DNA of 64,000 nucleotides, from the NCBI GenBank assembly GCA_016211945.1, contig JACRHV010000006.1, forward strand, positions 146,093 through 210,092, written 5' to 3'. Position numbers and translations under genes: made by a program. The notes under the pieces are model-generated. The model worked only from the letters and a program-made list of their open reading frames with translations, was not told where the DNA came from and did no database searches. Positions within the stretch are counted from its first letter, which is position 1; every line of letters starts with the position of its first letter. Below, piece after piece: positions 1-64,000 of the stretch. This stretch comes from Minisyncoccota bacterium (GTDB lineage: Bacteria > Patescibacteriota > Microgenomatia > UBA1400 > UBA12028).

Positions 1-436
1 CACAAAAGGCGAATATGTGCCGTCACTAAGCGGCGAAGGGAAAATGAGCAAGTCGGTTGAGGGGAGCTTTATTAATTTAACAGATTCGCTCGACGAAATT
101 CGCAAAAAAGTACGTTCAGTTCCAACGGCGACGGTAGCAGGCGGGGAGATGACCGGGGGAGTAAAAACGCTTTTCACTTTCCTCGAATTGTGTTCACCAG
201 ACCAAGTCGCGTCATTCAAAAATGAGTTTGAAGAGAGGACATTGAAGTTTGTTGCACTAAAAGATGCGGTAACCGATGCGATCTATACAATGCTCAAACC
301 ATTGCAGGAAAAACGCGTCAAGTTAGTGCAAGATCAAGCATATATCGACAATGTCATTTGTGAAGGCGCAGAAAAAGCACGTCATATTGCTCGAAAAACA
401 GTAAATGAAGTCAAAGAAAAAATGGGGTTGGAGTGA
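1..436 (+). CDS. trpS: Tryptophanyl-tRNA synthetase, C-terminal part (5' end outside window)
   Basis: KMSKS motif (GEGKMSKS), then I.L.D..DEIRKKV and the typical C-terminus GAEKAR.IA..T..EVKEKMGL. Confidence 0.93.
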   Translation, partial: TKGEYVPSLSGEGKMSKSVEGSFINLTDSLDEIRKKVRSVPTATVAGGEMTGGVKTLFTFLELCSPDQVASFKNEFEERTLKFVALKDAVTDAIYTMLKPLQEKRVKLVQDQAYIDNVICEGAEKARHIARKTVNEVKEKMGLE

Positions 437-460
437 GGAGGAAACATTTCAAGTGAAGTT

Positions 461-742
461 GTGAAGATGGCTGAAGAGTTAGAGAGAAAGCATGGACGTT
501 CTCCTGCAAGAACGTTTCAACTTGCTGTGACTGTGTGTGATAAACAGAAAATTTATGGCGCTTCTTCAAAAGAAGAAAGGGAAGATTGCAAAAGAGAAAT
601 GGAAAAATTTCAGGCAATCTTAAAAAAGATTATTGAATCCTATGGAGGCATTGAGGTTATTGATAATTGGCTCATAGCACACGACACACATCAATTACTC
701 AATGGAATTAAGGATATGGATTGGGATTTTTTATCCAAATAA
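461..742 (+). CDS. Hypothetical protein
   Basis: 93-aa ORF filling the gap between trpS and the next gene; no recognised motif. Confidence 0.6.
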   Translation: MKMAEELERKHGRSPARTFQLAVTVCDKQKIYGASSKEEREDCKREMEKFQAILKKIIESYGGIEVIDNWLIAHDTHQLLNGIKDMDWDFLSK

Positions 743-784
743 TACTTTCATTGCCCCCATCTTTCCCGCATGCTACAATCGCGC

Positions 785-1126
785 ATGCTCATGAAAACGT
801 CTATCGCATATTCAGATTTTGAGAAGCTTGATTTTCGCATCGGAACAATTGTAGAGGCATCGGCGCCAGAGTGGTCCTCGAAGCTTCTTCGATTTGTTGT
901 TGATTTTGGCGCAGAAATCGGGAAAAGGATTATTTTTTCCGGGATTCGAAAATGGTATGCTCCGGAAGATTGTATCGGCAAACAATACATTTTTCTTGTC
1001 AACCTCGAATCAAAGAAAATGGGTGATGAAGAAAGTCAGGGAATGATGGTCATGATAGATACCGATGAGCAACCCATCGTTGTTACACTTCAACAAACGG
1101 TTGCAAACGGAACGACTGTTCGTTAA
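785..1126 (+). CDS. Stand-alone tRNA-binding OB-fold protein (MetG C-terminal/CsaA/Trbp111-like)
   Basis: DFEKLDFRIGTI, KLL..VD.G..KR.I.SGI, VNLE..KM....SQGM motifs; TGcTACAAT just upstream (start 785 or 791). Confidence 0.85.
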   Translation: MLMKTSIAYSDFEKLDFRIGTIVEASAPEWSSKLLRFVVDFGAEIGKRIIFSGIRKWYAPEDCIGKQYIFLVNLESKKMGDEESQGMMVMIDTDEQPIVVTLQQTVANGTTVR

Positions 1127-1161
1127 TTTCAGGTACAATACTAGAAGAAGGGACTGGTGAT

Positions 1162-3036
1162 ATGGAAGAGAAGAAAAAATCCAACGGCAAACACATGAAG
1201 AAAATTGAGATGCAGATTAATGTAAATCCCAAAAACATGGTGTTGTGGGTCATGATTGGCCTTCTCTTTTTGCCATACCTTTTCTCACTCATATCCGGAG
1301 GGAACGGAAATAAAATTGCACTTTCCCAATTAGTGAATGATGTGCGTGATCAAAAAGTGCAAAAAATTAAAATTACAGGACAAGATGTTGATGTTTTATA
1401 TAAAGATGGCGGAAAGAAAATAACGCGAAAAGAAGAATCACAACAACTGACGGAAGTATTTCAAGCTTCAAGCATCGATCCTTCTTCTGTAGAAACAGAG
1501 GTTGTGATACCTTCACTTACTACACAGTTTTTTTCCTTTTTTGCAAACTACGTATTACCTGCGCTTATTATTGGGGTGTTGATTCTCGTTCTCATGCGTC
1601 GTCAAATGGGCGGTGATGGCGGCATTTTTGCAATGGGCAAGTCTCGAGCCAAGTTGTTTAATAAGGGAAAGCAGGACGTAAAGTTTGGTGATGTTGGTGG
1701 GTTGAAAGAGGCGAAGCGAGAGCTAGAGGAAGTCGTTGACTTCCTCAAAAATCCAAAAAAATATAAAGATGTTGGGGCGCGTGTTCCCAAGGGTGTTTTA
1801 TTAGTTGGTCCAAGTGGAACCGGTAAAACCATGCTCGCCCGTGCTGTCGCCGGAGAAGCCAACGTCCCCTTCCTTTCCATGGCTGGTTCGGAGTTCATGG
1901 AGATGTTGGTTGGTGTTGGAGCCTCGCGTGCGCGCGATCTTTTTGAGACGGCAAAAAAGACTGCGCCGTCGATTATTTTTATCGATGAAATTGATGCGAT
2001 TGGCCGCATGCGCGGATTTGGCTCAATGGGTGGTCACGATGAACGCGAGCAAACACTCAATCAAATCTTAGTTGAAATGGATGGATTTACCCAGAACGAT
2101 GCAGTCATTGTGTTGGCTGCAACAAACCGTGGGGATCTTCTTGATCCTGCGCTCGTGCGTCCGGGACGATTCGACCGTCGCGTAACCTTAGATCTTCCAG
2201 ATCTTGAAGAACGCAAGTTTATTTTAAATATTCACTCAAAGAACAAACCATTCGTGAAAAACATTGATTGGGATAAAATTTCTAAACGAACCGTTGGATT
2301 TTCTGGTGCTGATCTTGAAAACATGCTCAACGAGGCTGCTATTCTCATCGCACGTGAAGGTCGAACAGAGATTAACACAAAAGATATCGAAGAAGCAGCG
2401 CTAAAAGTTAAACTCGGTCCGGAGAAGAAAAAACTCCAGTCCGACCTTGAAAGAAAAATGACGGCGTACCACGAGGGTGGCCACGCGATTCTTGCGCACT
2501 TCTTGCCAAATACAGATCCCGTCCACCGGATCTCCATTGTGTCTCGTGGACATGCGCTTGGGTTTACCATGACGCCTCCAGAACAAGATAAGTACCAGCA
2601 AACACAGTCAGAATTAGAAGATCAAATCGTGGTGTTGTTTGGCGGACGCACCGCTGAAAAATTGGTGTTCGAAGAACTCACGGGCGGCGCAAGTAGTGAT
2701 ATTGAACGTGCCACACGTATTGCACGTGCCATGGTGATTGACTATGGCATGTCGCCACTTGGTCCTATGAATTTTGGTCCGTTGTACGATACCTCGGACT
2801 ATGGACGTGTGATGGGAGAGCCGCCACGGTTGTCTGATGCGCTCCAAGCAAAGGTGGACCATGAGATTACATCGATTGTTGATCGTGCAACCAAAAAGGC
2901 AGAGGTATTGCTGAAGAAATATATGAAAAAATTGGATCTCGTGGCAGAAAAATTGCTTGAAATTGAGACGGTAGAAGGGGACGAATTTGAAGCACTTATG
3001 GGTGAGAAAAAAACACGCGCAACACCATTGTTGTAA
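1162..3036 (+). CDS. ftsH: ATP-dependent zinc metalloprotease FtsH
   Basis: Two TM helices, Walker A GPSGTGKT, Walker B IFIDEID, SRH ATNR..LDPAL.RPGRFDR, Zn motif HEGGH. Confidence 0.98.
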
Positions 3037-3056
3037 TTCAATGATACACTAGAAAG

Positions 3057-3521
3057 ATGTCTGAATTTTCTGCCCATAAAACATTTACGAGGCGTTTAAT
3101 CCATCACCGTCCTTTTCGTAACGCACTTCTTTTTCTTCTCGTTTTTTCGATTTTTCTCGGTGTCATCATCGTTCCAATAGAGTCCACACATCGATTTGCA
3201 AAGATCCATACCACTGAAGAGGGATTATGGTGGGCCGTGACAACGGTGACGGGAGTTGGTTTTGGCGACTATGTTCCTGTGACAACGTTGGGAAGAATAA
3301 TAGGAGCCGTATTGGAGATAACCGGTGTTACGATGTTTGGGTTGCTGATAGGTATCATCGGCATTACCATGACAAAGAGACAGGAAGAGTATACATGGTT
3401 TCGATTATTTGATCGGCTCGATCAAATTGAAACACGCATTGGACATATGGAAAAAGGAAACTCAACAATTATTAAACATAATTTTGAAGAAGAAAAAACT
3501 ACGTCTCAAAAAATTTCTTAA
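3057..3521 (+). CDS. Two-TM potassium channel family protein (KcsA-like)
   Basis: TM-pore-TM layout; WWAVTTVTGVGFGD.VP.T..GR signature. Confidence 0.88.
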   Translation: MSEFSAHKTFTRRLIHHRPFRNALLFLLVFSIFLGVIIVPIESTHRFAKIHTTEEGLWWAVTTVTGVGFGDYVPVTTLGRIIGAVLEITGVTMFGLLIGIIGITMTKRQEEYTWFRLFDRLDQIETRIGHMEKGNSTIIKHNFEEEKTTSQKIS

Positions 3522-3948
3522 AAACAAACTGTTGCTTGATTTTTTTATATCCGAGATGTTCGTAAAATCCATGCGCTTGTGTACGTGAAACATTGCTAGA
3601 AAGAACGATGATATGAATGTCTTGTCTTTTTGTCCATTCTTCAACACTCTTTATGAGTTGAGACCCTACTCCTTTTCCTTGATATTTATCAAGAACAGCG
3701 AGTCCGTGGAGCTCAACTGATCGTGGAGTTTCCAAAAGGTCGCGAATATATGCATGACAAAAACCAATAATCTTATCATCGTCTTTTGCAATATACAGTA
3801 CATGTGAAACTTGAGAGCAGATGCGTTGAAGTTTTTGTGTAATTTCTTCCAGGGTGTTGGGATATCCCATCATCTCAACGAGGGGTAGCATATCGTATGC
3901 TATTTTTGCATCCGCAAGCGAAATAGAAATATTCATGATATAAATCAT
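3499..3948 (-). CDS. GNAT family N-acetyltransferase
   Basis: Motif A LAV...YQGKGVG; AH.FYE.LGY. Confidence 0.9.
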   Translation of the reverse strand: MIYIMNISISLADAKIAYDMLPLVEMMGYPNTLEEITQKLQRICSQVSHVLYIAKDDDKIIGFCHAYIRDLLETPRSVELHGLAVLDKYQGKGVGSQLIKSVEEWTKRQDIHIIVLSSNVSRTQAHGFYEHLGYKKIKQQFVFKKFFET

Positions 3949-3978
3949 ATCCTATCAAATCTTTGCTACAATGTTCCA

Positions 3979-4920
3979 ATGGCGGACAAGAAAAAAGAAA
4001 CACTTGTACTCATCGATGGACATGCATTGGTGTTTCGCGCTTTTCACGCCTTTCCACCACTTACAACGTCCGATGGTGAACTTGTAAATGCAGTCTACGG
4101 CTTTACGCGTATTTTGTTAAAGGTTATTAAAGATCTCCAGCCAAAATATATTGCGGTTGCGTTTGATATGGGAAAGCCGACCTTTCGGCACACAGAGTTT
4201 GTGGGATATAAAGCACAAAGAAAAGAAACACCAAGCGAACTTATCAGTCAGCTTGGTCGTGTGCAGGACATGGTTCGCGCACTCAATATTCCGATTTTTG
4301 GCGTGGAAGGATATGAAGCAGACGATGTGATTGGAACAATTGCCGAAACAATGAAAAACAAGGTGAAGGTGTTGATTGTGACGGGGGATAAGGATGCGTT
4401 TCAACTCGTTCAAGATGATAAGGTAATGGTTTACATGCCCCCGCGCCAGCGTGAGGATGCGAAAGAATACAACGAAAAAGATGTTGAGGAAAAAATGGGA
4501 ATTCCGCCGTCGCTCATTGTAGACTATAAAGCACTTTCCGGTGATCAATCGGACAATATTCCAGGAGTTCAAGGTGTGGGCCCAAAGACAGCGGTGACAT
4601 TATTGAAAACATTTGGATCGGTAGATGGGATATATGAGGCCCTACAAGATCCGTCAAAACTCAATGGTGAACAAAAAACAGTACTTAAAGAAAAACTTGT
4701 GGAGAAACTTGTGAATGGTCACGACTCAGCACGCATGAGTCGGCATCTTGCAACCATTGATCGCACCGTCCCGCTTTCATTTGTTCTGGACAATTGTGCT
4801 GTAAGTGGGTATGACAAACAGAAAACCGTTGAGCTGTTGGACAAACTTGGATTTAAAAGTTTGGTAAATCTTTTGCCTGCTGATGAGTTTGAAAAAGGCG
4901 TTCAGGAGGCGCTTTTTTAA
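3979..4920 (+). CDS. Stand-alone 5'-3' exonuclease (PolA N-terminal domain only)
   Basis: LIDGH, FR...YKA.R, YEADDVIGT, TGDKD, GD.SDNIPGV.GVGPKTA; ends at 313 aa with no polymerase domain. Confidence 0.93.
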   Translation: MADKKKETLVLIDGHALVFRAFHAFPPLTTSDGELVNAVYGFTRILLKVIKDLQPKYIAVAFDMGKPTFRHTEFVGYKAQRKETPSELISQLGRVQDMVRALNIPIFGVEGYEADDVIGTIAETMKNKVKVLIVTGDKDAFQLVQDDKVMVYMPPRQREDAKEYNEKDVEEKMGIPPSLIVDYKALSGDQSDNIPGVQGVGPKTAVTLLKTFGSVDGIYEALQDPSKLNGEQKTVLKEKLVEKLVNGHDSARMSRHLATIDRTVPLSFVLDNCAVSGYDKQKTVELLDKLGFKSLVNLLPADEFEKGVQEALF

Positions 4921-6020
4921 TGGACAAAAAAACACTACGTATCGCACTTGTTCACGATTACCTACGAGAGTACGGTGGGGCGGAACGGGTGGTGGAAGCG
5001 CTGCATGAGATGTTCCCATCCGCTCCGCTATACACCGCATTTGTAGACAAGGAGGCGATGGGGACACAGTGGAAACGATTTGAGAACTGGGATGTTCGTG
5101 AATCGTGGGCAAAGAACATCCCTGGGATAAAAATGTTGTATTCACCATTGCGTGTTTTTGCAGACAAATTTTTTCAATCATTTAATCTTTCTACATACGA
5201 TATTGTGATTTCATCAACCAATGTGTATATGGCAAAGAGCGTGCGTACAGCAAAAAATGCGAGGCATTTTTGTTATTGTCACACTCCACCAAGATCGCTG
5301 TATGGATATACCACCATGACTGACTGGAAGAAAAACCCATTCATTCGTGTAGCTGGAGAACTTGTAAATCATTACATGCGTATTGTTGATTTCAAAACAG
5401 CACAGAATCCTACACAGTTCATTGCGAACTCCAAAGAAGTCCAAAAAAGAATAACAAAATTTTATCGAAGAGACTCGATTGTTGTGTATCCGCCCATTTT
5501 AGTTCCTCCCTTTCCTCCTCATGATGAAAAAGAAGATTTTTGTTTGTATGTTGGACGACTCGCAGCGAGCAAACACGTTGATTTGGTTGTCAAAACATGT
5601 ACGACGATGAAACAGAAATTGTTTGTTGTTGGATCAGGTAAATTACCTGCATACCTCCGATCACTTGCAGGAGACTCTGTATCATTTTTGGGATCTGTTT
5701 CTGACGAAGTATTGAATCGACTTTACGAAAAGGCAAAGGTTGTCATCTATCCCGCAGAAGATGAAGATTTTGGCATGATTCCCGTTGAGGCGATGGCACG
5801 CGGAACTCCTGTTATTGTGCACCGATCCGGAGGCTTCCTCGAGTCCGTCGTCGACGGGAAAACTGGAATATTTATCGACGATTTTACCGAGAAAACATTG
5901 CAAACTGCAATTCATACATGCGAGAAAACGCATTGGGATCACGCCGCAATTTACCGGCACGCAAAACGGTTTTCAAAAGAACGATTTCAAAAAGAAATAC
6001 TGGAACTGATTTCAGGGTGA
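4920..6020 (+). CDS. Glycosyltransferase family 4
   Basis: HDYL...GGAERV N-terminus and EDFGMIPVEAMA.G.PV C-terminal motif. Confidence 0.93.
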   Translation: MDKKTLRIALVHDYLREYGGAERVVEALHEMFPSAPLYTAFVDKEAMGTQWKRFENWDVRESWAKNIPGIKMLYSPLRVFADKFFQSFNLSTYDIVISSTNVYMAKSVRTAKNARHFCYCHTPPRSLYGYTTMTDWKKNPFIRVAGELVNHYMRIVDFKTAQNPTQFIANSKEVQKRITKFYRRDSIVVYPPILVPPFPPHDEKEDFCLYVGRLAASKHVDLVVKTCTTMKQKLFVVGSGKLPAYLRSLAGDSVSFLGSVSDEVLNRLYEKAKVVIYPAEDEDFGMIPVEAMARGTPVIVHRSGGFLESVVDGKTGIFIDDFTEKTLQTAIHTCEKTHWDHAAIYRHAKRFSKERFQKEILELISG

Positions 6021-6028
6021 CGCATTTC

Positions 6029-7513
6029 TTATGGTGTCGCAGGCGACGTTGCCGTTATTTCAGCTGCCGGTGTTACCACTTGTGACTCCAACGGAATCAA
6101 TCGAATCGACGCAACGGAGTTCACGGTCATCGGTATTACGATCCTCAACTCAGCAGAAGTAGTAGACACTTCTTGCCTATCGTTTCTTCCATCCAAAAAT
6201 TGTTGGTCCACAACAAATCGTGATCCAACAACATTGCGAAATGTTACAGGAACATTCTCGTTATGTTTTCCTGCGGGATCGTAGTTTGCCAAAACAACAG
6301 TTGTCGTGTCACCGGATCGTGCGGCCATTCCCTTTACCCAGCTTCCCTTTCCCAAAATAGGCAAGCGTTGGTTTCCAATACCATCAATCATGCGAAGTGC
6401 GCGATATCGAGGTTTCACTTTTGCGCCAAAGTCTTTGTGTGTAAACAACCCCCATCTCCCCCAATACTCCTTTCCCTCCGGGCCTTTCCCATCTTGGATC
6501 TCAAATACAAATCCGCGCTGAATTTGTCCCACCATCTCGGTTGCAACCGCAGCAGTATGTGCCGCACCAAAAATACCGTCGTACCCAAAATCAACCTCAG
6601 AGTCGTGTCCCCATTCTGTAATATGAAACTCCACGTTTGCGAACTGCGGGAACGACGCAACCCAGTTTTGAATATCGCGAAAGTCCCGGCGGTACGCGTC
6701 AATATCGCGTGCGTACCGATGCCAGGAAAGAAAATCCAAGCGCAAGTTGTTTTTACTCACATGATCCAAAAGCTCAGTGATCCAGTTTTTGTATAAACCG
6801 GTTGTTGCGGGTCCACCAAACGTAAATGTTTTTGCGCCGTTTGCCGCAGCCTGTTGCGCACCACGGGAGGCGTAGGTATACAGTGTTAAGTAATTTTTTG
6901 AACTCCCAATTCTCCATTTTCCAAACAAGTCTGGCTCGTTCCACACTTCATATGCGACATTCTCAATTCCACGATCCTTACTAAAATGCTCAACGGTGCG
7001 CTGGATAACCTGTTGGTACTCGTTCCAGTTCGAAGGTTGGCCTACAATGTCGCCACTTGGCGCAAGAACAGATGGAGTATATGACAAAGCGATGTACGGT
7101 TTTGCTCCGGTATTCAAAATATCGGTCACAACAGCGTCCATTTTTGTCCAGTTGTATTGGAGTCCGCCATTTCCACCACGCGACACAATGTCAAAAAAAT
7201 CGTAGATGTGATCGATGCGAATATACTCCGGCTGAAGTGCTTTCACTTGTGCGACGAGTGGCTGGAGTCTCCAATCTTTATCTTCCCCTCCTTGTGCAAG
7301 GTTGCGCCACGGTCTCGGCATAGGGCCTAAAATTGCCTGTGTATCAATGGAAATATTCGCCTCTTCACCAGAGGCCCCAATAAAAAGATCGCGAATAGTA
7401 CTCAGATTGGACACCCCAATAAAAATGCTCACAGTTAAAAGGATGATAGGAATAAGAGTAAAGATTGTTTTTCTTAGGTAGGTTTGACGATGTTTAGCTG
7501 CGGCAGTTGGCAT
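6029..7513 (-). CDS. Membrane-anchored glycoside hydrolase, GH39-like (clan GH-A)
   Basis: N-terminal TM; YEVWNEPD acid/base, LDFLSWH.Y, ITEWG nucleophile. Confidence 0.8.
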   Translation of the reverse strand: MPTAAAKHRQTYLRKTIFTLIPIILLTVSIFIGVSNLSTIRDLFIGASGEEANISIDTQAILGPMPRPWRNLAQGGEDKDWRLQPLVAQVKALQPEYIRIDHIYDFFDIVSRGGNGGLQYNWTKMDAVVTDILNTGAKPYIALSYTPSVLAPSGDIVGQPSNWNEYQQVIQRTVEHFSKDRGIENVAYEVWNEPDLFGKWRIGSSKNYLTLYTYASRGAQQAAANGAKTFTFGGPATTGLYKNWITELLDHVSKNNLRLDFLSWHRYARDIDAYRRDFRDIQNWVASFPQFANVEFHITEWGHDSEVDFGYDGIFGAAHTAAVATEMVGQIQRGFVFEIQDGKGPEGKEYWGRWGLFTHKDFGAKVKPRYRALRMIDGIGNQRLPILGKGSWVKGMAARSGDTTTVVLANYDPAGKHNENVPVTFRNVVGSRFVVDQQFLDGRNDRQEVSTTSAELRIVIPMTVNSVASIRLIPLESQVVTPAAEITATSPATP

Positions 7514-7571
7514 ACTCTACTAGAGTACTCAGTTTTCAGGAGAATCACAAGTATTCTCATTCCATTTACTG

Positions 7572-7609
7572 TTGACACGCCATTAGCACTCATGATAGTA
7601 TTCTGCTAA
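7572..7609 (+). promoter_or_regulatory. Sigma70 promoter overlapped by a CIRCE operator
   Basis: TTGACA 7572-7577, TGnTAGTAT 7593-7601; TTAGCACTC-N9-TTCTGCTAA 7583-7609 (consensus TTAGCACTC-N9-GAGTGCTAA) directly upstream of hrcA. Confidence 0.88.
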
Positions 7610-7645
7610 TTCGTCTGCGTTTTGCAGAAGAATCAAAGGAAATAT

Positions 7646-8377
7646 ATGGTCGATCTTACATCAAGACAAGTCCAGATCCTCAAAGCTGTTATTGAGGAAT
7701 ATCTCGAAACAGCTGAGCCCGTTGGGTCTGATACCATCGACAAGAAGTATAACCTCGGGGTTTCTCCCGCAACCATCCGCAACGAGATGGTGAATTTGTC
7801 TGAACAAGGCTATCTTAAACAACCCCACACTTCAGCTGGCCGCATCCCCACAGCAACCGCACTCAAACTTTATGTCAAAGAACTCATGAACAAGAAGAAC
7901 CTGTCTGTTGCAGACGAAGTATCCATGAAGGAGCGGATTTGGGAGACAAAAGACGATCTCAACACACTTCTCCAGGAGTCCGCAAAGGTTTTAGCTGAGC
8001 GGACAAAATCCATTGGGATTGCGTTTACCGATGACAATAAACACGCCTATCACGCGGGATACGCACATATTCTCGATGCACCGGAATTTTTTGATCTTGA
8101 TGTGACACGCACCGTCCTTTCTCTCTTGGAAGAAACACGCCAACTTGATACGATCTTCAATAAAGTGTGGGGTGATGATGTTGTTCATCTTGTGTTAGGA
8201 GAGGACCTTGGGAATGTCTACCTCGAACCCGTAAGCATCATGTTTACAGATTTTACTTGTGCAAATCGACATTGTTCACTCGGAGTTATTGGTCCAAGTC
8301 GACTAAACTATCAACGCGTGGTACCAATGCTTGAGTATTTTCATGATCTCATCACAAGTGTGATTCCAAATAAGTAA
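7646..8377 (+). CDS. hrcA: Heat-inducible transcription repressor HrcA (short form)
   Basis: LT.RQ..IL..I.EY..T.EPVGS, SPATIRNEM..L...GYL.QPHTSAGRIPT, GVIGP.R..Y. Confidence 0.96.
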   Translation: MVDLTSRQVQILKAVIEEYLETAEPVGSDTIDKKYNLGVSPATIRNEMVNLSEQGYLKQPHTSAGRIPTATALKLYVKELMNKKNLSVADEVSMKERIWETKDDLNTLLQESAKVLAERTKSIGIAFTDDNKHAYHAGYAHILDAPEFFDLDVTRTVLSLLEETRQLDTIFNKVWGDDVVHLVLGEDLGNVYLEPVSIMFTDFTCANRHCSLGVIGPSRLNYQRVVPMLEYFHDLITSVIPNK

Positions 8378-8386
8378 AGAAAAACT

Positions 8387-8902
8387 ATGCCAACACATCA
8401 AAAACAACCACAAAAAGACGCACATCTTGCCCAAGAAATTGAGGCATTGAAGAAATTGGTGCAGGAAAAAGACGATGTGAATAAGCGCGCACTGGCAGAT
8501 TATATCAATCTTCAAAAGCGCACCGAGGAAGATCGAAAAAAGCTCGCAAAGATTATTATCGCAACCTTCGCGTCGCAACTCTTAGAACCGTTGCGTAATC
8601 TTGAGTTGCAGTTTGACCACGCAAAAGATCCCGTGATTGGTCTTGTGATTAAACAAATCAAGCAGACGTTTGGACAAGAAGGGATTATTGAGGTTGGAAA
8701 TGTGGGAGACGAATACTCGGAAGAATCTATGGAGGTTGTGGAGACTACAGATGGAGAGAAAAACAAGGTGGTGCGAGTGGTGCAAAAAGGATATGTACTG
8801 GATGGATTTGTATTACAGCCGGCAAAAGTTGTGGTTGGCCACACGGAACACATTGAAAAACAGGAAGATAAAAAAATAGAAAAGCAAAGTTCAGAAAAAT
8901 AA
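8387..8902 (+). CDS. grpE: Nucleotide exchange factor GrpE
   Basis: RALADY.NL.KR; V..VVQKGY.L...VL.PAKVVV; position between hrcA and dnaK. Confidence 0.93.
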
Positions 8903-8912
8903 AGGAGGAACT

Positions 8913-10865
8913 ATGGCAAACTCAGGAAAAATTATCGGTATTGACCTCGGAACAACAAACTCCGCAGTCGCGGTGATGGAAGGTGGATCGCCAAAGGTCA
9001 TCCCAACCGCTGAGGGTTCAAATACGTTTCCGTCAATCGTGAGTCTCACAAAAAAAGGTGACTCGGTCGTGGTGGGAACGCCCGCAAAACGGCAAGCAAT
9101 CTTGAATCCAAAGAACACCATTGTTTCTGTCAAAAGACTTATGGGCCGCAAGCTTAAGGATGCCGAGGTTGAGAAGACCAAGAAACATGTGTCGTACACC
9201 ATTGTTGGTGGGAAAGACGACATGGCCGCGGTAGAGGTTGAGGGGAAAACATATACCCCACAAGAAATCTCGGCAAAAATCTTAATGAAAGCAAAGGCTG
9301 ATGCAGAGGCCTATTTGGGCGGCACGGTTGATCGTGCAGTGATTACCGTTCCGGCATATTTTGATGACTCACAACGCCAGGCAACCAAGCAGGCTGGTGA
9401 GATTGCGGGACTCAAAGTTGAGCGTATTTTGAACGAACCAACAGCCGCAGCTCTTGCCTACGGACTCGACAAAAAAACAAACGAAACGATCGTTGTCTAC
9501 GATCTTGGCGGTGGTACGTTTGATGTCACGGTGTTGGAAATCGGTGGCGGGGTTTTTGAGGTGAAAGCCACAAACGGCGATACCTTTTTAGGTGGTGACG
9601 ACTTTGATGCAAAGATCATTGAATGGATCGTTGCGGAGTTCAAGAAAGAAAACAGTATTGATTTGTCGAAGGACAACCAAGCGCTTCAACGTGTCCGTGA
9701 CGCTGCGGAACGGGCAAAGATCGAGTTGTCATCTGCACAGCAAACAGAGATCAATCAGCCATTCATTACACAAGGGCCGAATGGTCCGCTTCACCTTACC
9801 ATGACGCTTACGCGCGCCAAGATGGAAACGCTCGTTGATGAGTTGATCCAGAAGACATTTGGACCGGTGAAGCAAGCAATGAAGGATGCGGGAATTGGTG
9901 TGGACAAAGTAAATGAAGTTGTGTTGGTTGGTGGAATGACCCGTATGCCAAAGGTGCAGGACGAGGTGAAAAAGTTTTTTGGCAAGGAGCCGCACAAAGG
10001 TGTAAACCCCGATGAGGTGGTGGCGGTTGGTGCCGCGGTACAGGCCGGTGTCATTGGCGGTGACGTCAAAGATATTTTGTTGTTGGATGTCACACCACTA
10101 ACTTTGGGCCTAGAAACGCTTGGTGGTGTTCGCACAGCATTGATCCCGCGTAACACGACCGTTCCAACGAGCAAGTCGCAGATCTTCTCTACTGCCGCGG
10201 ACAATCAAACCTCGGTTGAGATCAATGTTTTGCAGGGTGAACGTGAGTTTGCCGCGGACAACAAGTCACTCGGCCGATTCATCTTGGATGGTATTCCGCC
10301 AGCTATGCGTGGTGTCCCGCAGGTTGAGGTAACCTTCGACATTGATGCCAACGGTATTCTACACGTCACTGCGAAAGATAAAACGAGTGGGAAAGAACAG
10401 AAAATCTCTATTCAGAACTCCACGAACTTGTCACAGGAAGAAATCGAGAAGATGAAGGCCGACGCAGAGAAGCATGCTGACGAGGACCGCAAGAAAAAGG
10501 AAGTGGTTGAGGCACGCAACAAAGCAAGTGGTGTCGCGTTTGAAATAGACAAACAGCTGAAGGAATATGGTGACAAAATTCCTGAAAGTGACAAGAAGGC
10601 GATTGAGGAAAACGTCAAGAAACTGAAGGAGTTGGCGGAAAAGCCGGAGTCTTCAAAAGAAGATTTGGAGAAGGCTACCGAGGAAACGCTCAAATCTGCA
10701 CAGAAGATTGGTGAAGCGATGGCAAAAGTACAACAGACAACGGCGGGAGCTGGAGCAGCAAGTGCCTCGGGTGCGGGTGCCGCCGGAGCGAAAGACGAGA
10801 AGAGCGCCAAAAGCGACAAAAAAGCAGACGGAAAAGTAGAGGAAGGTGAGGTTGTGAAGGAATAG
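8913..10865 (+). CDS. dnaK: Chaperone DnaK (Hsp70)
   Basis: [41 protein letters not shown]; SD AAGGAGG upstream. Confidence 0.99.
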
Positions 10866-10887
10866 TTCCTTTGCACTCAAATACACG

Positions 10888-11748
10888 GTGAGCAAACGCG
10901 ACTTCTACGACGTCCTCGGTGTTTCTAAGTCTGCCTCTCAAGCGGAGATTAAAGCCGCGTATAGAAAGCTCGCATTGCAGTACCATCCGGATCGCAACAA
11001 AGCATCAGATGCGGAAACAAAATTCAAGGAAGTAAACGAGGCGTACCAAGTCTTAGGTGACGAGAAAAAACGCGAACAATACAACCAATTTGGTCATAAT
11101 GCTTTTGATCCTAACAGCGGTTTTGGTGGCGGCAATCCATTTTCCGGCGGATTTCAGCAAGGGCCGTTTACCTATCAATACAGTTCAAGTGGGGGAAACC
11201 CATTTGGCGGATTTGATTTTGGACAAGGTGGCGATCCGTTTGAAATTTTTGAGAGTTTCTTTGGCGGCAATCCGTTTGGCGGGCGCGCACAGCGTAAACC
11301 TCGATACACACTCACTGTCTCTTTTATGGACGCGGCAAAAGGTGCCGAGAAAGCCGTTTCTATTGAAGGGAAAAAACATACTATAAAGATCCCGGCGGGT
11401 GCGGATGACGGGACGCGCATTCGATTTTCCGAGTTTGATATTACCTTGGACGTGAAACCCGATGCTGTGTTTAGGCGCGATGGGTATGATGTCTATGTCG
11501 ATCAGGAAATTCCATTAACCACCGCGATCTTGGGAGGAATGGTTGACGTTCCCACCCTGGATGGTCCTTTGACGTTGAAGGTGCGGCCGGGGACACAGCC
11601 GAACACCATGGTCCGCCTTCGCGAGCAAGGTATTCAATATCTCCAGCGGAGAGCAAAAGGCGACCAGTATATTCGCTTGATCGTAAAAATTCCGGAAAAA
11701 CTTTCTCGTCAACAAAAAGAATTGATCGAGGAATTGGCGAGGTTATAG
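10888..11748 (+). CDS. dnaJ: J-domain co-chaperone, class B (DnaJ/CbpA-like, no zinc finger)
   Basis: J domain with HPD, G/F-rich linker, C-terminal domain; no CxxCxGxG repeats. Confidence 0.9.
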
Positions 11749-12405
11749 CACCCCCCTTTCTTTCATCGAGACATACCCTTGTTTTGCCAAAATAATGTGG
11801 TCAGAAAACTCGATTCCAAAGAGTTCAGCTGCCTGCTTGATCCGTGTAGTAAAGATTTTGTCATCCTCAGACGGTTCCGGTACTCCGGACGGATGATTAT
11901 GTGCCAGCACAATCGCAGCCACCGGGAGTCCCGCAATCGGAATAAACACGTCGCGCGGATGGATCAATGTTTGGTTGAGCGATCCTACCGCCACCACCTC
12001 CCGATGCACCAGCTGATACCGTGCGTTCAAATACAAACAAATCAACTGCTCGCGTTTTGACTGCTGGAGATCATGCAGATACGACGCAATAACTCCCGGC
12101 GAGGTAAACACCGTCTCGTTCCGGCGTTGGAATCGATCCATGAGTTCAAAGATCGCCAAAAGTTGCACAGCCTTTGTTTGGCCAATTCCCCTGATGCACA
12201 AAAATTTTTCTAACGATAACTCACTACGCGATGTGGAGTACAAGAGGTGTTCCAATGATCGCGCCACCTTCTCCACAGGAGTTCCGAGTATGCCGTTTCC
12301 CAAAATCACCATTAATAGTTCATGTGTAGACAAAATTTGTGCGCCACGAGCCACGAGTTTTTCTCGCGGGCGGGATCGTATCGGCAAGGCGTGAAGTAAA
12401 GTCAT
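11743..12405 (-). CDS. radC: RadC family JAB-domain protein
   Basis: RPREKL...G...LS..ELL N-terminus; HPRDVF; HNHPSG...PS..D JAB motif. Confidence 0.93.
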
Positions 12406-12408
12406 GCG

Positions 12409-12756
12409 CTACATCGTAGCGCACAAATCTTTCAATAACCTTACAAAATGTGAACTGCTCTCACAGTACACGGAACGCTTGGGCAACATATGCCGTTTCC
12501 CTTCGAATCCAATCGCGATAATCGGAACATCCGCCCACCCGGATTTTTGATCGATCACATCAAAAAATGTGCAAACTTCGAACATCGGTAACGATTCTTC
12601 AATAACTATGAGTGAAAATGGATTCATCACAAGTTGCAGTAATGCCTCTGTGATGCTTTTTGTCGGAATCAATTCATACTCTGCTTGCATCGCAGATTGA
12701 TGGTATAATCTTCTGAGACGAGAGTTTTGACTGATAAATAAAACTTGAGGAAGCAT
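12409..12756 (-). CDS. Degenerate response-regulator receiver-like protein
   Basis: Receiver-like pattern (EAL..L....FSLIVIEESLP, W.DVPIIAI) with the phospho-Asp position as Glu. Confidence 0.55.
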   Translation of the reverse strand: MLPQVLFISQNSRLRRLYHQSAMQAEYELIPTKSITEALLQLVMNPFSLIVIEESLPMFEVCTFFDVIDQKSGWADVPIIAIGFEGKRHMLPKRSVYCESSSHFVRLLKDLCATM

Positions 12757-12774
12757 AGGTAATGATCTAATACA

Positions 12775-12813
12775 AGTAGAATTTACTCTACTATGAGAAG
12801 ATGATCATGTCAA
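12775..12813. promoter_or_regulatory. Divergent promoters with an inverted-repeat operator
   Basis: Minus strand TTGACA-17-TAGAGT (12813-12785); plus strand TAGAAT 12777-12782; IR AGTAGA-N6-TCTACT 12775-12792 overlaps both -10 boxes. Confidence 0.6.
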
Positions 12814-12820
12814 GAGGAAT

Positions 12821-13159
12821 ATGTTGAATCGAACACAACTCGGCAAAAGAATTAAGGAAGCTCGCCTCCGATCCGGCTTATCGCAACAACAGTTGGCGAC
12901 AGTGGTCGGGGTGTCGGACAAGACAATCTCTGCGTATGAAGTCGGTCGCGTTGATCCTCCACTGGAGTCATTGGAAAAATTGAGCGGTGCAACCGCGCAT
13001 CCGATCGCCTATTTTATCGGTGATGTACAGAGCAATATTGAGGCAAAACTAGATCGCATTGCACGTGAGCTAACAGAGATTCGGCAGTCTCTCCAAAAAC
13101 CTGAACAAGCAGAACAAACAGAAACCACCGCAGTGCCGACAAACGCAAAACAAGAATAG
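12821..13159 (+). CDS. XRE-family HTH transcriptional regulator
   Basis: G.RIKEAR...GLSQ.QLA..VGVS..TIS.YE.G...P.L; C-terminal coiled coil. Confidence 0.92.
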   Translation: MLNRTQLGKRIKEARLRSGLSQQQLATVVGVSDKTISAYEVGRVDPPLESLEKLSGATAHPIAYFIGDVQSNIEAKLDRIARELTEIRQSLQKPEQAEQTETTAVPTNAKQE

Positions 13160-13214
13160 TTTCCTGATGTATAATTGGTGAACTTTCGTGGTAAGTGTTT
13201 TTTCACACATCATG

Positions 13215-13299
13215 GGAGGAGTCGCCTAGTGGTCAATGGCAATTGCCTGGAAAGCAATGACTCGCAAGGGTCCCGTGGGTTCGAATCCCTCCTCCTCCG
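13215..13299 (+). tRNA. tRNA-Ser(GGA)
   Basis: Acceptor GGAGGAG/CTCCTCC+G73, anticodon arm ATTGC-CTGGAAA-GCAAT, long variable arm, GGTTCGAATCC; one T.T mismatch in T stem; CCA not encoded. Confidence 0.95.
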
Positions 13300-13304
13300 C
13301 AAAT

Positions 13305-14030
13305 ATGAACATTCAACCAGTTAGTATCTCAGTTGGATCAGAAAAATTATCGGGATTACTCTATATTCCTCAAAATGTAAATAATACAAAATTTCCTTCA
13401 GTCGTAATTTTTCATGGACGAGGAAGTAATAAAAATCGATATGTTGACCGAGGTGAAGTTCTTGTTGAAAAAGGTATACTCACTTTGATCTATGATTTTC
13501 GTGGTTGTGGTGAAAGCGATGGTTACCTTAAGAAACAAACTATCGCTATGGGATTTGCAGATGCAGTTGCCGGATATGAGTTTCTAAAAAATCATCCCTT
13601 ATGTGATAAAAATAGACTTGGTGTTTTGGGAGGAAGTTTTGGCGGATATCAAGCTGCGTTATTATCTGAAAAATATCCAATTACCTCACTAGTATTATCT
13701 GTCCCAGCAATCTATCAAGATAAGTGGTGGAATGTTGTTCCGGAGACTATGGATCCTGAAAGAAAAAACTTATATAAACAACAATCTGGACTCGAGAATA
13801 CAAAAGCAATACGCGCCATCCGTAAATATTCCGAGAAAATCCTTGTTATAGAACATGAAAATGATGAGGTTATTCCTCATAAAGTTATTGAAGCTTATTA
13901 TTCAAATGCTTCAAACGCCAAATTGAAAGAAATGAAAATAATTCCAAACGCTCCTCACGCCCTACATGACCAATTATTTGTTAAACAGTCAATAGACATC
14001 GTTGTTAAGTGGTTTATGAAAACACTGTGA
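13305..14030 (+). CDS. Alpha/beta hydrolase (acyl-peptide hydrolase-like)
   Basis: FHG.G, DFRG.GES.G, nucleophile elbow GGSFGG, NDEVI (Asp), APH (His); true start follows the tRNA. Confidence 0.88.
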   Translation: MNIQPVSISVGSEKLSGLLYIPQNVNNTKFPSVVIFHGRGSNKNRYVDRGEVLVEKGILTLIYDFRGCGESDGYLKKQTIAMGFADAVAGYEFLKNHPLCDKNRLGVLGGSFGGYQAALLSEKYPITSLVLSVPAIYQDKWWNVVPETMDPERKNLYKQQSGLENTKAIRAIRKYSEKILVIEHENDEVIPHKVIEAYYSNASNAKLKEMKIIPNAPHALHDQLFVKQSIDIVVKWFMKTL

Positions 14031-14042
14031 GAATATTTATAT

Positions 14043-14726
14043 CTATCCTCTCCTCTTCACCACAAACCAGTCCTCTTTTGGCACATTCTTACTTCTTCCC
14101 AATATATTTTCCACATCTTTCATCTGTGTTTTATGACAATACATCGCCTTCACCCGGAGCTCCCATACACTAGAAGTATCAATAATCAAATTTACTTCGT
14201 GACGTTCTTTTCCGTCGGGGAAATAAATAAAATACTCGGTGATTTGATCGGTAAAATATTTTTTTGAAACAAAATAATAAAGCGCCTGCGGAATTGTATT
14301 TTTTCTAAACGCTTGTGTTGTTGAAGATGCAATAGCGATATGATCCATATGACCGGAAATGCCATTCAGGTCATAGGTGAGCACAGCATCCGGTTTATAT
14401 TTTTTGATAAAACGAAGAAAATCTTTTTCCAATTTCTGTAGTTGATCGTTTGAAATTTTCCCATCGTTATATCTCAAAAATTCTACGGACGTTACTCCTA
14501 ACAATTTCGCAGCAATCCTCAATTCTTTTGTGCGAACACGTCCATCGCCGCCACCCTCTCCCTTCGTTGCGCACACCACATGAATCTCCACGCCGCGCTG
14601 TGCCCATAGTGCCAACGATGCCCCAGGTCCAAATGTTTCATCATCAGGATGCGCGAAAAAACATACAACCTTTATTGGCAACGGAATATCTTTTGATGAA
14701 TATGAAACAAGTCTCGGTGTATTCAT
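14043..14726 (-). CDS. PIG-L/LmbE family deacetylase (MshB/BshB-like)
   Basis: AHPDDE, T.GE.G, R..EL..A, GHMDH, H.TQ. Confidence 0.92.
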   Translation of the reverse strand: MNTPRLVSYSSKDIPLPIKVVCFFAHPDDETFGPGASLALWAQRGVEIHVVCATKGEGGGDGRVRTKELRIAAKLLGVTSVEFLRYNDGKISNDQLQKLEKDFLRFIKKYKPDAVLTYDLNGISGHMDHIAIASSTTQAFRKNTIPQALYYFVSKKYFTDQITEYFIYFPDGKERHEVNLIIDTSSVWELRVKAMYCHKTQMKDVENILGRSKNVPKEDWFVVKRRG

Positions 14727-15481
14727 CGTGAGTATGGTACCTCCAGTTTGAACGCCTGTTGATGGACGTGGTGAACAATGCGTTGAATAATTTCCTGATC
14801 AATTCCTTCAATGACAAGAGAAGATGGTGACTTCTTTTTATCAATCAATTGTTCCAGTACTTGATCCGCTTGTTCATAGGTAAATCCCAATTCATTCTCA
14901 TCGGTTTGGTTATTCCACAACCCAGCGGATGGCGCTTTAGAAAGAATCTGCTGAGGAATTCCCAACTCCTGTGCAAGCGCATACACCTCTGTTTTGTACA
15001 GATGCGCAATCGGTTCAATATCCGATGCCGCATCGCCAAAACGTGTGAAATATCCCAAGTAATGTTCTGATTTATTTTCTGTTCCGCACACCAGCGCACG
15101 TTTTTCTTTTGCGGTATCGTACACCGCGATCATACGGACGCGCGCCATCACATTTCCTTTTCTCAGATGATCGTTTGATGAAATATTGAGCACAGAGCAC
15201 AACGCATTCACCGGCGATTGAATGTTACGTTCAACCCACTGCGACTTTGGTAGCGAGTTCCATACACACATCGTTTTCGCGTCATCCATGTTTTGTCTTC
15301 CATATGGCAGAAGAACGGGAAATATGTGTTCTCTCGGAACTGCGCGGGCAAGGAGACTTAAGGAGACTGCGGAGTCAATGCCACCAGATACCGCAACAAC
15401 AGCATGTGCGATGCCATGTTTCGCATAGGTGTGTGTCAAAAACTGAGTGATCTGTGTAATTTCTTGTGCCGCATTACGCAT
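14723..15481 (-). CDS. nadE: NH3-dependent NAD+ synthetase
   Basis: SGGIDS, GN.MAR.RM, GT.NKSE..LGYFT..GD, KAPSAGLW..QTDE.ELG; start placed at MRNAAQ, overlapping the nadD stop. Confidence 0.95.
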   Translation of the reverse strand: MRNAAQEITQITQFLTHTYAKHGIAHAVVAVSGGIDSAVSLSLLARAVPREHIFPVLLPYGRQNMDDAKTMCVWNSLPKSQWVERNIQSPVNALCSVLNISSNDHLRKGNVMARVRMIAVYDTAKEKRALVCGTENKSEHYLGYFTRFGDAASDIEPIAHLYKTEVYALAQELGIPQQILSKAPSAGLWNNQTDENELGFTYEQADQVLEQLIDKKKSPSSLVIEGIDQEIIQRIVHHVHQQAFKLEVPYSR

Positions 15482-16046
15482 GGTTCTGATTATACAATGC
15501 GTTTTCTCTGATGTACTCAGTGATTTGATGGGGGACATATGACTGAATATCTGCTCCACGATGTACTGCCTCACGCACGAGTGTTGAGGACACATTGATT
15601 TCCTCCATTTCACGAAGGGGGATCATATTTGAATAGAGTGGTTCAAACGGAAAATTGGCACGGGGATACACATAGACGCGGAATTGGTCGAGGAGCTCTT
15701 GGTATCGATGCCATTTGTGAAACGACTGCAGTTGGTCTGAGCCGATGAGCCAAGAAATCTCATCTTGTGGATGTTTCTCTGCAAAATAGCGCAGTGTATC
15801 AAAAGAATAACTTTTTTCTTTTCGATTAAGTTCATAGGGATCTATCGTGATGTTGGGAAGAAGGTTGAGCATTGCGAGCCGATAATGTGCTGGGCTCATT
15901 TCCTTTGCAAATGGATGATTTGCACATGGAATAAAAATCACCTGGTCAGCAATGTTCTGATCAACAATATTTTGGGCAATAGCAAGGTGTCCGTTATGCG
16001 GGGGATCAAAGCTACCGCCAAAGAGTATGAGATGCATGATGCGCAT
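15474..16046 (-). CDS. nadD: Nicotinate/nicotinamide nucleotide adenylyltransferase
   Basis: GGSFDPPHNGH, SY..DTL, IGSD, W, VSSTLVR. Confidence 0.95.
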   Translation of the reverse strand: MRIMHLILFGGSFDPPHNGHLAIAQNIVDQNIADQVIFIPCANHPFAKEMSPAHYRLAMLNLLPNITIDPYELNRKEKSYSFDTLRYFAEKHPQDEISWLIGSDQLQSFHKWHRYQELLDQFRVYVYPRANFPFEPLYSNMIPLREMEEINVSSTLVREAVHRGADIQSYVPHQITEYIRENALYNQNHA

Positions 16047-16106
16047 TGTATCTCCTTCATTCCTACCATGAAAGGTCTAGTATAATGTTCAAAAGGGGAT
16101 TTTCTT

Positions 16107-17345
16107 ATGCCAAAATCAGCGTTTTTTTCTGCGTTACAAGCAGAACTTGATCGTTTGGATCAAGCAAAAGTGAGCAAGAGAAATGAGAATGTTATCGAGA
16201 GTTTTACGAGTGACCCGTCACCCAAAGCGGTGATACAAGGAAAACAGTACACCATTTTTAACTCAAATGATTACCTCGGACTACGCCATCATCCAGTATT
16301 AAAAGAAGCGGATCATGCCACAGTGGAAAAATTTGGAACCGGTCCGGGCGCAGTGCGATTTATTTCCGGCTCGTTACAAATGTATAAAGATTTGGAACAG
16401 GCAATCGCGAAGTTTCATGGTCGTGAGGATGCGATGGTGGTGTCCTCTGCATTTGCCACAAACGTCGCCGTGATGTCATGTCTCATTAAAGGACAAAGTA
16501 AAGAATCGATGGTGTCCGAGAATAGTTTAGTGATATCCGATGAACTGAATCATCGGAGTATCATTGAAGGAATCCGCGCGGCAAGCATCGACAGTACACA
16601 CAAAGCGATTTTCAAGCACATGGATGCGGAAGATTTACGACGCGTACTCGAAGAAAATAAAGGGAAGTTTGCACGCATCATTGTGGTAACGGATGGTGTG
16701 TTTAGTATGTTGGGTGAATACCAGGACCTCGCAAAACTCCGTGCGGTGATTGATGCGTACGACGCTACGTACCCGGAGGGAATTGTGCTTGTTGTTGACG
16801 ATGCACACGGCGTTGGATGTTTTGGTACCACAGGCCGTGGGGTAGAGGAAGTGTGTGGGGCGAAAGCCGACGTTTTGGTGGGAACATTGGGGAAAGCATT
16901 TGGTACGGATGGCGGATATGTGGTGGGAGATAAAGTAGTGATTGATTATTTGCGTGAGTCTGCGGCAACATACGTCTACTCGAACTCAATTTCACCGGGA
17001 ACTGCGGGGGCGGCGCTCAAAGCATTTGAGATGATGCAGGAAGCAGAGGGTACGCAACTTCTTAAACAGTCGCGTGACAACATTGCGCTGTTTAAAAAGC
17101 TCATGTCGGAAGAGGGGTTGGTGTTTGCAGCAGAGTCAACACATCCTATCCAACCACTGCTCATTGGTGATCCTGCAAAGGCAAAACAAGTGAAACTGGG
17201 GTTGTATGAAATGGGATACTTGGTGACGAACATTAATTACCCTGTTGTTTCAAAGGGGAGAGATGAAATTCGCATCCAAATTAGTGCAGCACATACGCAA
17301 ACAGAGATCGAAACGTTCGTAAAAGCAGTAAAAAGTGTGATGTAA
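16107..17345 (+). CDS. kbl: PLP-dependent alpha-oxoamine synthase (2-amino-3-ketobutyrate CoA ligase-like)
   Basis: NDYLGL, AVRFISG, SDELNH.SI, TDGVFSM, DDAHG.G, GTLGKAFG. Confidence 0.8.
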   Translation: MPKSAFFSALQAELDRLDQAKVSKRNENVIESFTSDPSPKAVIQGKQYTIFNSNDYLGLRHHPVLKEADHATVEKFGTGPGAVRFISGSLQMYKDLEQAIAKFHGREDAMVVSSAFATNVAVMSCLIKGQSKESMVSENSLVISDELNHRSIIEGIRAASIDSTHKAIFKHMDAEDLRRVLEENKGKFARIIVVTDGVFSMLGEYQDLAKLRAVIDAYDATYPEGIVLVVDDAHGVGCFGTTGRGVEEVCGAKADVLVGTLGKAFGTDGGYVVGDKVVIDYLRESAATYVYSNSISPGTAGAALKAFEMMQEAEGTQLLKQSRDNIALFKKLMSEEGLVFAAESTHPIQPLLIGDPAKAKQVKLGLYEMGYLVTNINYPVVSKGRDEIRIQISAAHTQTEIETFVKAVKSVM

Positions 17346-17437
17346 AAAGCATTGATTTATACATTACTATTTATATAGTAGAACATTATTATTACTCATA
17401 TAGAAAACTCCTCCTTGTGCCAATATTTTTCGGCGGG

Positions 17438-17545
17438 TATAATACCGGCAGTTTCCAAAAACCTTAACAAGTACTGCCTTGGAGCCGAGATTAACGGAGT
17501 GCTTTTTGCCCCCAAGTGAGGGTTTTGAACAAAAAAGGAGGACGT
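17438..17545 (+). promoter_or_regulatory. -10 box and structured ~100-nt 5' leader (riboswitch candidate)
   Basis: TATAAT 17438-17443; stem GGCAGT/ACTGCC; its loop is complementary to 17517-17527; SD AAGGAGG. Confidence 0.45.
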
Positions 17546-18214
17546 ATGACAAAACGACAGCGCGTCTTATTCCTCGGGAGTTCGTTGTGGGCGTTTAGCG
17601 AAGGTTTGTTCGGTCCACTCTTTGCTGTGTTTACCGAACAAATTGGTGGAAATCTTCTTGACGTTTCATGGGCGTGGACAATTTACCTCGTAGTGACAGG
17701 CTCACTTATTATTCTGATTGGTAAAGTTTCAGATAAAAAGTGGTTTAGCAAGTCATACGCAATGTATGCAGGATATGCGATCAACGCGTTGTGCACTTTT
17801 GCATATCTCCTCATCCGAACACCGACACAGTTGTTTCTCGTTGGAGCATTAAGTGGGTTGGCTAATGCTCTTATCGAACCAAATTGGAACAGTCTTTTTA
17901 CGCGATACGAAGATAAAAAACAATCAGGATCTGCCTGGGGATGGGTTGGCGGACAGGCACAAATACTCAGTGGTCTTGCGGTATTGATTGGTGGGCTTAT
18001 TGTACAATATTTCTCATTTTCTGCGCTCTTCATTACGATGGGAATCGTACAAGTGATATCATTGTATGTGCAGATTGACGTGCTTCAGTTCCAGGTACGA
18101 AAAAGCACGAAAAAACTTTTATCAAAAAGGGTGTCTCTGCGGGTGCGAGTGAGGTATGGAAAAATCCGTCGTCGAACTCGAAAAACGCGAAGAATTGCTT
18201 GGGGACTTGCATAA
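17546..18214 (+). CDS. Half-size (about 6 TM) MFS transporter with basic C-terminal tail
   Basis: Motif A-like IGKVSDKK, six hydrophobic segments, GG.I....SF. Confidence 0.8.
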   Translation: MTKRQRVLFLGSSLWAFSEGLFGPLFAVFTEQIGGNLLDVSWAWTIYLVVTGSLIILIGKVSDKKWFSKSYAMYAGYAINALCTFAYLLIRTPTQLFLVGALSGLANALIEPNWNSLFTRYEDKKQSGSAWGWVGGQAQILSGLAVLIGGLIVQYFSFSALFITMGIVQVISLYVQIDVLQFQVRKSTKKLLSKRVSLRVRVRYGKIRRRTRKTRRIAWGLA

Positions 18215-18274
18215 ATTTGGCCGAATTTCTCGATATGTTCCGTGTTAAAATAACCTCGCTTTGAGACCTTGTAT

Positions 18275-18359
18275 GGAGACGTCGGATAGTGGTCATTCCA
18301 GAGGTTTGCTAAACCTCGGCCTCAAAAGGGCCTCGTGGGTTCGAGTCCCACCGTCTCCG
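18275..18359 (+). tRNA. tRNA-Ser(GCT)
   Basis: Acceptor GGAGACG/CGTCTCC+G73, anticodon arm GAGGT-TTGCTAA-ACCTC, long variable arm, GGTTCGAGTCC. Confidence 0.95.
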
Positions 18360-18388
18360 CAATCGAAAATTCGGGCTATAATTTCACC

Positions 18389-19015
18389 ATGAAACTTTTT
18401 TTATTTGGTGGCGCAGAGTTGAATCTCGGTCAGGGACAACCACTTAAAGATTTGATAAAGCGAACGATCCAAAGACTTCACCCCACATCAATTCTTCACA
18501 TTCCATTTGCCAGATTACATCCAACAGAAGAAGCGTTTAAGGAGGGATGGTTCAAGGAAATTATGCAAAACACTGGTATTGAAATTCTTGATGCGCGCAT
18601 AGAAACCGATGTTGAAAAAGCTCATCATCCTCTCGTTTTTATTAATGGAGGACACGATAAAGCAGATTTGATTGAAGGAATAAAAAATAATAAGAAAATT
18701 CTGAACATCATTCTCAATGCAGATTATATTGTGTCAGAATCTTCGGGTTCTATGGTGACTGCCGAATATATGAAACTAGACAAAAAAGGCGAAGAAATTG
18801 TCAGGGGATTGGGGATTCTCAAAGACACAATAATAGAACCCCACTACTCTGAGCGAAATTCTCAACACCTTCTCATACATGAAATGAAACAAGCACACGC
18901 AAAATATGGAATTGGAATTGATTGTGTAACGGCTATTGTTATTGATCCGGCAACATTTCCTTCAACATGGGATAAGATTGGAGATGGAAATGTCGAGGTT
19001 AAACGTGCGGGGTAA
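18389..19015 (+). CDS. Peptidase S51 (peptidase E/cyanophycinase-like) family protein
   Basis: LFGG, FINGG, nucleophile elbow SESSGS, GLG.L....IEPHY, GIGID. Confidence 0.75.
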   Translation: MKLFLFGGAELNLGQGQPLKDLIKRTIQRLHPTSILHIPFARLHPTEEAFKEGWFKEIMQNTGIEILDARIETDVEKAHHPLVFINGGHDKADLIEGIKNNKKILNIILNADYIVSESSGSMVTAEYMKLDKKGEEIVRGLGILKDTIIEPHYSERNSQHLLIHEMKQAHAKYGIGIDCVTAIVIDPATFPSTWDKIGDGNVEVKRAG

Positions 19016-19063
19016 ACTCAAAAGATCTCTTTTATAAGTACGGAATGATAGAATTGCTTACCT

Positions 19064-19151
19064 GGAGAGGTCGCCTAGTGGTCGATGGCATCAGTTTACT
19101 AAACTGACATATCGCAAGATATCGAGGGTTCGAATCCCTCCCTCTCCGCCA
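19064..19151 (+). tRNA. tRNA-Ser(ACT), rare A34 anticodon
   Basis: Acceptor GGAGAGG/CCTCTCC+G+CCA, anticodon arm TCAGT-TTACTAA-ACTGA (ACT at 19098-19100), variable arm ATATC-GCAA-GATAT, perfect T arm; TGaTAGAAT promoter upstream. Confidence 0.93.
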
Positions 19152-19239
19152 AAACTTACAGTAATCAACACAAACTAACAGAAAATAACAATTATCTTCA
19201 CTAATCTAAATATAAAAGAGCTTATTAACGAGTTGTCTG

Positions 19240-19746
19240 TCACTTTTCAAATTCATCAGGTACCTTATAGGGTCTTTTCCATTGTGTTTTTATGTATTCT
19301 TTGACCACATCACTGGTCGCACCGTCTGAGACGGATGCCACATAATAACCCGTCGCCCAAAGCACTCCCTCTTTCCATATGTACTGTTTCAATTGTGGAA
19401 GAAATTCTTCTCTAAGTTTTTTTGAGGAAATTCCTTTGAGTAATTGGACTATCTTTGTCGGAGAATATGTGGGAGGAGCATCCACTAACACATGTATGTG
19501 ATCGGGCATGACCTCTTGCGCAATGATTTTAAATTTATAGGCTTTAGCAATTTCTTCAAGTATTTCTTTTAGCCTTACAGGTATCTTCCCTACAAGAACT
19601 TCCCGTCGATATTTAGGAATCCACACAAAATGATATTTAATGTTATGACGAGAATGGGAGCCAGATCGCGTATTATCGCGATAAAAATAATGTAGAACAG
19701 CTTTTAGTGTCTCAAATCTTTGAAGTTGAGTTTCTGAAAGAGCCAT
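19240..19746 (-). CDS. tnpA: IS200/IS605 TnpA-like Y1 HUH nuclease with N-terminal extension
   Basis: YHFVW.PKYRR, MPDHIHVLV (HUH), LKG.SS, LW..GYY..SV, V..YI..Q (catalytic Tyr). Confidence 0.9.
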   Translation of the reverse strand: MALSETQLQRFETLKAVLHYFYRDNTRSGSHSRHNIKYHFVWIPKYRREVLVGKIPVRLKEILEEIAKAYKFKIIAQEVMPDHIHVLVDAPPTYSPTKIVQLLKGISSKKLREEFLPQLKQYIWKEGVLWATGYYVASVSDGATSDVVKEYIKTQWKRPYKVPDEFEK

Positions 19747-19820
19747 AGTCAAATTGTACCAAACGAACCCCGCCCCATTCGGATATTCTTTGTATCCCTT
19801 GCCAATATTAAAATATGTGA

Positions 19821-20327
19821 ATGACAAAGTTTGATACAGAAAGATTATTTCTCTTTACCCATTCTTACTCAGGAAAAGTCATCGCAGAACACATCACGAA
19901 ACGGTGTAAGGATGACACAGCCCGATTCGAAAGAGAGGTCCATCTTTTAGCCAAAGTGTTACGCTTTCGACATGCTGACCTCAAAAAACTTATCATTTAT
20001 CCCATAACTCTTGATGTCTCTATAAAAATTATGAAGCCAGATCTTCTGGCGTTTCTTGAGGTGGAAAGAGAACTTGAATGTATCGCTTCAGAAAAATTGG
20101 ATGAGTATTCAACTGCCAAAGAAGACTACCAACGACAAATGCTCACACCAGCCATTGAACGAGTTGCTGGAAATGCACTTGCGGGAATTGACGATGATTC
20201 TGAGTTTCAGAATAAAATTCAAGAAAAAATACAGGAACATGGGCGAGTATATTATAAAGTGGCTCGAAAGTATCGACTTCCCACAATGCGGATTGTGCCT
20301 TTTCTCTTGAGGCTCATTGCTTGTTAA
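19821..20327 (+). CDS. Hypothetical protein
   Basis: 168-aa ORF with TAAAAT 6 nt upstream; divergent from tnpA, convergent with the helicase. Confidence 0.75.
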   Translation: MTKFDTERLFLFTHSYSGKVIAEHITKRCKDDTARFEREVHLLAKVLRFRHADLKKLIIYPITLDVSIKIMKPDLLAFLEVERELECIASEKLDEYSTAKEDYQRQMLTPAIERVAGNALAGIDDDSEFQNKIQEKIQEHGRVYYKVARKYRLPTMRIVPFLLRLIAC

Positions 20328-22585
20328 ATCGAAAACAGGCTTTGTTGGTTTTCATCAATCTGTTTTCTTTTTGTTACTGGGGTAGTTATTTTGGTGAGTC
20401 CTAATGTTCGATATGTTCGCAGTCTTTTAAAGTACATCAACTTGAGCATTGGCACCTGGTCATCAAAATAATCATGAACTACTGCTATTGTTTTTCCCTC
20501 AAATGGTCGCTGGACTCTGCCCACATATTGAATAAGCTTGCCCTTCCACGAAAAAGGGAATGCAAAAAAGACGTGGGAAACTGCTGGCCAGTCAAAGCCT
20601 TCACCAATTAGCTTGCCAGTTGCGATTAAAAGCTGGAAACGCTCTTGCATCATGCGTTTTGCAATGCGCTCACGATTCTTTTTGGTCATATTTCCGGTAG
20701 CAATAGCAGCATGAATATTTTTTATTTTTTCGCGAATCAAAGTCATGAGAGTTTCACAGTGTTCGATGCGCTCAGTCAGAACAATGCATTTTGCTCCTGT
20801 ATTCAAAACCTCCACAATGTCACTAGCAATTTGGTCATTACGTTTTGCATCAGCAATAAGAAACTTTCCTAACTCTTGAAATTCGTCTATTTTGTGAGCA
20901 ACTGTAAAAGCTGTTTTTCGTGTCATAAGTTGTGTCTCTACAGATGGTGACTCCACATTTTGCGGATTCTCTTTTGTCTGCTCAGCTACCGAAATAATAG
21001 TGTCACTTACGTAAAAGTGCATCAGTTTTTCCAGTTTATCTTTTCGATACGCTGTTGCGGTTAATCCCAATACATATTTGGCAGAAAATTGTTTAACCAC
21101 ATCGCTGAATGTGTTTGCTGGCACGTGATGGCACTCATCAATAATGACCAATCCAAATTGATTTTTGACGTCATCTAAATTCCTGCGCGTTAGTGTCATG
21201 TAGGAAGCAACGGTGACTTTTTTTCCGATTCGCCATTTATTGCCAATGGTACCTAAGTCTTCCTTGGTGAGTTTGAAATAGGTATTGAATCGTCTGATCC
21301 ATTGATCAAGCAATATCGTTGTGTGGACGACAATAAGTGTTTTTTGCTGAAGTTTCTTCATCAGAGCTAATGCCACCATCGTTTTACCAAAACCAGGATG
21401 AGCCTCCAGAATGCTGCGATTTTGTAGCAGGAGAGATTTGAGAATTTTTTGCTGATCCGCGTGCAATTTTAGCGTTGATGGAAATTGCATCTTTTTTGTG
21501 GTGATTCGTTCATCTTTTATTTCAACTGTTAGTTGTTCTTTTTTGATAAAGGCAAGAAGTTTATTTAAAAATCCAAGTGGCAAAGCAACATGATCAGGAA
21601 ATACTTCTAGAGTTTTGATGGACCGAGCGGTCTGCCATGTTGAGTACCCAAATCGTTCTTTGACATAAAATTCAGGATTGGGAAAATTCAGCTCTCTTTT
21701 CAGGAATCGATACAATTTATCTGGTAACCAAAGGCTTGGAATAACAATGTTGGACGAAAGCATGGCATGAACTTCCTGGCCTTGGGTTGTTGAAACTGTT
21801 GGTTCACTTTCTTCTTGAGTTACAATTTCTCTTTTTGTTTCGTCTTTGCTCTGTTCCATTTTATATTCAGCAGAGGTTTCTTTCACTAAATGAGCTGTAA
21901 TTGGGTTTGCCTGATACTGAATTTTTGTTTTCTCGTTCATGCAATGATCAATATCATTCAGGCTCACTCTTTTGATCGACTCAAGGAATTGCCATTGATC
22001 TAGACAAACTTCACCAACAGAATCAATAAACACTGTATTTCCTTCTATCACCGCTTTTCCCTGCAACGGCAAACAAATCAGATTCCCAAACCCTTTTCCG
22101 GTATGTTCATCCTGACTGGGAAACATGCGGTCAAACGTCTTACGAGTGGTTATTCCAGCTTGAAAGAGCAACAGTTTCCCTATTTGTCGTGCTTTGTATG
22201 CAACAATGCGCTGATCAAAAAAGATCCATACATGTCCGCCCTCACCCGAACGGGATCGTTCAATATATGCAGAGATGTTGAGTAGCTTTGCCTGCTCAAT
22301 GATTTTGCGAGCCAATATAAGCCAATCTTTCCCATCAAAATCAATGACGAGAAACGCTGCCGTATTATCAGGAAATAACGGATACACGCCAATCGTTTGA
22401 TTCCCAAGCAAGTGATCACGAATCACATCATCCGTTAATACGTGTGATTTTTGATTCAAGTTATACACTGGGGCGTAACCAGTCTTTTTGTTCATCATGT
22501 CCACCCAATAGTGTGCAAAGACATCGTCGCGAGTGGAAAAAAGCGAACGAAATAGATGTATTTGACTAGGCAAAAATGTGAGCAT
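20324..22585 (-). CDS. AEP-like primase domain fused to SF2 DExH helicase (TOTE-primase/ResIII-like)
   Basis: N-terminal GVYPL, IDFD, ERSRSG.GGHVW, DRMFP.QD, GNLI.LPLQ; C-terminal PGFGKT, DECH, GLTAT, GEGFD.P, QYVGR..R. Confidence 0.88.
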   Translation of the reverse strand: MLTFLPSQIHLFRSLFSTRDDVFAHYWVDMMNKKTGYAPVYNLNQKSHVLTDDVIRDHLLGNQTIGVYPLFPDNTAAFLVIDFDGKDWLILARKIIEQAKLLNISAYIERSRSGEGGHVWIFFDQRIVAYKARQIGKLLLFQAGITTRKTFDRMFPSQDEHTGKGFGNLICLPLQGKAVIEGNTVFIDSVGEVCLDQWQFLESIKRVSLNDIDHCMNEKTKIQYQANPITAHLVKETSAEYKMEQSKDETKREIVTQEESEPTVSTTQGQEVHAMLSSNIVIPSLWLPDKLYRFLKRELNFPNPEFYVKERFGYSTWQTARSIKTLEVFPDHVALPLGFLNKLLAFIKKEQLTVEIKDERITTKKMQFPSTLKLHADQQKILKSLLLQNRSILEAHPGFGKTMVALALMKKLQQKTLIVVHTTILLDQWIRRFNTYFKLTKEDLGTIGNKWRIGKKVTVASYMTLTRRNLDDVKNQFGLVIIDECHHVPANTFSDVVKQFSAKYVLGLTATAYRKDKLEKLMHFYVSDTIISVAEQTKENPQNVESPSVETQLMTRKTAFTVAHKIDEFQELGKFLIADAKRNDQIASDIVEVLNTGAKCIVLTERIEHCETLMTLIREKIKNIHAAIATGNMTKKNRERIAKRMMQERFQLLIATGKLIGEGFDWPAVSHVFFAFPFSWKGKLIQYVGRVQRPFEGKTIAVVHDYFDDQVPMLKLMYFKRLRTYRTLGLTKITTPVTKRKQIDENQQSLFSI

Positions 22586-22691
22586 GTGAGCTCTATTATA
22601 TCTCGAGGTCAAAATAGCTACTTAATCAGTTCGAGTAGGCTGTCCAAATGGTGAAGGATTGGATTCAGCAAAATTCACTATGTTTTTGCAG

Positions 22692-23897
22692 CTAAGCAAG
22701 CTTAATTTCATCTGGAATGAACGTGAGTTTAGTTTTAATGAAGTCCAACATCGTATTAAAAGTTCCTTCTTCCTGCGGAGAGATATTCAGACTGTAAAAG
22801 GTTGTTTTGCCTACTTCTCTTCTGTTAACAATTTTTTGGTCAGTCGCTTGCTGGAGGTAGGTGACGAATGTTTGGCGAGCCATTTTGCCGTTAACATTTT
22901 TGAAAAGATTTTTAAACTGGACTTCATGTTTTTTAATCAGGGGTTTGCAGATACGAGTGATCTGCTCATCGGTGTTCTGACTATCCAGAAATGCCTTTCG
23001 TTTTACTTCAAGGCTTGTTTTCACTACTGACAAGATGGATAAAGCAAAGGCTTCCTGAAAAAATCCCACAAAATGATTCAAGTTCTTTCGTTCCAAAGAA
23101 AACAATAAGTACTTATAGTACCGTGCTTTTTCTTTATGATAGTAATAGGAGGTACTGTACAGATTTTTTTTGTTCACTCCTAATGAACGAAGAAAAATGT
23201 GTTCGAGAATTCTTGATACTCGTTTATTGCCATTAGTGAAGGGATGGAGGGCATATAAAGCAGTATGAAAAATGCCAATACTAGTAATAGCTCTATTATT
23301 TTGAATCCAAATAACGAGCTCTTGTACACCAGTCTCGATTTCATGATAAGGTGCTGGTTTATACTCGCCCACACGAATATTGTCATTGTCTCGCCATTTT
23401 CCTGATTTATAGACATCGAAATGTGGTAAGTGCGTTTGAAACACATCCAAACCTTGGGTTAATTTTTGATGAAGCTGCAAAATAAAGTCTGGAGTAACTT
23501 CATCAATCTGAATCTCTTGATATTCTCGAAAGGTTTTGGCAATGTTAAAGAATTCCAGTTTTTCATAATCCTTCTGCAATAGCTTCTTTCCCTTTTTCAA
23601 CTTACCACTGATAAACGAATAGTCTTCATTTTTGAGTAAAAAGTCATATACATCCTGGGCTTCTTGAAGCGTTAATGTCGAGTTTTCGGCTTTTGAGATC
23701 GCAAACGAAGCCAACAGTTCATTTTTGCTCAGTAGATTCTTTTCAATATCTGGATCTAAAAAGAGCTGTTCATATTGGTTTAAATCCCTGTCTAAATCAA
23801 GCAATTCCTCATTGGAGAATGGTAAAAGACTTGGGGTTAGGATCAATTGATTCAGAAAAGGGCTGGTGAAGGGGTTATTGGTAGTAATTGTGGTCAT
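22692..23897 (-). CDS. Fic family protein
   Basis: HPFTNGNKRVSR Fic motif; I..LH..L, G.WR...IRVG; HTH-like C-terminus. Confidence 0.88.
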   Translation of the reverse strand: MTTITTNNPFTSPFLNQLILTPSLLPFSNEELLDLDRDLNQYEQLFLDPDIEKNLLSKNELLASFAISKAENSTLTLQEAQDVYDFLLKNEDYSFISGKLKKGKKLLQKDYEKLEFFNIAKTFREYQEIQIDEVTPDFILQLHQKLTQGLDVFQTHLPHFDVYKSGKWRDNDNIRVGEYKPAPYHEIETGVQELVIWIQNNRAITSIGIFHTALYALHPFTNGNKRVSRILEHIFLRSLGVNKKNLYSTSYYYHKEKARYYKYLLFSLERKNLNHFVGFFQEAFALSILSVVKTSLEVKRKAFLDSQNTDEQITRICKPLIKKHEVQFKNLFKNVNGKMARQTFVTYLQQATDQKIVNRREVGKTTFYSLNISPQEEGTFNTMLDFIKTKLTFIPDEIKLA

Positions 23898-23899
23898 AA

Positions 23900-23944
23900 G
23901 ATTAGTCTAATTTCAGTCTAATGATTAGTCTGAATTATAGTCAA
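23900..23944 (-). repeat. Four imperfect direct repeats (GACTAAT-like) over the fic promoter
   Basis: Minus strand reads ttGACTAtaattcaGACTAATcattaGACTGAAattaGACTAAT immediately before the ATG. Confidence 0.5.
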
Positions 23945-24066
23945 CAACTGATCCAGTGTCAATTTTTTTTCAGGTCAAGTAGCCGGTGCATACAAATTTT
24001 CTTTATTGATACCCTTTAGCTTGTAAAGTAAATAATCTGGCCGTTTCCAATGTGTATGAGTTATCT

Positions 24067-24159
24067 TCAGTAGGTTACGACAGGTCTTACATCCGGAATG
24101 TAGATATGCTCCGTTGTCTCCTGTAAAATAGTTCTAACGTTGTTCACAACGTTCCGCCA
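24067..24159 (-). pseudogene. Possible C-terminal stub of a large serine recombinase starting at the att core
   Basis: Minus strand from TGGCGGA reads WRNVVNNVRTILQETTEHIYIPDVRPVVTY*; resemblance to CPR recombinase tails is from recall, not from a search. Confidence 0.4.
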
Positions 24160-24164
24160 TTACT

Positions 24165-24386
24165 ATGCACAAAGTACCAACGGATTTACGAAAAGTCATT
24201 ATTTCTTTTCCAAAGGCGCGAGCAGCATGGAAGGGTATTACACCACTTGCGCGCAATGAGTGGATCTGCTGGATTGAGTCTGCCAAAAAAACGGAAACAA
24301 GGATCCACCGGATTGAGAGGGCGCGTGCAGAGCTTATAGACGGAAAGCGCAGGCCTTGCTGTTGGGCCGGTTGTATTCATCGTTGA
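24165..24386 (+). CDS. YdeI/OmpD-associated family protein
   Basis: VP.DL, W..ITPLARNEWICWI.SAKK.ETR..RI, RRPCCW.GC.HR. Confidence 0.85.
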   Translation: MHKVPTDLRKVIISFPKARAAWKGITPLARNEWICWIESAKKTETRIHRIERARAELIDGKRRPCCWAGCIHR

Positions 24387-24456
24387 GATAATCGAAGGTG
24401 GCGCACTACATCAATTTTTTCTATAAACAAAGTGATAAAATAATCGATGAATAAAT

Positions 24457-24927
24457 ATGATGATAAGACACGCAAAAATAACCGATAAAGAAATTGTCTT
24501 AAAATTGCTCGATGAATTCAGAAGTGACTGTGCAGAACAAATTACAGGGGAGTATGTTGAGTCTCATACCGCCAGAGAAGGTGGTCGTTTACTTTATGAA
24601 TCTCTCTTATCTCGAAATGATTATGGTATTTTCTTGTTGGTTGATTTGCATTCAAAAGTTGTAGGGGTAATTACTGGCTATCTCTGTCCTATGTTGCGAA
24701 ATGGCGGTGTGAGAGCAGAGGTAGAGGAATTTTTTGTACAGAAAGAGCATAGAGGAAATGGTAACGCAAAGAAATTAATGGATGCTTTTTTTGCTTGGTG
24801 CAAAATGAACCAAGTCCGAAAGGTGAACCTAGAGTCGGAAAATAAACTAAATAGAGCACACAGTTTTTATAAGAAATATGGTTTTGAGACCAAAGCTCAA
24901 AGGTTTATTAAAAAACTAGAGAGTTAA
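24457..24927 (+). CDS. GNAT family N-acetyltransferase
   Basis: VEEFFV...HRG.G.AK.LM; RAH.FY.K.GF. Confidence 0.9.
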   Translation: MMIRHAKITDKEIVLKLLDEFRSDCAEQITGEYVESHTAREGGRLLYESLLSRNDYGIFLLVDLHSKVVGVITGYLCPMLRNGGVRAEVEEFFVQKEHRGNGNAKKLMDAFFAWCKMNQVRKVNLESENKLNRAHSFYKKYGFETKAQRFIKKLES

Positions 24928-24980
24928 CGTATAAGCTTATTTGGGTTCCAGAACCGAGTACACTGTAAAGAAAGGTAGAT

Positions 24981-25394
24981 ATGGAAATAACGCAGGCAGA
25001 TCATGAACTTATCAAACATGCAGAACAAACAATTACGCGCCACTTTTCTCCAAAACACCATCGACTCGCCACCTGTATTGCAACAAAATCAGGGCAAATT
25101 ATCACAGGAATTAATGTTGAGGGATCATTTGGGTGCAATGATGTGTGTGCGGAACAAATAACTTTGGGGAATGTCTTGTCTCATGGAGTAAAAGACATTG
25201 CATGTATGGTTACGGTAAAACATCCAAAAGCAGAGGATCCAAATCAATCACTACGCGTAGTTTCGCCCTGTGGGAAATGTCGAGAACTTATTCTCGACTA
25301 TGCGCCAGAAGCCTGGGTTATCATCAAAAATGGGAGCACGCTCATAAAAGTACATGCAAAAGACCTCTTGCCATATCGGTATTCCAAGGCATAA
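24981..25394 (+). CDS. Cytidine deaminase family (tetrameric CDA/blasticidin-S deaminase-like)
   Basis: G.NVE, CAE, SPCGKCRE, LLP..Y. Confidence 0.88.
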   Translation: MEITQADHELIKHAEQTITRHFSPKHHRLATCIATKSGQIITGINVEGSFGCNDVCAEQITLGNVLSHGVKDIACMVTVKHPKAEDPNQSLRVVSPCGKCRELILDYAPEAWVIIKNGSTLIKVHAKDLLPYRYSKA

Positions 25395-25409
25395 TAGAGG
25401 AAGAAAACT

Positions 25410-25628
25410 ATGCAAAAAGATACGCATTCCTTATCTCGTACCTGCGAACATACATGTTCGCAATCATATACAACATCAAACACGGTTTATGGACTCGCGT
25501 TTCTTGGTTCTGTCGTCTATTTTATTCAACATGCAACAACATTTTGGGAAGGTGTTTTGGGTGTGGGAAAGGCAGTGATTTGGCCCGCCCTCCTCGCATA
25601 TAAATTGCTCGAATTTTTCAAATTCTAA
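25410..25628 (+). CDS. Small two-TM conserved hypothetical membrane protein
   Basis: YGL.F.G..VY.IQ.A..FW.GVLG..KA..WPA pattern; SD GAGG. Confidence 0.75.
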   Translation: MQKDTHSLSRTCEHTCSQSYTTSNTVYGLAFLGSVVYFIQHATTFWEGVLGVGKAVIWPALLAYKLLEFFKF

Positions 25629-25634
25629 TACCCT

Positions 25635-26036
25635 ATGAACTTACCTTTTGATGTTGGTATCTCCCCAACACTTCACATTCGTGGCCTCATTGCAAATCGC
25701 AATATTAAAAAAGGCGAAGTTGTTGAACGTGCTCCGGTGGTTTTGATCAGTAAAAAAGAAGAGGAGCATCTCAAAAAAACTGTGCTTTGGAAGTATTACT
25801 ACGAATGGTCAAACAAACATCATGTGATTGTGTTGGGATATGGCAGTCTATACAACCATTCATATGAACCAAACGTGCGGTATGGGTTTAATTTTAAATG
25901 GAAAGTACTTGTGTATAAGGCGATTAAACCAATAAAAAAAGGTGAGGAATTGATGGTGAACTACAACTGGGATCCGGATAACAAAGACCCTGTTGATGAT
26001 TTTTTGATGGACTTCAACGCGCATATGAAAGCGTAG
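25635..26036 (+). CDS. SET domain protein (lysine methyltransferase-like)
   Basis: RGL.A...I.KGE, GYGSLYNHS..PN, A...I..GEEL..NY. Confidence 0.92.
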   Translation: MNLPFDVGISPTLHIRGLIANRNIKKGEVVERAPVVLISKKEEEHLKKTVLWKYYYEWSNKHHVIVLGYGSLYNHSYEPNVRYGFNFKWKVLVYKAIKPIKKGEELMVNYNWDPDNKDPVDDFLMDFNAHMKA

Positions 26037-26098
26037 GTCGTGCACGTTGCGTTAACCTTGTTTTCATGGTACACTATACTCTGGAATTGTGAGAAATG

Positions 26099-26125
26099 AA
26101 GGTGGGTTTGGAACCCGCCTTTTTT
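26099..26125 (+). promoter_or_regulatory. rimP-leader-like hairpin/attenuator before nusA
   Basis: AAGGTGGGT-TTGGA-ACCCGCCTT followed by a T tract; TGgTACACT promoter at ~26067-26075. Confidence 0.6.
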
Positions 26126-26142
26126 ATTAAAGAAGGAGAAAA

Positions 26143-27399
26143 ATGTCAGCTACAACACAACATTCGCAAACACGATCAGAGTTTACTGCCGCACTCAACC
26201 AGATTGCCGCCGAACGAAATATTGATCCATCAGTTGTCCTTTCTTCTATTGAAGAAGCTATTGTTGCCGCATATAAAAAGGATGCAGTTGGAGTGTTGGA
26301 AGATGATGTGTTTATTGCGCAAATCGACCCACTTACCGGTGAGTCAAATGTATACAAAGTTGTGGGGAAAAAACAGATCGATGTTACCCCCGCAGGCTTT
26401 GGGCGTATCGCAGCGCAAACTGCAAAACAAGTCATCCTCCAAAAAGTTCGCGAGGCAGAGCGCGATGCCGTCATCCAGTACTACAGCGCAAAAATTGGCA
26501 CTATCGTTACCGGTATGGTGCTCAGGCACGATGGCAAGAATGTCATCATGGATATTGGCAAGGGCCAGGCGTATATGCCGCCGGAAGAGCAGATGCGCGG
26601 AGAGTTTTACCGCCTGAATACTCGGCTAACGGTCTATATTGCAGACATCCGTGAAACCATGCGCGGAAAAACAGTGATTGTGTCTCGTGCCGCAAAAGAA
26701 CTCGTGAAAGAATTGTTTGCACGTGAGGTTCCGGAAGTCTCTTCTGGAGCGGTGGAAGTTAAGGCAATCGCACGTGAGGCCGGTGTTCGCGCAAAACTCG
26801 CGGTGTTTTCTTCACAACAAGGGGTTGACCCCGTGGGTTCATGTGTGGGTCAAAAGGGCGTTCGTGTTCAAGAAGTCATTAAAGAACTGAACAACGAAAA
26901 AATCGATATTATTCAATACACGGAAGATCCTCGATTGTTTGTTGAGCAAGCGCTTGCTCCGGCAGAGAATCTCAAGATTGAGATTGATGAGAAAAAGAAA
27001 TTGGCAACCGTGACTGCACCAGACGATCAAGTGTCCCTAGCGATCGGTCGCGGTGGGCAGAATGCTCGATTAGCTGCAAAGCTAACAGAGTACAAGATTA
27101 CGATTAAGTCACAATCCGGCATTCAAGCTGCTTCCGTTACAGGGAGCGAGGAGTTTGAGATCGATCAGCTCGACTTGAAAGAGGATGTTCGGAAGCTACT
27201 TGTTGAAAAGGGGTATACTTTGCTCTATCAACTTCGTGATCATCTTGATGAAATTGAGACACTCGGGGGCGTTGGGCCAAAAGCGGTAGAGGCGATTCGT
27301 GCAGCGCTAACGTTAAGTCAACCTCCAAGACCAATGTACCAAGAAACAGTAGTCGAAACGCCCGCACCAGTTATCGCGGAGACTCAAAAAACAGAGTAA
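26143..27399 (+). CDS. nusA: Transcription factor NusA
   Basis: FGRIAAQTAKQVI.QK.REAER, S1, AREAG.R.K.AV, DPVGSCVG, SLAIG.GGQNARLAAKLT. Confidence 0.98.
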   Translation: MSATTQHSQTRSEFTAALNQIAAERNIDPSVVLSSIEEAIVAAYKKDAVGVLEDDVFIAQIDPLTGESNVYKVVGKKQIDVTPAGFGRIAAQTAKQVILQKVREAERDAVIQYYSAKIGTIVTGMVLRHDGKNVIMDIGKGQAYMPPEEQMRGEFYRLNTRLTVYIADIRETMRGKTVIVSRAAKELVKELFAREVPEVSSGAVEVKAIAREAGVRAKLAVFSSQQGVDPVGSCVGQKGVRVQEVIKELNNEKIDIIQYTEDPRLFVEQALAPAENLKIEIDEKKKLATVTAPDDQVSLAIGRGGQNARLAAKLTEYKITIKSQSGIQAASVTGSEEFEIDQLDLKEDVRKLLVEKGYTLLYQLRDHLDEIETLGGVGPKAVEAIRAALTLSQPPRPMYQETVVETPAPVIAETQKTE

Positions 27400-27433
27400 T
27401 GAGTGCGAAATGTAAAGAGAAAAGAGGTTTGGC

Positions 27434-28864
27434 ATGAGTGTGCAGGCAAGACCACCAGTTGTTACCATTATGGGTCATGTTGACCATGGCAAGACTTCGC
27501 TTTTAGATGCAATTCGACATACCACCGTTGCGGCCAAAGAGGCCGGTGGTATTACGCAGCACATTGGTGCCTACCAGGTTGAACACGCCAAAAAAACTAT
27601 TACTTTTATCGATACTCCAGGCCACGCGGCGTTTACCAAGATGCGCTCCCGTGGGGCGCAGGCTACCGATATTGTTGTTCTCGTTGTTTCGGCTTCAGAG
27701 GGGGTAAAACCGCAGACTGTGGAGTCGATTCAGCACATCAAAAAAGCAGGCGTCCAATATCTTGTTGCGCTGACAAAAACAGATTTGCCAGACTCAGACA
27801 TTGAGCGTGTGAAGGCGCAGCTGACGGAATATGAGGTGTTTGTTGAGGGGTATGGCGGTGACATCGTGTGTGTTCCTGTTTCCGCAAAGACCGGAGATGG
27901 ATTGGATAAATTACTTGAAATGATCTCTCTTATTGCCGAGATGATGGATCTCAAGGCCGATGCTTCTGCCTCGATTGAAGGGGTGATTATTGAATCGAAG
28001 ATGGAGGCGCGTCGCGGTGCTGTGGCGACGGTACTCGTAAAAAACGGCACACTTCACCTTGGCGATACCATCTATGTTGATCAGGTAAGCGCAAAGGTAA
28101 AGGCAATGACCGACGCACTTGCAAAACCAGTGAAAGAGGCAGGTCCATCAACGCCAGTTGAAGTGTTGGGATGGAACACAGCTCCGTTGATCGGCGGACT
28201 TGTGATGGCGACAGCCTCGCAACCAATAGAGAACCAGAGTGGAGAAAAAAGCGTATCGAGCGAGCATGATGACGAGAGTCCAACGAAGCTGAAACTTATT
28301 ATTAAGTCCGATACTGCTGGGACATTAGAGGCAATTGAAAACAGTATTGTAACGGACGAGATTGTGGTGATTAGTAAAGGCATTGGAGATGTTGGTGAGG
28401 CAGATGTTCTTATGGCCGAGTCAACTGGCGCGCGTATCATCGGGTTCCATGTGAAGGTGCCGTCTGCGGTGTTAGCGATGGCGGAGAACATGAAGGTAAA
28501 GATTAAGACATACACCATTATCTTTGACATGATCGAAGATATTCAGAAACAAGTTTTGTTGCTGATTGAGCCTTCCATGAACGAGGAAGAGTTGGGAACC
28601 GCAGAGATTGTGATGATTTTTGACATGAAAGGTGAACGCGTTGCGGGATGCAAGATTAAAACCGGAGAAATTGGTCGAGGACAACTCTACCACATTAAAC
28701 GTGGTGATGTGGTTATTGCCGATCCAAAAATGAAATCGATGAAGACTGGAAAGCAAGATATTGAGTCGATGAAGGCCGGCGGCGAGTGCGGTATTGTGTT
28801 CCGCAACTATACTGATCTCCAAAAAGGGGATGTGATTCTCGCGTATAAAATAAAAGAGATATGA
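27434..28864 (+). CDS. infB: Translation initiation factor IF-2 (no N-terminal domain)
   Basis: [46 protein letters not shown]. Confidence 0.97.
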
Positions 28865-28951
28865 AGACACTGGTTTTCTAAGGCGCATCTTTCCCAAACA
28901 AAAAAGAACATTAGTTTGATTTTTCCACCTTAAATGGAGTATTATGTGCGC

Positions 28952-30004
28952 ATGATCTCGGTGAATGAATGTGCGGCGCTCAAGGACATGGTAAAAAATG
29001 CCAAATCAATCTATGTTGTGTTGGGTGCGAATCCAAATTATGATGCGGTTGCGGCCGCGCTTTCTCTCTATCTCTCGTTCCAACAAGCAGGAAAATATGT
29101 GCAGATTTCGTGTGCAACACCCATGCGCGTAGAGTTTTCATATTTAGTTGGTGTGGATCAAATCAAAGAAAAACTGGGGTCAAAAAACTTAGTGATCTCG
29201 TTCAATTACTCCGAGGAAAGTGTTGAAAAAGTTACCTATGCCATTGATGAAGCGACCAAGCGTTTTAATTTAGTGATTGCGCCGCGAACTGGCGGAAAGC
29301 CGTTGGATCCGGCAACCGTTGACTACACCTTAGCTGGGGCAGAGGCAGATCTTGTGTTTTTGGTGGGAGTCTCGCAACTTGAAGACTTGGGCGCGTTGTA
29401 CACGGCGGAACAATATTTCTTTGACAGTTCCTACACCATTAGTTTGACGACCTATCAATCACAGCCATTTGCACGAATGACCTTGGATACCACCGGGCAG
29501 ACTTGTCTTGCCGAGGGGGTTGGTGTATTACTTACTCAAGTTGAGTTTGAGCCAAAAGATGATATCGCGACAAATTTATTATCTTCAATAGAACAGGCGA
29601 CGAATCGATTCCAGTCATTGGGAGTTGGTCCGGACACATTCGAGTTGATCGCTAAACTGATGCGAAATGGTGCGAGGCGGTCTGCAACAAATCCGGCGCT
29701 GGGTGGAACAGTTCAGCAAGGTGTTGTAGTACCAACGCCCACGATATCACCACAGTTCCAGGCAGTTCCCGCGTCCACGAGCACGTTTGCGGAGGCAATG
29801 AAAGCAAAAAGCGCGGGGCAACAACCAGTAATGCAGGCACAGCAGTCAGTAGTGCAGCCCCCACAACAACCCCCCTCGCAACAGATTATTCAATTAGAAC
29901 GAACAGATCAAATATCCTCAAGTAATGGGGCGTACCAGCCAACACAACCTCCACCACAAGAATGGACACAGCCAAAGATCTTTACTGGGGCGACGAAGGT
30001 GTAA
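28952..30004 (+). CDS. Degenerate DHH-family (NrnA-like) protein with Q/P-rich tail
   Basis: NP..DAV...L.L, AD.V..VG, IAT.LL..I...T.RF, L...GA; DHH motif not present; usual NrnA position after infB. Confidence 0.65.
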   Translation: MISVNECAALKDMVKNAKSIYVVLGANPNYDAVAAALSLYLSFQQAGKYVQISCATPMRVEFSYLVGVDQIKEKLGSKNLVISFNYSEESVEKVTYAIDEATKRFNLVIAPRTGGKPLDPATVDYTLAGAEADLVFLVGVSQLEDLGALYTAEQYFFDSSYTISLTTYQSQPFARMTLDTTGQTCLAEGVGVLLTQVEFEPKDDIATNLLSSIEQATNRFQSLGVGPDTFELIAKLMRNGARRSATNPALGGTVQQGVVVPTPTISPQFQAVPASTSTFAEAMKAKSAGQQPVMQAQQSVVQPPQQPPSQQIIQLERTDQISSSNGAYQPTQPPPQEWTQPKIFTGATKV

Positions 30005-30010
30005 ATTCCG

Positions 30011-30850
30011 CTAGCGTGAAAGACCAAAGAAAAACTGTTTGATTTTCATATTTTCTTCTAAAATGGTTTGATACTTTGGTTTTGCCAACTCTTTTTGCAT
30101 GTACTCATACCGAGGCTGATTTCCTACGCGCCAGACTCTCTTTACTTTTTCTGGTGGAGTATCTGAAGTAGCAGCTACTCGTTGTTTTGTCCAAACCTGT
30201 TTTGTCCTATCATTGGGGTCATCCTGCCACATCTCTACTTCAGTTTCTAAATCAACATGTGATCCAGCAGCTTTTTCGTCGGGTCCCAATGTAAGTGCGA
30301 GAATCAGATTCTCAATGGTTGTCATCCGTGCTTCTGTTGTTCCCTGTTCAAAAGAGTCTTGAGTAAAATCATGTGTTTTTTTAAGCAAATCATTCCCAAT
30401 ATATTTCACAGTGTTCACAATTTCACCAAGATTGAAAGGAGATTCATGTTTATCTATCGCGCGTCTTCTATTCTCTTTGTAACTTTCTGGTGGTCGGTGT
30501 ATTGCCCAGGAGACATCACTCTTACTCTCACTCTTTAACTCGGAAATGGCCATATGAATATAAAATTGTATGGCTAACCCCACCTCTTCGGGAGTAAGCG
30601 ATGCATCTCTCGTGAAGTCATGATTACTAATGCTAGTAACTTTATCAGAACTCATTTTTTTTAATGCTTCTCCAACAACGGTCGTAATGCTTTTTAACAC
30701 AGTCGTCACTCTTTCCCTATCCCCACAGGCTGTTTCTAATGCATGTTGTGTTTGCTTCACAATATCTGGACCTAGGTTGAGAAGCAACAAATCAAACTCA
30801 CTCCTCTTAACTTCTGGAACAAGCCGATCAGTATCGAGTTTTCCTGACAT
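30011..30850 (-). CDS. Hypothetical protein
   Basis: Long ORF; SD AAGGAG before MSGKL. Confidence 0.7.
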   Translation of the reverse strand: MSGKLDTDRLVPEVKRSEFDLLLLNLGPDIVKQTQHALETACGDRERVTTVLKSITTVVGEALKKMSSDKVTSISNHDFTRDASLTPEEVGLAIQFYIHMAISELKSESKSDVSWAIHRPPESYKENRRRAIDKHESPFNLGEIVNTVKYIGNDLLKKTHDFTQDSFEQGTTEARMTTIENLILALTLGPDEKAAGSHVDLETEVEMWQDDPNDRTKQVWTKQRVAATSDTPPEKVKRVWRVGNQPRYEYMQKELAKPKYQTILEENMKIKQFFFGLSR

Positions 30851-30892
30851 AACGCTCCTTGCTTTACTATTTATCTGCATTTCTAGCATATA

Positions 30893-31002
30893 TGGTATAA
30901 TCCCCAAGTACAAGAAGCTTTTCTCGCCCTGCGGCGCACCAATTTGGGGAAATCCCATTGCGCACTCGCAAGAGACAACGCTCGGCAGAGATAGGAGGAA
31001 CT
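30893..31002 (+). promoter_or_regulatory. rpsO promoter and structured leader (candidate S15 autoregulatory element)
   Basis: TGgTATAAT 30893-30901; multi-helix leader closed by TCTCGCC/GGCAGAGA just before SD AGGAGG. Confidence 0.6.
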
Positions 31003-31272
31003 ATGGCACTACCAACAGTTGCCAAAACAAAAATCATTAAAGACTTTGCCACAAAGGCGGGAGACACGGGTTCCCCGGAGGTTCAAGTCGCATTGCTGAC
31101 CAATAAGATCAACATGTTAACGGATCACCTCAAGAAACACAAGAAAGACAATCACTCTCGCAAGGGCCTCTTAAAGATGGTCGCCAAGCGTCGTCGCCTT
31201 CTCAACTTCTTGGAACGTCAAGATGAAAAGCGCTACAAGGTTTTGATTAAGAAACTCGATCTTACGAAGTAA
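31003..31272 (+). CDS. rpsO: 30S ribosomal protein S15
   Basis: [36 protein letters not shown]. Confidence 0.99.
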
Positions 31273-31273
31273 A

Positions 31274-31325
31274 TTCGTTTTCTATTTCATCAGTTTTCCT
31301 CGAGGAAAGTTGATCTCAAAACGAA
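31274..31325 (+). terminator. Long hairpin after rpsO
   Basis: TTCGTTTT...ATCAG-TTTTCCTCGAGGAAAG-TTGAT...AAAACGAA; no clear U tract. Confidence 0.45.
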
Positions 31326-31745
31326 ATGGCTAATTTGTTAGGATTAAATTCGGTAGTTAAAAGTTCGTTCACTTAACCACATAATTTCGCAGGACATTGA
31401 TCTCGTTGTAGGACAGGGCAATCTTGATCACTACCTCAAGTATACCTCAAGAATTCCCGGGCACACCAGAGGGAAAGTGTCATTTCGTGGTTTAAGTCGC
31501 TATATATACACGTCTTCATGTGTTCCCATCATATAAAAGTATGCGTCACTATCAAAAAGGATGCGCGTATTTAAATACGATCAAGTACGTTCTTTACGGA
31601 AGATCCGACAACATATAGACCCTTTTTTCAGAAATAAGTGACATTTTGTATGTTTTCTCTGTTTTGGCATGTGCACGGAAAACAGGAATATATTCCTGTT
31701 TAAGATCGCTTACCACGAGGTGTCGAATATATAGCCAAGAAAAAA

Positions 31746-32066
31746 CTATTCGCTTTTATTTAACTCATTTGGAGATAGCTGTAATCTACCAGCAATTTGC
31801 TCCAAGGCTTCCCAATAGTTGTAGGAGAGCTGATCGAGTTTATTAAAATCGAACCTATCTTTATCTTGAATCTCTTTTCTCTGTTCTCCACCGAAGGGTT
31901 TATCACCAAGGCCTTCAAGTAACTCGAGAAGATTTTTTAAAGTAGAGATGTGATATTCCTTACGTTCAAGGTATAGCTGTTTTGCTTTCTCAACATCTTC
32001 TAGTGTGAAGGTTTTCATATACGGATTATTAGTTGGGTTTTGTACTACTGCATCTACATCATTCAT
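31746..32066 (-). CDS. Hypothetical protein
   Basis: 106-aa helical ORF with SD GGAG; AT-rich. Confidence 0.65.
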   Translation of the reverse strand: MNDVDAVVQNPTNNPYMKTFTLEDVEKAKQLYLERKEYHISTLKNLLELLEGLGDKPFGGEQRKEIQDKDRFDFNKLDQLSYNYWEALEQIAGRLQLSPNELNKSE

Positions 32067-32135
32067 ATACTTACTCCATTAGTACTTATATGGGCCCATA
32101 CTAACAGATAGGTGTATCGTAATCAATTAAGCACT

Positions 32136-32310
32136 TTCATTCGTAAAGTGAAAACTAAAATTGGGGCTATAGCTGTTCAAATTGCTCGGAAAGAAAGTGG
32201 GAACATCGTTAGTTTACAGCATGTAGGTAGTGTTCCACACAGAAACCGATGTGTGAAGCTTACTTGTATTGGCTAGAGCACAAATTCATAGAGATCAATT
32301 GTCGTTTTTT
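32136..32310 (+). pseudogene. Decayed IS1634-type transposase N-terminal fragment
   Basis: FIRKVKTKIGAIAVQIARKESGNIVSLQHVGS, then frameshifted ..LLVLARAQIHRDQLSF; no start codon. Confidence 0.7.
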
Positions 32311-32731
32311 ATGGTAAAAAAGTGACTTTTCCATGATTATCTGTATCCACTTCTCTAAAGGAAAACCATTTTTTGTAGTAGTCCTCATCACCTCTAAGTG
32401 CAACATTCACCATACAAAAATATTTCATATCCCAAGTGTTGCTATATTGTGGCAACTCCAATACAGTTTGTCCTGTTTGCAAATCGTTAATAACTCTTTC
32501 TGGAATAACATTTAATTTCTGTTTACACCAAGCAAATAAAATATTTTCTGGATTTTCATCTTTAGAACAGATAAAATCTGCTTGGAAAACAACGAAAAAA
32601 CCATAATCTGTAGAAATAAGATGGGCATTACAATCAGCGTCCACATTTTGAACTCTAAAAATTTCTCTTTTTAATGTTCCAACTGAGAGAAAATGAGAGA
32701 TAATTTTTTGAATTTCTTCAACTTTTACCAT
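32309..32731 (-). CDS. Hypothetical protein
   Basis: AT-rich ORF, probable start MVKVEE. Confidence 0.6.
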   Translation of the reverse strand: MVKVEEIQKIISHFLSVGTLKREIFRVQNVDADCNAHLISTDYGFFVVFQADFICSKDENPENILFAWCKQKLNVIPERVINDLQTGQTVLELPQYSNTWDMKYFCMVNVALRGDEDYYKKWFSFREVDTDNHGKVTFLP

Positions 32732-32830
32732 AGATAAACGTATTGCCTCACGATAAAATGTAACGAAACTACGAATTCGTTGCCTCAGTAATAATGTAAC
32801 ATCTCGCAACCTGTATGCAGTATAGCAATA

Positions 32831-32999
32831 TGGTACAATACTATACATAAAACGTAAAAGAATAGGCACGGGTACGTGCAGAGAAGAAAGGACTGGATTA
32901 CCTCGGGGAAATTAAGTATTCACATGTGCGCCTTTGCTCAAACAGCAAACTCTGGCAGATGCGAACACTGAATTTCTTCTCTGGTTCTCCACAATATAT
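32831..32999 (+). promoter_or_regulatory. pnp promoter and long leader closed by an 11-bp stem
   Basis: TGgTACAAT 32831-32839; CAGAGAAGAAA 32879-32889 pairs perfectly with TTTCTTCTCTG 32973-32983. Confidence 0.55.
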
Positions 33000-35411
33000 A
33001 TGAATAAACCAAATTTCTCGAATGTATATTCGAAAATTGTTCGCGTGGGCGACAAAGAGATTACACTCGAAGTTGGAAAGTTTGCAGAGCAGACAAGCGC
33101 CGCTGTGCTCGCCACATGCGGAGAGACCACGGTTCACGCAACTGTTGTTTCTGGTGGAGTAAGCAAGTTGGGGTACTTCCCACTTCAAGTGGAATACATA
33201 GAAAAGCTCTACGCCGGTGGTCGCATTAAAGGGTCCCGATGGGTCAAGCGTGATGGTCGGCCAAATGATGAGGCGGTTTTGAAAGGTCGTCTTATTGACC
33301 GATCTGTCCGCCCCATGTTCCCAACAGGCCTTATGAATGAGGTGCAGGCAATTGCGACGGTCCTTTCTGTTGATATGGAGAATGATCCGGATATGGTGGC
33401 AATGGTTGCGATCTCGGCCGCATTGAGTATTTCTGACATTCCATTTGATGGACCAATCGCAGGAATTCGCATTGGATTTGATAAAACATCACAAGAATTC
33501 GTGTTGAACCCAACCTATACGCAAAGAAAAAATTCTGACTTAGACTTAGTTGTTTCTGGTGCACAAGACGCCATTGTTATGGTTGAGGCTGGATGTAACG
33601 AGGTATCAGAAGAACTGATGCTTAAGGCATTCGCAAAAGCGCAGGAAGCAATTAATAGCATCGTGAGTGATATAGCAAAAATGGTAAAAGATGTTGGTCA
33701 AGAAAAATTTACATTCGACCCTATTTTGCCAGATGCAGAGCTTATGAAAACACTCGGCAAGAAATATGCCAAAGAGATAAAAGAATTTGTCCATCGCGAG
33801 GCGCTGTTAGAAGATGTGGGCGTTGATACGCTCGTCGCAAAAATTGTGGCAGATGATGAAACGCAAGATTTTAGTAAACTCAAGGAAGCATTCCACGAGC
33901 TAATTCGCGAGGAAGCTTGCCGACAGACTTTGGAAGACAGAATGCGCCCGGATGGCAGAAAACTCGACCAAATCCGCCCGCTCACCTGCGCAGTTGATAT
34001 TTTGCCAAGACCTCATGGCACGGCAATGTTCAAACGCGGTTCCACACAAGTGCTAACAATTACAACATTGGGTGCCCCATCATTGGGTCAGCTTATTGAG
34101 GACATGGAAGGCGAGGAAGAAAAGCACTACATTCATCACTACAGCATGCCTCCGTATGCTTCTGGTGAGGTCGGCCGCATTGGGAGTCCCAAGCGCCGGG
34201 AGATCGGACACGGGGCGCTCGCAGAACGCGCGCTTTGGCCAATGATTCCTCCACAAAACGAGTTTCCGTACACCATTCATGTGGTCTCTGAAGTAATGAG
34301 CTCAAACGGTTCAACATCGATGGCCTCGACTTGTGGAAGTACGATGTCGCTCATGGCGGCAGGTGTCCCACTGAAAAAGCCGGTTGCTGGTATTGCGATG
34401 GGTCTCATGACCGATGGAAAAAGCAACTATGCAGTGCTTTCTGACATTCAAGGAATGGAAGATCACACCGGTGATATGGACTTCAAGGTTGCCGGAACCG
34501 CAGATGGTATTACCGCACTCCAAATGGATATTAAAGTGAAAGGAATTTCGCTGGATATCATGACCGAAGCATTGAAACAGGCAAAGGTCGGTCGTATGTT
34601 TATCTTGAGTAAAATGCTTGAAGCCATTGCAGAGCCACGCAAGAGTTTGTCCAAGTATGCACCAAAGATTGTTCAAATAGAGATTCCATATGATCGTATT
34701 GGTGAGTTGATTGGTCCCGGCGGCAAGGTGATCAAGAATATTATTGCGGTCACCGGTGCGCAGGTTGACGTAGATGAGAACGAGGATCAAACCAAGGGCA
34801 TTGTTAATATTTCATCACAAGATGACGCATCTATTGAGAAAGCAAAGAGTTGGATCAGTGGCATGATGCGCGAGGTTCTTCCAGGTGAAGAGTTTGATGG
34901 AACCGTCACACGCGTTGAGCGGTTTGGATGTTTTGTTGAGTTCTTACCAGGAAAAGAGGGATTGGTACACGTTTCTCGTATGAGCCCAACATTTGTTTCT
35001 GATCCAAATGATATTGTGAAAATAGGCGACACAGTCCATGTGCGCTTAACTGAGATTGATGATCAAGGTCGCAACAATCTTACGATGTTGACCAAAGAAC
35101 AAGAACAGCAAGCGCGTGAACAACGCGAAAGCGGTGGTGGTCAAGGTGGCTTTGGCGGTGGAAACAGCGGCGGAAACGGCGGAGGTTTTGGCGGTGGCGG
35201 ACGAGGATATAGTGGTGATAGAGGCGGCCGAGGTGGATTCCGTGGCGGACGCGATGATCACAGAGGTGGTGGGGATCGAGGAGGCCGCAGTGGCGGCTTT
35301 GGCGGTGGACGGAGCTTTGGTGGAAATCGTGGTGGAAGCAGACCATCGTCTTCCGGATCATCCGGCGGCCAGCCATTTGGTGGATATAGTGAACAGAAGA
35401 AGTATGAGTAG
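33000..35411 (+). CDS. pnp: Polyribonucleotide nucleotidyltransferase with RGG-rich tail
   Basis: Two RNase PH domains (RLIDRS.RP, RREIGHG.LAERAL, SNGSTSMAS, GDMDFKVAGT), KH, S1. Confidence 0.98.
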   Translation: MNKPNFSNVYSKIVRVGDKEITLEVGKFAEQTSAAVLATCGETTVHATVVSGGVSKLGYFPLQVEYIEKLYAGGRIKGSRWVKRDGRPNDEAVLKGRLIDRSVRPMFPTGLMNEVQAIATVLSVDMENDPDMVAMVAISAALSISDIPFDGPIAGIRIGFDKTSQEFVLNPTYTQRKNSDLDLVVSGAQDAIVMVEAGCNEVSEELMLKAFAKAQEAINSIVSDIAKMVKDVGQEKFTFDPILPDAELMKTLGKKYAKEIKEFVHREALLEDVGVDTLVAKIVADDETQDFSKLKEAFHELIREEACRQTLEDRMRPDGRKLDQIRPLTCAVDILPRPHGTAMFKRGSTQVLTITTLGAPSLGQLIEDMEGEEEKHYIHHYSMPPYASGEVGRIGSPKRREIGHGALAERALWPMIPPQNEFPYTIHVVSEVMSSNGSTSMASTCGSTMSLMAAGVPLKKPVAGIAMGLMTDGKSNYAVLSDIQGMEDHTGDMDFKVAGTADGITALQMDIKVKGISLDIMTEALKQAKVGRMFILSKMLEAIAEPRKSLSKYAPKIVQIEIPYDRIGELIGPGGKVIKNIIAVTGAQVDVDENEDQTKGIVNISSQDDASIEKAKSWISGMMREVLPGEEFDGTVTRVERFGCFVEFLPGKEGLVHVSRMSPTFVSDPNDIVKIGDTVHVRLTEIDDQGRNNLTMLTKEQEQQAREQRESGGGQGGFGGGNSGGNGGGFGGGGRGYSGDRGGRGGFRGGRDDHRGGGDRGGRSGGFGGGRSFGGNRGGSRPSSSGSSGGQPFGGYSEQKKYE

Positions 35412-35418
35412 TTGAATA

Positions 35419-36030
35419 ATGAGTCAAACAGAGCAGAGACTACTGCCCCAATCCCTTAAGACGTTTAGCGTGGATAAGAGAAAAGCACAGCTTGATCTTC
35501 TTTTTGCAACAGTGATGGTGTCACTTGGAGTTCTATCATGGATTACACGGTTGACCGAGCAGGGAGCATTTGGGTATGGCCATCTTCAACAACTCTTGAC
35601 TCATTTGAAAATAATCAGTACAACAATGGAGTATTTCCAACACTCGATACCTGACTTTGCTTGGATTGGCGCCATAGCGGGGGCTACACTCTATATCCTC
35701 GGTTCATTATCTGAGGCAAGAAATACTTTTCTTATTCAAGTGCGAGGGAAAGATCTCCAAAAGAAATTAGTTGACAGTGAAATAAGTATTACGAGTCTAG
35801 CATTACTTTTCACCCTGATATTCTATATTTTTTATATGACTCATGAGTTCTCTCAATGCCGTGGAGTGGTCGAGGGAACATGTCAAATAGATGACTTTCG
35901 TGCATATACAGAAGCATTTCTTTCGGTATTAACATACACAATTTCTAGCAGGACATTCCTTTTTCTTTCCGCCATACACCATACGCAAAAAACTCTCAGT
36001 AAAGAATCTTCTACTCTTGTGCTACCATAA
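35419..36030 (+). CDS. Hypothetical membrane protein (VanZ/DUF2809-like motif)
   Basis: About four TM segments; HEFSQ...GT.QIDD..AY motif; resembles 59914-60609. Confidence 0.6.
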   Translation: MSQTEQRLLPQSLKTFSVDKRKAQLDLLFATVMVSLGVLSWITRLTEQGAFGYGHLQQLLTHLKIISTTMEYFQHSIPDFAWIGAIAGATLYILGSLSEARNTFLIQVRGKDLQKKLVDSEISITSLALLFTLIFYIFYMTHEFSQCRGVVEGTCQIDDFRAYTEAFLSVLTYTISSRTFLFLSAIHHTQKTLSKESSTLVLP

Positions 36031-36034
36031 CCAT

Positions 36035-37093
36035 ATGCCCGACGATCAAACACTTCTTCAAGAAATCCAAGTACTCCAACAAAAGGTTCAGCAGGCGACG
36101 CTTCCGGAAGAACTCAAGCTCAAGATAGATCAAATGATTGTTCGGTTGCAACGCATGGTTTCTCTTTCAAATTATACGGAAGAGTATGAGCGAACCTCAC
36201 ACTATATCGAATGGGTGGTATCGCTTCCATGGGATAAAACCTCAACAGATATTCTTGATGTTCAAAAAACCAAGGAGGTGTTTGAGAAACATCACTACGG
36301 TATGCAGGATGTGAAGGATCGATTTTTAGAGTATGTCTCTGTCTTGGCGTTACGTGCGAAACAGAACAATGATAAGGGTATTGTGCACGCACCGGTTTTA
36401 CTCTTACATGGATTGGTTGGTACTGGGAAAACAACATTTGCATATTCTTTAGCAGAGGCGCTTGGAAGAAAAGTGGTTCGTATTCCGTTTGGCGGCATGA
36501 GTTCGGCCCGCGATCTGCGTGGGCAGTCTCGCCTTCACTTGGAGGCAGAGCCGGGATATGTGATCAAATCATTGCGATCCGCAGGTGTTCGCAATCCAGT
36601 CATTTTGCTTGATGAAATTGATCGTGTTTCCGATGAAGCGCGTGGTGAGATCATGGGTGTGTTGGTTGAGTTGCTCGATCCAGAACAGAACAGTGCATTT
36701 ACAGACAACTATATGGATTATCCATTCAATTTATCCGAGGCAATCTTTTTGGCGACATGCAACAACACCGAGAAAATCGCAACAGCTGTGTTTGATCGAT
36801 TAGAAGTGATTGAGATGCCGTCCTACACAGACAAGGAAAAGATTGAGATTGCCCGGAACTACTTGTTGCCCAAAGCGTTGGAGGAAGCAGGTTTGACCAA
36901 AGAGCAAGTGACCATTGCAGAAGACGTGTGGCCGCTCGTGGTTCGTCCGCTTGGATTTGACGCGGGTATTCGTACCTTACAACGTACGATTAAAGGTGCG
37001 GTGCGTAAGGCCGCACGGCAGATTGTGGAAGGAGCGGTACAAAGGGTAGAATTAACACAGGCGAGCATTAAAGAATATTTGCCATCGTATTAA
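36035..37093 (+). CDS. Lon-type AAA+ ATPase lacking N-domain and protease domain
   Basis: YIEW...LPW, HYG...VK.R.LEY, G.VGTGKT, NPVILLDEID, LDPEQN..F.D.Y; ends after the alpha domain. Confidence 0.9.
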   Translation: MPDDQTLLQEIQVLQQKVQQATLPEELKLKIDQMIVRLQRMVSLSNYTEEYERTSHYIEWVVSLPWDKTSTDILDVQKTKEVFEKHHYGMQDVKDRFLEYVSVLALRAKQNNDKGIVHAPVLLLHGLVGTGKTTFAYSLAEALGRKVVRIPFGGMSSARDLRGQSRLHLEAEPGYVIKSLRSAGVRNPVILLDEIDRVSDEARGEIMGVLVELLDPEQNSAFTDNYMDYPFNLSEAIFLATCNNTEKIATAVFDRLEVIEMPSYTDKEKIEIARNYLLPKALEEAGLTKEQVTIAEDVWPLVVRPLGFDAGIRTLQRTIKGAVRKAARQIVEGAVQRVELTQASIKEYLPSY

Positions 37094-37111
37094 GTAGGCC
37101 TCGAAACATGT

Positions 37112-37738
37112 ATGACAAAAGCAGATGAACTTCAAAAAATTCGTGAACAGCTCGAAGCTGACTACGCCTCACTCCCCCTCGTAACCAAAGCAACAGACAC
37201 CGTTCCCGGTGAAGGAAATCCAAATGCAGAGATCATGTTTATTGGTGAGGCTGCTGGGCGTAACGAGGCTCTTTTACGCCGCCCATTTGTAGGATTGGCA
37301 GGTAAGCTTGTAGATAAACAACTGGAGGCGATTGGGATTCCTCGCAAAGAGGTGTACATCAGCAACGTCGTGAAATGTCGTCCGCCGGACAATCGCGATC
37401 CATTGCCAGAAGAGATTGCGGCGTTTGCGCCGTATCTGGATAAAGAAATTGAGGTAGTAAATCCAAAACTTATTATTACCTTGGGTAGATTTAGCATGGG
37501 GAAGTTTATTCCCGATGTAAAAATTAGTCAGATTCACGGGCGATTGCACAAAGTAAAGTTTCAGGGACAACTTCGGTTTGTCCTCCCATTTTATCATCCA
37601 GCGGCTGCAATGCGTCAAGGCAAAGTGATGGAGATGTTTGTGGCTGATTTTCAAAAAGTGCCAAAAATATTAGCGTATGTCAAAACAAAGGAAGCTGATG
37701 AAGCATTTGTTGATGACATTAAAGATGCGCTGTTATAG
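37112..37738 (+). CDS. Uracil-DNA glycosylase family 4
   Basis: FIGEA.G..E...RPFVG.AG, YI.NVVKCRPP.NRDP, YHPAA. Confidence 0.93.
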   Translation: MTKADELQKIREQLEADYASLPLVTKATDTVPGEGNPNAEIMFIGEAAGRNEALLRRPFVGLAGKLVDKQLEAIGIPRKEVYISNVVKCRPPDNRDPLPEEIAAFAPYLDKEIEVVNPKLIITLGRFSMGKFIPDVKISQIHGRLHKVKFQGQLRFVLPFYHPAAAMRQGKVMEMFVADFQKVPKILAYVKTKEADEAFVDDIKDALL

Positions 37739-37765
37739 CGCATGTGTAATCGAAAGGGAAAATTT

Positions 37766-39430
37766 ATGAATACACAAAAATTGCGGATTATTCCGTTGGG
37801 TGGAATGGGCAACGTCACCAAAAACATGTTTGCCTACGAATACGACGACGAGATCTTGCTCGTGGACTGCGGAATTGGATTTCCGGAACAGTATATGTTG
37901 GGCGTTGATGTGCTCATTCCCGATGTGAGTTATATTCAAAAACGATTAGGAGAGGGGGCAAGAATTGTTGGTCTTTGTCTCACACATGGACATGACGATC
38001 ACATTGCGGCGTTGCCGTACATTCTCCCCACACTTCCATCTGATTTTGAGATCTACGGTTCTCCGCTTACCGCGGCGTTTGCGCAGGCACGTATGGCAGA
38101 TAGCGGGGTTGAACGTAAAGTGCTTGTCTATGACGAGGATCGTCCATTTCAACTTGGAAAGTATTTTTCAGTTGAACCAGTGCGCGTAACGCACTCTGTC
38201 CCAGATACGCGTCATCTTATTATCACAACACCAGAAGGTGTGTGTTATCACGGATCAGATTTCAAGTTTGATATGAACCCAGTAGATGGAGTACGATCCG
38301 ACTTTGGAAAGATTGCAGCGGTTGGACAACATGGCATATTATGCGCATTAGTAGACTGTTTGCGTGTTGAGCGTGAAGTTTGGGCTCCATCCGAGTCAAC
38401 GATTTATAACACACTCGAACAAGAAATTCGTGACTGTAAAGGGAAGTTTTTTGTCACGCTCATGAGTTCAAATATTCACCGTGTTCAATTGGCAATTAAT
38501 GTTGCCATAAATCATGGGCGTAAAGTTGTTTTTATGGGACGTTCAATCGAGCAAAACGCGAAGATCGCGCAGGAACTGGGGATGTTGCGCATTCCAAAAG
38601 GTCTTCTTGTGAACAAGAAAAGTATGGAAGAGTATAAGGATGAGCAGTTGTGTGTCATTATTGCAGGAAGCCAAGGACAGCCGGGGTCCTCGTTAGTGCG
38701 CGCCGTGTATGGAGATCATCCGTTAGTAACGGTGACCAAACGAGACAAAGTTGTGTTCAGCACAGAGCCTATTCCTGGAAATGAAGGCAATGTCTACGGA
38801 ACAATCGACGAACTTTCGCGCAACGGTGTTGATGTTGCGTACTCTGATGTTGATGATGGACTACATGTCTCTGGGCACGCGGGGTTAGTAGAGCAACAAC
38901 TTCTCATTTCGTTGATGAAGGCGAAATATCTTTTTCCAATTGGCGGAACAGATCGCCACCGAGTGCAGTTTGCTAGGGTTGCACACGAACTTGGATACGC
39001 ACCGTCAAATGTGTTATTACCAGTTTCTGGGCAGGTTGTTGAATATACGATGAGTAAGGCGATGATGGGTGAAACTCTTACCTTAAAGGACTTGATGGTC
39101 GATGGACTCGGAGTTGGTGATGTTGGTGCTGTTGTCCTTGCTGACCGCAAGACCATGGCAGAAGAAGGTATGGTTACCGTCATTATTCCGGAGCAAGAAG
39201 GCCGATATGATTTCGATCATATCTATGTCGCAAGCCGTGGGTTTGTGTTTATGAAACAAGCGGACGAGATGGTGTCGGCGATTAAAGAAACAACATCGAA
39301 TGTGCTACGCGAGTTCGGTAATCTACAGGAAAATGATCTCAAGAAAAAAATTGAGAAGCAGTTAACGAAACGGCTGGGAGAACTGATTGGAAGAACTCCT
39401 TTGATTTTGCCGGTGTTTATGGAGGTGTAG
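37766..39430 (+). CDS. rnj: Ribonuclease J
   Basis: PLGG...V.KNM, VDCG..FP, THGHDDHI, HSVPD, GSQG.P.S.L, PIPGNE, HVSGH. Confidence 0.95.
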   Translation: MNTQKLRIIPLGGMGNVTKNMFAYEYDDEILLVDCGIGFPEQYMLGVDVLIPDVSYIQKRLGEGARIVGLCLTHGHDDHIAALPYILPTLPSDFEIYGSPLTAAFAQARMADSGVERKVLVYDEDRPFQLGKYFSVEPVRVTHSVPDTRHLIITTPEGVCYHGSDFKFDMNPVDGVRSDFGKIAAVGQHGILCALVDCLRVEREVWAPSESTIYNTLEQEIRDCKGKFFVTLMSSNIHRVQLAINVAINHGRKVVFMGRSIEQNAKIAQELGMLRIPKGLLVNKKSMEEYKDEQLCVIIAGSQGQPGSSLVRAVYGDHPLVTVTKRDKVVFSTEPIPGNEGNVYGTIDELSRNGVDVAYSDVDDGLHVSGHAGLVEQQLLISLMKAKYLFPIGGTDRHRVQFARVAHELGYAPSNVLLPVSGQVVEYTMSKAMMGETLTLKDLMVDGLGVGDVGAVVLADRKTMAEEGMVTVIIPEQEGRYDFDHIYVASRGFVFMKQADEMVSAIKETTSNVLREFGNLQENDLKKKIEKQLTKRLGELIGRTPLILPVFMEV

Positions 39431-39497
39431 TTTTTCATTGAATCATTCAGCATTTTTTCTTCTTGCTGATATGTTCTTTATATGGCACAATACAGAA

Positions 39498-39824
39498 ATG
39501 AGGAAATATGTTGTGTTTGAGAAACACGCACAAAAAGAAATACGCACTTTTCCTCAAACTGTTCAAATAAAATTCAAAGCAATACTAAAAATTTTAGAGG
39601 AGAAAGGAGAACTGCATTATCCGGATGCGAAAAAAATAGAACATAAAAATAATCTTTTTGAAATAAGAATAAAACATAGGGGGGAATGGAGGGCAATATA
39701 CACATATTCAACGCGGAATTATATTATTATCCTTTCCGCTTTTTATAAAAAAACACAAAAAACTCCAAAAGAAGAACTCGAGAAAGCAATAAGAAGATTG
39801 AACTTTCTTAAAGGAAAAATATGA
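39498..39824 (+). CDS. RelE/HigB-family toxin (Gp49-like)
   Basis: LFEIRI, R.IY, IIL.AF.KKTQKTP..E...A..R. Confidence 0.9.
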   Translation: MRKYVVFEKHAQKEIRTFPQTVQIKFKAILKILEEKGELHYPDAKKIEHKNNLFEIRIKHRGEWRAIYTYSTRNYIIILSAFYKKTQKTPKEELEKAIRRLNFLKGKI

Positions 39825-40132
39825 ACAAACTACACACTATTTCATTAAAAAATCTTAAAAAATACACTATTCCTGCGGAGAAATTTTATAAAACGTCTTC
39901 CCCTACAGAACAACATCAAGTTGAGAAGTATAAAAAGCAATTTGAAATGGTGATGGAGCTTCGTAAGGCTCGTAAATCGTTGAATATGACGCAGGAGACA
40001 CTAGCAAAAAAAGCACGTCTTCCACGTACAACTATTACAAAAGTTGAATCTGGAACACGAAATGTCACCTTAGAAACATTGATGATTATTGCACGTGCAA
40101 TGGGTAAACGCGTTGAGATTCGATTGAGATAA
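39821..40132 (+). CDS. HigA-like XRE-HTH antitoxin
   Basis: L..ARK...MTQ..LA......I.KVESG..N.TL.TL; ATGA overlap with the toxin. Confidence 0.88.
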   Translation: MNKLHTISLKNLKKYTIPAEKFYKTSSPTEQHQVEKYKKQFEMVMELRKARKSLNMTQETLAKKARLPRTTITKVESGTRNVTLETLMIIARAMGKRVEIRLR

Positions 40133-40185
40133 AAACAGCAGAATCTCGTTTGCCGTACTCAAGAGATTTGTGCTATCCTTTTGAT

Positions 40186-42354
40186 ATGGCTCGTCGGGGA
40201 AGAAAAAAAGCACCATTTAAGTTAAAAATTCGGATTGAGACGATCTACTCGCTTGGTTCATTACTTTTGTTTGCTGTTGGTGGACTTACGATCATTTCTT
40301 TTTCTGGCCAAGGAGAGCTTCTCCAGACAATGAACGATGGCTTGCGTCATTTGTTTGGCCCCGCAGCTCTCATTGTTCCGTTCCTCTTTTTTTCTGCGGG
40401 GTTGGTGTTGACGGGAGCGAAATGGTCATTTGCAAAACCGCAAGTCCTCCTCGGCGCCATCCTCCTCCTACTTTCTGTATCTACTTTAGGTGGTATGGGA
40501 TCAATTGGTGTTGATCTTTTCACCAATGTAAGCTCGCTCATTCAACCGTATGGAACGTACATCTTATTTTCACTTCTTGCAGTGGCATCGGTGCTCATTA
40601 TTTCAGACACCTCTATTCGGGAGCTTGTGCACATGTTCACCTCGGTTATTGATGTTCAGCCGAGCGTCGCAAAAACTGAAAAGCCGATCATGAAACTCCC
40701 ATTTGGTGGAACTGCAAAGGCGCTTGATGAGGGAGAGTTCAAGATTCGCGGCGGACAAGCACAAAAGCAACAGGAAATGAATGCGCTAAGACAGCAAACC
40801 GCCCAACCACAATCGCAAGATCAGCAGGTTCAGGTAAAGAAGGCAGCAATCCCCATGGCTCCCGAGATTCCGAACATGTTGTTGGTAAACCAGACGAACG
40901 ATCAGCAGATTTGGGAATACCCGCCAACCTCTCTACTCAATGCCAAGCCTCGAGGTCAGGCCGACCGTGGTGATGTGAAAGGGAACGCTTCTACTATTGA
41001 AAAGACGTTGGAATCCTTTGGTATTCGAGCAAAGGTACGTGAAGTGAATCTTGGGCCGGCGGTGACCCAGTATGCGTTAGAAATTTCACTCGGTACAAAA
41101 CTATCAAAAATCACTGCGCTTGCCAACGATCTGGCACTGGCACTTGCCGCGCCAACAGGGCAGATTCGTATAGAGGCTCCGATCCCCGGCCGCAACCTTG
41201 TTGGTATAGAAATTCCGAACAGATCGCCGGAAATTGTCACAATGCACACCGTCATGATGAGCGAACCGATGAAGAAACATCATTCCAAGTTGGCGGTAGG
41301 GTTAGGATTGAATGTTGCGGGTGAGGTCATTGTCGCGGACATTGCAAAGATGCCGCATGTGTTGATTGCTGGATCCACAGGCTCCGGTAAATCCGTGGCA
41401 GTGAACTCGTTCCTTGCCTCTATGTTATTCCGCGCCTCGCCGAATGAACTCAAATTGATTTTGGTTGATCCAAAGCGCGTGGAGTTGACGGGATACAACG
41501 ACATTCCACACCTTTTGACGCCGGTTATTGTGGAGCCGGACAAGGTAGTCTCGGCGCTCAAGTGGGCAACAAAAGAGATGGACCGACGCTACAAGGTGTT
41601 TGCGGAAGTTGGAGCGCGGAACATCGAAAGTTACAATGAGCTTGCAGGATTCCAAGCAATGCCATACATCGTGATTGTGATTGACGAGTTGGCCGATATC
41701 ATGTTATTCTCACCTGCGGAAGTTGAGGAGGCGGTGACGCGCATTGCGCAGATGGCGCGTGCAACAGGAATGCACTTGGTATTGGCAACACAACGCCCAT
41801 CTGTTGATGTTATTACAGGTCTCATTAAGGCGAACATCCCAACACGTATCGCATTTAACGTTGCGTCCATGATGGACTCGCGCGTGATCCTAGACAGTCC
41901 GGGTGCGGAAAAGCTGCTTGGCAGAGGAGACATGCTTTACGTTCCACCAGATCAAGCAAAACCCACACGTATTCAAGGGACCTTTATCTCTGACAAAGAG
42001 ATTCACGCAATGATTGATTTTCTGCGGAAGTCCGGAAAACAACCAGAGTATCAGGAGGATATTACGACGAAGTTCCAGTCTGCAAAATTGACTGGAAAAG
42101 TAGCAGGCGGGACGGGTGGAGATGGCGGTGGGGACGCACTCATTGATGAAGCGGTGAAAATTGTGATGGAGTACGATCGTGCCTCTGCATCGGTACTACA
42201 ACGCCGCTTGTCTGTGGGATACTCACGTGCGGCAAGGATGATCGACACCTTGTTCGAGATGGGTATCGTGAGTCCTCCGGATGGAAGCAAACCTCGCGAA
42301 GTAAATATGAAGGCTGCGCAGGACTACCTCAATACAAAACAGCAGATGTCGTAA
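40186..42354 (+). CDS. ftsK: DNA translocase FtsK/SpoIIIE
   Basis: 4-TM N-terminus, RIEAPIPG, PH.LIAG.TGSGKS, IDELAD, ATQRPSVDV, gamma domain LQRRL.VGY.RA. Confidence 0.98.
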   Translation: MARRGRKKAPFKLKIRIETIYSLGSLLLFAVGGLTIISFSGQGELLQTMNDGLRHLFGPAALIVPFLFFSAGLVLTGAKWSFAKPQVLLGAILLLLSVSTLGGMGSIGVDLFTNVSSLIQPYGTYILFSLLAVASVLIISDTSIRELVHMFTSVIDVQPSVAKTEKPIMKLPFGGTAKALDEGEFKIRGGQAQKQQEMNALRQQTAQPQSQDQQVQVKKAAIPMAPEIPNMLLVNQTNDQQIWEYPPTSLLNAKPRGQADRGDVKGNASTIEKTLESFGIRAKVREVNLGPAVTQYALEISLGTKLSKITALANDLALALAAPTGQIRIEAPIPGRNLVGIEIPNRSPEIVTMHTVMMSEPMKKHHSKLAVGLGLNVAGEVIVADIAKMPHVLIAGSTGSGKSVAVNSFLASMLFRASPNELKLILVDPKRVELTGYNDIPHLLTPVIVEPDKVVSALKWATKEMDRRYKVFAEVGARNIESYNELAGFQAMPYIVIVIDELADIMLFSPAEVEEAVTRIAQMARATGMHLVLATQRPSVDVITGLIKANIPTRIAFNVASMMDSRVILDSPGAEKLLGRGDMLYVPPDQAKPTRIQGTFISDKEIHAMIDFLRKSGKQPEYQEDITTKFQSAKLTGKVAGGTGGDGGGDALIDEAVKIVMEYDRASASVLQRRLSVGYSRAARMIDTLFEMGIVSPPDGSKPREVNMKAAQDYLNTKQQMS

Positions 42355-42357
42355 CAT

Positions 42358-42990
42358 ATGAAAACGGTTGGTGAACTGCTCCATGATGGTCGTGTTTCTC
42401 TAAAAAAAGACGTCCATGAGATTGCTCGGACAACACACATCCGTGAAGAATATTTGGAAGCGATGGAACAAAACGCGTTCGAGAAGCTCCCTGAAGGTCC
42501 TTTTGTAAAAGGATTTCTCCGTACCTATGCGCTCGAACTCAATATGGAGCCAGACCACGTCCTCGCAGTGTATCGGCGTGATTTTGGAGATAAAAAAATA
42601 CCACAGCTTTTTCCAAAAGGATTGGTTTATCCGATTCGCCGCCTATCCTATCTCACGATTCACCCGTTCGTTTTTGGTATAGGAGTGGTATGTTGCGTTG
42701 TTGGATTCTTTTTGGCATACCAATGGTATGTATTCACACAGCCGCCGGAAGTTATTGTGTATGAACCAACCGAAAAGCAGGAAACACACTCTCCACTGCA
42801 AGTTCGCGGAAAGACCTCAACAGATGCTGTAGTCTATGTGAATGCCAATCCCGTTGCACTAGATCAAGATGGAAAATTTACAACAAATATTGAGTTGCAG
42901 GTTGGCGAGCAAACGGTGCGTGTTGAAGTACAAAGCCGACAGGGGAAAAGGAGAGTGATTCAGCGAGTTGTACGTGTCCTCGAAAAATGA
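42358..42990 (+). CDS. RodZ-like HTH membrane protein with Ig-like C-terminal domain
   Basis: T.I...YL.A.E...F..LP...FV.GF.R.YA, one TM, beta-rich tail; follows ftsK. Confidence 0.82.
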   Translation: MKTVGELLHDGRVSLKKDVHEIARTTHIREEYLEAMEQNAFEKLPEGPFVKGFLRTYALELNMEPDHVLAVYRRDFGDKKIPQLFPKGLVYPIRRLSYLTIHPFVFGIGVVCCVVGFFLAYQWYVFTQPPEVIVYEPTEKQETHSPLQVRGKTSTDAVVYVNANPVALDQDGKFTTNIELQVGEQTVRVEVQSRQGKRRVIQRVVRVLEK

Positions 42991-43024
42991 TACGCTCTTC
43001 TTGATAGAAAAAAGGAAAAAATCT

Positions 43025-43294
43025 ATGGATCCACTTGTTCTTACACTAACGATTGTGAGTTCAGTCTTAGCAGTTTTTTTGATTGCATTAGGAGTACAGG
43101 CGTTTTTAGTGTTACGCGAGACACGGAAAACACTGCAACGCGTAAATGGCATAATTGATGTTGCAGAGCACACCGTTGTTCGCGCATTGGTGCCACTTTC
43201 TAGCTTGGGAGGTTTCGTGACCGGTATGAAAAGCGGGATGAAGGTATTTGAACATTTTGTGCAGTACGTGAAGAAGGTTGCAGATGAAGAATAA
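43025..43294 (+). CDS. Small membrane protein (DUF948-like)
   Basis: N-terminal TM followed by L.E.RKTL..VN.I. Confidence 0.6.
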   Translation: MDPLVLTLTIVSSVLAVFLIALGVQAFLVLRETRKTLQRVNGIIDVAEHTVVRALVPLSSLGGFVTGMKSGMKVFEHFVQYVKKVADEE

Positions 43295-43598
43295 TGATCT
43301 CCAGGTGTTGAGTTCTTCAGCTGAACCACATGATAACGGGTTTTTGCCAGGTCTTGTCTTTGGCGCATTCGCCGGTATTGCCGGAATGTTTTTGTTTGGG
43401 ACAAAGAAGGGGCAGAAAACCGTTGAGCAGATGAAAAAGACATGGAGAAAGATGAAGCCGGAGGTAGAGGAAGAGTTGGAGAAGGCGGGACATAAGATGG
43501 AGAAGACAAATAGGCCCGTGTTACAAGCATTGGGTGAAATTGCACAGTATGTGGCGGAGAAGTTAGATGATGGTAGAGGAAAAAAGGGTAAAAAATAA
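43284..43598 (+). CDS. YtxH-like protein
   Basis: GF..G...GA..G.A...LF...KG.K motif then coiled coil. Confidence 0.7.
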   Translation: MKNNDLQVLSSSAEPHDNGFLPGLVFGAFAGIAGMFLFGTKKGQKTVEQMKKTWRKMKPEVEEELEKAGHKMEKTNRPVLQALGEIAQYVAEKLDDGRGKKGKK

Positions 43599-43664
43599 CA
43601 CGAATAGGTCAGTTATTTCGTGATTTTTTATTGAATTACTACACGAAATGGGTACAATAAACAT

Positions 43665-45269
43665 ATGAACGAAGCAAATCAGCCAGATCCTTTAGCAATG
43701 CTTGATAGACAGATTGGTGTCGTAAAAGGTTATGCAGATCGTTTGGACACTGCTAAAACGGTGGTTGATGAACAAAAGACAGCAGCGGACAGGGATGTTA
43801 ACAATCTGGTACAAAAGGCAGAAATATTTACTGGTACAGATGCGAATCTCGCACAAGTTCAAGACAATTTAAAAGCTGTTCAACAAAGAAATGATCCTCA
43901 AGAAAACGGTCTTTTTAATCTGGGTAAATATTTCAACAGAGCTGCTAAAGAAGAAGAAAGAAAACTTCAAGGTGTTGTTAATAATCTACAGGAGCAAAAA
44001 CAGACAACACAACACGAATATGAGGAAGCAGTGAAAGTTGCTGCAGAATCATCTTTACCGCTACAACGTACAGAAGAAGACTTGAAAAGAATGCCTGAAT
44101 TGTTGGGTGCAAATAGCAGAGGCGGTGGGTATGAAACTTCAGAAAAAATGACGTCTGCTCTTGAAAAACAAGACAAACTTGCATCCTCTTTGAAGTGGTA
44201 TGAGGGTTTACATTATGATGTAAACCCAGAATGTGCATTCTCGGTGGACGCAATTGGGGCAATGAAAGATAAATTCATTGCAGTATATTGGCAAAAAAAA
44301 TTTGATGAGAATGCAAAAACAGTAGCTGAAGAAAAACAGTATATTGAAGAGTTAAAACAAAAGAAGGGATACGAACAATATTCTATAGACCAAGCTATTG
44401 GTAATGCACAAAAAACAATAGATCGCATTGTAGCAAGTGATGAGTATGAAAGAAAGAAAGCGGATCGAGAAGCAAATGAAGCTGTTGTAACGATGACAGG
44501 ATTTTTTGAGAAAGCTGTGGAGTATGCAGATGAACATGGAATCGAGGTAAGTAGAAATGTATTGGAACAAGCGTTGTCACGTGGTTTTCTTGAGGGAAGT
44601 ACTCGAAGAAGAATTGGTCAGTATAATAATGAAGATGGTAAATTTGAGGCGGGTTACAAAGCATATTTGGCCGAATTGCTTAAAACAAAGCCAGAGGAAA
44701 TTCATCCAGATCTTTTTTTTACAGATACGTATTCTTTAGCAGCGTTTTCACTTGATGGTTTGGTAAAAAAACACGGCCTTAAGCAAGATGCCTCGCTTAT
44801 TCCAGAGATTATCGCATATATCGGTGGAGTTGCTGCACAGCAAGAATATAGTGGAAGAAGAAAATTAGAAATATTATTAAGAGATCTTCTTGTTGATGTA
44901 CTGGAAGTTGATAAAGATGCTTTTGTCCGAGAAGGTAGAGCTTGGGTAAAGGGACATGTAAAAGAAGGCACCTATCCTTTGGGTGGACAAACTCGGTGGG
45001 GTGGATATGGTTCTGGGGTTGGTGAGGATCATCGATTTTCAACAACAGTAAGTATATCAGCAACAAATTTTGGGACGAGTGATGATGGATTGCGAGAAAA
45101 AATTCGTGAAGCTAATGTTATGGCGAAAAAAATCATTCAGGGAATTTATGACAAAGATTGTCTTCGAAGCATACCTAATGTTGATGAAAATTTTGGTCTT
45201 CCTGATGGTGGACGTGCGATGGATGTGTTAGATATCCATAACCTATCTGAAGCAAGAACTCATTTTTAA
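43665..45269 (+). CDS. Hypothetical coiled-coil protein
   Basis: 534-aa AT-rich ORF with TACAAT 6 nt upstream. Confidence 0.8.
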   Translation: MNEANQPDPLAMLDRQIGVVKGYADRLDTAKTVVDEQKTAADRDVNNLVQKAEIFTGTDANLAQVQDNLKAVQQRNDPQENGLFNLGKYFNRAAKEEERKLQGVVNNLQEQKQTTQHEYEEAVKVAAESSLPLQRTEEDLKRMPELLGANSRGGGYETSEKMTSALEKQDKLASSLKWYEGLHYDVNPECAFSVDAIGAMKDKFIAVYWQKKFDENAKTVAEEKQYIEELKQKKGYEQYSIDQAIGNAQKTIDRIVASDEYERKKADREANEAVVTMTGFFEKAVEYADEHGIEVSRNVLEQALSRGFLEGSTRRRIGQYNNEDGKFEAGYKAYLAELLKTKPEEIHPDLFFTDTYSLAAFSLDGLVKKHGLKQDASLIPEIIAYIGGVAAQQEYSGRRKLEILLRDLLVDVLEVDKDAFVREGRAWVKGHVKEGTYPLGGQTRWGGYGSGVGEDHRFSTTVSISATNFGTSDDGLREKIREANVMAKKIIQGIYDKDCLRSIPNVDENFGLPDGGRAMDVLDIHNLSEARTHF

Positions 45270-45306
45270 TGTTGGATTATTTTCTCCTCTGCTATAATTC
45301 CTCCAT

Positions 45307-47160
45307 ATGACTCCAAATCAGTTGCGCGCAACCTACATCAAGTTTTTTGTTGATCGTGGACATGTTGAAATCCCCTCCGCCTCCTTGGTTCCGGAAAATG
45401 ATCCCACGACCCTATTCACCAGTTCTGGGATGCAACCACTTGTTCCCTACCTCCTCGGGCAGTCCCACCCCTCGGGGAAAAAATTAGTTGACTCACAAAA
45501 GAGCTTTCGGTCACAGGATATTGAGGAAGTGGGCGACAATAGACACACCACATTTTTTGAGATGCTTGGGAACTGGTCGCTCGGTGAATACTTCAAAAAA
45601 GAACAACTTGCATGGTTTTTCGAGTTCCTCACAAAAGAAATCAGACTTGATCCCAACCGCCTCTTTGTGACGGTCTTCGCGGGAAACCCCGCAGTTCCCC
45701 GTGACATAGACTCGGTAGGAATCTGGAAATCACTTTTTTCGTCCGCCAACATACAAGCAAAAGACGTTGAGGATGCCGAGAATAAGGGTATGCAGGGTGG
45801 CCGTATCTTTTACTACGGTGAAAAGAAAAATTGGTGGTCGCGATCTGGCGTTCCGTCGGCGATGCCTGCGGGTGAACCGGGTGGACCAGACAGTGAAATA
45901 TTTTACGATTTTGGTGCGGAACTTCAACTCCACGAAACCTCGCAGTTCGCACATCAAGACTGTCACGTGAACTGCGACTGCGGCCGGTTCATGGAGATTG
46001 GAAACAGTGTATTCATGCAATATCAAAAACAGGCGGATGGATCGTTCAAAGAACTACCACAGAAGAATGTGGATTTTGGCGGTGGATTCGAACGCATTCT
46101 CGCAGCGATGGATAACACACTTGATGTATTCACCACCGATCTTTTTCGTCCAATTCTTACCACAATAGAAGAAATTTCGCACATATCGTATGATGGCAAA
46201 CACAAGCGCAACTTCCGTATTATTGCCGACCATGTTCGTGCCTCGGTCATGTTAGCGGCTGATGGTGTTGTGCCATCGAACAAAGAACAAGGCTACGTAT
46301 TGCGCCGGCTAATTCGCAGAGCAGTTCGGTTTGGCAAGCTACTCGGCATTCAAATCCCATTCATATTAGAAGTTGCGCAGTCGGTGATTGATCAATACAA
46401 GGAAATATACTCGGACGTTGGAGAAAATTCCGCTGCAATTCTCAGCACGCTCCAAGAAGAAGAACAAAAATTTGGCAAAACGATCACCAAAGGACTCAAA
46501 GAAATTGAAAAAGTTCCAACACTCAATGGTGAGATCGCGTTTACGCTCTATGAGACCTATGGTTTTCCATTCGAGTTAACCGAGGAAATTGCCCGAGAGC
46601 GCGGGCAACAGGTGGAGTATGGAACATTCCGCAAAGCATTTGAAAAACACCAAGAGCTTTCTCGTACCACGTCCAAAGGAATGTTTAAGGGTGGGCTTGC
46701 GGATCATTCTGAAATAGTGACAAAATATCACACCGCAACACACCTTCTTCATGCCGCACTCCGTGAGGTATTAGGAAAACATGTTACACAGCAAGGCTCA
46801 AATCTCACGGCAGAACGGTTGCGGTTTGATTTTTCGCACCCCCAACCATTAACAGAAGATCAAAAGAAAAAAGTTGAGTCGATCATCAATGAAAAAATTG
46901 CAGATGCTCTTCCGGTCACACCACAGTTCATGAAAAAAGACGAGGCATTGGCACAGGGAGCACTCGCATTTTTCCAAGAAAAATATGGAGACACCGTTTC
47001 TGTGTATACCATTGGACATGATCCGGAAAAAGATTGGTATTCAAAGGAGTTGTGTGGTGGGCCGCATGTTAAAAATACACAAGACATTGGAAAAATGAAG
47101 ATTACAAAAGAAGAGTCTATTGGATCTGGGAAGAGACGTATTTATCTCCAACTGGCTTAA
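45307..47160 (+). CDS. alaS: Alanyl-tRNA synthetase (lacks C-Ala domain)
   Basis: DPTTLFT..GM, H.TFFEMLGNWS, GY.LRRLIRRA, HTATHLL, RFDF.H, ELCGG.HV, G.RRI at the very end. Confidence 0.97.
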   Translation: MTPNQLRATYIKFFVDRGHVEIPSASLVPENDPTTLFTSSGMQPLVPYLLGQSHPSGKKLVDSQKSFRSQDIEEVGDNRHTTFFEMLGNWSLGEYFKKEQLAWFFEFLTKEIRLDPNRLFVTVFAGNPAVPRDIDSVGIWKSLFSSANIQAKDVEDAENKGMQGGRIFYYGEKKNWWSRSGVPSAMPAGEPGGPDSEIFYDFGAELQLHETSQFAHQDCHVNCDCGRFMEIGNSVFMQYQKQADGSFKELPQKNVDFGGGFERILAAMDNTLDVFTTDLFRPILTTIEEISHISYDGKHKRNFRIIADHVRASVMLAADGVVPSNKEQGYVLRRLIRRAVRFGKLLGIQIPFILEVAQSVIDQYKEIYSDVGENSAAILSTLQEEEQKFGKTITKGLKEIEKVPTLNGEIAFTLYETYGFPFELTEEIARERGQQVEYGTFRKAFEKHQELSRTTSKGMFKGGLADHSEIVTKYHTATHLLHAALREVLGKHVTQQGSNLTAERLRFDFSHPQPLTEDQKKKVESIINEKIADALPVTPQFMKKDEALAQGALAFFQEKYGDTVSVYTIGHDPEKDWYSKELCGGPHVKNTQDIGKMKITKEESIGSGKRRIYLQLA

Positions 47161-47390
47161 TTGCGAGCACGTTGTTCTACAACACTAAGTCGTGTTTCAT
47201 GATTTTCAACAACGTCTTGTAACTCGCTGACGTGGTGAACAGTAACAATGTGGTCTTCTTGAAGTGGATGAAGTTCTGCGAGAATTTCATCTTTAAACTT
47301 TGCCATATCACTTAAGAGCGACTGTCGCACTTCTGCGAATTTTTCATCAAATATATCCTTTATAATCTGTACATCACGTTTTGTGAGCAT
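47157..47390 (-). CDS. Small coiled-coil hypothetical protein
   Basis: SD AGGAGG; MLT..D...I and HE.R...VE pattern. Confidence 0.7.
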   Translation of the reverse strand: MLTKRDVQIIKDIFDEKFAEVRQSLLSDMAKFKDEILAELHPLQEDHIVTVHHVSELQDVVENHETRLSVVEQRARN

Positions 47391-47565
47391 AGTACCTCCT
47401 ACTTTAACAAGATCTCATCGCTCTTTCAACGAGATCTTACTTGTCGAATATGTATCGCTATAGTACAAACAGAACCTTACAATTACCTTACAAAAACATA
47501 ACTGCTCCTTATGTAGTCAAAGAGACTTTAAACTTGAGGCAGAACCTTCTATACTGTTTGTATAT

Positions 47566-49788
47566 ATGGCCCTGCCAAACGTTTTTGGTACAAAAAAATC
47601 GTCTGATCTCAAGCGTATGCTCGCGCTTGATATCGGATATGAAGTTGTGACTGCAGCGGTGTGGGAACTTCAGGATGGTCACGCAAAAGTCATCAAAACG
47701 AGCAGTCCCATAGAGTGGCACGAGGAGCGTGTTGAGGAGCTTACCGAAGCATCTGATGTTGCGTTTGAGGAACTCGGCAAGGAGTCGGTGGAGATTGACG
47801 AGGTACTACTTGGGTTACAGGAGGAGTGGGTCGAGGGAGCGCACATCAAAGAAGACCGTAAAAAATATTTACGTGGACTTAAAGATCAACTCGCGCTCAA
47901 ACCCATAGGATTTGTGGTGACGCATGAAGCACTTTCTACCTATCTCCAGGAACTAGAGGGTGGTCCGGTCAATGCACTGCTTGTTGAGTACACCACCGCA
48001 GTTATCGCGGTGTGTATAGTTCGGGCAAAAACGAAAACACCGGTTGTTGTGGTTGGTAGGAGTGGTGAGAGTATCGCAGATCTCTCCGAGGCGCTGACGA
48101 GGATAAAAGAAAATCAATATCCCGCGCGTATTATTGTCTATAGTGCGCGAATGAAACAGGAGGAGTTGGATAAAGAGAAACAAACTCTTCTTGCGCATGA
48201 TTGGCAGAAAGTCTTTCCATTTCAACACATACCAAAAGTTGAGACATTGCCCCATAACGTTGTGATCTCTGCTGTGTGTTTGGCGGGCGGAGGAGGAACA
48301 TCACAGATGGCAGAAGCGACACAAGGAGAGACACAACCACTTTTCGTGGATCAAGAAGTACATCAAAATGTGCAAGATGTATCAACTGATTTTGGATTCC
48401 AAGAGGTACAGATGGACAATCTAAAATCAGAGCAGATCGGAATGCAAACAGAGACAGAGCAAGAAGAGATGAACAGAGATGAGGAAGAGTCTGTCGTGTC
48501 TCCTTCAAGAAAACAATTTTCATTTTCGCCCATGCCGTTTTTTCATGCACTCAAAACTCCAGTACAAAAAATGTGGAACAGTCTCTCCGCCGGACAAACA
48601 TTAAGTGCGAAGTTTCATTCGGATGTGCGTGGGACAAAAACATTGCGCATTTTGAGTGTTTGTGTTGTTGTCGCACTTCTTGGCGGAACGGTGTTTGGGT
48701 GGTGGTATCTTTCCACAACAATGACAGCACAGGTCATCCTTTCACTCAAAACACAGCCATTTGCACAGGACGTGGAGATCACGCTCGATTCATCATTGAA
48801 GCAGAGTGATCCGGAAGGCGGAATATTGAAGGTAGATCGGGTGGAAAAAGAGGTAGAGGGCGAAAGAGAAACAAATACAACAGGAATAAAGATTGTTGGC
48901 GATCGGGCAAAAGGCAAAGTGACGCTGTTCAACGCGACAAGTGGAGAAAAAACATTTCCAGCGGGGACGATACTCCAAGGTCCAAATAATCTAAAGTTCA
49001 CATTAGATGAAAAGGTTGTTGTTGCGAGCAGCGGTGGCTCGGCACAGAGTCTTCAACCTGGAACAGCATCCGCAAACGCAACTGCCTCAAACATTGGGAC
49101 AGAGTCAAATGTTTCGGAGAAAACCGAGTTTCTCATTGCGAATTTTGATAAGAAATCGTATGTTGCAGTGAGTGATGGGGCGTTTACTGGCGGCTCAAGC
49201 CGTGAAATTCAAGCTGTTGCAAAAGAAGATCAAGCAAAACTTGAACAACTTCTGATGAAAGATTTGCAAAAGCGGGCTATTGATGCACTCCAGCAAGAAC
49301 AGAAAGACGGGACAAAGATTATTCCTATTGGTGATGTCGCGGTAAAAACAAAAATCTTTGATGCTAAGGTTGGCGAGGAAGCGAAACTTGTCAATCTCAA
49401 GTTGACGGTGACCGCGCATGCGTTGCGGTATACCACGGCAGACCTCCTTCCAGTCGCACAGTATATGTTGCGGTCGTCACTCCCCTCAACAATGGTACTC
49501 AGAGAAGAAAAAACACAGATTGATCCACAAGAAATTCAAGATACAACAGAAACAAGTGTGAAGCTAAAGGCTACGCTGTCATCTGAGGGAATTCCGACCG
49601 TTGATCGATCAGCAATTGTTCAATCTATCCAAGGAAAAACAACAGCACAGGCAACCTCGATCTTGAAAGAACGGTCAGAAATCGGAGAATCTGTAATTCG
49701 TATAACTCCTTCTTTTGCGGGTCTCCTTTTTGGATCACTTCCAGAATCAGCAGCAAATATTCAAATACAGACAAAGGTGGGGTTATGA
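47566..49788 (+). CDS. FtsA-like N-domain / TM / baseplate-J-like C-domain protein
   Basis: LALDIG N-terminus, acidic linker, one TM, A.G.VT..N, G.ESN, FTGG.S motifs. Confidence 0.65.
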   Translation: MALPNVFGTKKSSDLKRMLALDIGYEVVTAAVWELQDGHAKVIKTSSPIEWHEERVEELTEASDVAFEELGKESVEIDEVLLGLQEEWVEGAHIKEDRKKYLRGLKDQLALKPIGFVVTHEALSTYLQELEGGPVNALLVEYTTAVIAVCIVRAKTKTPVVVVGRSGESIADLSEALTRIKENQYPARIIVYSARMKQEELDKEKQTLLAHDWQKVFPFQHIPKVETLPHNVVISAVCLAGGGGTSQMAEATQGETQPLFVDQEVHQNVQDVSTDFGFQEVQMDNLKSEQIGMQTETEQEEMNRDEEESVVSPSRKQFSFSPMPFFHALKTPVQKMWNSLSAGQTLSAKFHSDVRGTKTLRILSVCVVVALLGGTVFGWWYLSTTMTAQVILSLKTQPFAQDVEITLDSSLKQSDPEGGILKVDRVEKEVEGERETNTTGIKIVGDRAKGKVTLFNATSGEKTFPAGTILQGPNNLKFTLDEKVVVASSGGSAQSLQPGTASANATASNIGTESNVSEKTEFLIANFDKKSYVAVSDGAFTGGSSREIQAVAKEDQAKLEQLLMKDLQKRAIDALQQEQKDGTKIIPIGDVAVKTKIFDAKVGEEAKLVNLKLTVTAHALRYTTADLLPVAQYMLRSSLPSTMVLREEKTQIDPQEIQDTTETSVKLKATLSSEGIPTVDRSAIVQSIQGKTTAQATSILKERSEIGESVIRITPSFAGLLFGSLPESAANIQIQTKVGL

Positions 49789-50600
49789 GTGTGGTTTACA
49801 CAAAAGCGAAACCGGCGTATGTACCGCCACATCAAACCCGGGTGCAAAAAACACACATCCACCGGTTTGTGAATATACTCCCCGCAGTCCTCGTGACATT
49901 CGGTAGTGTACTCATTGCAAACGTGCTATGGCCTATTCTTTCTTTTCAGATCTTTACCTCACCGCTTCTCCAGACACCCACTTTTGTTGCTCCTGTTGCG
50001 GAAGAGCAGATGGTGCAGTACCAGCCTGCAGTGTTGCCGGTGAAAGCGGCAGAGGAGACACAAAATCTTCCAACTCCCACACCGACGATCTTGGATGGCG
50101 AACTGGATTACACGAACCTCGCGCTTTGGTTTCCGTCACAGCATTTGCAGGATTTTAAAGAGCAGGAAGCAAAAAGTTACTCTCTCACTATCCCTGAACT
50201 TGATATAGAAAATGCGGTAGTAAAAATCGGTGGTTTGAATCTTGATAAAAACCTCATCCAATACCCTGGAACGGCAAATCCCGGTGAACTCGGTTCGCCT
50301 ATTATTTTTGGCCATTCAGTTTCACCGCTGTTTTATAATCCATCAATAAACAATTCAAAACGTTACACATCAATCTTTACGAAAATTATGACCTTGAAAA
50401 AAGATGATAAAATCATCGTCAATTACGATGGTATTACCTATACCTATCGTGTAACAAATAAAATCGAGGTAAAGCCGGACGATACCTATATCCTTGAACA
50501 ACGGTATGACGTGCGGGAACTCAAACTCGTGACATGCACACCGCCGGGAACCTATCTGCGTCGGGGTATTGTATTTGCACAGCTGGAAGATTTTGAATGA
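49785..50600 (+). CDS. Sortase family protein
   Basis: N-terminal TM; YPGTA.PG..G..IIFGHS (His), LVTC.P.G (Cys), R (Arg). Confidence 0.9.
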   Translation: MSVVYTKAKPAYVPPHQTRVQKTHIHRFVNILPAVLVTFGSVLIANVLWPILSFQIFTSPLLQTPTFVAPVAEEQMVQYQPAVLPVKAAEETQNLPTPTPTILDGELDYTNLALWFPSQHLQDFKEQEAKSYSLTIPELDIENAVVKIGGLNLDKNLIQYPGTANPGELGSPIIFGHSVSPLFYNPSINNSKRYTSIFTKIMTLKKDDKIIVNYDGITYTYRVTNKIEVKPDDTYILEQRYDVRELKLVTCTPPGTYLRRGIVFAQLEDFE

Positions 50601-50989
50601 AATATCTTGCAATTGACTATGGAACAAAACGGGTTGGTGTTGCGGTAAGCCGCGCTTGGCTGGCGGAACCGTTGGCGGTTTTTCCTCGTGACAGAGCGAT
50701 TGAAAAAATTACGTCTTACATTCATGAAGAACGCCCTCATGCTGTATTAATTGGTATTGCAGATGGCCCAATAGCAGAGGAGGCACGTCTTTTTGCACAG
50801 GAACTCCAGAAAAAAATCGGTGATATAAAAATTATTGAAGCTGATGAAACATTGAGTAGTGTTGAGACGCATACGAAGTTAGCAACAAGCGGAATGTCTC
50901 GCTCAAAAAGACAAGGGGACATAGATCATTATGCCGCCGCCGCTTTTCTTCAAGATTACCTTGATATGCATAAGGAAGATGGTGAATAA
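50597..50989 (+). CDS. ruvX: YqgF/RuvX nuclease
   Basis: LAIDYG.KR.GVAVS, DE.LSS, D..AAA..LQ.YL. Confidence 0.93.
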   Translation: MKYLAIDYGTKRVGVAVSRAWLAEPLAVFPRDRAIEKITSYIHEERPHAVLIGIADGPIAEEARLFAQELQKKIGDIKIIEADETLSSVETHTKLATSGMSRSKRQGDIDHYAAAAFLQDYLDMHKEDGE

Positions 50990-51869
50990 GACGCGCGCAA
51001 TGGTCATGCTCATGATAAGTGCGTTATGCTACGCGCTGTTGAATGTCGTCGCAAGACTTCTCAACCTAGGTTTTGAGCCGATGACACAAACATATCTTCG
51101 CATTTTTCTTGGCGCGGTTGTTGTAGGCATGATTTTTTCAAGAAAAATTCGGTGGAGCAGACTCTCTCATATTCCAAAGCAAGATTGGATATACCTCACT
51201 ATTATTGGTGTCTTGGGATATGGACTCATGGTGTACTTTATCTCAATGGGTGCGATTCGAGCGAAATTGCTGAATGTTGCGGTTGTCTATGCAACGATTA
51301 CGATGTTCACATATCTTTACTCGCTCATCTTTTTTAGAAAGAAGTTCCGATGGTCAATCATGATCATATTATTCATCTCATTGTTCGGCGTTGCGGTGCT
51401 TGCGAGTAAATCATATATACCGCAACTTGACCATTTTGGGATAGGAGAACTTTTTGTTCTCATTTCTGCCGCAATGGGAGCTTGGTATGCGGTTGCAAGA
51501 AAAAAACTTTCCACATATCTGAACAATGCAGAGATCTCGTTTATTGTCATGAGTATTGCCAGTATTGCTACTTTTCTTCTTGCTCTGATTTCAGGTGAAT
51601 CATTTTCGTTTTCATCGTTTTCTATCCCAGGAGTGTTTATAGGGCTGTTACTAGGAGCAACGCTCAACATCATATCTACCTATGCGGAAAACTATGCATT
51701 CCAACATATTGATGCGGTTGTGGGGAATCAAATGCTCTTGTCAGAGAATATTTTTGCATTGGTATTAGGATTGACGTTATATAAAGAAGTTGTGACTCCG
51801 CCGGAATTGGTGGGAGCAGTGATTATTGTCGGATCGGTATATGTGATGAATAGGATGGAAAAGGGGTAA
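50979..51869 (+). CDS. DMT/EamA family transporter
   Basis: About 10 TM segments in two EamA repeats. Confidence 0.88.
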   Translation: MVNKTRAMVMLMISALCYALLNVVARLLNLGFEPMTQTYLRIFLGAVVVGMIFSRKIRWSRLSHIPKQDWIYLTIIGVLGYGLMVYFISMGAIRAKLLNVAVVYATITMFTYLYSLIFFRKKFRWSIMIILFISLFGVAVLASKSYIPQLDHFGIGELFVLISAAMGAWYAVARKKLSTYLNNAEISFIVMSIASIATFLLALISGESFSFSSFSIPGVFIGLLLGATLNIISTYAENYAFQHIDAVVGNQMLLSENIFALVLGLTLYKEVVTPPELVGAVIIVGSVYVMNRMEKG

Positions 51870-51917
51870 GTGTTCGGATTCATTCTAGAATGTACTCCAG
51901 TGATACAATAGAAATGA

Positions 51918-52871
51918 ATGAAATTCAAGAAAATTCTTGTTATTGGAATTGATAAAGCGCAACTCGATGCATGGTCTTGGGATGATATAGATTCGCTTAC
52001 TGAGAAACGCATTTGTCTCCCCGCAGATAGTTCAGAAATAGATTCAGAACTCAAAGATGCAGATTGTTTATTAGTTTACTTTAATAAAGCAGATAAAAAG
52101 ATGATAGATAAAGCATCTACTCTCAAGTATATCGGTGCTTTAGCCACTGGAGTTGGGAAAATTGATATTTCCTACGCCACAAAAAAAGGAATAATTGTTA
52201 CGAATGTTCCCGGATACAGTACAGAATCTGTTGCAGAGTTTGTTCTTGCAATACTTCTAGAAAATCTTCGAGAAATTTCCCGAGCGAAAGGAGAATCGAA
52301 AAAAGGTAATCGTTCTGAATTAGGATTTTCATCTAGAGAAATTAAAGGAAAGAAATTTGGGATTATTGGTTTAGGGAGTATAGGATTGAGGACCGCTCAG
52401 TTAGCACAGGCTTTTGGAGCACATGTTTTCTATTGGTCTAGAAGGAGGAAGAAAGATGTTGAAAAGAAGGGCATTGTGTTTTCGCAACTGAAAGATCTAT
52501 TAAAAACATCTGATATATTATCTTTTCATCTTTCATTAAATCCGGAAACAAAAAACATTATGGATAAAGAAAATATCGAACAAATCAAAACAGGGTCGAT
52601 TGTTATAAACACCGCACCAATGGAGTTATTTAATGGTGCATCACTTGAAAAAAGAATACGTGGAGGAGATATTACCTTTATATTTGATCACACAGATATT
52701 GGTGATATATCAGAAGAAAATTTGAAACGATTCCAGAAATATAAAAACTGTATAACATATCCTGCTATTGGATATATATCAAATGAGGCGAGAATTGCAA
52801 AACAAAAAATATTTATACTAAATATGAAAAAATTTCTTCATGGTACACCAATCAATAGAGTGGTTGCATAG
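51918..52871 (+). CDS. D-2-hydroxyacid dehydrogenase-like protein with non-canonical active site
   Basis: VTNVPGYSTESVAE, GIIGLG.IG, D.LS.H..L..ET; catalytic motifs altered to NTAPM and YPAIG. Confidence 0.8.
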   Translation: MKFKKILVIGIDKAQLDAWSWDDIDSLTEKRICLPADSSEIDSELKDADCLLVYFNKADKKMIDKASTLKYIGALATGVGKIDISYATKKGIIVTNVPGYSTESVAEFVLAILLENLREISRAKGESKKGNRSELGFSSREIKGKKFGIIGLGSIGLRTAQLAQAFGAHVFYWSRRRKKDVEKKGIVFSQLKDLLKTSDILSFHLSLNPETKNIMDKENIEQIKTGSIVINTAPMELFNGASLEKRIRGGDITFIFDHTDIGDISEENLKRFQKYKNCITYPAIGYISNEARIAKQKIFILNMKKFLHGTPINRVVA

Positions 52872-52899
52872 TCTTTTAATGAGGAAGAGTGTAGTACTT

Positions 52900-53217
52900 T
52901 TATCTGCACCGAAAAACATCCGCCAAAGCAGTTGCGTATATTACGTGGGCATCCATCTCAATGTCATCACCAGAGTGTAATGCTTGGTGTGTATACACCC
53001 AATCAAGTTGGCTGAAAATATGCTGGTTTCCAATAATGATATATGGATCAATAGAGGTAATATCAATGCCAAGTTTTTCTTGTTCTCGTTGAATTGCTTG
53101 GCACACAATCTTGTTATTCCCTCTGCCCTCACTAAACGCAAGAATAAGAATTTTTGCGATGTCTTTTTCGTGAGCTTGAACTTCTTGTCGTTGTCGATCC
53201 CAGTGTTCTTGCATCAT
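52900..53217 (-). CDS. Hypothetical protein
   Basis: ORF starting 37 nt downstream of tRNA-Arg(CCG). Confidence 0.55.
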   Translation of the reverse strand: MMQEHWDRQRQEVQAHEKDIAKILILAFSEGRGNNKIVCQAIQREQEKLGIDITSIDPYIIIGNQHIFSQLDWVYTHQALHSGDDIEMDAHVIYATALADVFRCR

Positions 53218-53253
53218 AGCGTTTATGGTTAAGAAAATGAATGTCGAGCTTTG

Positions 53254-53325
53254 TGCTCCCAAGTGGAATTGAACCACTATCTCAAGGTTCGGAACCTCAC
53301 GGTCTATCCATTAGCCTATGGGAGC
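53254..53325 (-). tRNA. tRNA-Arg(CCG)
   Basis: Minus strand GCTCCCA...TGAGG-TTCCGAA-CCTTG...GGTTCAATTCC...TGGGAGC-A. Confidence 0.93.
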
Positions 53326-53349
53326 AGGGTAAAGTTCTAGGCTATTGTA

Positions 53350-54345
53350 TCATCTGTGTTTTGCAAAAAATCTTGCGGCTATGTAGGTAGAAAGGGGGAT
53401 GGAAAGGACTAAACCAATAGAACCTGTCAGTGTACGCACAATCTCTTCCGCGATCATTTGGTCGTTCAGCACAACCCAGAGCGGTTGCGTGCTTTGAATG
53501 AAAAGCAAAAACAACGGTAAGCTTGATCCTGCATACGCCAACACCAACGTATTTACCAAGGTAGAAACGTGGTTTTTCCCTACCTCCATACCGCGTTTGT
53601 ATAACTCACGAAATGACATGGTCGGATTCGTGTGATGCAGTTCTTCCACTACGGAAACTTGTGACACTACACTATCGTCCAACACACTCAATGTTGCGAG
53701 CATAATGCCACCAAGCAAAAGTCCCTGAAGATTGAGTGAAATGGTACTACTGAACTGAAGATACATTACCTCCTCATTTCCAAATCCTGTGAGTTGCGCC
53801 AGTTTTACTACAAAGAACGAAAGGCCAGACACAAACAGAAGTGTGGTCGACATACAAAAAAAGATTATGCGAGATGTTGCAGAATATCCATGTGAAAGAA
53901 GGACGGTTACCACACTAATAGTAAGCGAAGTAATAAGGCTGATGATAAGTGGATTTGAGCCATGCAGAATCTGTGGAACAGTGAAAGAAAAAAGAAGTGT
54001 TATAGTAATTGCCAAACTAACAAGTGAGGAGACCCCTTTTTTCTGCGTGAACAGAAGAACAATGAAGACGAACGCAATAAAAAGGCCAGCAAGTGCAGGA
54101 AGACGATATGTATCCACAATTGCATATGAGTCATTCGTTTTTGCGAGCACAACACGTTGTCCTACACGATATCGTTGTTCTGCTTGAAGTGGTTGTTCCT
54201 CACTGCCCACAATAATCATTTTTCGAGAAGACTCTTGTGAAACTTCAAGAGCAAGCTCCTGGATGTATCCCACCGCGTTATTTTGTGTGATTGTTGTTTC
54301 CTTATTTAGGGAACGAATGGTGCCGATGACAAAAGTGGGAATCAT
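53350..54345 (-). CDS. YibE/F family membrane protein
   Basis: VD..R, LTG, L.VLDD..V.Q, G..VG..H...LVNTL.LAY.G.SLP, EEIVR.L.GSIGL. Confidence 0.9.
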   Translation of the reverse strand: MIPTFVIGTIRSLNKETTITQNNAVGYIQELALEVSQESSRKMIIVGSEEQPLQAEQRYRVGQRVVLAKTNDSYAIVDTYRLPALAGLFIAFVFIVLLFTQKKGVSSLVSLAITITLLFSFTVPQILHGSNPLIISLITSLTISVVTVLLSHGYSATSRIIFFCMSTTLLFVSGLSFFVVKLAQLTGFGNEEVMYLQFSSTISLNLQGLLLGGIMLATLSVLDDSVVSQVSVVEELHHTNPTMSFRELYKRGMEVGKNHVSTLVNTLVLAYAGSSLPLFLLFIQSTQPLWVVLNDQMIAEEIVRTLTGSIGLVLSIPLSTYIAARFFAKHR

Positions 54346-54369
54346 AGGGAATAGCGTATCATATTGCCT

Positions 54370-55137
54370 TTATTGAGGTCTGCAAACACAAATCATATTG
54401 TTCGCTTCTCTCAAATGGAATATGGTATTGATCCATGTTTTAACTCTATACATGTTTGGGAAGGCGGTGAGATATTTCACATGTTCCACAAAAAATCCTG
54501 CATGACGCAACTCGAAAAGAACGAGTTTTGGAGAATACACACGCACATGTGCATTCGGGTTTTGCGGATACATATATTCAAGTCCTTCATTGAGTGGGAC
54601 ACTGATAATAAATCGGCCGTTTGGTTTTATCACTCTTCGTATCTCTTGCAATACGTGAAATGTATGGTGAGGACTTACGTGTTCAAGCACCTCTAAGAGA
54701 AAAATAGTATCAAATGTTTTATCTAAAAAAGGTAATTTTTCCAACGCAGTTTGAATAAACGACCATCGTGGAAATTGATGACGAAGTGAGTTGAGCGATT
54801 GTGTAGTAATATCGGTTCCAGTCCATTGGACCTTATTTCCTAAAGATTGATGCACCATATTTTCTACCATTCCTCCTCCGGATCCCAAGTTCAACACTTT
54901 TGTATTTTTCTGAACAAATGTTGAGACAAACCTATTTCGATCAATCTCCATATGATGAACACTCTCACCATGTTCTTTCGTAAATCTTGTATCCCAAAAT
55001 AATCCTGTGTTGTTATTTGGAATGGCAGGAAAACGTGACGAATATGTTTGCAGGAGTTTTTTATACGAATGCTTTTGAAGTAAAGAGTTCCGTAGTCTCT
55101 CGGTATCAAATCCGGCATGTTTTTTTGATGATGACAT
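54370..55137 (-). CDS. Class I SAM-dependent methyltransferase
   Basis: VLNLGSGGG, LPF.D..FD, EVLEH, L.EI.RV.KP.G.FI.SVP. Confidence 0.9.
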   Translation of the reverse strand: MSSSKKHAGFDTERLRNSLLQKHSYKKLLQTYSSRFPAIPNNNTGLFWDTRFTKEHGESVHHMEIDRNRFVSTFVQKNTKVLNLGSGGGMVENMVHQSLGNKVQWTGTDITTQSLNSLRHQFPRWSFIQTALEKLPFLDKTFDTIFLLEVLEHVSPHHTFHVLQEIRRVIKPNGRFIISVPLNEGLEYMYPQNPNAHVRVYSPKLVLFELRHAGFFVEHVKYLTAFPNMYRVKTWINTIFHLREANNMICVCRPQ

Positions 55138-55141
55138 GGTG

Positions 55142-55888
55142 TTAATCCGCGACAACATAGCGGAATCGTTCATACCGCTTTCCGCTATCATCAAGTTTTG
55201 TGAAGAAATCTGTAGAATCTTGCGCTTTTTTCTGCGGGTACTGTGACTGATGTGCAGCTATCGCCTTGGTTCGCGTCTCAGCAAACGCAGTCATATCAAT
55301 ATGCACGGTGTCTTTATGGTCGTAATAATCAACGAGCAAGAACTCTGAAACTGCATGCGACTCTGTTTTGGGGTCTTGAAAATGTTCTGGAAAGAATAAA
55401 AGGTCTCTGCTATATGGATATGCCGCATCAATCGCCGTTTTTCCTGTGTTACGATGATCGCGGTGATTCACCCAGTTCACATCTTGGTCGAATCGGATAA
55501 TCATATCTTCTGGATTATGAGTGATGATAAGTTCAGGTTGAAAAATACGAATCTGTTTGGCAACGAGTCCAATCGTTGGAATATCATTTTCCACACTTCC
55601 GTCGCCAATCTTAAGACACGCAGTATATTCTTTGGAGACACCAAGAACCTCCATGGCTTTTGCATCCTCGCGTTCGCGCAACTCTCCCAACTCCTGTTCA
55701 CTGATTTTTTCTTGTCGCGATCCTTTATTTCCCACAGTCATTTTGACTACCATTACCTTTTTGTTATCATGCCTCAGCCGAGCTATCGTTCCACCGCAAT
55801 AAATCTCAGCATCATCAGGATGTGCCATCACCACAAGAATGCGTTGTTTCTCACTGAAAATTCTTGTGTATTCATCGGTGTGTGTCAT
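55142..55888 (-). CDS. PIG-L/LmbE family deacetylase
   Basis: AHPDDAE..CGG, T.G.KG, R..E...A, NHRDH, AH.SQ. Confidence 0.92.
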   Translation of the reverse strand: MTHTDEYTRIFSEKQRILVVMAHPDDAEIYCGGTIARLRHDNKKVMVVKMTVGNKGSRQEKISEQELGELREREDAKAMEVLGVSKEYTACLKIGDGSVENDIPTIGLVAKQIRIFQPELIITHNPEDMIIRFDQDVNWVNHRDHRNTGKTAIDAAYPYSRDLLFFPEHFQDPKTESHAVSEFLLVDYYDHKDTVHIDMTAFAETRTKAIAAHQSQYPQKKAQDSTDFFTKLDDSGKRYERFRYVVAD

Positions 55889-56478
55889 GGTGTTCCTTTC
55901 TCCAAAAATGGCTGAATCTTTTCTGCAAATCGTGGATCAAAATTTTCTTCTTTGTGTTGTACGATCCAATGTTTGACCGCGTGAAATATTTTTGTCTCCT
56001 TGCCTTCCAGTGCGAGTATACCAAACATTTCTTCCATCGCAGAAGCGACTTGCGCATGTTGTTCAAGGAGATACGGCTGCATTGCTAAAAGGGCGGTGCG
56101 ATAGAACGCGGGGACAATCGCAATAGCGAGTTGAACGGGATCCTGCATGTTTTTGATGAACTGAAACTTGTCAAAAAGAGCAAGTATTTTTTCTGTAGAA
56201 TCGGCATCAAAAGACGAGAGTTCATTTATTGAAGGGAGTTTTTTCCCGTTAAGAATCTCACTCAAATGATTCGCATTTTTGAGGTACGGAGAAAATGGTG
56301 TGAGGGTGTGATCAGAGGAGTATTGGTTAAAAAGATTGATTGCTGATTGAAGCTCATCCAAAAGCGTGGGTAAAAGACTTTCATCCTTGTCATAGACGAG
56401 AAAAGCAGATCGGCAGAGCGGGAATTGTTCCGCGTGCGTTCTGAGTTGGTGAAGGTAAAAATCTAAAAACGGTTGCAT
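55885..56478 (-). CDS. Hypothetical all-helical protein (possibly heme-oxygenase/TenA-like fold)
   Basis: DE...H, ALE and W..QH.E pattern; ATGA-coupled to the PIG-L gene. Confidence 0.55.
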   Translation of the reverse strand: MQPFLDFYLHQLRTHAEQFPLCRSAFLVYDKDESLLPTLLDELQSAINLFNQYSSDHTLTPFSPYLKNANHLSEILNGKKLPSINELSSFDADSTEKILALFDKFQFIKNMQDPVQLAIAIVPAFYRTALLAMQPYLLEQHAQVASAMEEMFGILALEGKETKIFHAVKHWIVQHKEENFDPRFAEKIQPFLEKGTP

Positions 56479-56516
56479 CACCCCAGTATACCAGAGGTGT
56501 GATATAATTCCCCCAT

Positions 56517-56588
56517 ATGATATTCACGATGGAGCTCCGCCATGTACAAGTTACGGCGGGCGCTCTTCTCCCAGAATTTTCTGCATAA
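56517..56588 (+). CDS. Candidate leaderless erm leader peptide (MIFTMELRHVQVTAGALLPEFSA)
   Basis: ATG 8 nt after TGaTATAAT; out-of-frame overlap with the erm start; M5/L7/R8 match ErmDL positions. Confidence 0.5.
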   Translation: MIFTMELRHVQVTAGALLPEFSA

Positions 56589-57321
56589 CCACAAGCTGGT
56601 TTCTTCCCTTGTTGGACGTTCTTCTGTTGGCAAACATGATCTGGTTCTCGAGATTGGGTCAGGCAAGGGAATAATCACCTTCGAGTTAGCCCAGCGGGTT
56701 GGGCATGTGATCGCGGTGGAGATAGATGCACATTGGTATCAGTATCTCCAGGAGAAATTAGAAAATCTGTCAAACGTTACGGTCTATAGGCAGGATTTTC
56801 TCGAGTTTACGCTTCCGCGTTTACCATATAAAGTGTTTGCAAACATTCCGTTTGCGATCGAGGGGAAGGTGGTTCGAAAATTGTTAGAAGACGCTAACCC
56901 GCCGTATGATTGCTATCTCGTGGTGATGAAGGAGTTGGCGCAGCGGTTTTGCATGGGCCACACCATGTTTTCTGCGATGCACAGTCCATGGTTTGATTTT
57001 TCGATCGCGCATTATTTTGATCGGTGCGATTTTACTCCCATGCCGAACGTTGATGCGGTACTTCTGCGTATTGTTCAAAAAAGTATGCTGCTTTTGCCAT
57101 GGCAAGAAAGAAAACGATATATGCGATTCATTCAAACAGCGTTTTGTGACGGGCAAGCAGTGCGGCATAACCTCAAAAGGATAGTTTCACTGGAAAAGAT
57201 CGATCATGCGCTCCATTCTATGTCGCTGAGGAGAAATATACGGCCAGCGGACTTAACGCAGGAGCAATGGAGAAGATTATACGAAGCACTTTATGATTTT
57301 TCCGGTCGTTCAACTGACTGA
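56542..57321 (+). CDS. erm: Erm-like 23S rRNA adenine-N6 methyltransferase
   Basis: SQNFL, VLEIGSGKG.IT, DFL.F.LP..PYKVFANIPF, F.P.P.VD.VLL, L..EQW..L. Confidence 0.8.
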   Translation: MYKLRRALFSQNFLHNHKLVSSLVGRSSVGKHDLVLEIGSGKGIITFELAQRVGHVIAVEIDAHWYQYLQEKLENLSNVTVYRQDFLEFTLPRLPYKVFANIPFAIEGKVVRKLLEDANPPYDCYLVVMKELAQRFCMGHTMFSAMHSPWFDFSIAHYFDRCDFTPMPNVDAVLLRIVQKSMLLLPWQERKRYMRFIQTAFCDGQAVRHNLKRIVSLEKIDHALHSMSLRRNIRPADLTQEQWRRLYEALYDFSGRSTD

Positions 57322-58175
57322 AGCGCGATTGCACACACCAACACAGCAAGTCCAACAAAAGAGGCGGGTTCTATCTTTTCTCCAACAAAAAGACGGATAA
57401 ACACGAGCGAGAGAAATGGAGTGAGGAAAGAGGCATTCGATATTATTGATGTATCACCGTGTTTAAGCGCGAGGAACCAACACACCGTTGCAATGCCACT
57501 AATAAATACACCTCCCCAAAGCAGGCCAAGCAGTTGAGGAAAGTTCACTGTGGGAATGTGTGAAAAGATGAGCGTCGCAACAGTAATATATATGACCGAG
57601 TATCCGCTCATCATAGTCATACTAGAAAATTGTTCATATGGATATTTCTTGCCTAATACAGAAAATAAACCATAACATACTGCGCCAAATAATGCAGACA
57701 ACACTCCGGGAAAACTTTGAAACTTCAAGGTGTCAATCTGTCCTTTTGAAACAACAAGAATAATTGCGATAAATGAAAGCAGTAACGCAAAAAATTTCCT
57801 TACGGTCAGTTTCTCACCAAGTAGTATGACTGCCCAAAGAACGGTCATGATCGGCCACAAATAATTCACAATGTACGCCTCTTGCGCAGGTAACTTGGAA
57901 AGTGCAAAAAGAAATGCAACACCATACAAGAAAAAACCAACAAGACCCATGAATGCAAAAAAGAGATGGTCGCGGAATGAGTATGATTGCATGATATGAG
58001 CTTTTTTCTGTGTCATGGCGATAATAAAAAGGCTGATTGTACTGAACACACCGGAATAGAACTCCACTTGAAAGAAATCGAGGCTTCCCAAAAGAAGTTT
58101 TCCAATGGTTGCGGATGAACCCCAAATAATGATGGTGAGAAAGACAAAAAGATAGGCGAGTTTGGATGAGTTCAT
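57291..58175 (-). CDS. DMT/EamA family transporter
   Basis: IWGS, NYLWP, LGEK, L.P.LS..F...GEKI; about 10 TM. Confidence 0.9.
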   Translation of the reverse strand: MNSSKLAYLFVFLTIIIWGSSATIGKLLLGSLDFFQVEFYSGVFSTISLFIIAMTQKKAHIMQSYSFRDHLFFAFMGLVGFFLYGVAFLFALSKLPAQEAYIVNYLWPIMTVLWAVILLGEKLTVRKFFALLLSFIAIILVVSKGQIDTLKFQSFPGVLSALFGAVCYGLFSVLGKKYPYEQFSSMTMMSGYSVIYITVATLIFSHIPTVNFPQLLGLLWGGVFISGIATVCWFLALKHGDTSIISNASFLTPFLSLVFIRLFVGEKIEPASFVGLAVLVCAIALQSVERPEKS

Positions 58176-58212
58176 GATTCCCACGAGTATATAACCATGA
58201 TAACATTTAGAC

Positions 58213-59910
58213 ATGAAAATAACACAAATTGGAGAGCTCGTATCGGATTTGCACAACGAAACTGATGAAAAAAGATTAATTGAAAGAATTTTCTCACCAG
58301 TATTAGAGAAAGATGAAGGGGGTTTTTGGAGAAAAATTTATACGTACGGTGAAACTAAATTTGTATTCAGAGGCAGAGAAGAATTACCAACTTTCGATTC
58401 GTATAAAGATGGTGAAAAAATGCTTGGTTCCACACCGATTCATATTAATGAGGATGAATATGGTTCATATTTAGAACAATCTAAAAATAATAGTCATCCT
58501 TTTGTCATTACAACTATGGATATACAGGGAGTTATAGAAATTGCTGATAATCTTGGTGTCAAACAAATGAATCAACCCTTACGCGATATAAAAGTTGGGG
58601 GGTATACACAAGAGATAACAGATTTAATAGACAAAATTATTGCTTGTAGGATAAAAATAAATAAAGAAGGTAGTGATGGTGAGGCTATTGTTTTAGCCTC
58701 GATGCTTGGGGATGATGAGGCGATGCAATTTGTTCAGCTTGCGATGAAAGAAATGGAGGATTCTGATAAGGTAATCTTGCAGGAAAAAAGAGATTCTCTT
58801 CGTGAACAATGGGAATATCAAAAAAGATTTGAGAAAGCAGATGTCAAAGATCTGATTGTTGTTCATGCCACTCGTTATCTTCCACAATATTCCAAAGAAA
58901 TCCATGGATTTGAGGTATTGCCTACTGGAGAATCAACTTCTTGGAAATATTTGCGAAATACAGTGCATACAACCTTAAATCATAAAGTTAAAGGACATTA
59001 TGGGGGACATTGGGATAATACTCCACACGTAATAATAAGCCCCTTTACAGAAGTTAGGGATGCAAATGGTAATCCATTTGGCTTAGATATGCTAGATACT
59101 TGGTGGGTATTGGGACCTGGAGAAAGACTAAAATTTCCTAAAGCAAAGCTTGTAACTCCGGGAGATGTTTTGGATGGTGAGCTGATCGAATTTGGAGAAG
59201 ACAATACTTATTTTAAGTCTAAAGACTACACTATCAGGGATGTGTTTCGTATTGATAGCGGACATCCAATATTGTGGAAACACATGAGAGGCGTTTTAAA
59301 TGAACATTTGTCTAAATTAACAAATACATACAAAGTTGATCAATTTTGGGAGGAAATCAAAACAAAATATTTTCCGGATATGCCAGATATGTCAACTGAT
59401 TATCTAAAAGAAAACAGCGGTATTGATCCTGAAAGTATTCAAAAACGATTTATTCATGGCGACATAAATGAATCTCTTAATAAGAGAATTGGTCAGATAT
59501 TGATGGAATTAGGATTGAATAGTTTTGATATTGAACTAGAACAAATCGCAAATGAGATATCTATAGATATTGAAAAGCGTTTATTTGGTGAACTAAATGA
59601 AATGGCTGTAAATCAAACTATTCAAAAAATGAAATTTCCATTAAGAAATGATTTAGTGGGTAGTACTGCGCCTTTGGGAGAGGAATTAGATTCGTATATT
59701 ACTCCAACAAGCCATAATTATTCAATTTATAATTTCCTTGAACATGGCCATGCCCATGATGTTCAGTCTGCCGTTGATGAATCCTCAGGTAAATTTATTT
59801 GGACGAAATATTCTTCAGAACAAAACATGTTAAGAGCCAAAGGACTTGATCCAAAAACCAGAAGAGTTTTGTACGTTTCTGGTATGTTCAATTCTAGATT
59901 TGAAAGATAA
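58213..59910 (+). CDS. Hypothetical protein with possible ADP-ribosyltransferase-like core
   Basis: 565-aa AT-rich ORF; VVHAT...RNTVHTTLNH.V..H..G.W. Confidence 0.7.
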   Translation: MKITQIGELVSDLHNETDEKRLIERIFSPVLEKDEGGFWRKIYTYGETKFVFRGREELPTFDSYKDGEKMLGSTPIHINEDEYGSYLEQSKNNSHPFVITTMDIQGVIEIADNLGVKQMNQPLRDIKVGGYTQEITDLIDKIIACRIKINKEGSDGEAIVLASMLGDDEAMQFVQLAMKEMEDSDKVILQEKRDSLREQWEYQKRFEKADVKDLIVVHATRYLPQYSKEIHGFEVLPTGESTSWKYLRNTVHTTLNHKVKGHYGGHWDNTPHVIISPFTEVRDANGNPFGLDMLDTWWVLGPGERLKFPKAKLVTPGDVLDGELIEFGEDNTYFKSKDYTIRDVFRIDSGHPILWKHMRGVLNEHLSKLTNTYKVDQFWEEIKTKYFPDMPDMSTDYLKENSGIDPESIQKRFIHGDINESLNKRIGQILMELGLNSFDIELEQIANEISIDIEKRLFGELNEMAVNQTIQKMKFPLRNDLVGSTAPLGEELDSYITPTSHNYSIYNFLEHGHAHDVQSAVDESSGKFIWTKYSSEQNMLRAKGLDPKTRRVLYVSGMFNSRFER

Positions 59911-59913
59911 TTC

Positions 59914-60609
59914 CTATTCTTCTTCTTTTTCTGTATCTTTTGCGCTGTAGTACGAAATATACGCGCGAATTTTGAATGCCGTATAAATCGCCATAGCAAG
60001 GGCGAAACCATAAAGATACGCATACAAATCTTCGATTTGACCTGTTTGTTTTCTATCTGCATAGTAGACACCTACTGTTAATTGAGCCAATTCGTCCAGG
60101 AGCCACATCGATGTATTTATGGCGCCAAGAAACGATACTGCTGTAAATTCAACACCTTCTATGGCAAAAGTAAGCCCAACTTCAAGCTTCTCAAGTAACA
60201 CGATTGTTTCTTTATTTTCTTGAGTCTTTTTCAATGCAATAAATTTTTCATGAATTCGTTCAATCATTACCCCCTTTAGAAGGTTCGTCATAGCAGCAAA
60301 GCCCAATGTTCCAGTGAAAACTACGGCAAAATCTGATCCACTATATACAAGGAGGTAAAATGACCGCTCGTGTTGGATGAGTGAATGAAAAAGTTCAGTT
60401 AATTGTGGAAAAAGAGATCCACCAATAACCATACGCGAAAGTTCTGCACTAATGGTTGCAGCAATACCAATACTGCTTGCTCCTAAAAATACAGCAGATT
60501 GAGCATAAAGTTTATCTTCAGTAGTTTTTGGTGACAGAAGACTATTAAGGAATGTGTTGATATCCTGTGTGTGTGTGACTACTATTTGTGGTTCAGTATT
60601 GGTTGTCAT
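59914..60609 (-). CDS. Hypothetical membrane protein, paralog of 35419-36030
   Basis: DELAQ...QTGQIEDLYAY..GF; starts 8 nt after tRNA-Ser(CGA). Confidence 0.65.
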   Translation of the reverse strand: MTTNTEPQIVVTHTQDINTFLNSLLSPKTTEDKLYAQSAVFLGASSIGIAATISAELSRMVIGGSLFPQLTELFHSLIQHERSFYLLVYSGSDFAVVFTGTLGFAAMTNLLKGVMIERIHEKFIALKKTQENKETIVLLEKLEVGLTFAIEGVEFTAVSFLGAINTSMWLLDELAQLTVGVYYADRKQTGQIEDLYAYLYGFALAMAIYTAFKIRAYISYYSAKDTEKEEE

Positions 60610-60617
60610 ATTTTCTG

Positions 60618-60704
60618 CGGAGAGGGTGGGATTTGAACCCACGGTATGCTTGCGCACACAGAGCTTTTCGAGAGCTCCGCACTAGACCACTATGCGACCT
60701 CTCC
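60618..60704 (-). tRNA. tRNA-Ser(CGA)
   Basis: Minus strand GGAGAGG...GAGCT-CTCGAAA-AGCTC, long variable arm, GGTTCAAATCC, CCTCTCC-G. Confidence 0.95.
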
Positions 60705-60815
60705 CTTTCTTATGCAAGGTGGTCTGCGAATGCATCACCTTGCGTGAGCGAAACAATCTCATGCAAGCAAAAATGATGTCTTTTTGCGAAGCATGATGAT
60801 TGATGAGCGAACCTG

Positions 60816-60887
60816 TGCCTCCATGTGGAATCGAACCACAACCCCAAGCTCCGCAAGCTCGTATTCTATCCATTGAACTATGGAGGC
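60816..60887 (-). tRNA. tRNA-Arg(GCG)
   Basis: Minus strand GCCTCCA...CGAGC-TTGCGGA-GCTTG...GGTTCGATTCC...TGGAGGC-A. Confidence 0.92.
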
Positions 60888-60921
60888 GTATCTGCTTTTC
60901 TATCCAGACGATTGTACCAGA

Positions 60922-61491
60922 CTATCCATTTTTTTCGAGGGGAAATTTTTCTTGTAGCCAAGCCGCAGCTTTCTCAACAGAGGTAGGGGGCGGGGTGTCG
61001 TGGATCAAGAAATTGACTAGTAAATTCTCCATATCGTCCTTCTTTACCTCGCCCAACAGCATGAGGAGGCGCGGGGGGAGGCCGTTGTGGTGCTCCACAT
61101 GGAGGAGGGACTGCTGAAGCGTTGTGTTGAACCAAAACCGGCCGAGTTCGTGCCACTGATAGAGTTTTCCGCCGGTGTGAATGCCGTAGGTGGTGATTTG
61201 ATGGTGGGCGGACTCCGGCGGAACTGCCGCGAGCGCGTAGCTCACAAACGCGAACGAGACCACCACCGCGATGGGAAGAAACTGGCCCGCAAAGAACAGA
61301 ATAATGCTTAAGAGAAACACGATGACCGCAATCGTGGTGTAGTACTCGCGGTCGCGTTTCTTGAAGGCCCGCTCCGGCGCGCTCCACTCCAACAGAAGCT
61401 CTTCTTTGGCCGGCTGCTGCGGTGGCACAAACTGCTGGTGATCGATGCCGGCATCTTGGGAAGCGCTGGCAGGCTCTTGGTGTTCTTCCAT
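60922..61491 (-). CDS. Two-TM membrane protein with PH-like C-terminal domain (CPR conserved hypothetical)
   Basis: LLEW.AP.R.FK.R, two TM, I...GI.....Y.W..L..FW; GC-rich. Confidence 0.75.
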   Translation of the reverse strand: MEEHQEPASASQDAGIDHQQFVPPQQPAKEELLLEWSAPERAFKKRDREYYTTIAVIVFLLSIILFFAGQFLPIAVVVSFAFVSYALAAVPPESAHHQITTYGIHTGGKLYQWHELGRFWFNTTLQQSLLHVEHHNGLPPRLLMLLGEVKKDDMENLLVNFLIHDTPPPTSVEKAAAWLQEKFPLEKNG

Positions 61492-61562
61492 GATGAAGAC
61501 ATCATAGCGAAGTGGGAGGGGGATGGCAAGGAAAAAGAGTGGGGTTTAAGATTTTTGAACAG

Positions 61563-61707
61563 TCACCTTAATTTTTTCTTTTCTGTGAGTGACACATAGT
61601 TCTGTGGCGTTGATACTTTTTTCCCACTCTTCATCTCCAAATCTTTCAGCAGTAAGAATCGCGTACTCGCGGTTTGTGCCCACATTGCGCTTTTTCCATT
61701 CATCCAT
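61563..61707 (-). pseudogene. Internally deleted remnant of a Bro-N/antirepressor-associated protein
   Basis: DEWKKRNV...EYAILTAE fused out of frame to KDLEMKSGKKVSTPQNY; from recall these blocks are normally tens of residues apart. Confidence 0.6.
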
Positions 61708-61846
61708 TAAATATGGTCTTTCTTACTTTTTTCCTTGGAAAATGGCAGTTTTAGTGGTGATGTTCGTTTATATATTCATAGACGTTCTGTTTTTATGTCC
61801 TTGTATTTTACCATCGTTTCGTCATGTGAGATACACATTTTCGCTT

Positions 61847-63703
61847 CTACACTTGATCCATCAGCGCTTGAATACTCTGCGCGTATTCTCCATGAACCTG
61901 AACAGTGTGTTTCATATTTTCTATCATCATGAAGAAATGTTCTGGATGGATACAAGAAAATTGATGCATATGTTCCTCCGCAGTATCCAGCGCCCTCATG
62001 ATCCGTTTGTGCATAACGTAAAACGTTGTTGTCCAGAATATTTCTGTATACACTTCCTGTGTTTGAGTGTGCGCATGAAGGAGAATATGTCGAACAACCT
62101 CCGTATATTTTTTTGCACGGAGATCCTCTTCCCAATCGTGCATATCGTCTTGCAGTTGTCTCGCTTTGAGGTAATGCCAAAAAAATGATCGAACATGCCG
62201 CTGTTCTTTTTCTGTCTGTGCAACATTGAAATATCGCAAAACGGCAAAGCATCCGAGTGAAGCACTGAATGATCGTTGCACCGATGTTTGAATGTCAATA
62301 GTCCGTGCGTTTTGTGCAATGATATGTGCGTTTTCACAGTGTTGTATCATATCCTCCATCATTCGTAAAAAGGAAGGATCACTTGAAAAATACTGCGCAT
62401 AAAAAGACTGCGATTGGCGAAGAAACCAAATAATGTCATGGAACGTATCAAGTCGTGTATTTTCTTGATCAATAAGGTCATCAAGTAATGTGTACGCAAT
62501 CCATCCAAAGAGTTGTGCACAACCAAACGCGGAGAGTACTGTAAGCGCATGCGAATCAATATCCGTTTGTACGGTTGAAACATACAGTGTTGTAGGAAGC
62601 ATACATATTTCTTGGATAGGGATACGTTTCCACATCATCGAGATATCGTTTTCTAGTCGGATTCGGAGGTGTTTGGGAACTGTTTTGAGTATGGAGTGTA
62701 TGCGAAGTTTAATCGTGGAAATGATAATAGTATGTTGTGTTTGAGCTTTTTCAAAAAGAGATTGGTATAAAGATAACGCCTCCAAACAAAAAAGATCTGT
62801 TAGTAACGGCGATCCTGCGTAGGTAGTTTGAGATGATCGTTTTGTATTGAGGCAGACAATTCCACGACATTCTCTCTGTGCTTGTGTGCATAAGATTCGT
62901 ACATACGGCAACAAAGATTCATAATCTTTCCCTAATCTCATGAGAATAGTAAGGGAAAGCGCAAGACGATGTTTATCTCCCGGTGTGCGAAGGCTGTGTT
63001 CTATTTCAACAATAACGGTTGTAACAGCTTGAAAAACGCGCGGCAATTTTTGTACGGTATTTGGTAGAAGAGCATACATGCGCGCAAAGAAATAGTATGC
63101 AGAAAGAGGTGGGTAAAATTCCGAGTGAGTTTTTTGTGTTATCGACTGTATAACATACTCTAAACATGACTCCAATGTTATGTTCCAATATGAAAGAAGG
63201 TACAAAACGTTACACTGCACGACAAAATCAACAGTATTCCAAACAGGATTGTTATTGCCCACAATCCATGTTTTGTATGGACCTCCAGGTTTTTCTTCTA
63301 GTGCAAAAAGAAGTTGAAGTAAGCGAGCAAGGAGGTTTGAAGGTTTTTGTATATGCGAATAAAGAAATAGTGCATGCCATGCACAAGCCGTATCATCAAT
63401 GTCATCAGGATATTCATGCGTAGGCGATGTACTATTCCACCAATTGTATGTCTCCGTTGTTTCATTTCTTTGTTGATAAAGCCAAGAAGATAAACGATCA
63501 CAAAGTGAAAAAAGACGACTATCATGTTGCATTGTACTGAGCGGACTAAGGATTTCTAATGCGATTGTTAATGGAAAAATGACGGGAAGATGACTGATTG
63601 GAATATTTTTTGAGGAAAGACTTTCACACTCGCAAAATTTTTCTATCGGTGTATTGAGAATCAAGTTGAGTAGAGCGCTGATTGTTTTTTTGACGTAGAA
63701 CAT
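61847..63703 (-). CDS. Fusion of class II terpene cyclase beta domain and class I isoprenoid synthase-like domain
   Basis: YPDDIDDTA (DxDD), D.VV..NVL, S.FY..P...YFF.R; C-terminal LLDDLID (DDxxD) and RQLQDDMHDWEEDL. Confidence 0.75.
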   Translation of the reverse strand: MFYVKKTISALLNLILNTPIEKFCECESLSSKNIPISHLPVIFPLTIALEILSPLSTMQHDSRLFSLCDRLSSWLYQQRNETTETYNWWNSTSPTHEYPDDIDDTACAWHALFLYSHIQKPSNLLARLLQLLFALEEKPGGPYKTWIVGNNNPVWNTVDFVVQCNVLYLLSYWNITLESCLEYVIQSITQKTHSEFYPPLSAYYFFARMYALLPNTVQKLPRVFQAVTTVIVEIEHSLRTPGDKHRLALSLTILMRLGKDYESLLPYVRILCTQAQRECRGIVCLNTKRSSQTTYAGSPLLTDLFCLEALSLYQSLFEKAQTQHTIIISTIKLRIHSILKTVPKHLRIRLENDISMMWKRIPIQEICMLPTTLYVSTVQTDIDSHALTVLSAFGCAQLFGWIAYTLLDDLIDQENTRLDTFHDIIWFLRQSQSFYAQYFSSDPSFLRMMEDMIQHCENAHIIAQNARTIDIQTSVQRSFSASLGCFAVLRYFNVAQTEKEQRHVRSFFWHYLKARQLQDDMHDWEEDLRAKKYTEVVRHILLHAHTQTQEVYTEIFWTTTFYVMHKRIMRALDTAEEHMHQFSCIHPEHFFMMIENMKHTVQVHGEYAQSIQALMDQV

Positions 63704-64000
63704 AATGTGTTTGAGGGATCGATAGAATAAATCGTGTCCCCTTTTGTGGTTTTGTTATAAAATGTATCGATCCATGGAATGATTGTTCGATACTTTCTTT
63801 TACCGTAGTAAGTCCAATCCCAGTTCCAATTGATGCCTTTTTTGTTGTGAAAAAAGGTTGAAAAATATTCTTTTTATTTTTAATAGAAATGCCATTAGCA
63901 AAGTCTTGTATTTCAATATGCAATTTTTTTGCAAAAATTTTTGCGAAAATACGGACAATCTTTTCCGCCATTGGTTTGTTTGGCACATCGTCATATGCTT
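63624..64000 (-). CDS. Sensor histidine kinase, C-terminal HATPase domain (5' end outside window)
   Basis: I.D...GI, IF.PFFTTK, GTGIGL, G.I, GT.F...IP; overlaps the start of the terpene synthase gene by 80 nt. Confidence 0.9.
   Translation of the reverse strand, partial: AYDDVPNKPMAEKIVRIFAKIFAKKLHIEIQDFANGISIKNKKNIFQPFFTTKKASIGTGIGLTTVKESIEQSFHGSIHFITKPQKGTRFILSIPQTHYVLRQKNNQRSTQLDSQYTDRKILRV

Follow-up and report, generated by a model that had tools for sequence, protein, structure and literature searches.

The window, that is, the whole stretch of 64,000 nucleotides analysed here, comes from an organism described as an ultra-small bacterium (genome G000, 908 kb, scored 100% complete), which homologues of its genes assign to the Patescibacteria. 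Two overlapping genes on the minus strand lie at its end:

61847..63703, minus strand: bifunctional enzyme of 618 aa, predicted class II cyclase beta domain plus trans-IDS-fold prenyltransferase
63624..64000, minus strand: 3' part of a membrane histidine kinase gene, continuing beyond the window to G000:C3:211218 (window-equivalent 65126)

The start of the enzyme gene does lie, as the initial annotation had stated, within the 3' end of a HATPase_c gene on the same strand, the overlap being 63624-63703 (80 nt). All the motifs that it had quoted are found in the ORF, which carries YNWWNSTSPTHEYPDDIDDTA, DFVVQCNVL, SEFYPPLSAYYFFAR, AYTLLDDLID and QLQDDMHDWEED. The public gene call (P0001, 561 aa) begins at M58; homologues align from about M1, upstream of this start. 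Pfam, NCBIfam and a single-sequence PDB search all leave the enzyme unnamed. A profile search returned 1400 clusters (50% identity) at E<1e-30, and a homologue was confirmed in 354 GTDB stretches, the best-scoring 80 of which (not a random sample) were analysed as loci. Within the phylum, a real homologue occurs in 14 of the 401 sampled genomes, G000 counted in and three weak rows left out, and in two of the 13 other members of G000's own family.

Conservation was assessed in an alignment of 150 sequences, percentages being given over the 149 rows other than the window's enzyme. D101, D103 and D104 are kept in 99, 99 and 93% of these rows, and the transferase residues D408, D412, Q516, D519, D520, D523 and D527 in 98-99%. 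Judged from this alignment, the Asp motifs are conserved in homologues and the motif set is not due to chance. The window's enzyme is among the most diverged, matching 79 of 114 well-conserved columns and departing at 35 (family median 106); despite this divergence it keeps every catalytic Asp, and a relative with 68% identity has most of the same N-half substitutions.

The two domains of the enzyme

The two halves were looked at separately, which confirmed an (alpha/alpha)6 cyclase fold for the N-half and a class I isoprenoid fold for the C-half. Their features are as follows:

62753..63703, minus strand: cyclase domain (aa 1-317), an (alpha/alpha)6 toroid that most resembles the beta domain of the drimenol synthase AsDMS
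63389..63409, minus strand: PDDIDDT motif, aa 99-105, with D103 aligned with the AsDMS general acid D323
61898..62740, minus strand: prenyltransferase domain (aa 322-602) of trans-IDS fold, lacking both the RR loop after the FARM and the GGKR motif
62468..62482, minus strand: first Asp-rich motif DDLID, aa 408-412
62123..62158, minus strand: second Asp-rich motif QLQDDMHDWEED, aa 516-527

The N-half is a predicted class II cyclase of the AsDMS type, in agreement with the earlier suggestion of a single-beta cyclase resembling drimenol synthases; it has the (alpha/alpha)6 beta-domain fold of such enzymes, and a DxD(D/T) general-acid motif is present in 148 of the 149 rows. In AsDMS, according to the passages of PMC12232559 used here, D323 is the general acid, F271/F308/Y417 stabilise cations and R368/R370/R415 bind phosphate. 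By sequence alignment, the three aromatics correspond to F43/W88/Y197 of the enzyme. The diphosphate-binding Arg cluster is absent: R368, R370 and R415 are replaced by W155, T157 (D in the family) and E195 (P in the family), again by sequence alignment and not superposition, as would be expected if the cyclase substrate bears no diphosphate. Of the products first envisaged for the enzyme, a cyclic terpenoid or a prenylated peptide, the free terpenoid is the less supported, because these phosphate-holding arginines are lacking. In two homologues, L033:7855-9594 (genome G192) and P0002, the cyclase DxDD is lost and the second Asp-rich motif of the transferase is retained; since G192 nevertheless has peptide, kinase and regulator, a linear-prenyl variant of the signal may exist.

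The C-half has the IDS fold with FARM and SARM that characterises chain-elongating trans-IDS and, among the matches listed, is closest to IDS and prenyltransferases. An RR loop after the FARM and an N-terminal GGKR are further motifs of chain-elongating trans-IDS; they are found in 0 of 141 and 0 of 150 members of the enzyme family, respectively. Of 17 true IDS genes in the neighbourhood, taken as a control, 13 have the RR loop. The second metal motif reads QxxDDxxD, and the NSE/DTE motif is not there; class I terpene cyclases combine DDxxD with NSE/DTE, as described in the passages of PMC12232559 used here. The original interpretation is partly supported: it stands for the class II cyclase and for the class I isoprenoid fold, but the label of class I terpene synthase is less supported, and the C-half is better described as a predicted IDS-fold prenyltransferase. 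Note that the Gln preceding the second Asp-rich motif occurs in ordinary IDS too and is thus no proof of Trp specificity.

Regarding the prenyl donor, neither HMG-CoA reductase nor GHMP kinase, nor any other mevalonate or MEP marker, was found in G000, and HMG-CoA reductase occurs in just 1 of the 14 carriers, against 23 of the 401 genomes overall. As G000 retains a polyprenyl synthase (IDS; G000:C1:156933-158024), IPP-level precursors are probably imported, and the donor is probably built from such scavenged material. A separate IDS lies within the cassette in 17 of the 80 loci, plus G212.

Kinase, precursor peptide and regulator

The kinase has 500 aa and about six hydrophobic segments; it lacks a large outside domain and keeps the H-box His. 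PF07730 is found in none of five kinases and a weak PF00512 in three. Its adjacency to the enzyme, on which the proposal of a coupled sensor had rested, is preserved: the kinase lies 5' on the same strand in 13/13 other carriers of the phylum sample and in 79 of the 80 GTDB loci, and the one remaining locus offers just 117 nt of upstream sequence. The length of the overlap varies (gaps mostly -100 to +70 nt). The gene order is regulator-peptide-kinase-enzyme, with an OmpR-type regulator directly upstream in 12 of 13 carriers (in G212 an IDS intervenes); in the GTDB set it is 5' in 66/80 loci and 3' on the opposite strand in four. Trees of kinase, enzyme and regulator (64 loci) have 15-24 of 19-38 supported splits in common. 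No conserved exporter or protease gene was found in the cassette across the 80 loci.

At one locus, a 240-aa ORF with a methyltransferase-like motif, possibly a tailoring enzyme, is placed between kinase and enzyme (L063:5119-5841). Genes named by reading their sequences also adjoin the cassette: a radC-like gene in 8/80 loci (L047, L054, L073, L075, L098, L083, L036, L053) and a Crp/Fnr-like regulator in 11/80.

Inspection beyond position 64000 revealed the rest of the kinase gene, a peptide gene and a promoter box. The small Trp-containing peptide gene whose existence the initial annotation had raised is thus present just past the window:

65071-65178 (window-equivalent; G000:C3:211163-211270), minus strand, beyond the window: uncalled 35-aa precursor peptide P0179, with a strong Shine-Dalgarno sequence and conserved L9, R15 and W33

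The regulator-kinase gaps contain a small ORF in nearly every locus, mostly with a strong ribosome-binding site (an SD-like site precedes 66 of 90 peptides). An HMM built from 64 seeds, the G000 copy being outside the seed, matched 88 of 94 loci (two of them included in duplicate) at E<0.01, in every case just 5' of the kinase; the six misses comprise three loci without upstream DNA, two weak scores with the Trp present and one locus without a usable start. The 90 peptides are 31-41 aa long; L9 and W33 are invariant, and 89 of them have R15. The conserved Trp is followed by 1-7 residues in 90/90, and the 2,938 positions preceding it are free of W. Because the seed rule had required a W, the HMM was rebuilt from the leader alone, and a W still lies within the last 8 residues in 90 of 91 matches (background 13%). 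P0179, for which Pfam and NCBIfam give no match, is the sole match among 16,485 small ORFs of G000 (E 1.8e-8). We also would like to point out a GGTCG(A) hexamer recurring about 25-60 nt 5' of the peptide start in loci with a separate promoter for the peptide (e.g. L072, L076, L077, L081, L084, L086, L095, L099, L102, L114).

The OmpR-type regulator is missing from the cassette locus of G000. This genome has one full OmpR-type regulator, standing alone at G000:C11:27454-28164; the only other kinase found in G000 is paired with a receiver-only protein, which leaves the cassette kinase as the one unpaired kinase found there, and the C11 orphan would be the candidate response regulator for it. 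In a quick tree this regulator belongs to a clade of orphans with long branches, which is separate from the cassette regulators and includes syntenic orphans of the relatives G406, G407 and G408. G406 has both orphan and cassette regulators and a cassette promoter without a clear box; in G407, box, orphan regulator and a sensor-less kinase are present, and neither peptide nor enzyme was found. Given this separate clade, the two kinds of regulator in G406 and the situation in G407, we can only infer which regulator reads the box and whether the cassette kinase feeds it. The G407 kinase (L280:3003-4040) is of the cassette type, lacks the membrane sensor and lies behind a strong box; it is possibly a signal-independent form.

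Promoter boxes and competence genes

The main addition of the present analysis is a competence regulon, of which the window and its immediate surroundings contain the following elements:

65238-65255 (window-equivalent), minus strand, beyond the window: cassette promoter box of G000, TTGTAAG-N4-TTGTAAG, with TAnnnT 10 nt later
12429..12446, minus strand: regulon box directly 5' of radC
11743..12405, minus strand: radC (RadC JAB + UPF0758_N), regulon member
47476..47493, minus strand: regulon box 5' of a 77-aa ORF (47157-47390, minus strand) that belongs to no known family

TTAAB-N6-TTAAB is found in 57 of 84 cassette promoters, whereas other spacings yield 1-5 and shuffled sequences 1.25 on average; an 11-bp repeat period is typical of OmpR-family sites. 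In G000, the box TTGTAAG-N4-TTGTAAG occurs 21 times against 0.03 expected (75 simulated genomes), its scores (30-39) being separated by a sharp gap from the rest (12.6), and TAnnnT follows after exactly 10 nt in 17 of the 21. Behind these boxes are comEA-comEC, comF, comM (YifB), dprA-topA, radC, a small ORF with recA, and rpsF-ssb, where the comEA and comF assignments fall under NCBIfam cut-offs and are consistent with position and domains. Further boxes precede genes for three secreted-looking proteins (lamin-tail, C39-like and unknown), several small ORFs and three tRNA-like RNAs, and two of the 21 have no clear target. Among relatives, boxes are located before comF and rpsF-ssb in G406, before recA, comF and the C39-like gene in G408, where the box of the cassette promoter is degenerate, and before recA in G409 (73% complete), in which the enzyme was not found.

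A canonical box precedes comEA, comF, comM or dprA in 14 of 44 regions from 13 carriers, but in 0 of 51 regions from 17 non-carriers. Thirteen of the 14 belong to one family (f33), in which the canonical cassette box itself stands before comEA, comM, dprA and comF, so that about three lineages, and not 14 events, are represented overall. No competence-gene box was found in six carriers (G145, G192, G212, G293, G317, G380), two of which (G380, G317) have few other boxes, before unrelated, non-competence genes. The competence link is therefore not universal among carriers.

Several further products of boxed loci in G000 are worth recording. Three related 75-nt RNAs (L127:363-440, L130:338-415, L118:352-432; contigs C3, C8, C14) start about 25 nt after a box and have a tRNA-like acceptor stem and T-arm; ARAGORN calls none of them, two of the three weakly match tmRNA ends in Rfam, and their fold z-scores range from -0.04 to -2.3. 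They are candidates for regulon-controlled tRNA-like sRNAs or integration-site remnants. A secreted-looking 609-aa protein (L117:269-2098; G000:C1:21068-22897), encoded behind a perfect box and with a boxed counterpart in G408, has a weak C39-like domain (E 8e-4, below cut-off) and is a candidate peptide-processing or sibling-lysis enzyme. Hydrophobic ORFs of 50-80 aa follow boxes directly (L116:282-497, L126:293-654, L121:3436-3660, L122:347-731); two are DUF6722 and one lies before recA.

Related systems, proposed circuit and alternatives

The cassette is real and conserved, a ComX-like system whose transferase is fused to a terpene cyclase, and the analogy drawn at the outset with ComQ and ComP was right. 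It works like the ComQXPA system of Bacillus subtilis and other Firmicutes, with which it shares an IDS-fold prenyltransferase, a short precursor with a Trp near the C-terminus, a polytopic kinase and a regulator, the last adjoining the others on the same strand in most relatives but not in G000, and competence as a proposed output; it nevertheless falls outside that family by the size and motif of the enzyme, the length of the precursor and the classes of kinase and regulator (reference features from the passages used here of PMC4008528 and of the StheQ preprint, bioRxiv 10.64898/2026.08.29.745113). The enzyme here, with 618 aa in two domains including a class II cyclase, is twice as long as single-domain ComQ (286-309 aa) and has DDxxD as second motif instead of the NDxxx pseudo-SARM; the precursor has 31-41 aa and not 52-73 aa (PF05952); the kinase is HisKA-like, unlike ComP (PF07730), and the regulator of OmpR type, unlike ComA (LuxR/GerE). 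The regulator-peptide-kinase-enzyme order (with the regulator non-adjacent in G000) and the box directly before late competence genes also set the cassette apart. According to the passages of PMC4008528 used here, a 2014 census found no ComQXPA outside Firmicutes. A Trp within 5-10 aa of the C-terminus, as in ComQXPA precursors, occurs in 90/90 peptides.

Of the RiPP maturases ChrPC and NctPC, for which Hubrich et al. 2024 is reportedly the primary paper on these prenyltransferase-cyclases, ChrPC shares the fusion of a trans-IDS-like domain with a class II cyclase and the chemistry proposed here. ChrPC, compared by description only, is presented in the passages of PMC13290415 used here as a trans-IDS-like domain prenylating an internal Trp (C10-C20), fused to a prenyl-cyclising domain; these passages call the NctPC cyclase MstE-like, whereas ours is closest to AsDMS, and are silent on a cognate two-component system, on a regulon and on Patescibacteria. 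In Paenibacillus alvei, PalP-PalX-PalQ, as described in the parts of PMC10853753 used here, likewise clusters kinase, peptide and IDS-like Trp prenyltransferase, and PalQ has the same Q-x-x-DDxxD register (Q197/D200/D204 versus Q516/D519/D523); in those parts it has no cyclase and no regulator, and PalX combines an NHLP leader with a Trp that is always the last residue, both lacking in the peptides described here, where 1-7 residues follow. The single-beta cyclases AsDMS and AstC (passages of PMC9128629 and PMC12232559; PDB 9MHS) share a homologous beta domain, the general-acid Asp and the cation-stabilising aromatics, but their partner domain is HAD and not IDS-fold, and they have the arginines R368/R370/R415 that are absent here. 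Leader-dependent peptide prenylation has a precedent in the passages of PMC12715784 used here. A description of the cassette was not found in the literature searched. The main text of a triterpenoid-cyclase survey (PMC12324236) does not mention CPR, and that of a CPR quorum-sensing census (PMC7567580) mentions neither ComQ, ComX, prenyl nor terpene. In Patescibacteria, com genes are conserved and natural transformation underlies their genetics; the passages of PMC10633639 reporting this say nothing on how transformation is regulated.

Taken together, the enzyme probably joins a terpene to a tiny Trp-bearing peptide and folds the terpene into rings, and the adjacent sensor appears to feed a regulator whose sites precede DNA-uptake genes, which suggests a pheromone switch for natural transformation. 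The 35-aa precursor would bind the enzyme via its conserved leader; the IDS-fold domain would use its Asp-rich motifs to ionise a C10-C20 prenyl diphosphate and would alkylate the invariant Trp, as fold, motifs and the analogy to ComQ, PalQ and ChrPC suggest; the N-terminal domain, with D103 protonating the chain end, would then cyclise the peptide-bound prenyl group. Given its near-invariant linkage, the adjacent kinase would sense the trimmed lipopeptide through its membrane domain and phosphorylate an OmpR-type regulator, cassette-borne in most relatives and presumably the C11 orphan in G000. By binding the 11-bp-period repeats, this regulator would activate the 21 promoters, including that of the cassette itself (positive feedback) and those of comEA-comEC, comF, comM, dprA, radC, recA and rpsF-ssb. 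The reading we favour, as a rather likely one, is that natural competence in the lineage of G000 is driven by a pheromone circuit like ComQXPA, extended by a terpene cyclase. More tentatively, and with chances somewhat under even, we propose a competence pheromone of Patescibacteria's own, in which a polycyclic terpene is built on the peptide Trp by one cyclase-prenyltransferase from host-derived isoprenoid precursors and, through a dedicated kinase and an OmpR regulator, directly induces the whole DNA-uptake and recombination set.

With the same chemistry, the modified peptide might instead remain in the producer's membrane and activate the cell's own kinase. Since the cell has to obtain its prenyl donors from the host, the circuit would then report host attachment or isoprenoid supply and switch competence accordingly. 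The lack of a conserved exporter or protease in the cassette, the missing mevalonate and MEP markers in G000, the scarcity of HMG-CoA reductase (1/14 carriers), sensing by the kinase within the membrane and a weak correlation between distances of peptide cores and sensors (rho 0.17) all fit this idea; however, ComQXPA likewise has no known dedicated exporter (passages of PMC4008528 used here), and promoter feedback and the variable sequence around the invariant Trp suit a pheromone, which leaves the idea rather unlikely. We consider it improbable that the enzyme acts on small molecules as a class II/class I terpene synthase, converting prenyl-PP via bicyclic-PP to a terpene or adduct that serves as ligand, with the peptide as an unmodified kinase modulator. 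AsDMS, the closest solved relative, does cyclise free FPP, and an IDS gene is often adjacent, but the AsDMS phosphate-binding arginines and the NSE/DTE motif are absent, the alpha domain is nearest to IDS and prenyltransferases among the matches listed, the near-terminal Trp invariant in 90/90 peptides would go unexplained, and G192, devoid of DxDD, still has peptide, kinase and regulator. There is equally little to recommend the view that the G000 cassette is just a downstream, perhaps decaying member of a competence regulon under an independent orphan regulator not controlled by the kinase: the absence of a regulator at the locus, the distinct orphan clade with G406 retaining a separate cassette regulator, the box of G407 without peptide or enzyme and the divergence of the G000 enzyme speak for it, but the peptide, the His and every catalytic Asp are intact and the box is perfect, the 68%-identical relative has most N-half substitutions too, no other unpaired kinase was found in G000, and comEA, comM, dprA and comF of f33 have the canonical cassette box itself in front of them.

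On the favoured pheromone reading, the locus offers a named precursor with its maturase and sensor, as well as a candidate regulator, a DNA box and 21 promoters as targets. The signal would be a cyclic-terpene peptide, and the enzymes would form a family, more than 1000 strong, of diverged cyclase-prenyltransferases for peptide lipidation. If the more tentative reading, with a pheromone of Patescibacteria's own made from host-derived precursors, is true, transformation in these epibionts would depend on kin density and host supply together, and a synthetic or heterologously made pheromone could trigger competence for genetics in uncultured lineages.

Note also two further features of the window on this side of the cassette. 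Just 3' of it, tRNA-Ser(CGA) and tRNA-Arg(GCG) are encoded on the minus strand (60617-60704 and 60815-60887; L034:6710-6797 and 6908-6980), and a 259-aa ORF at 56542-57321 resembles, on reading its sequence, an rRNA adenine dimethylase of the Erm/KsgA family.
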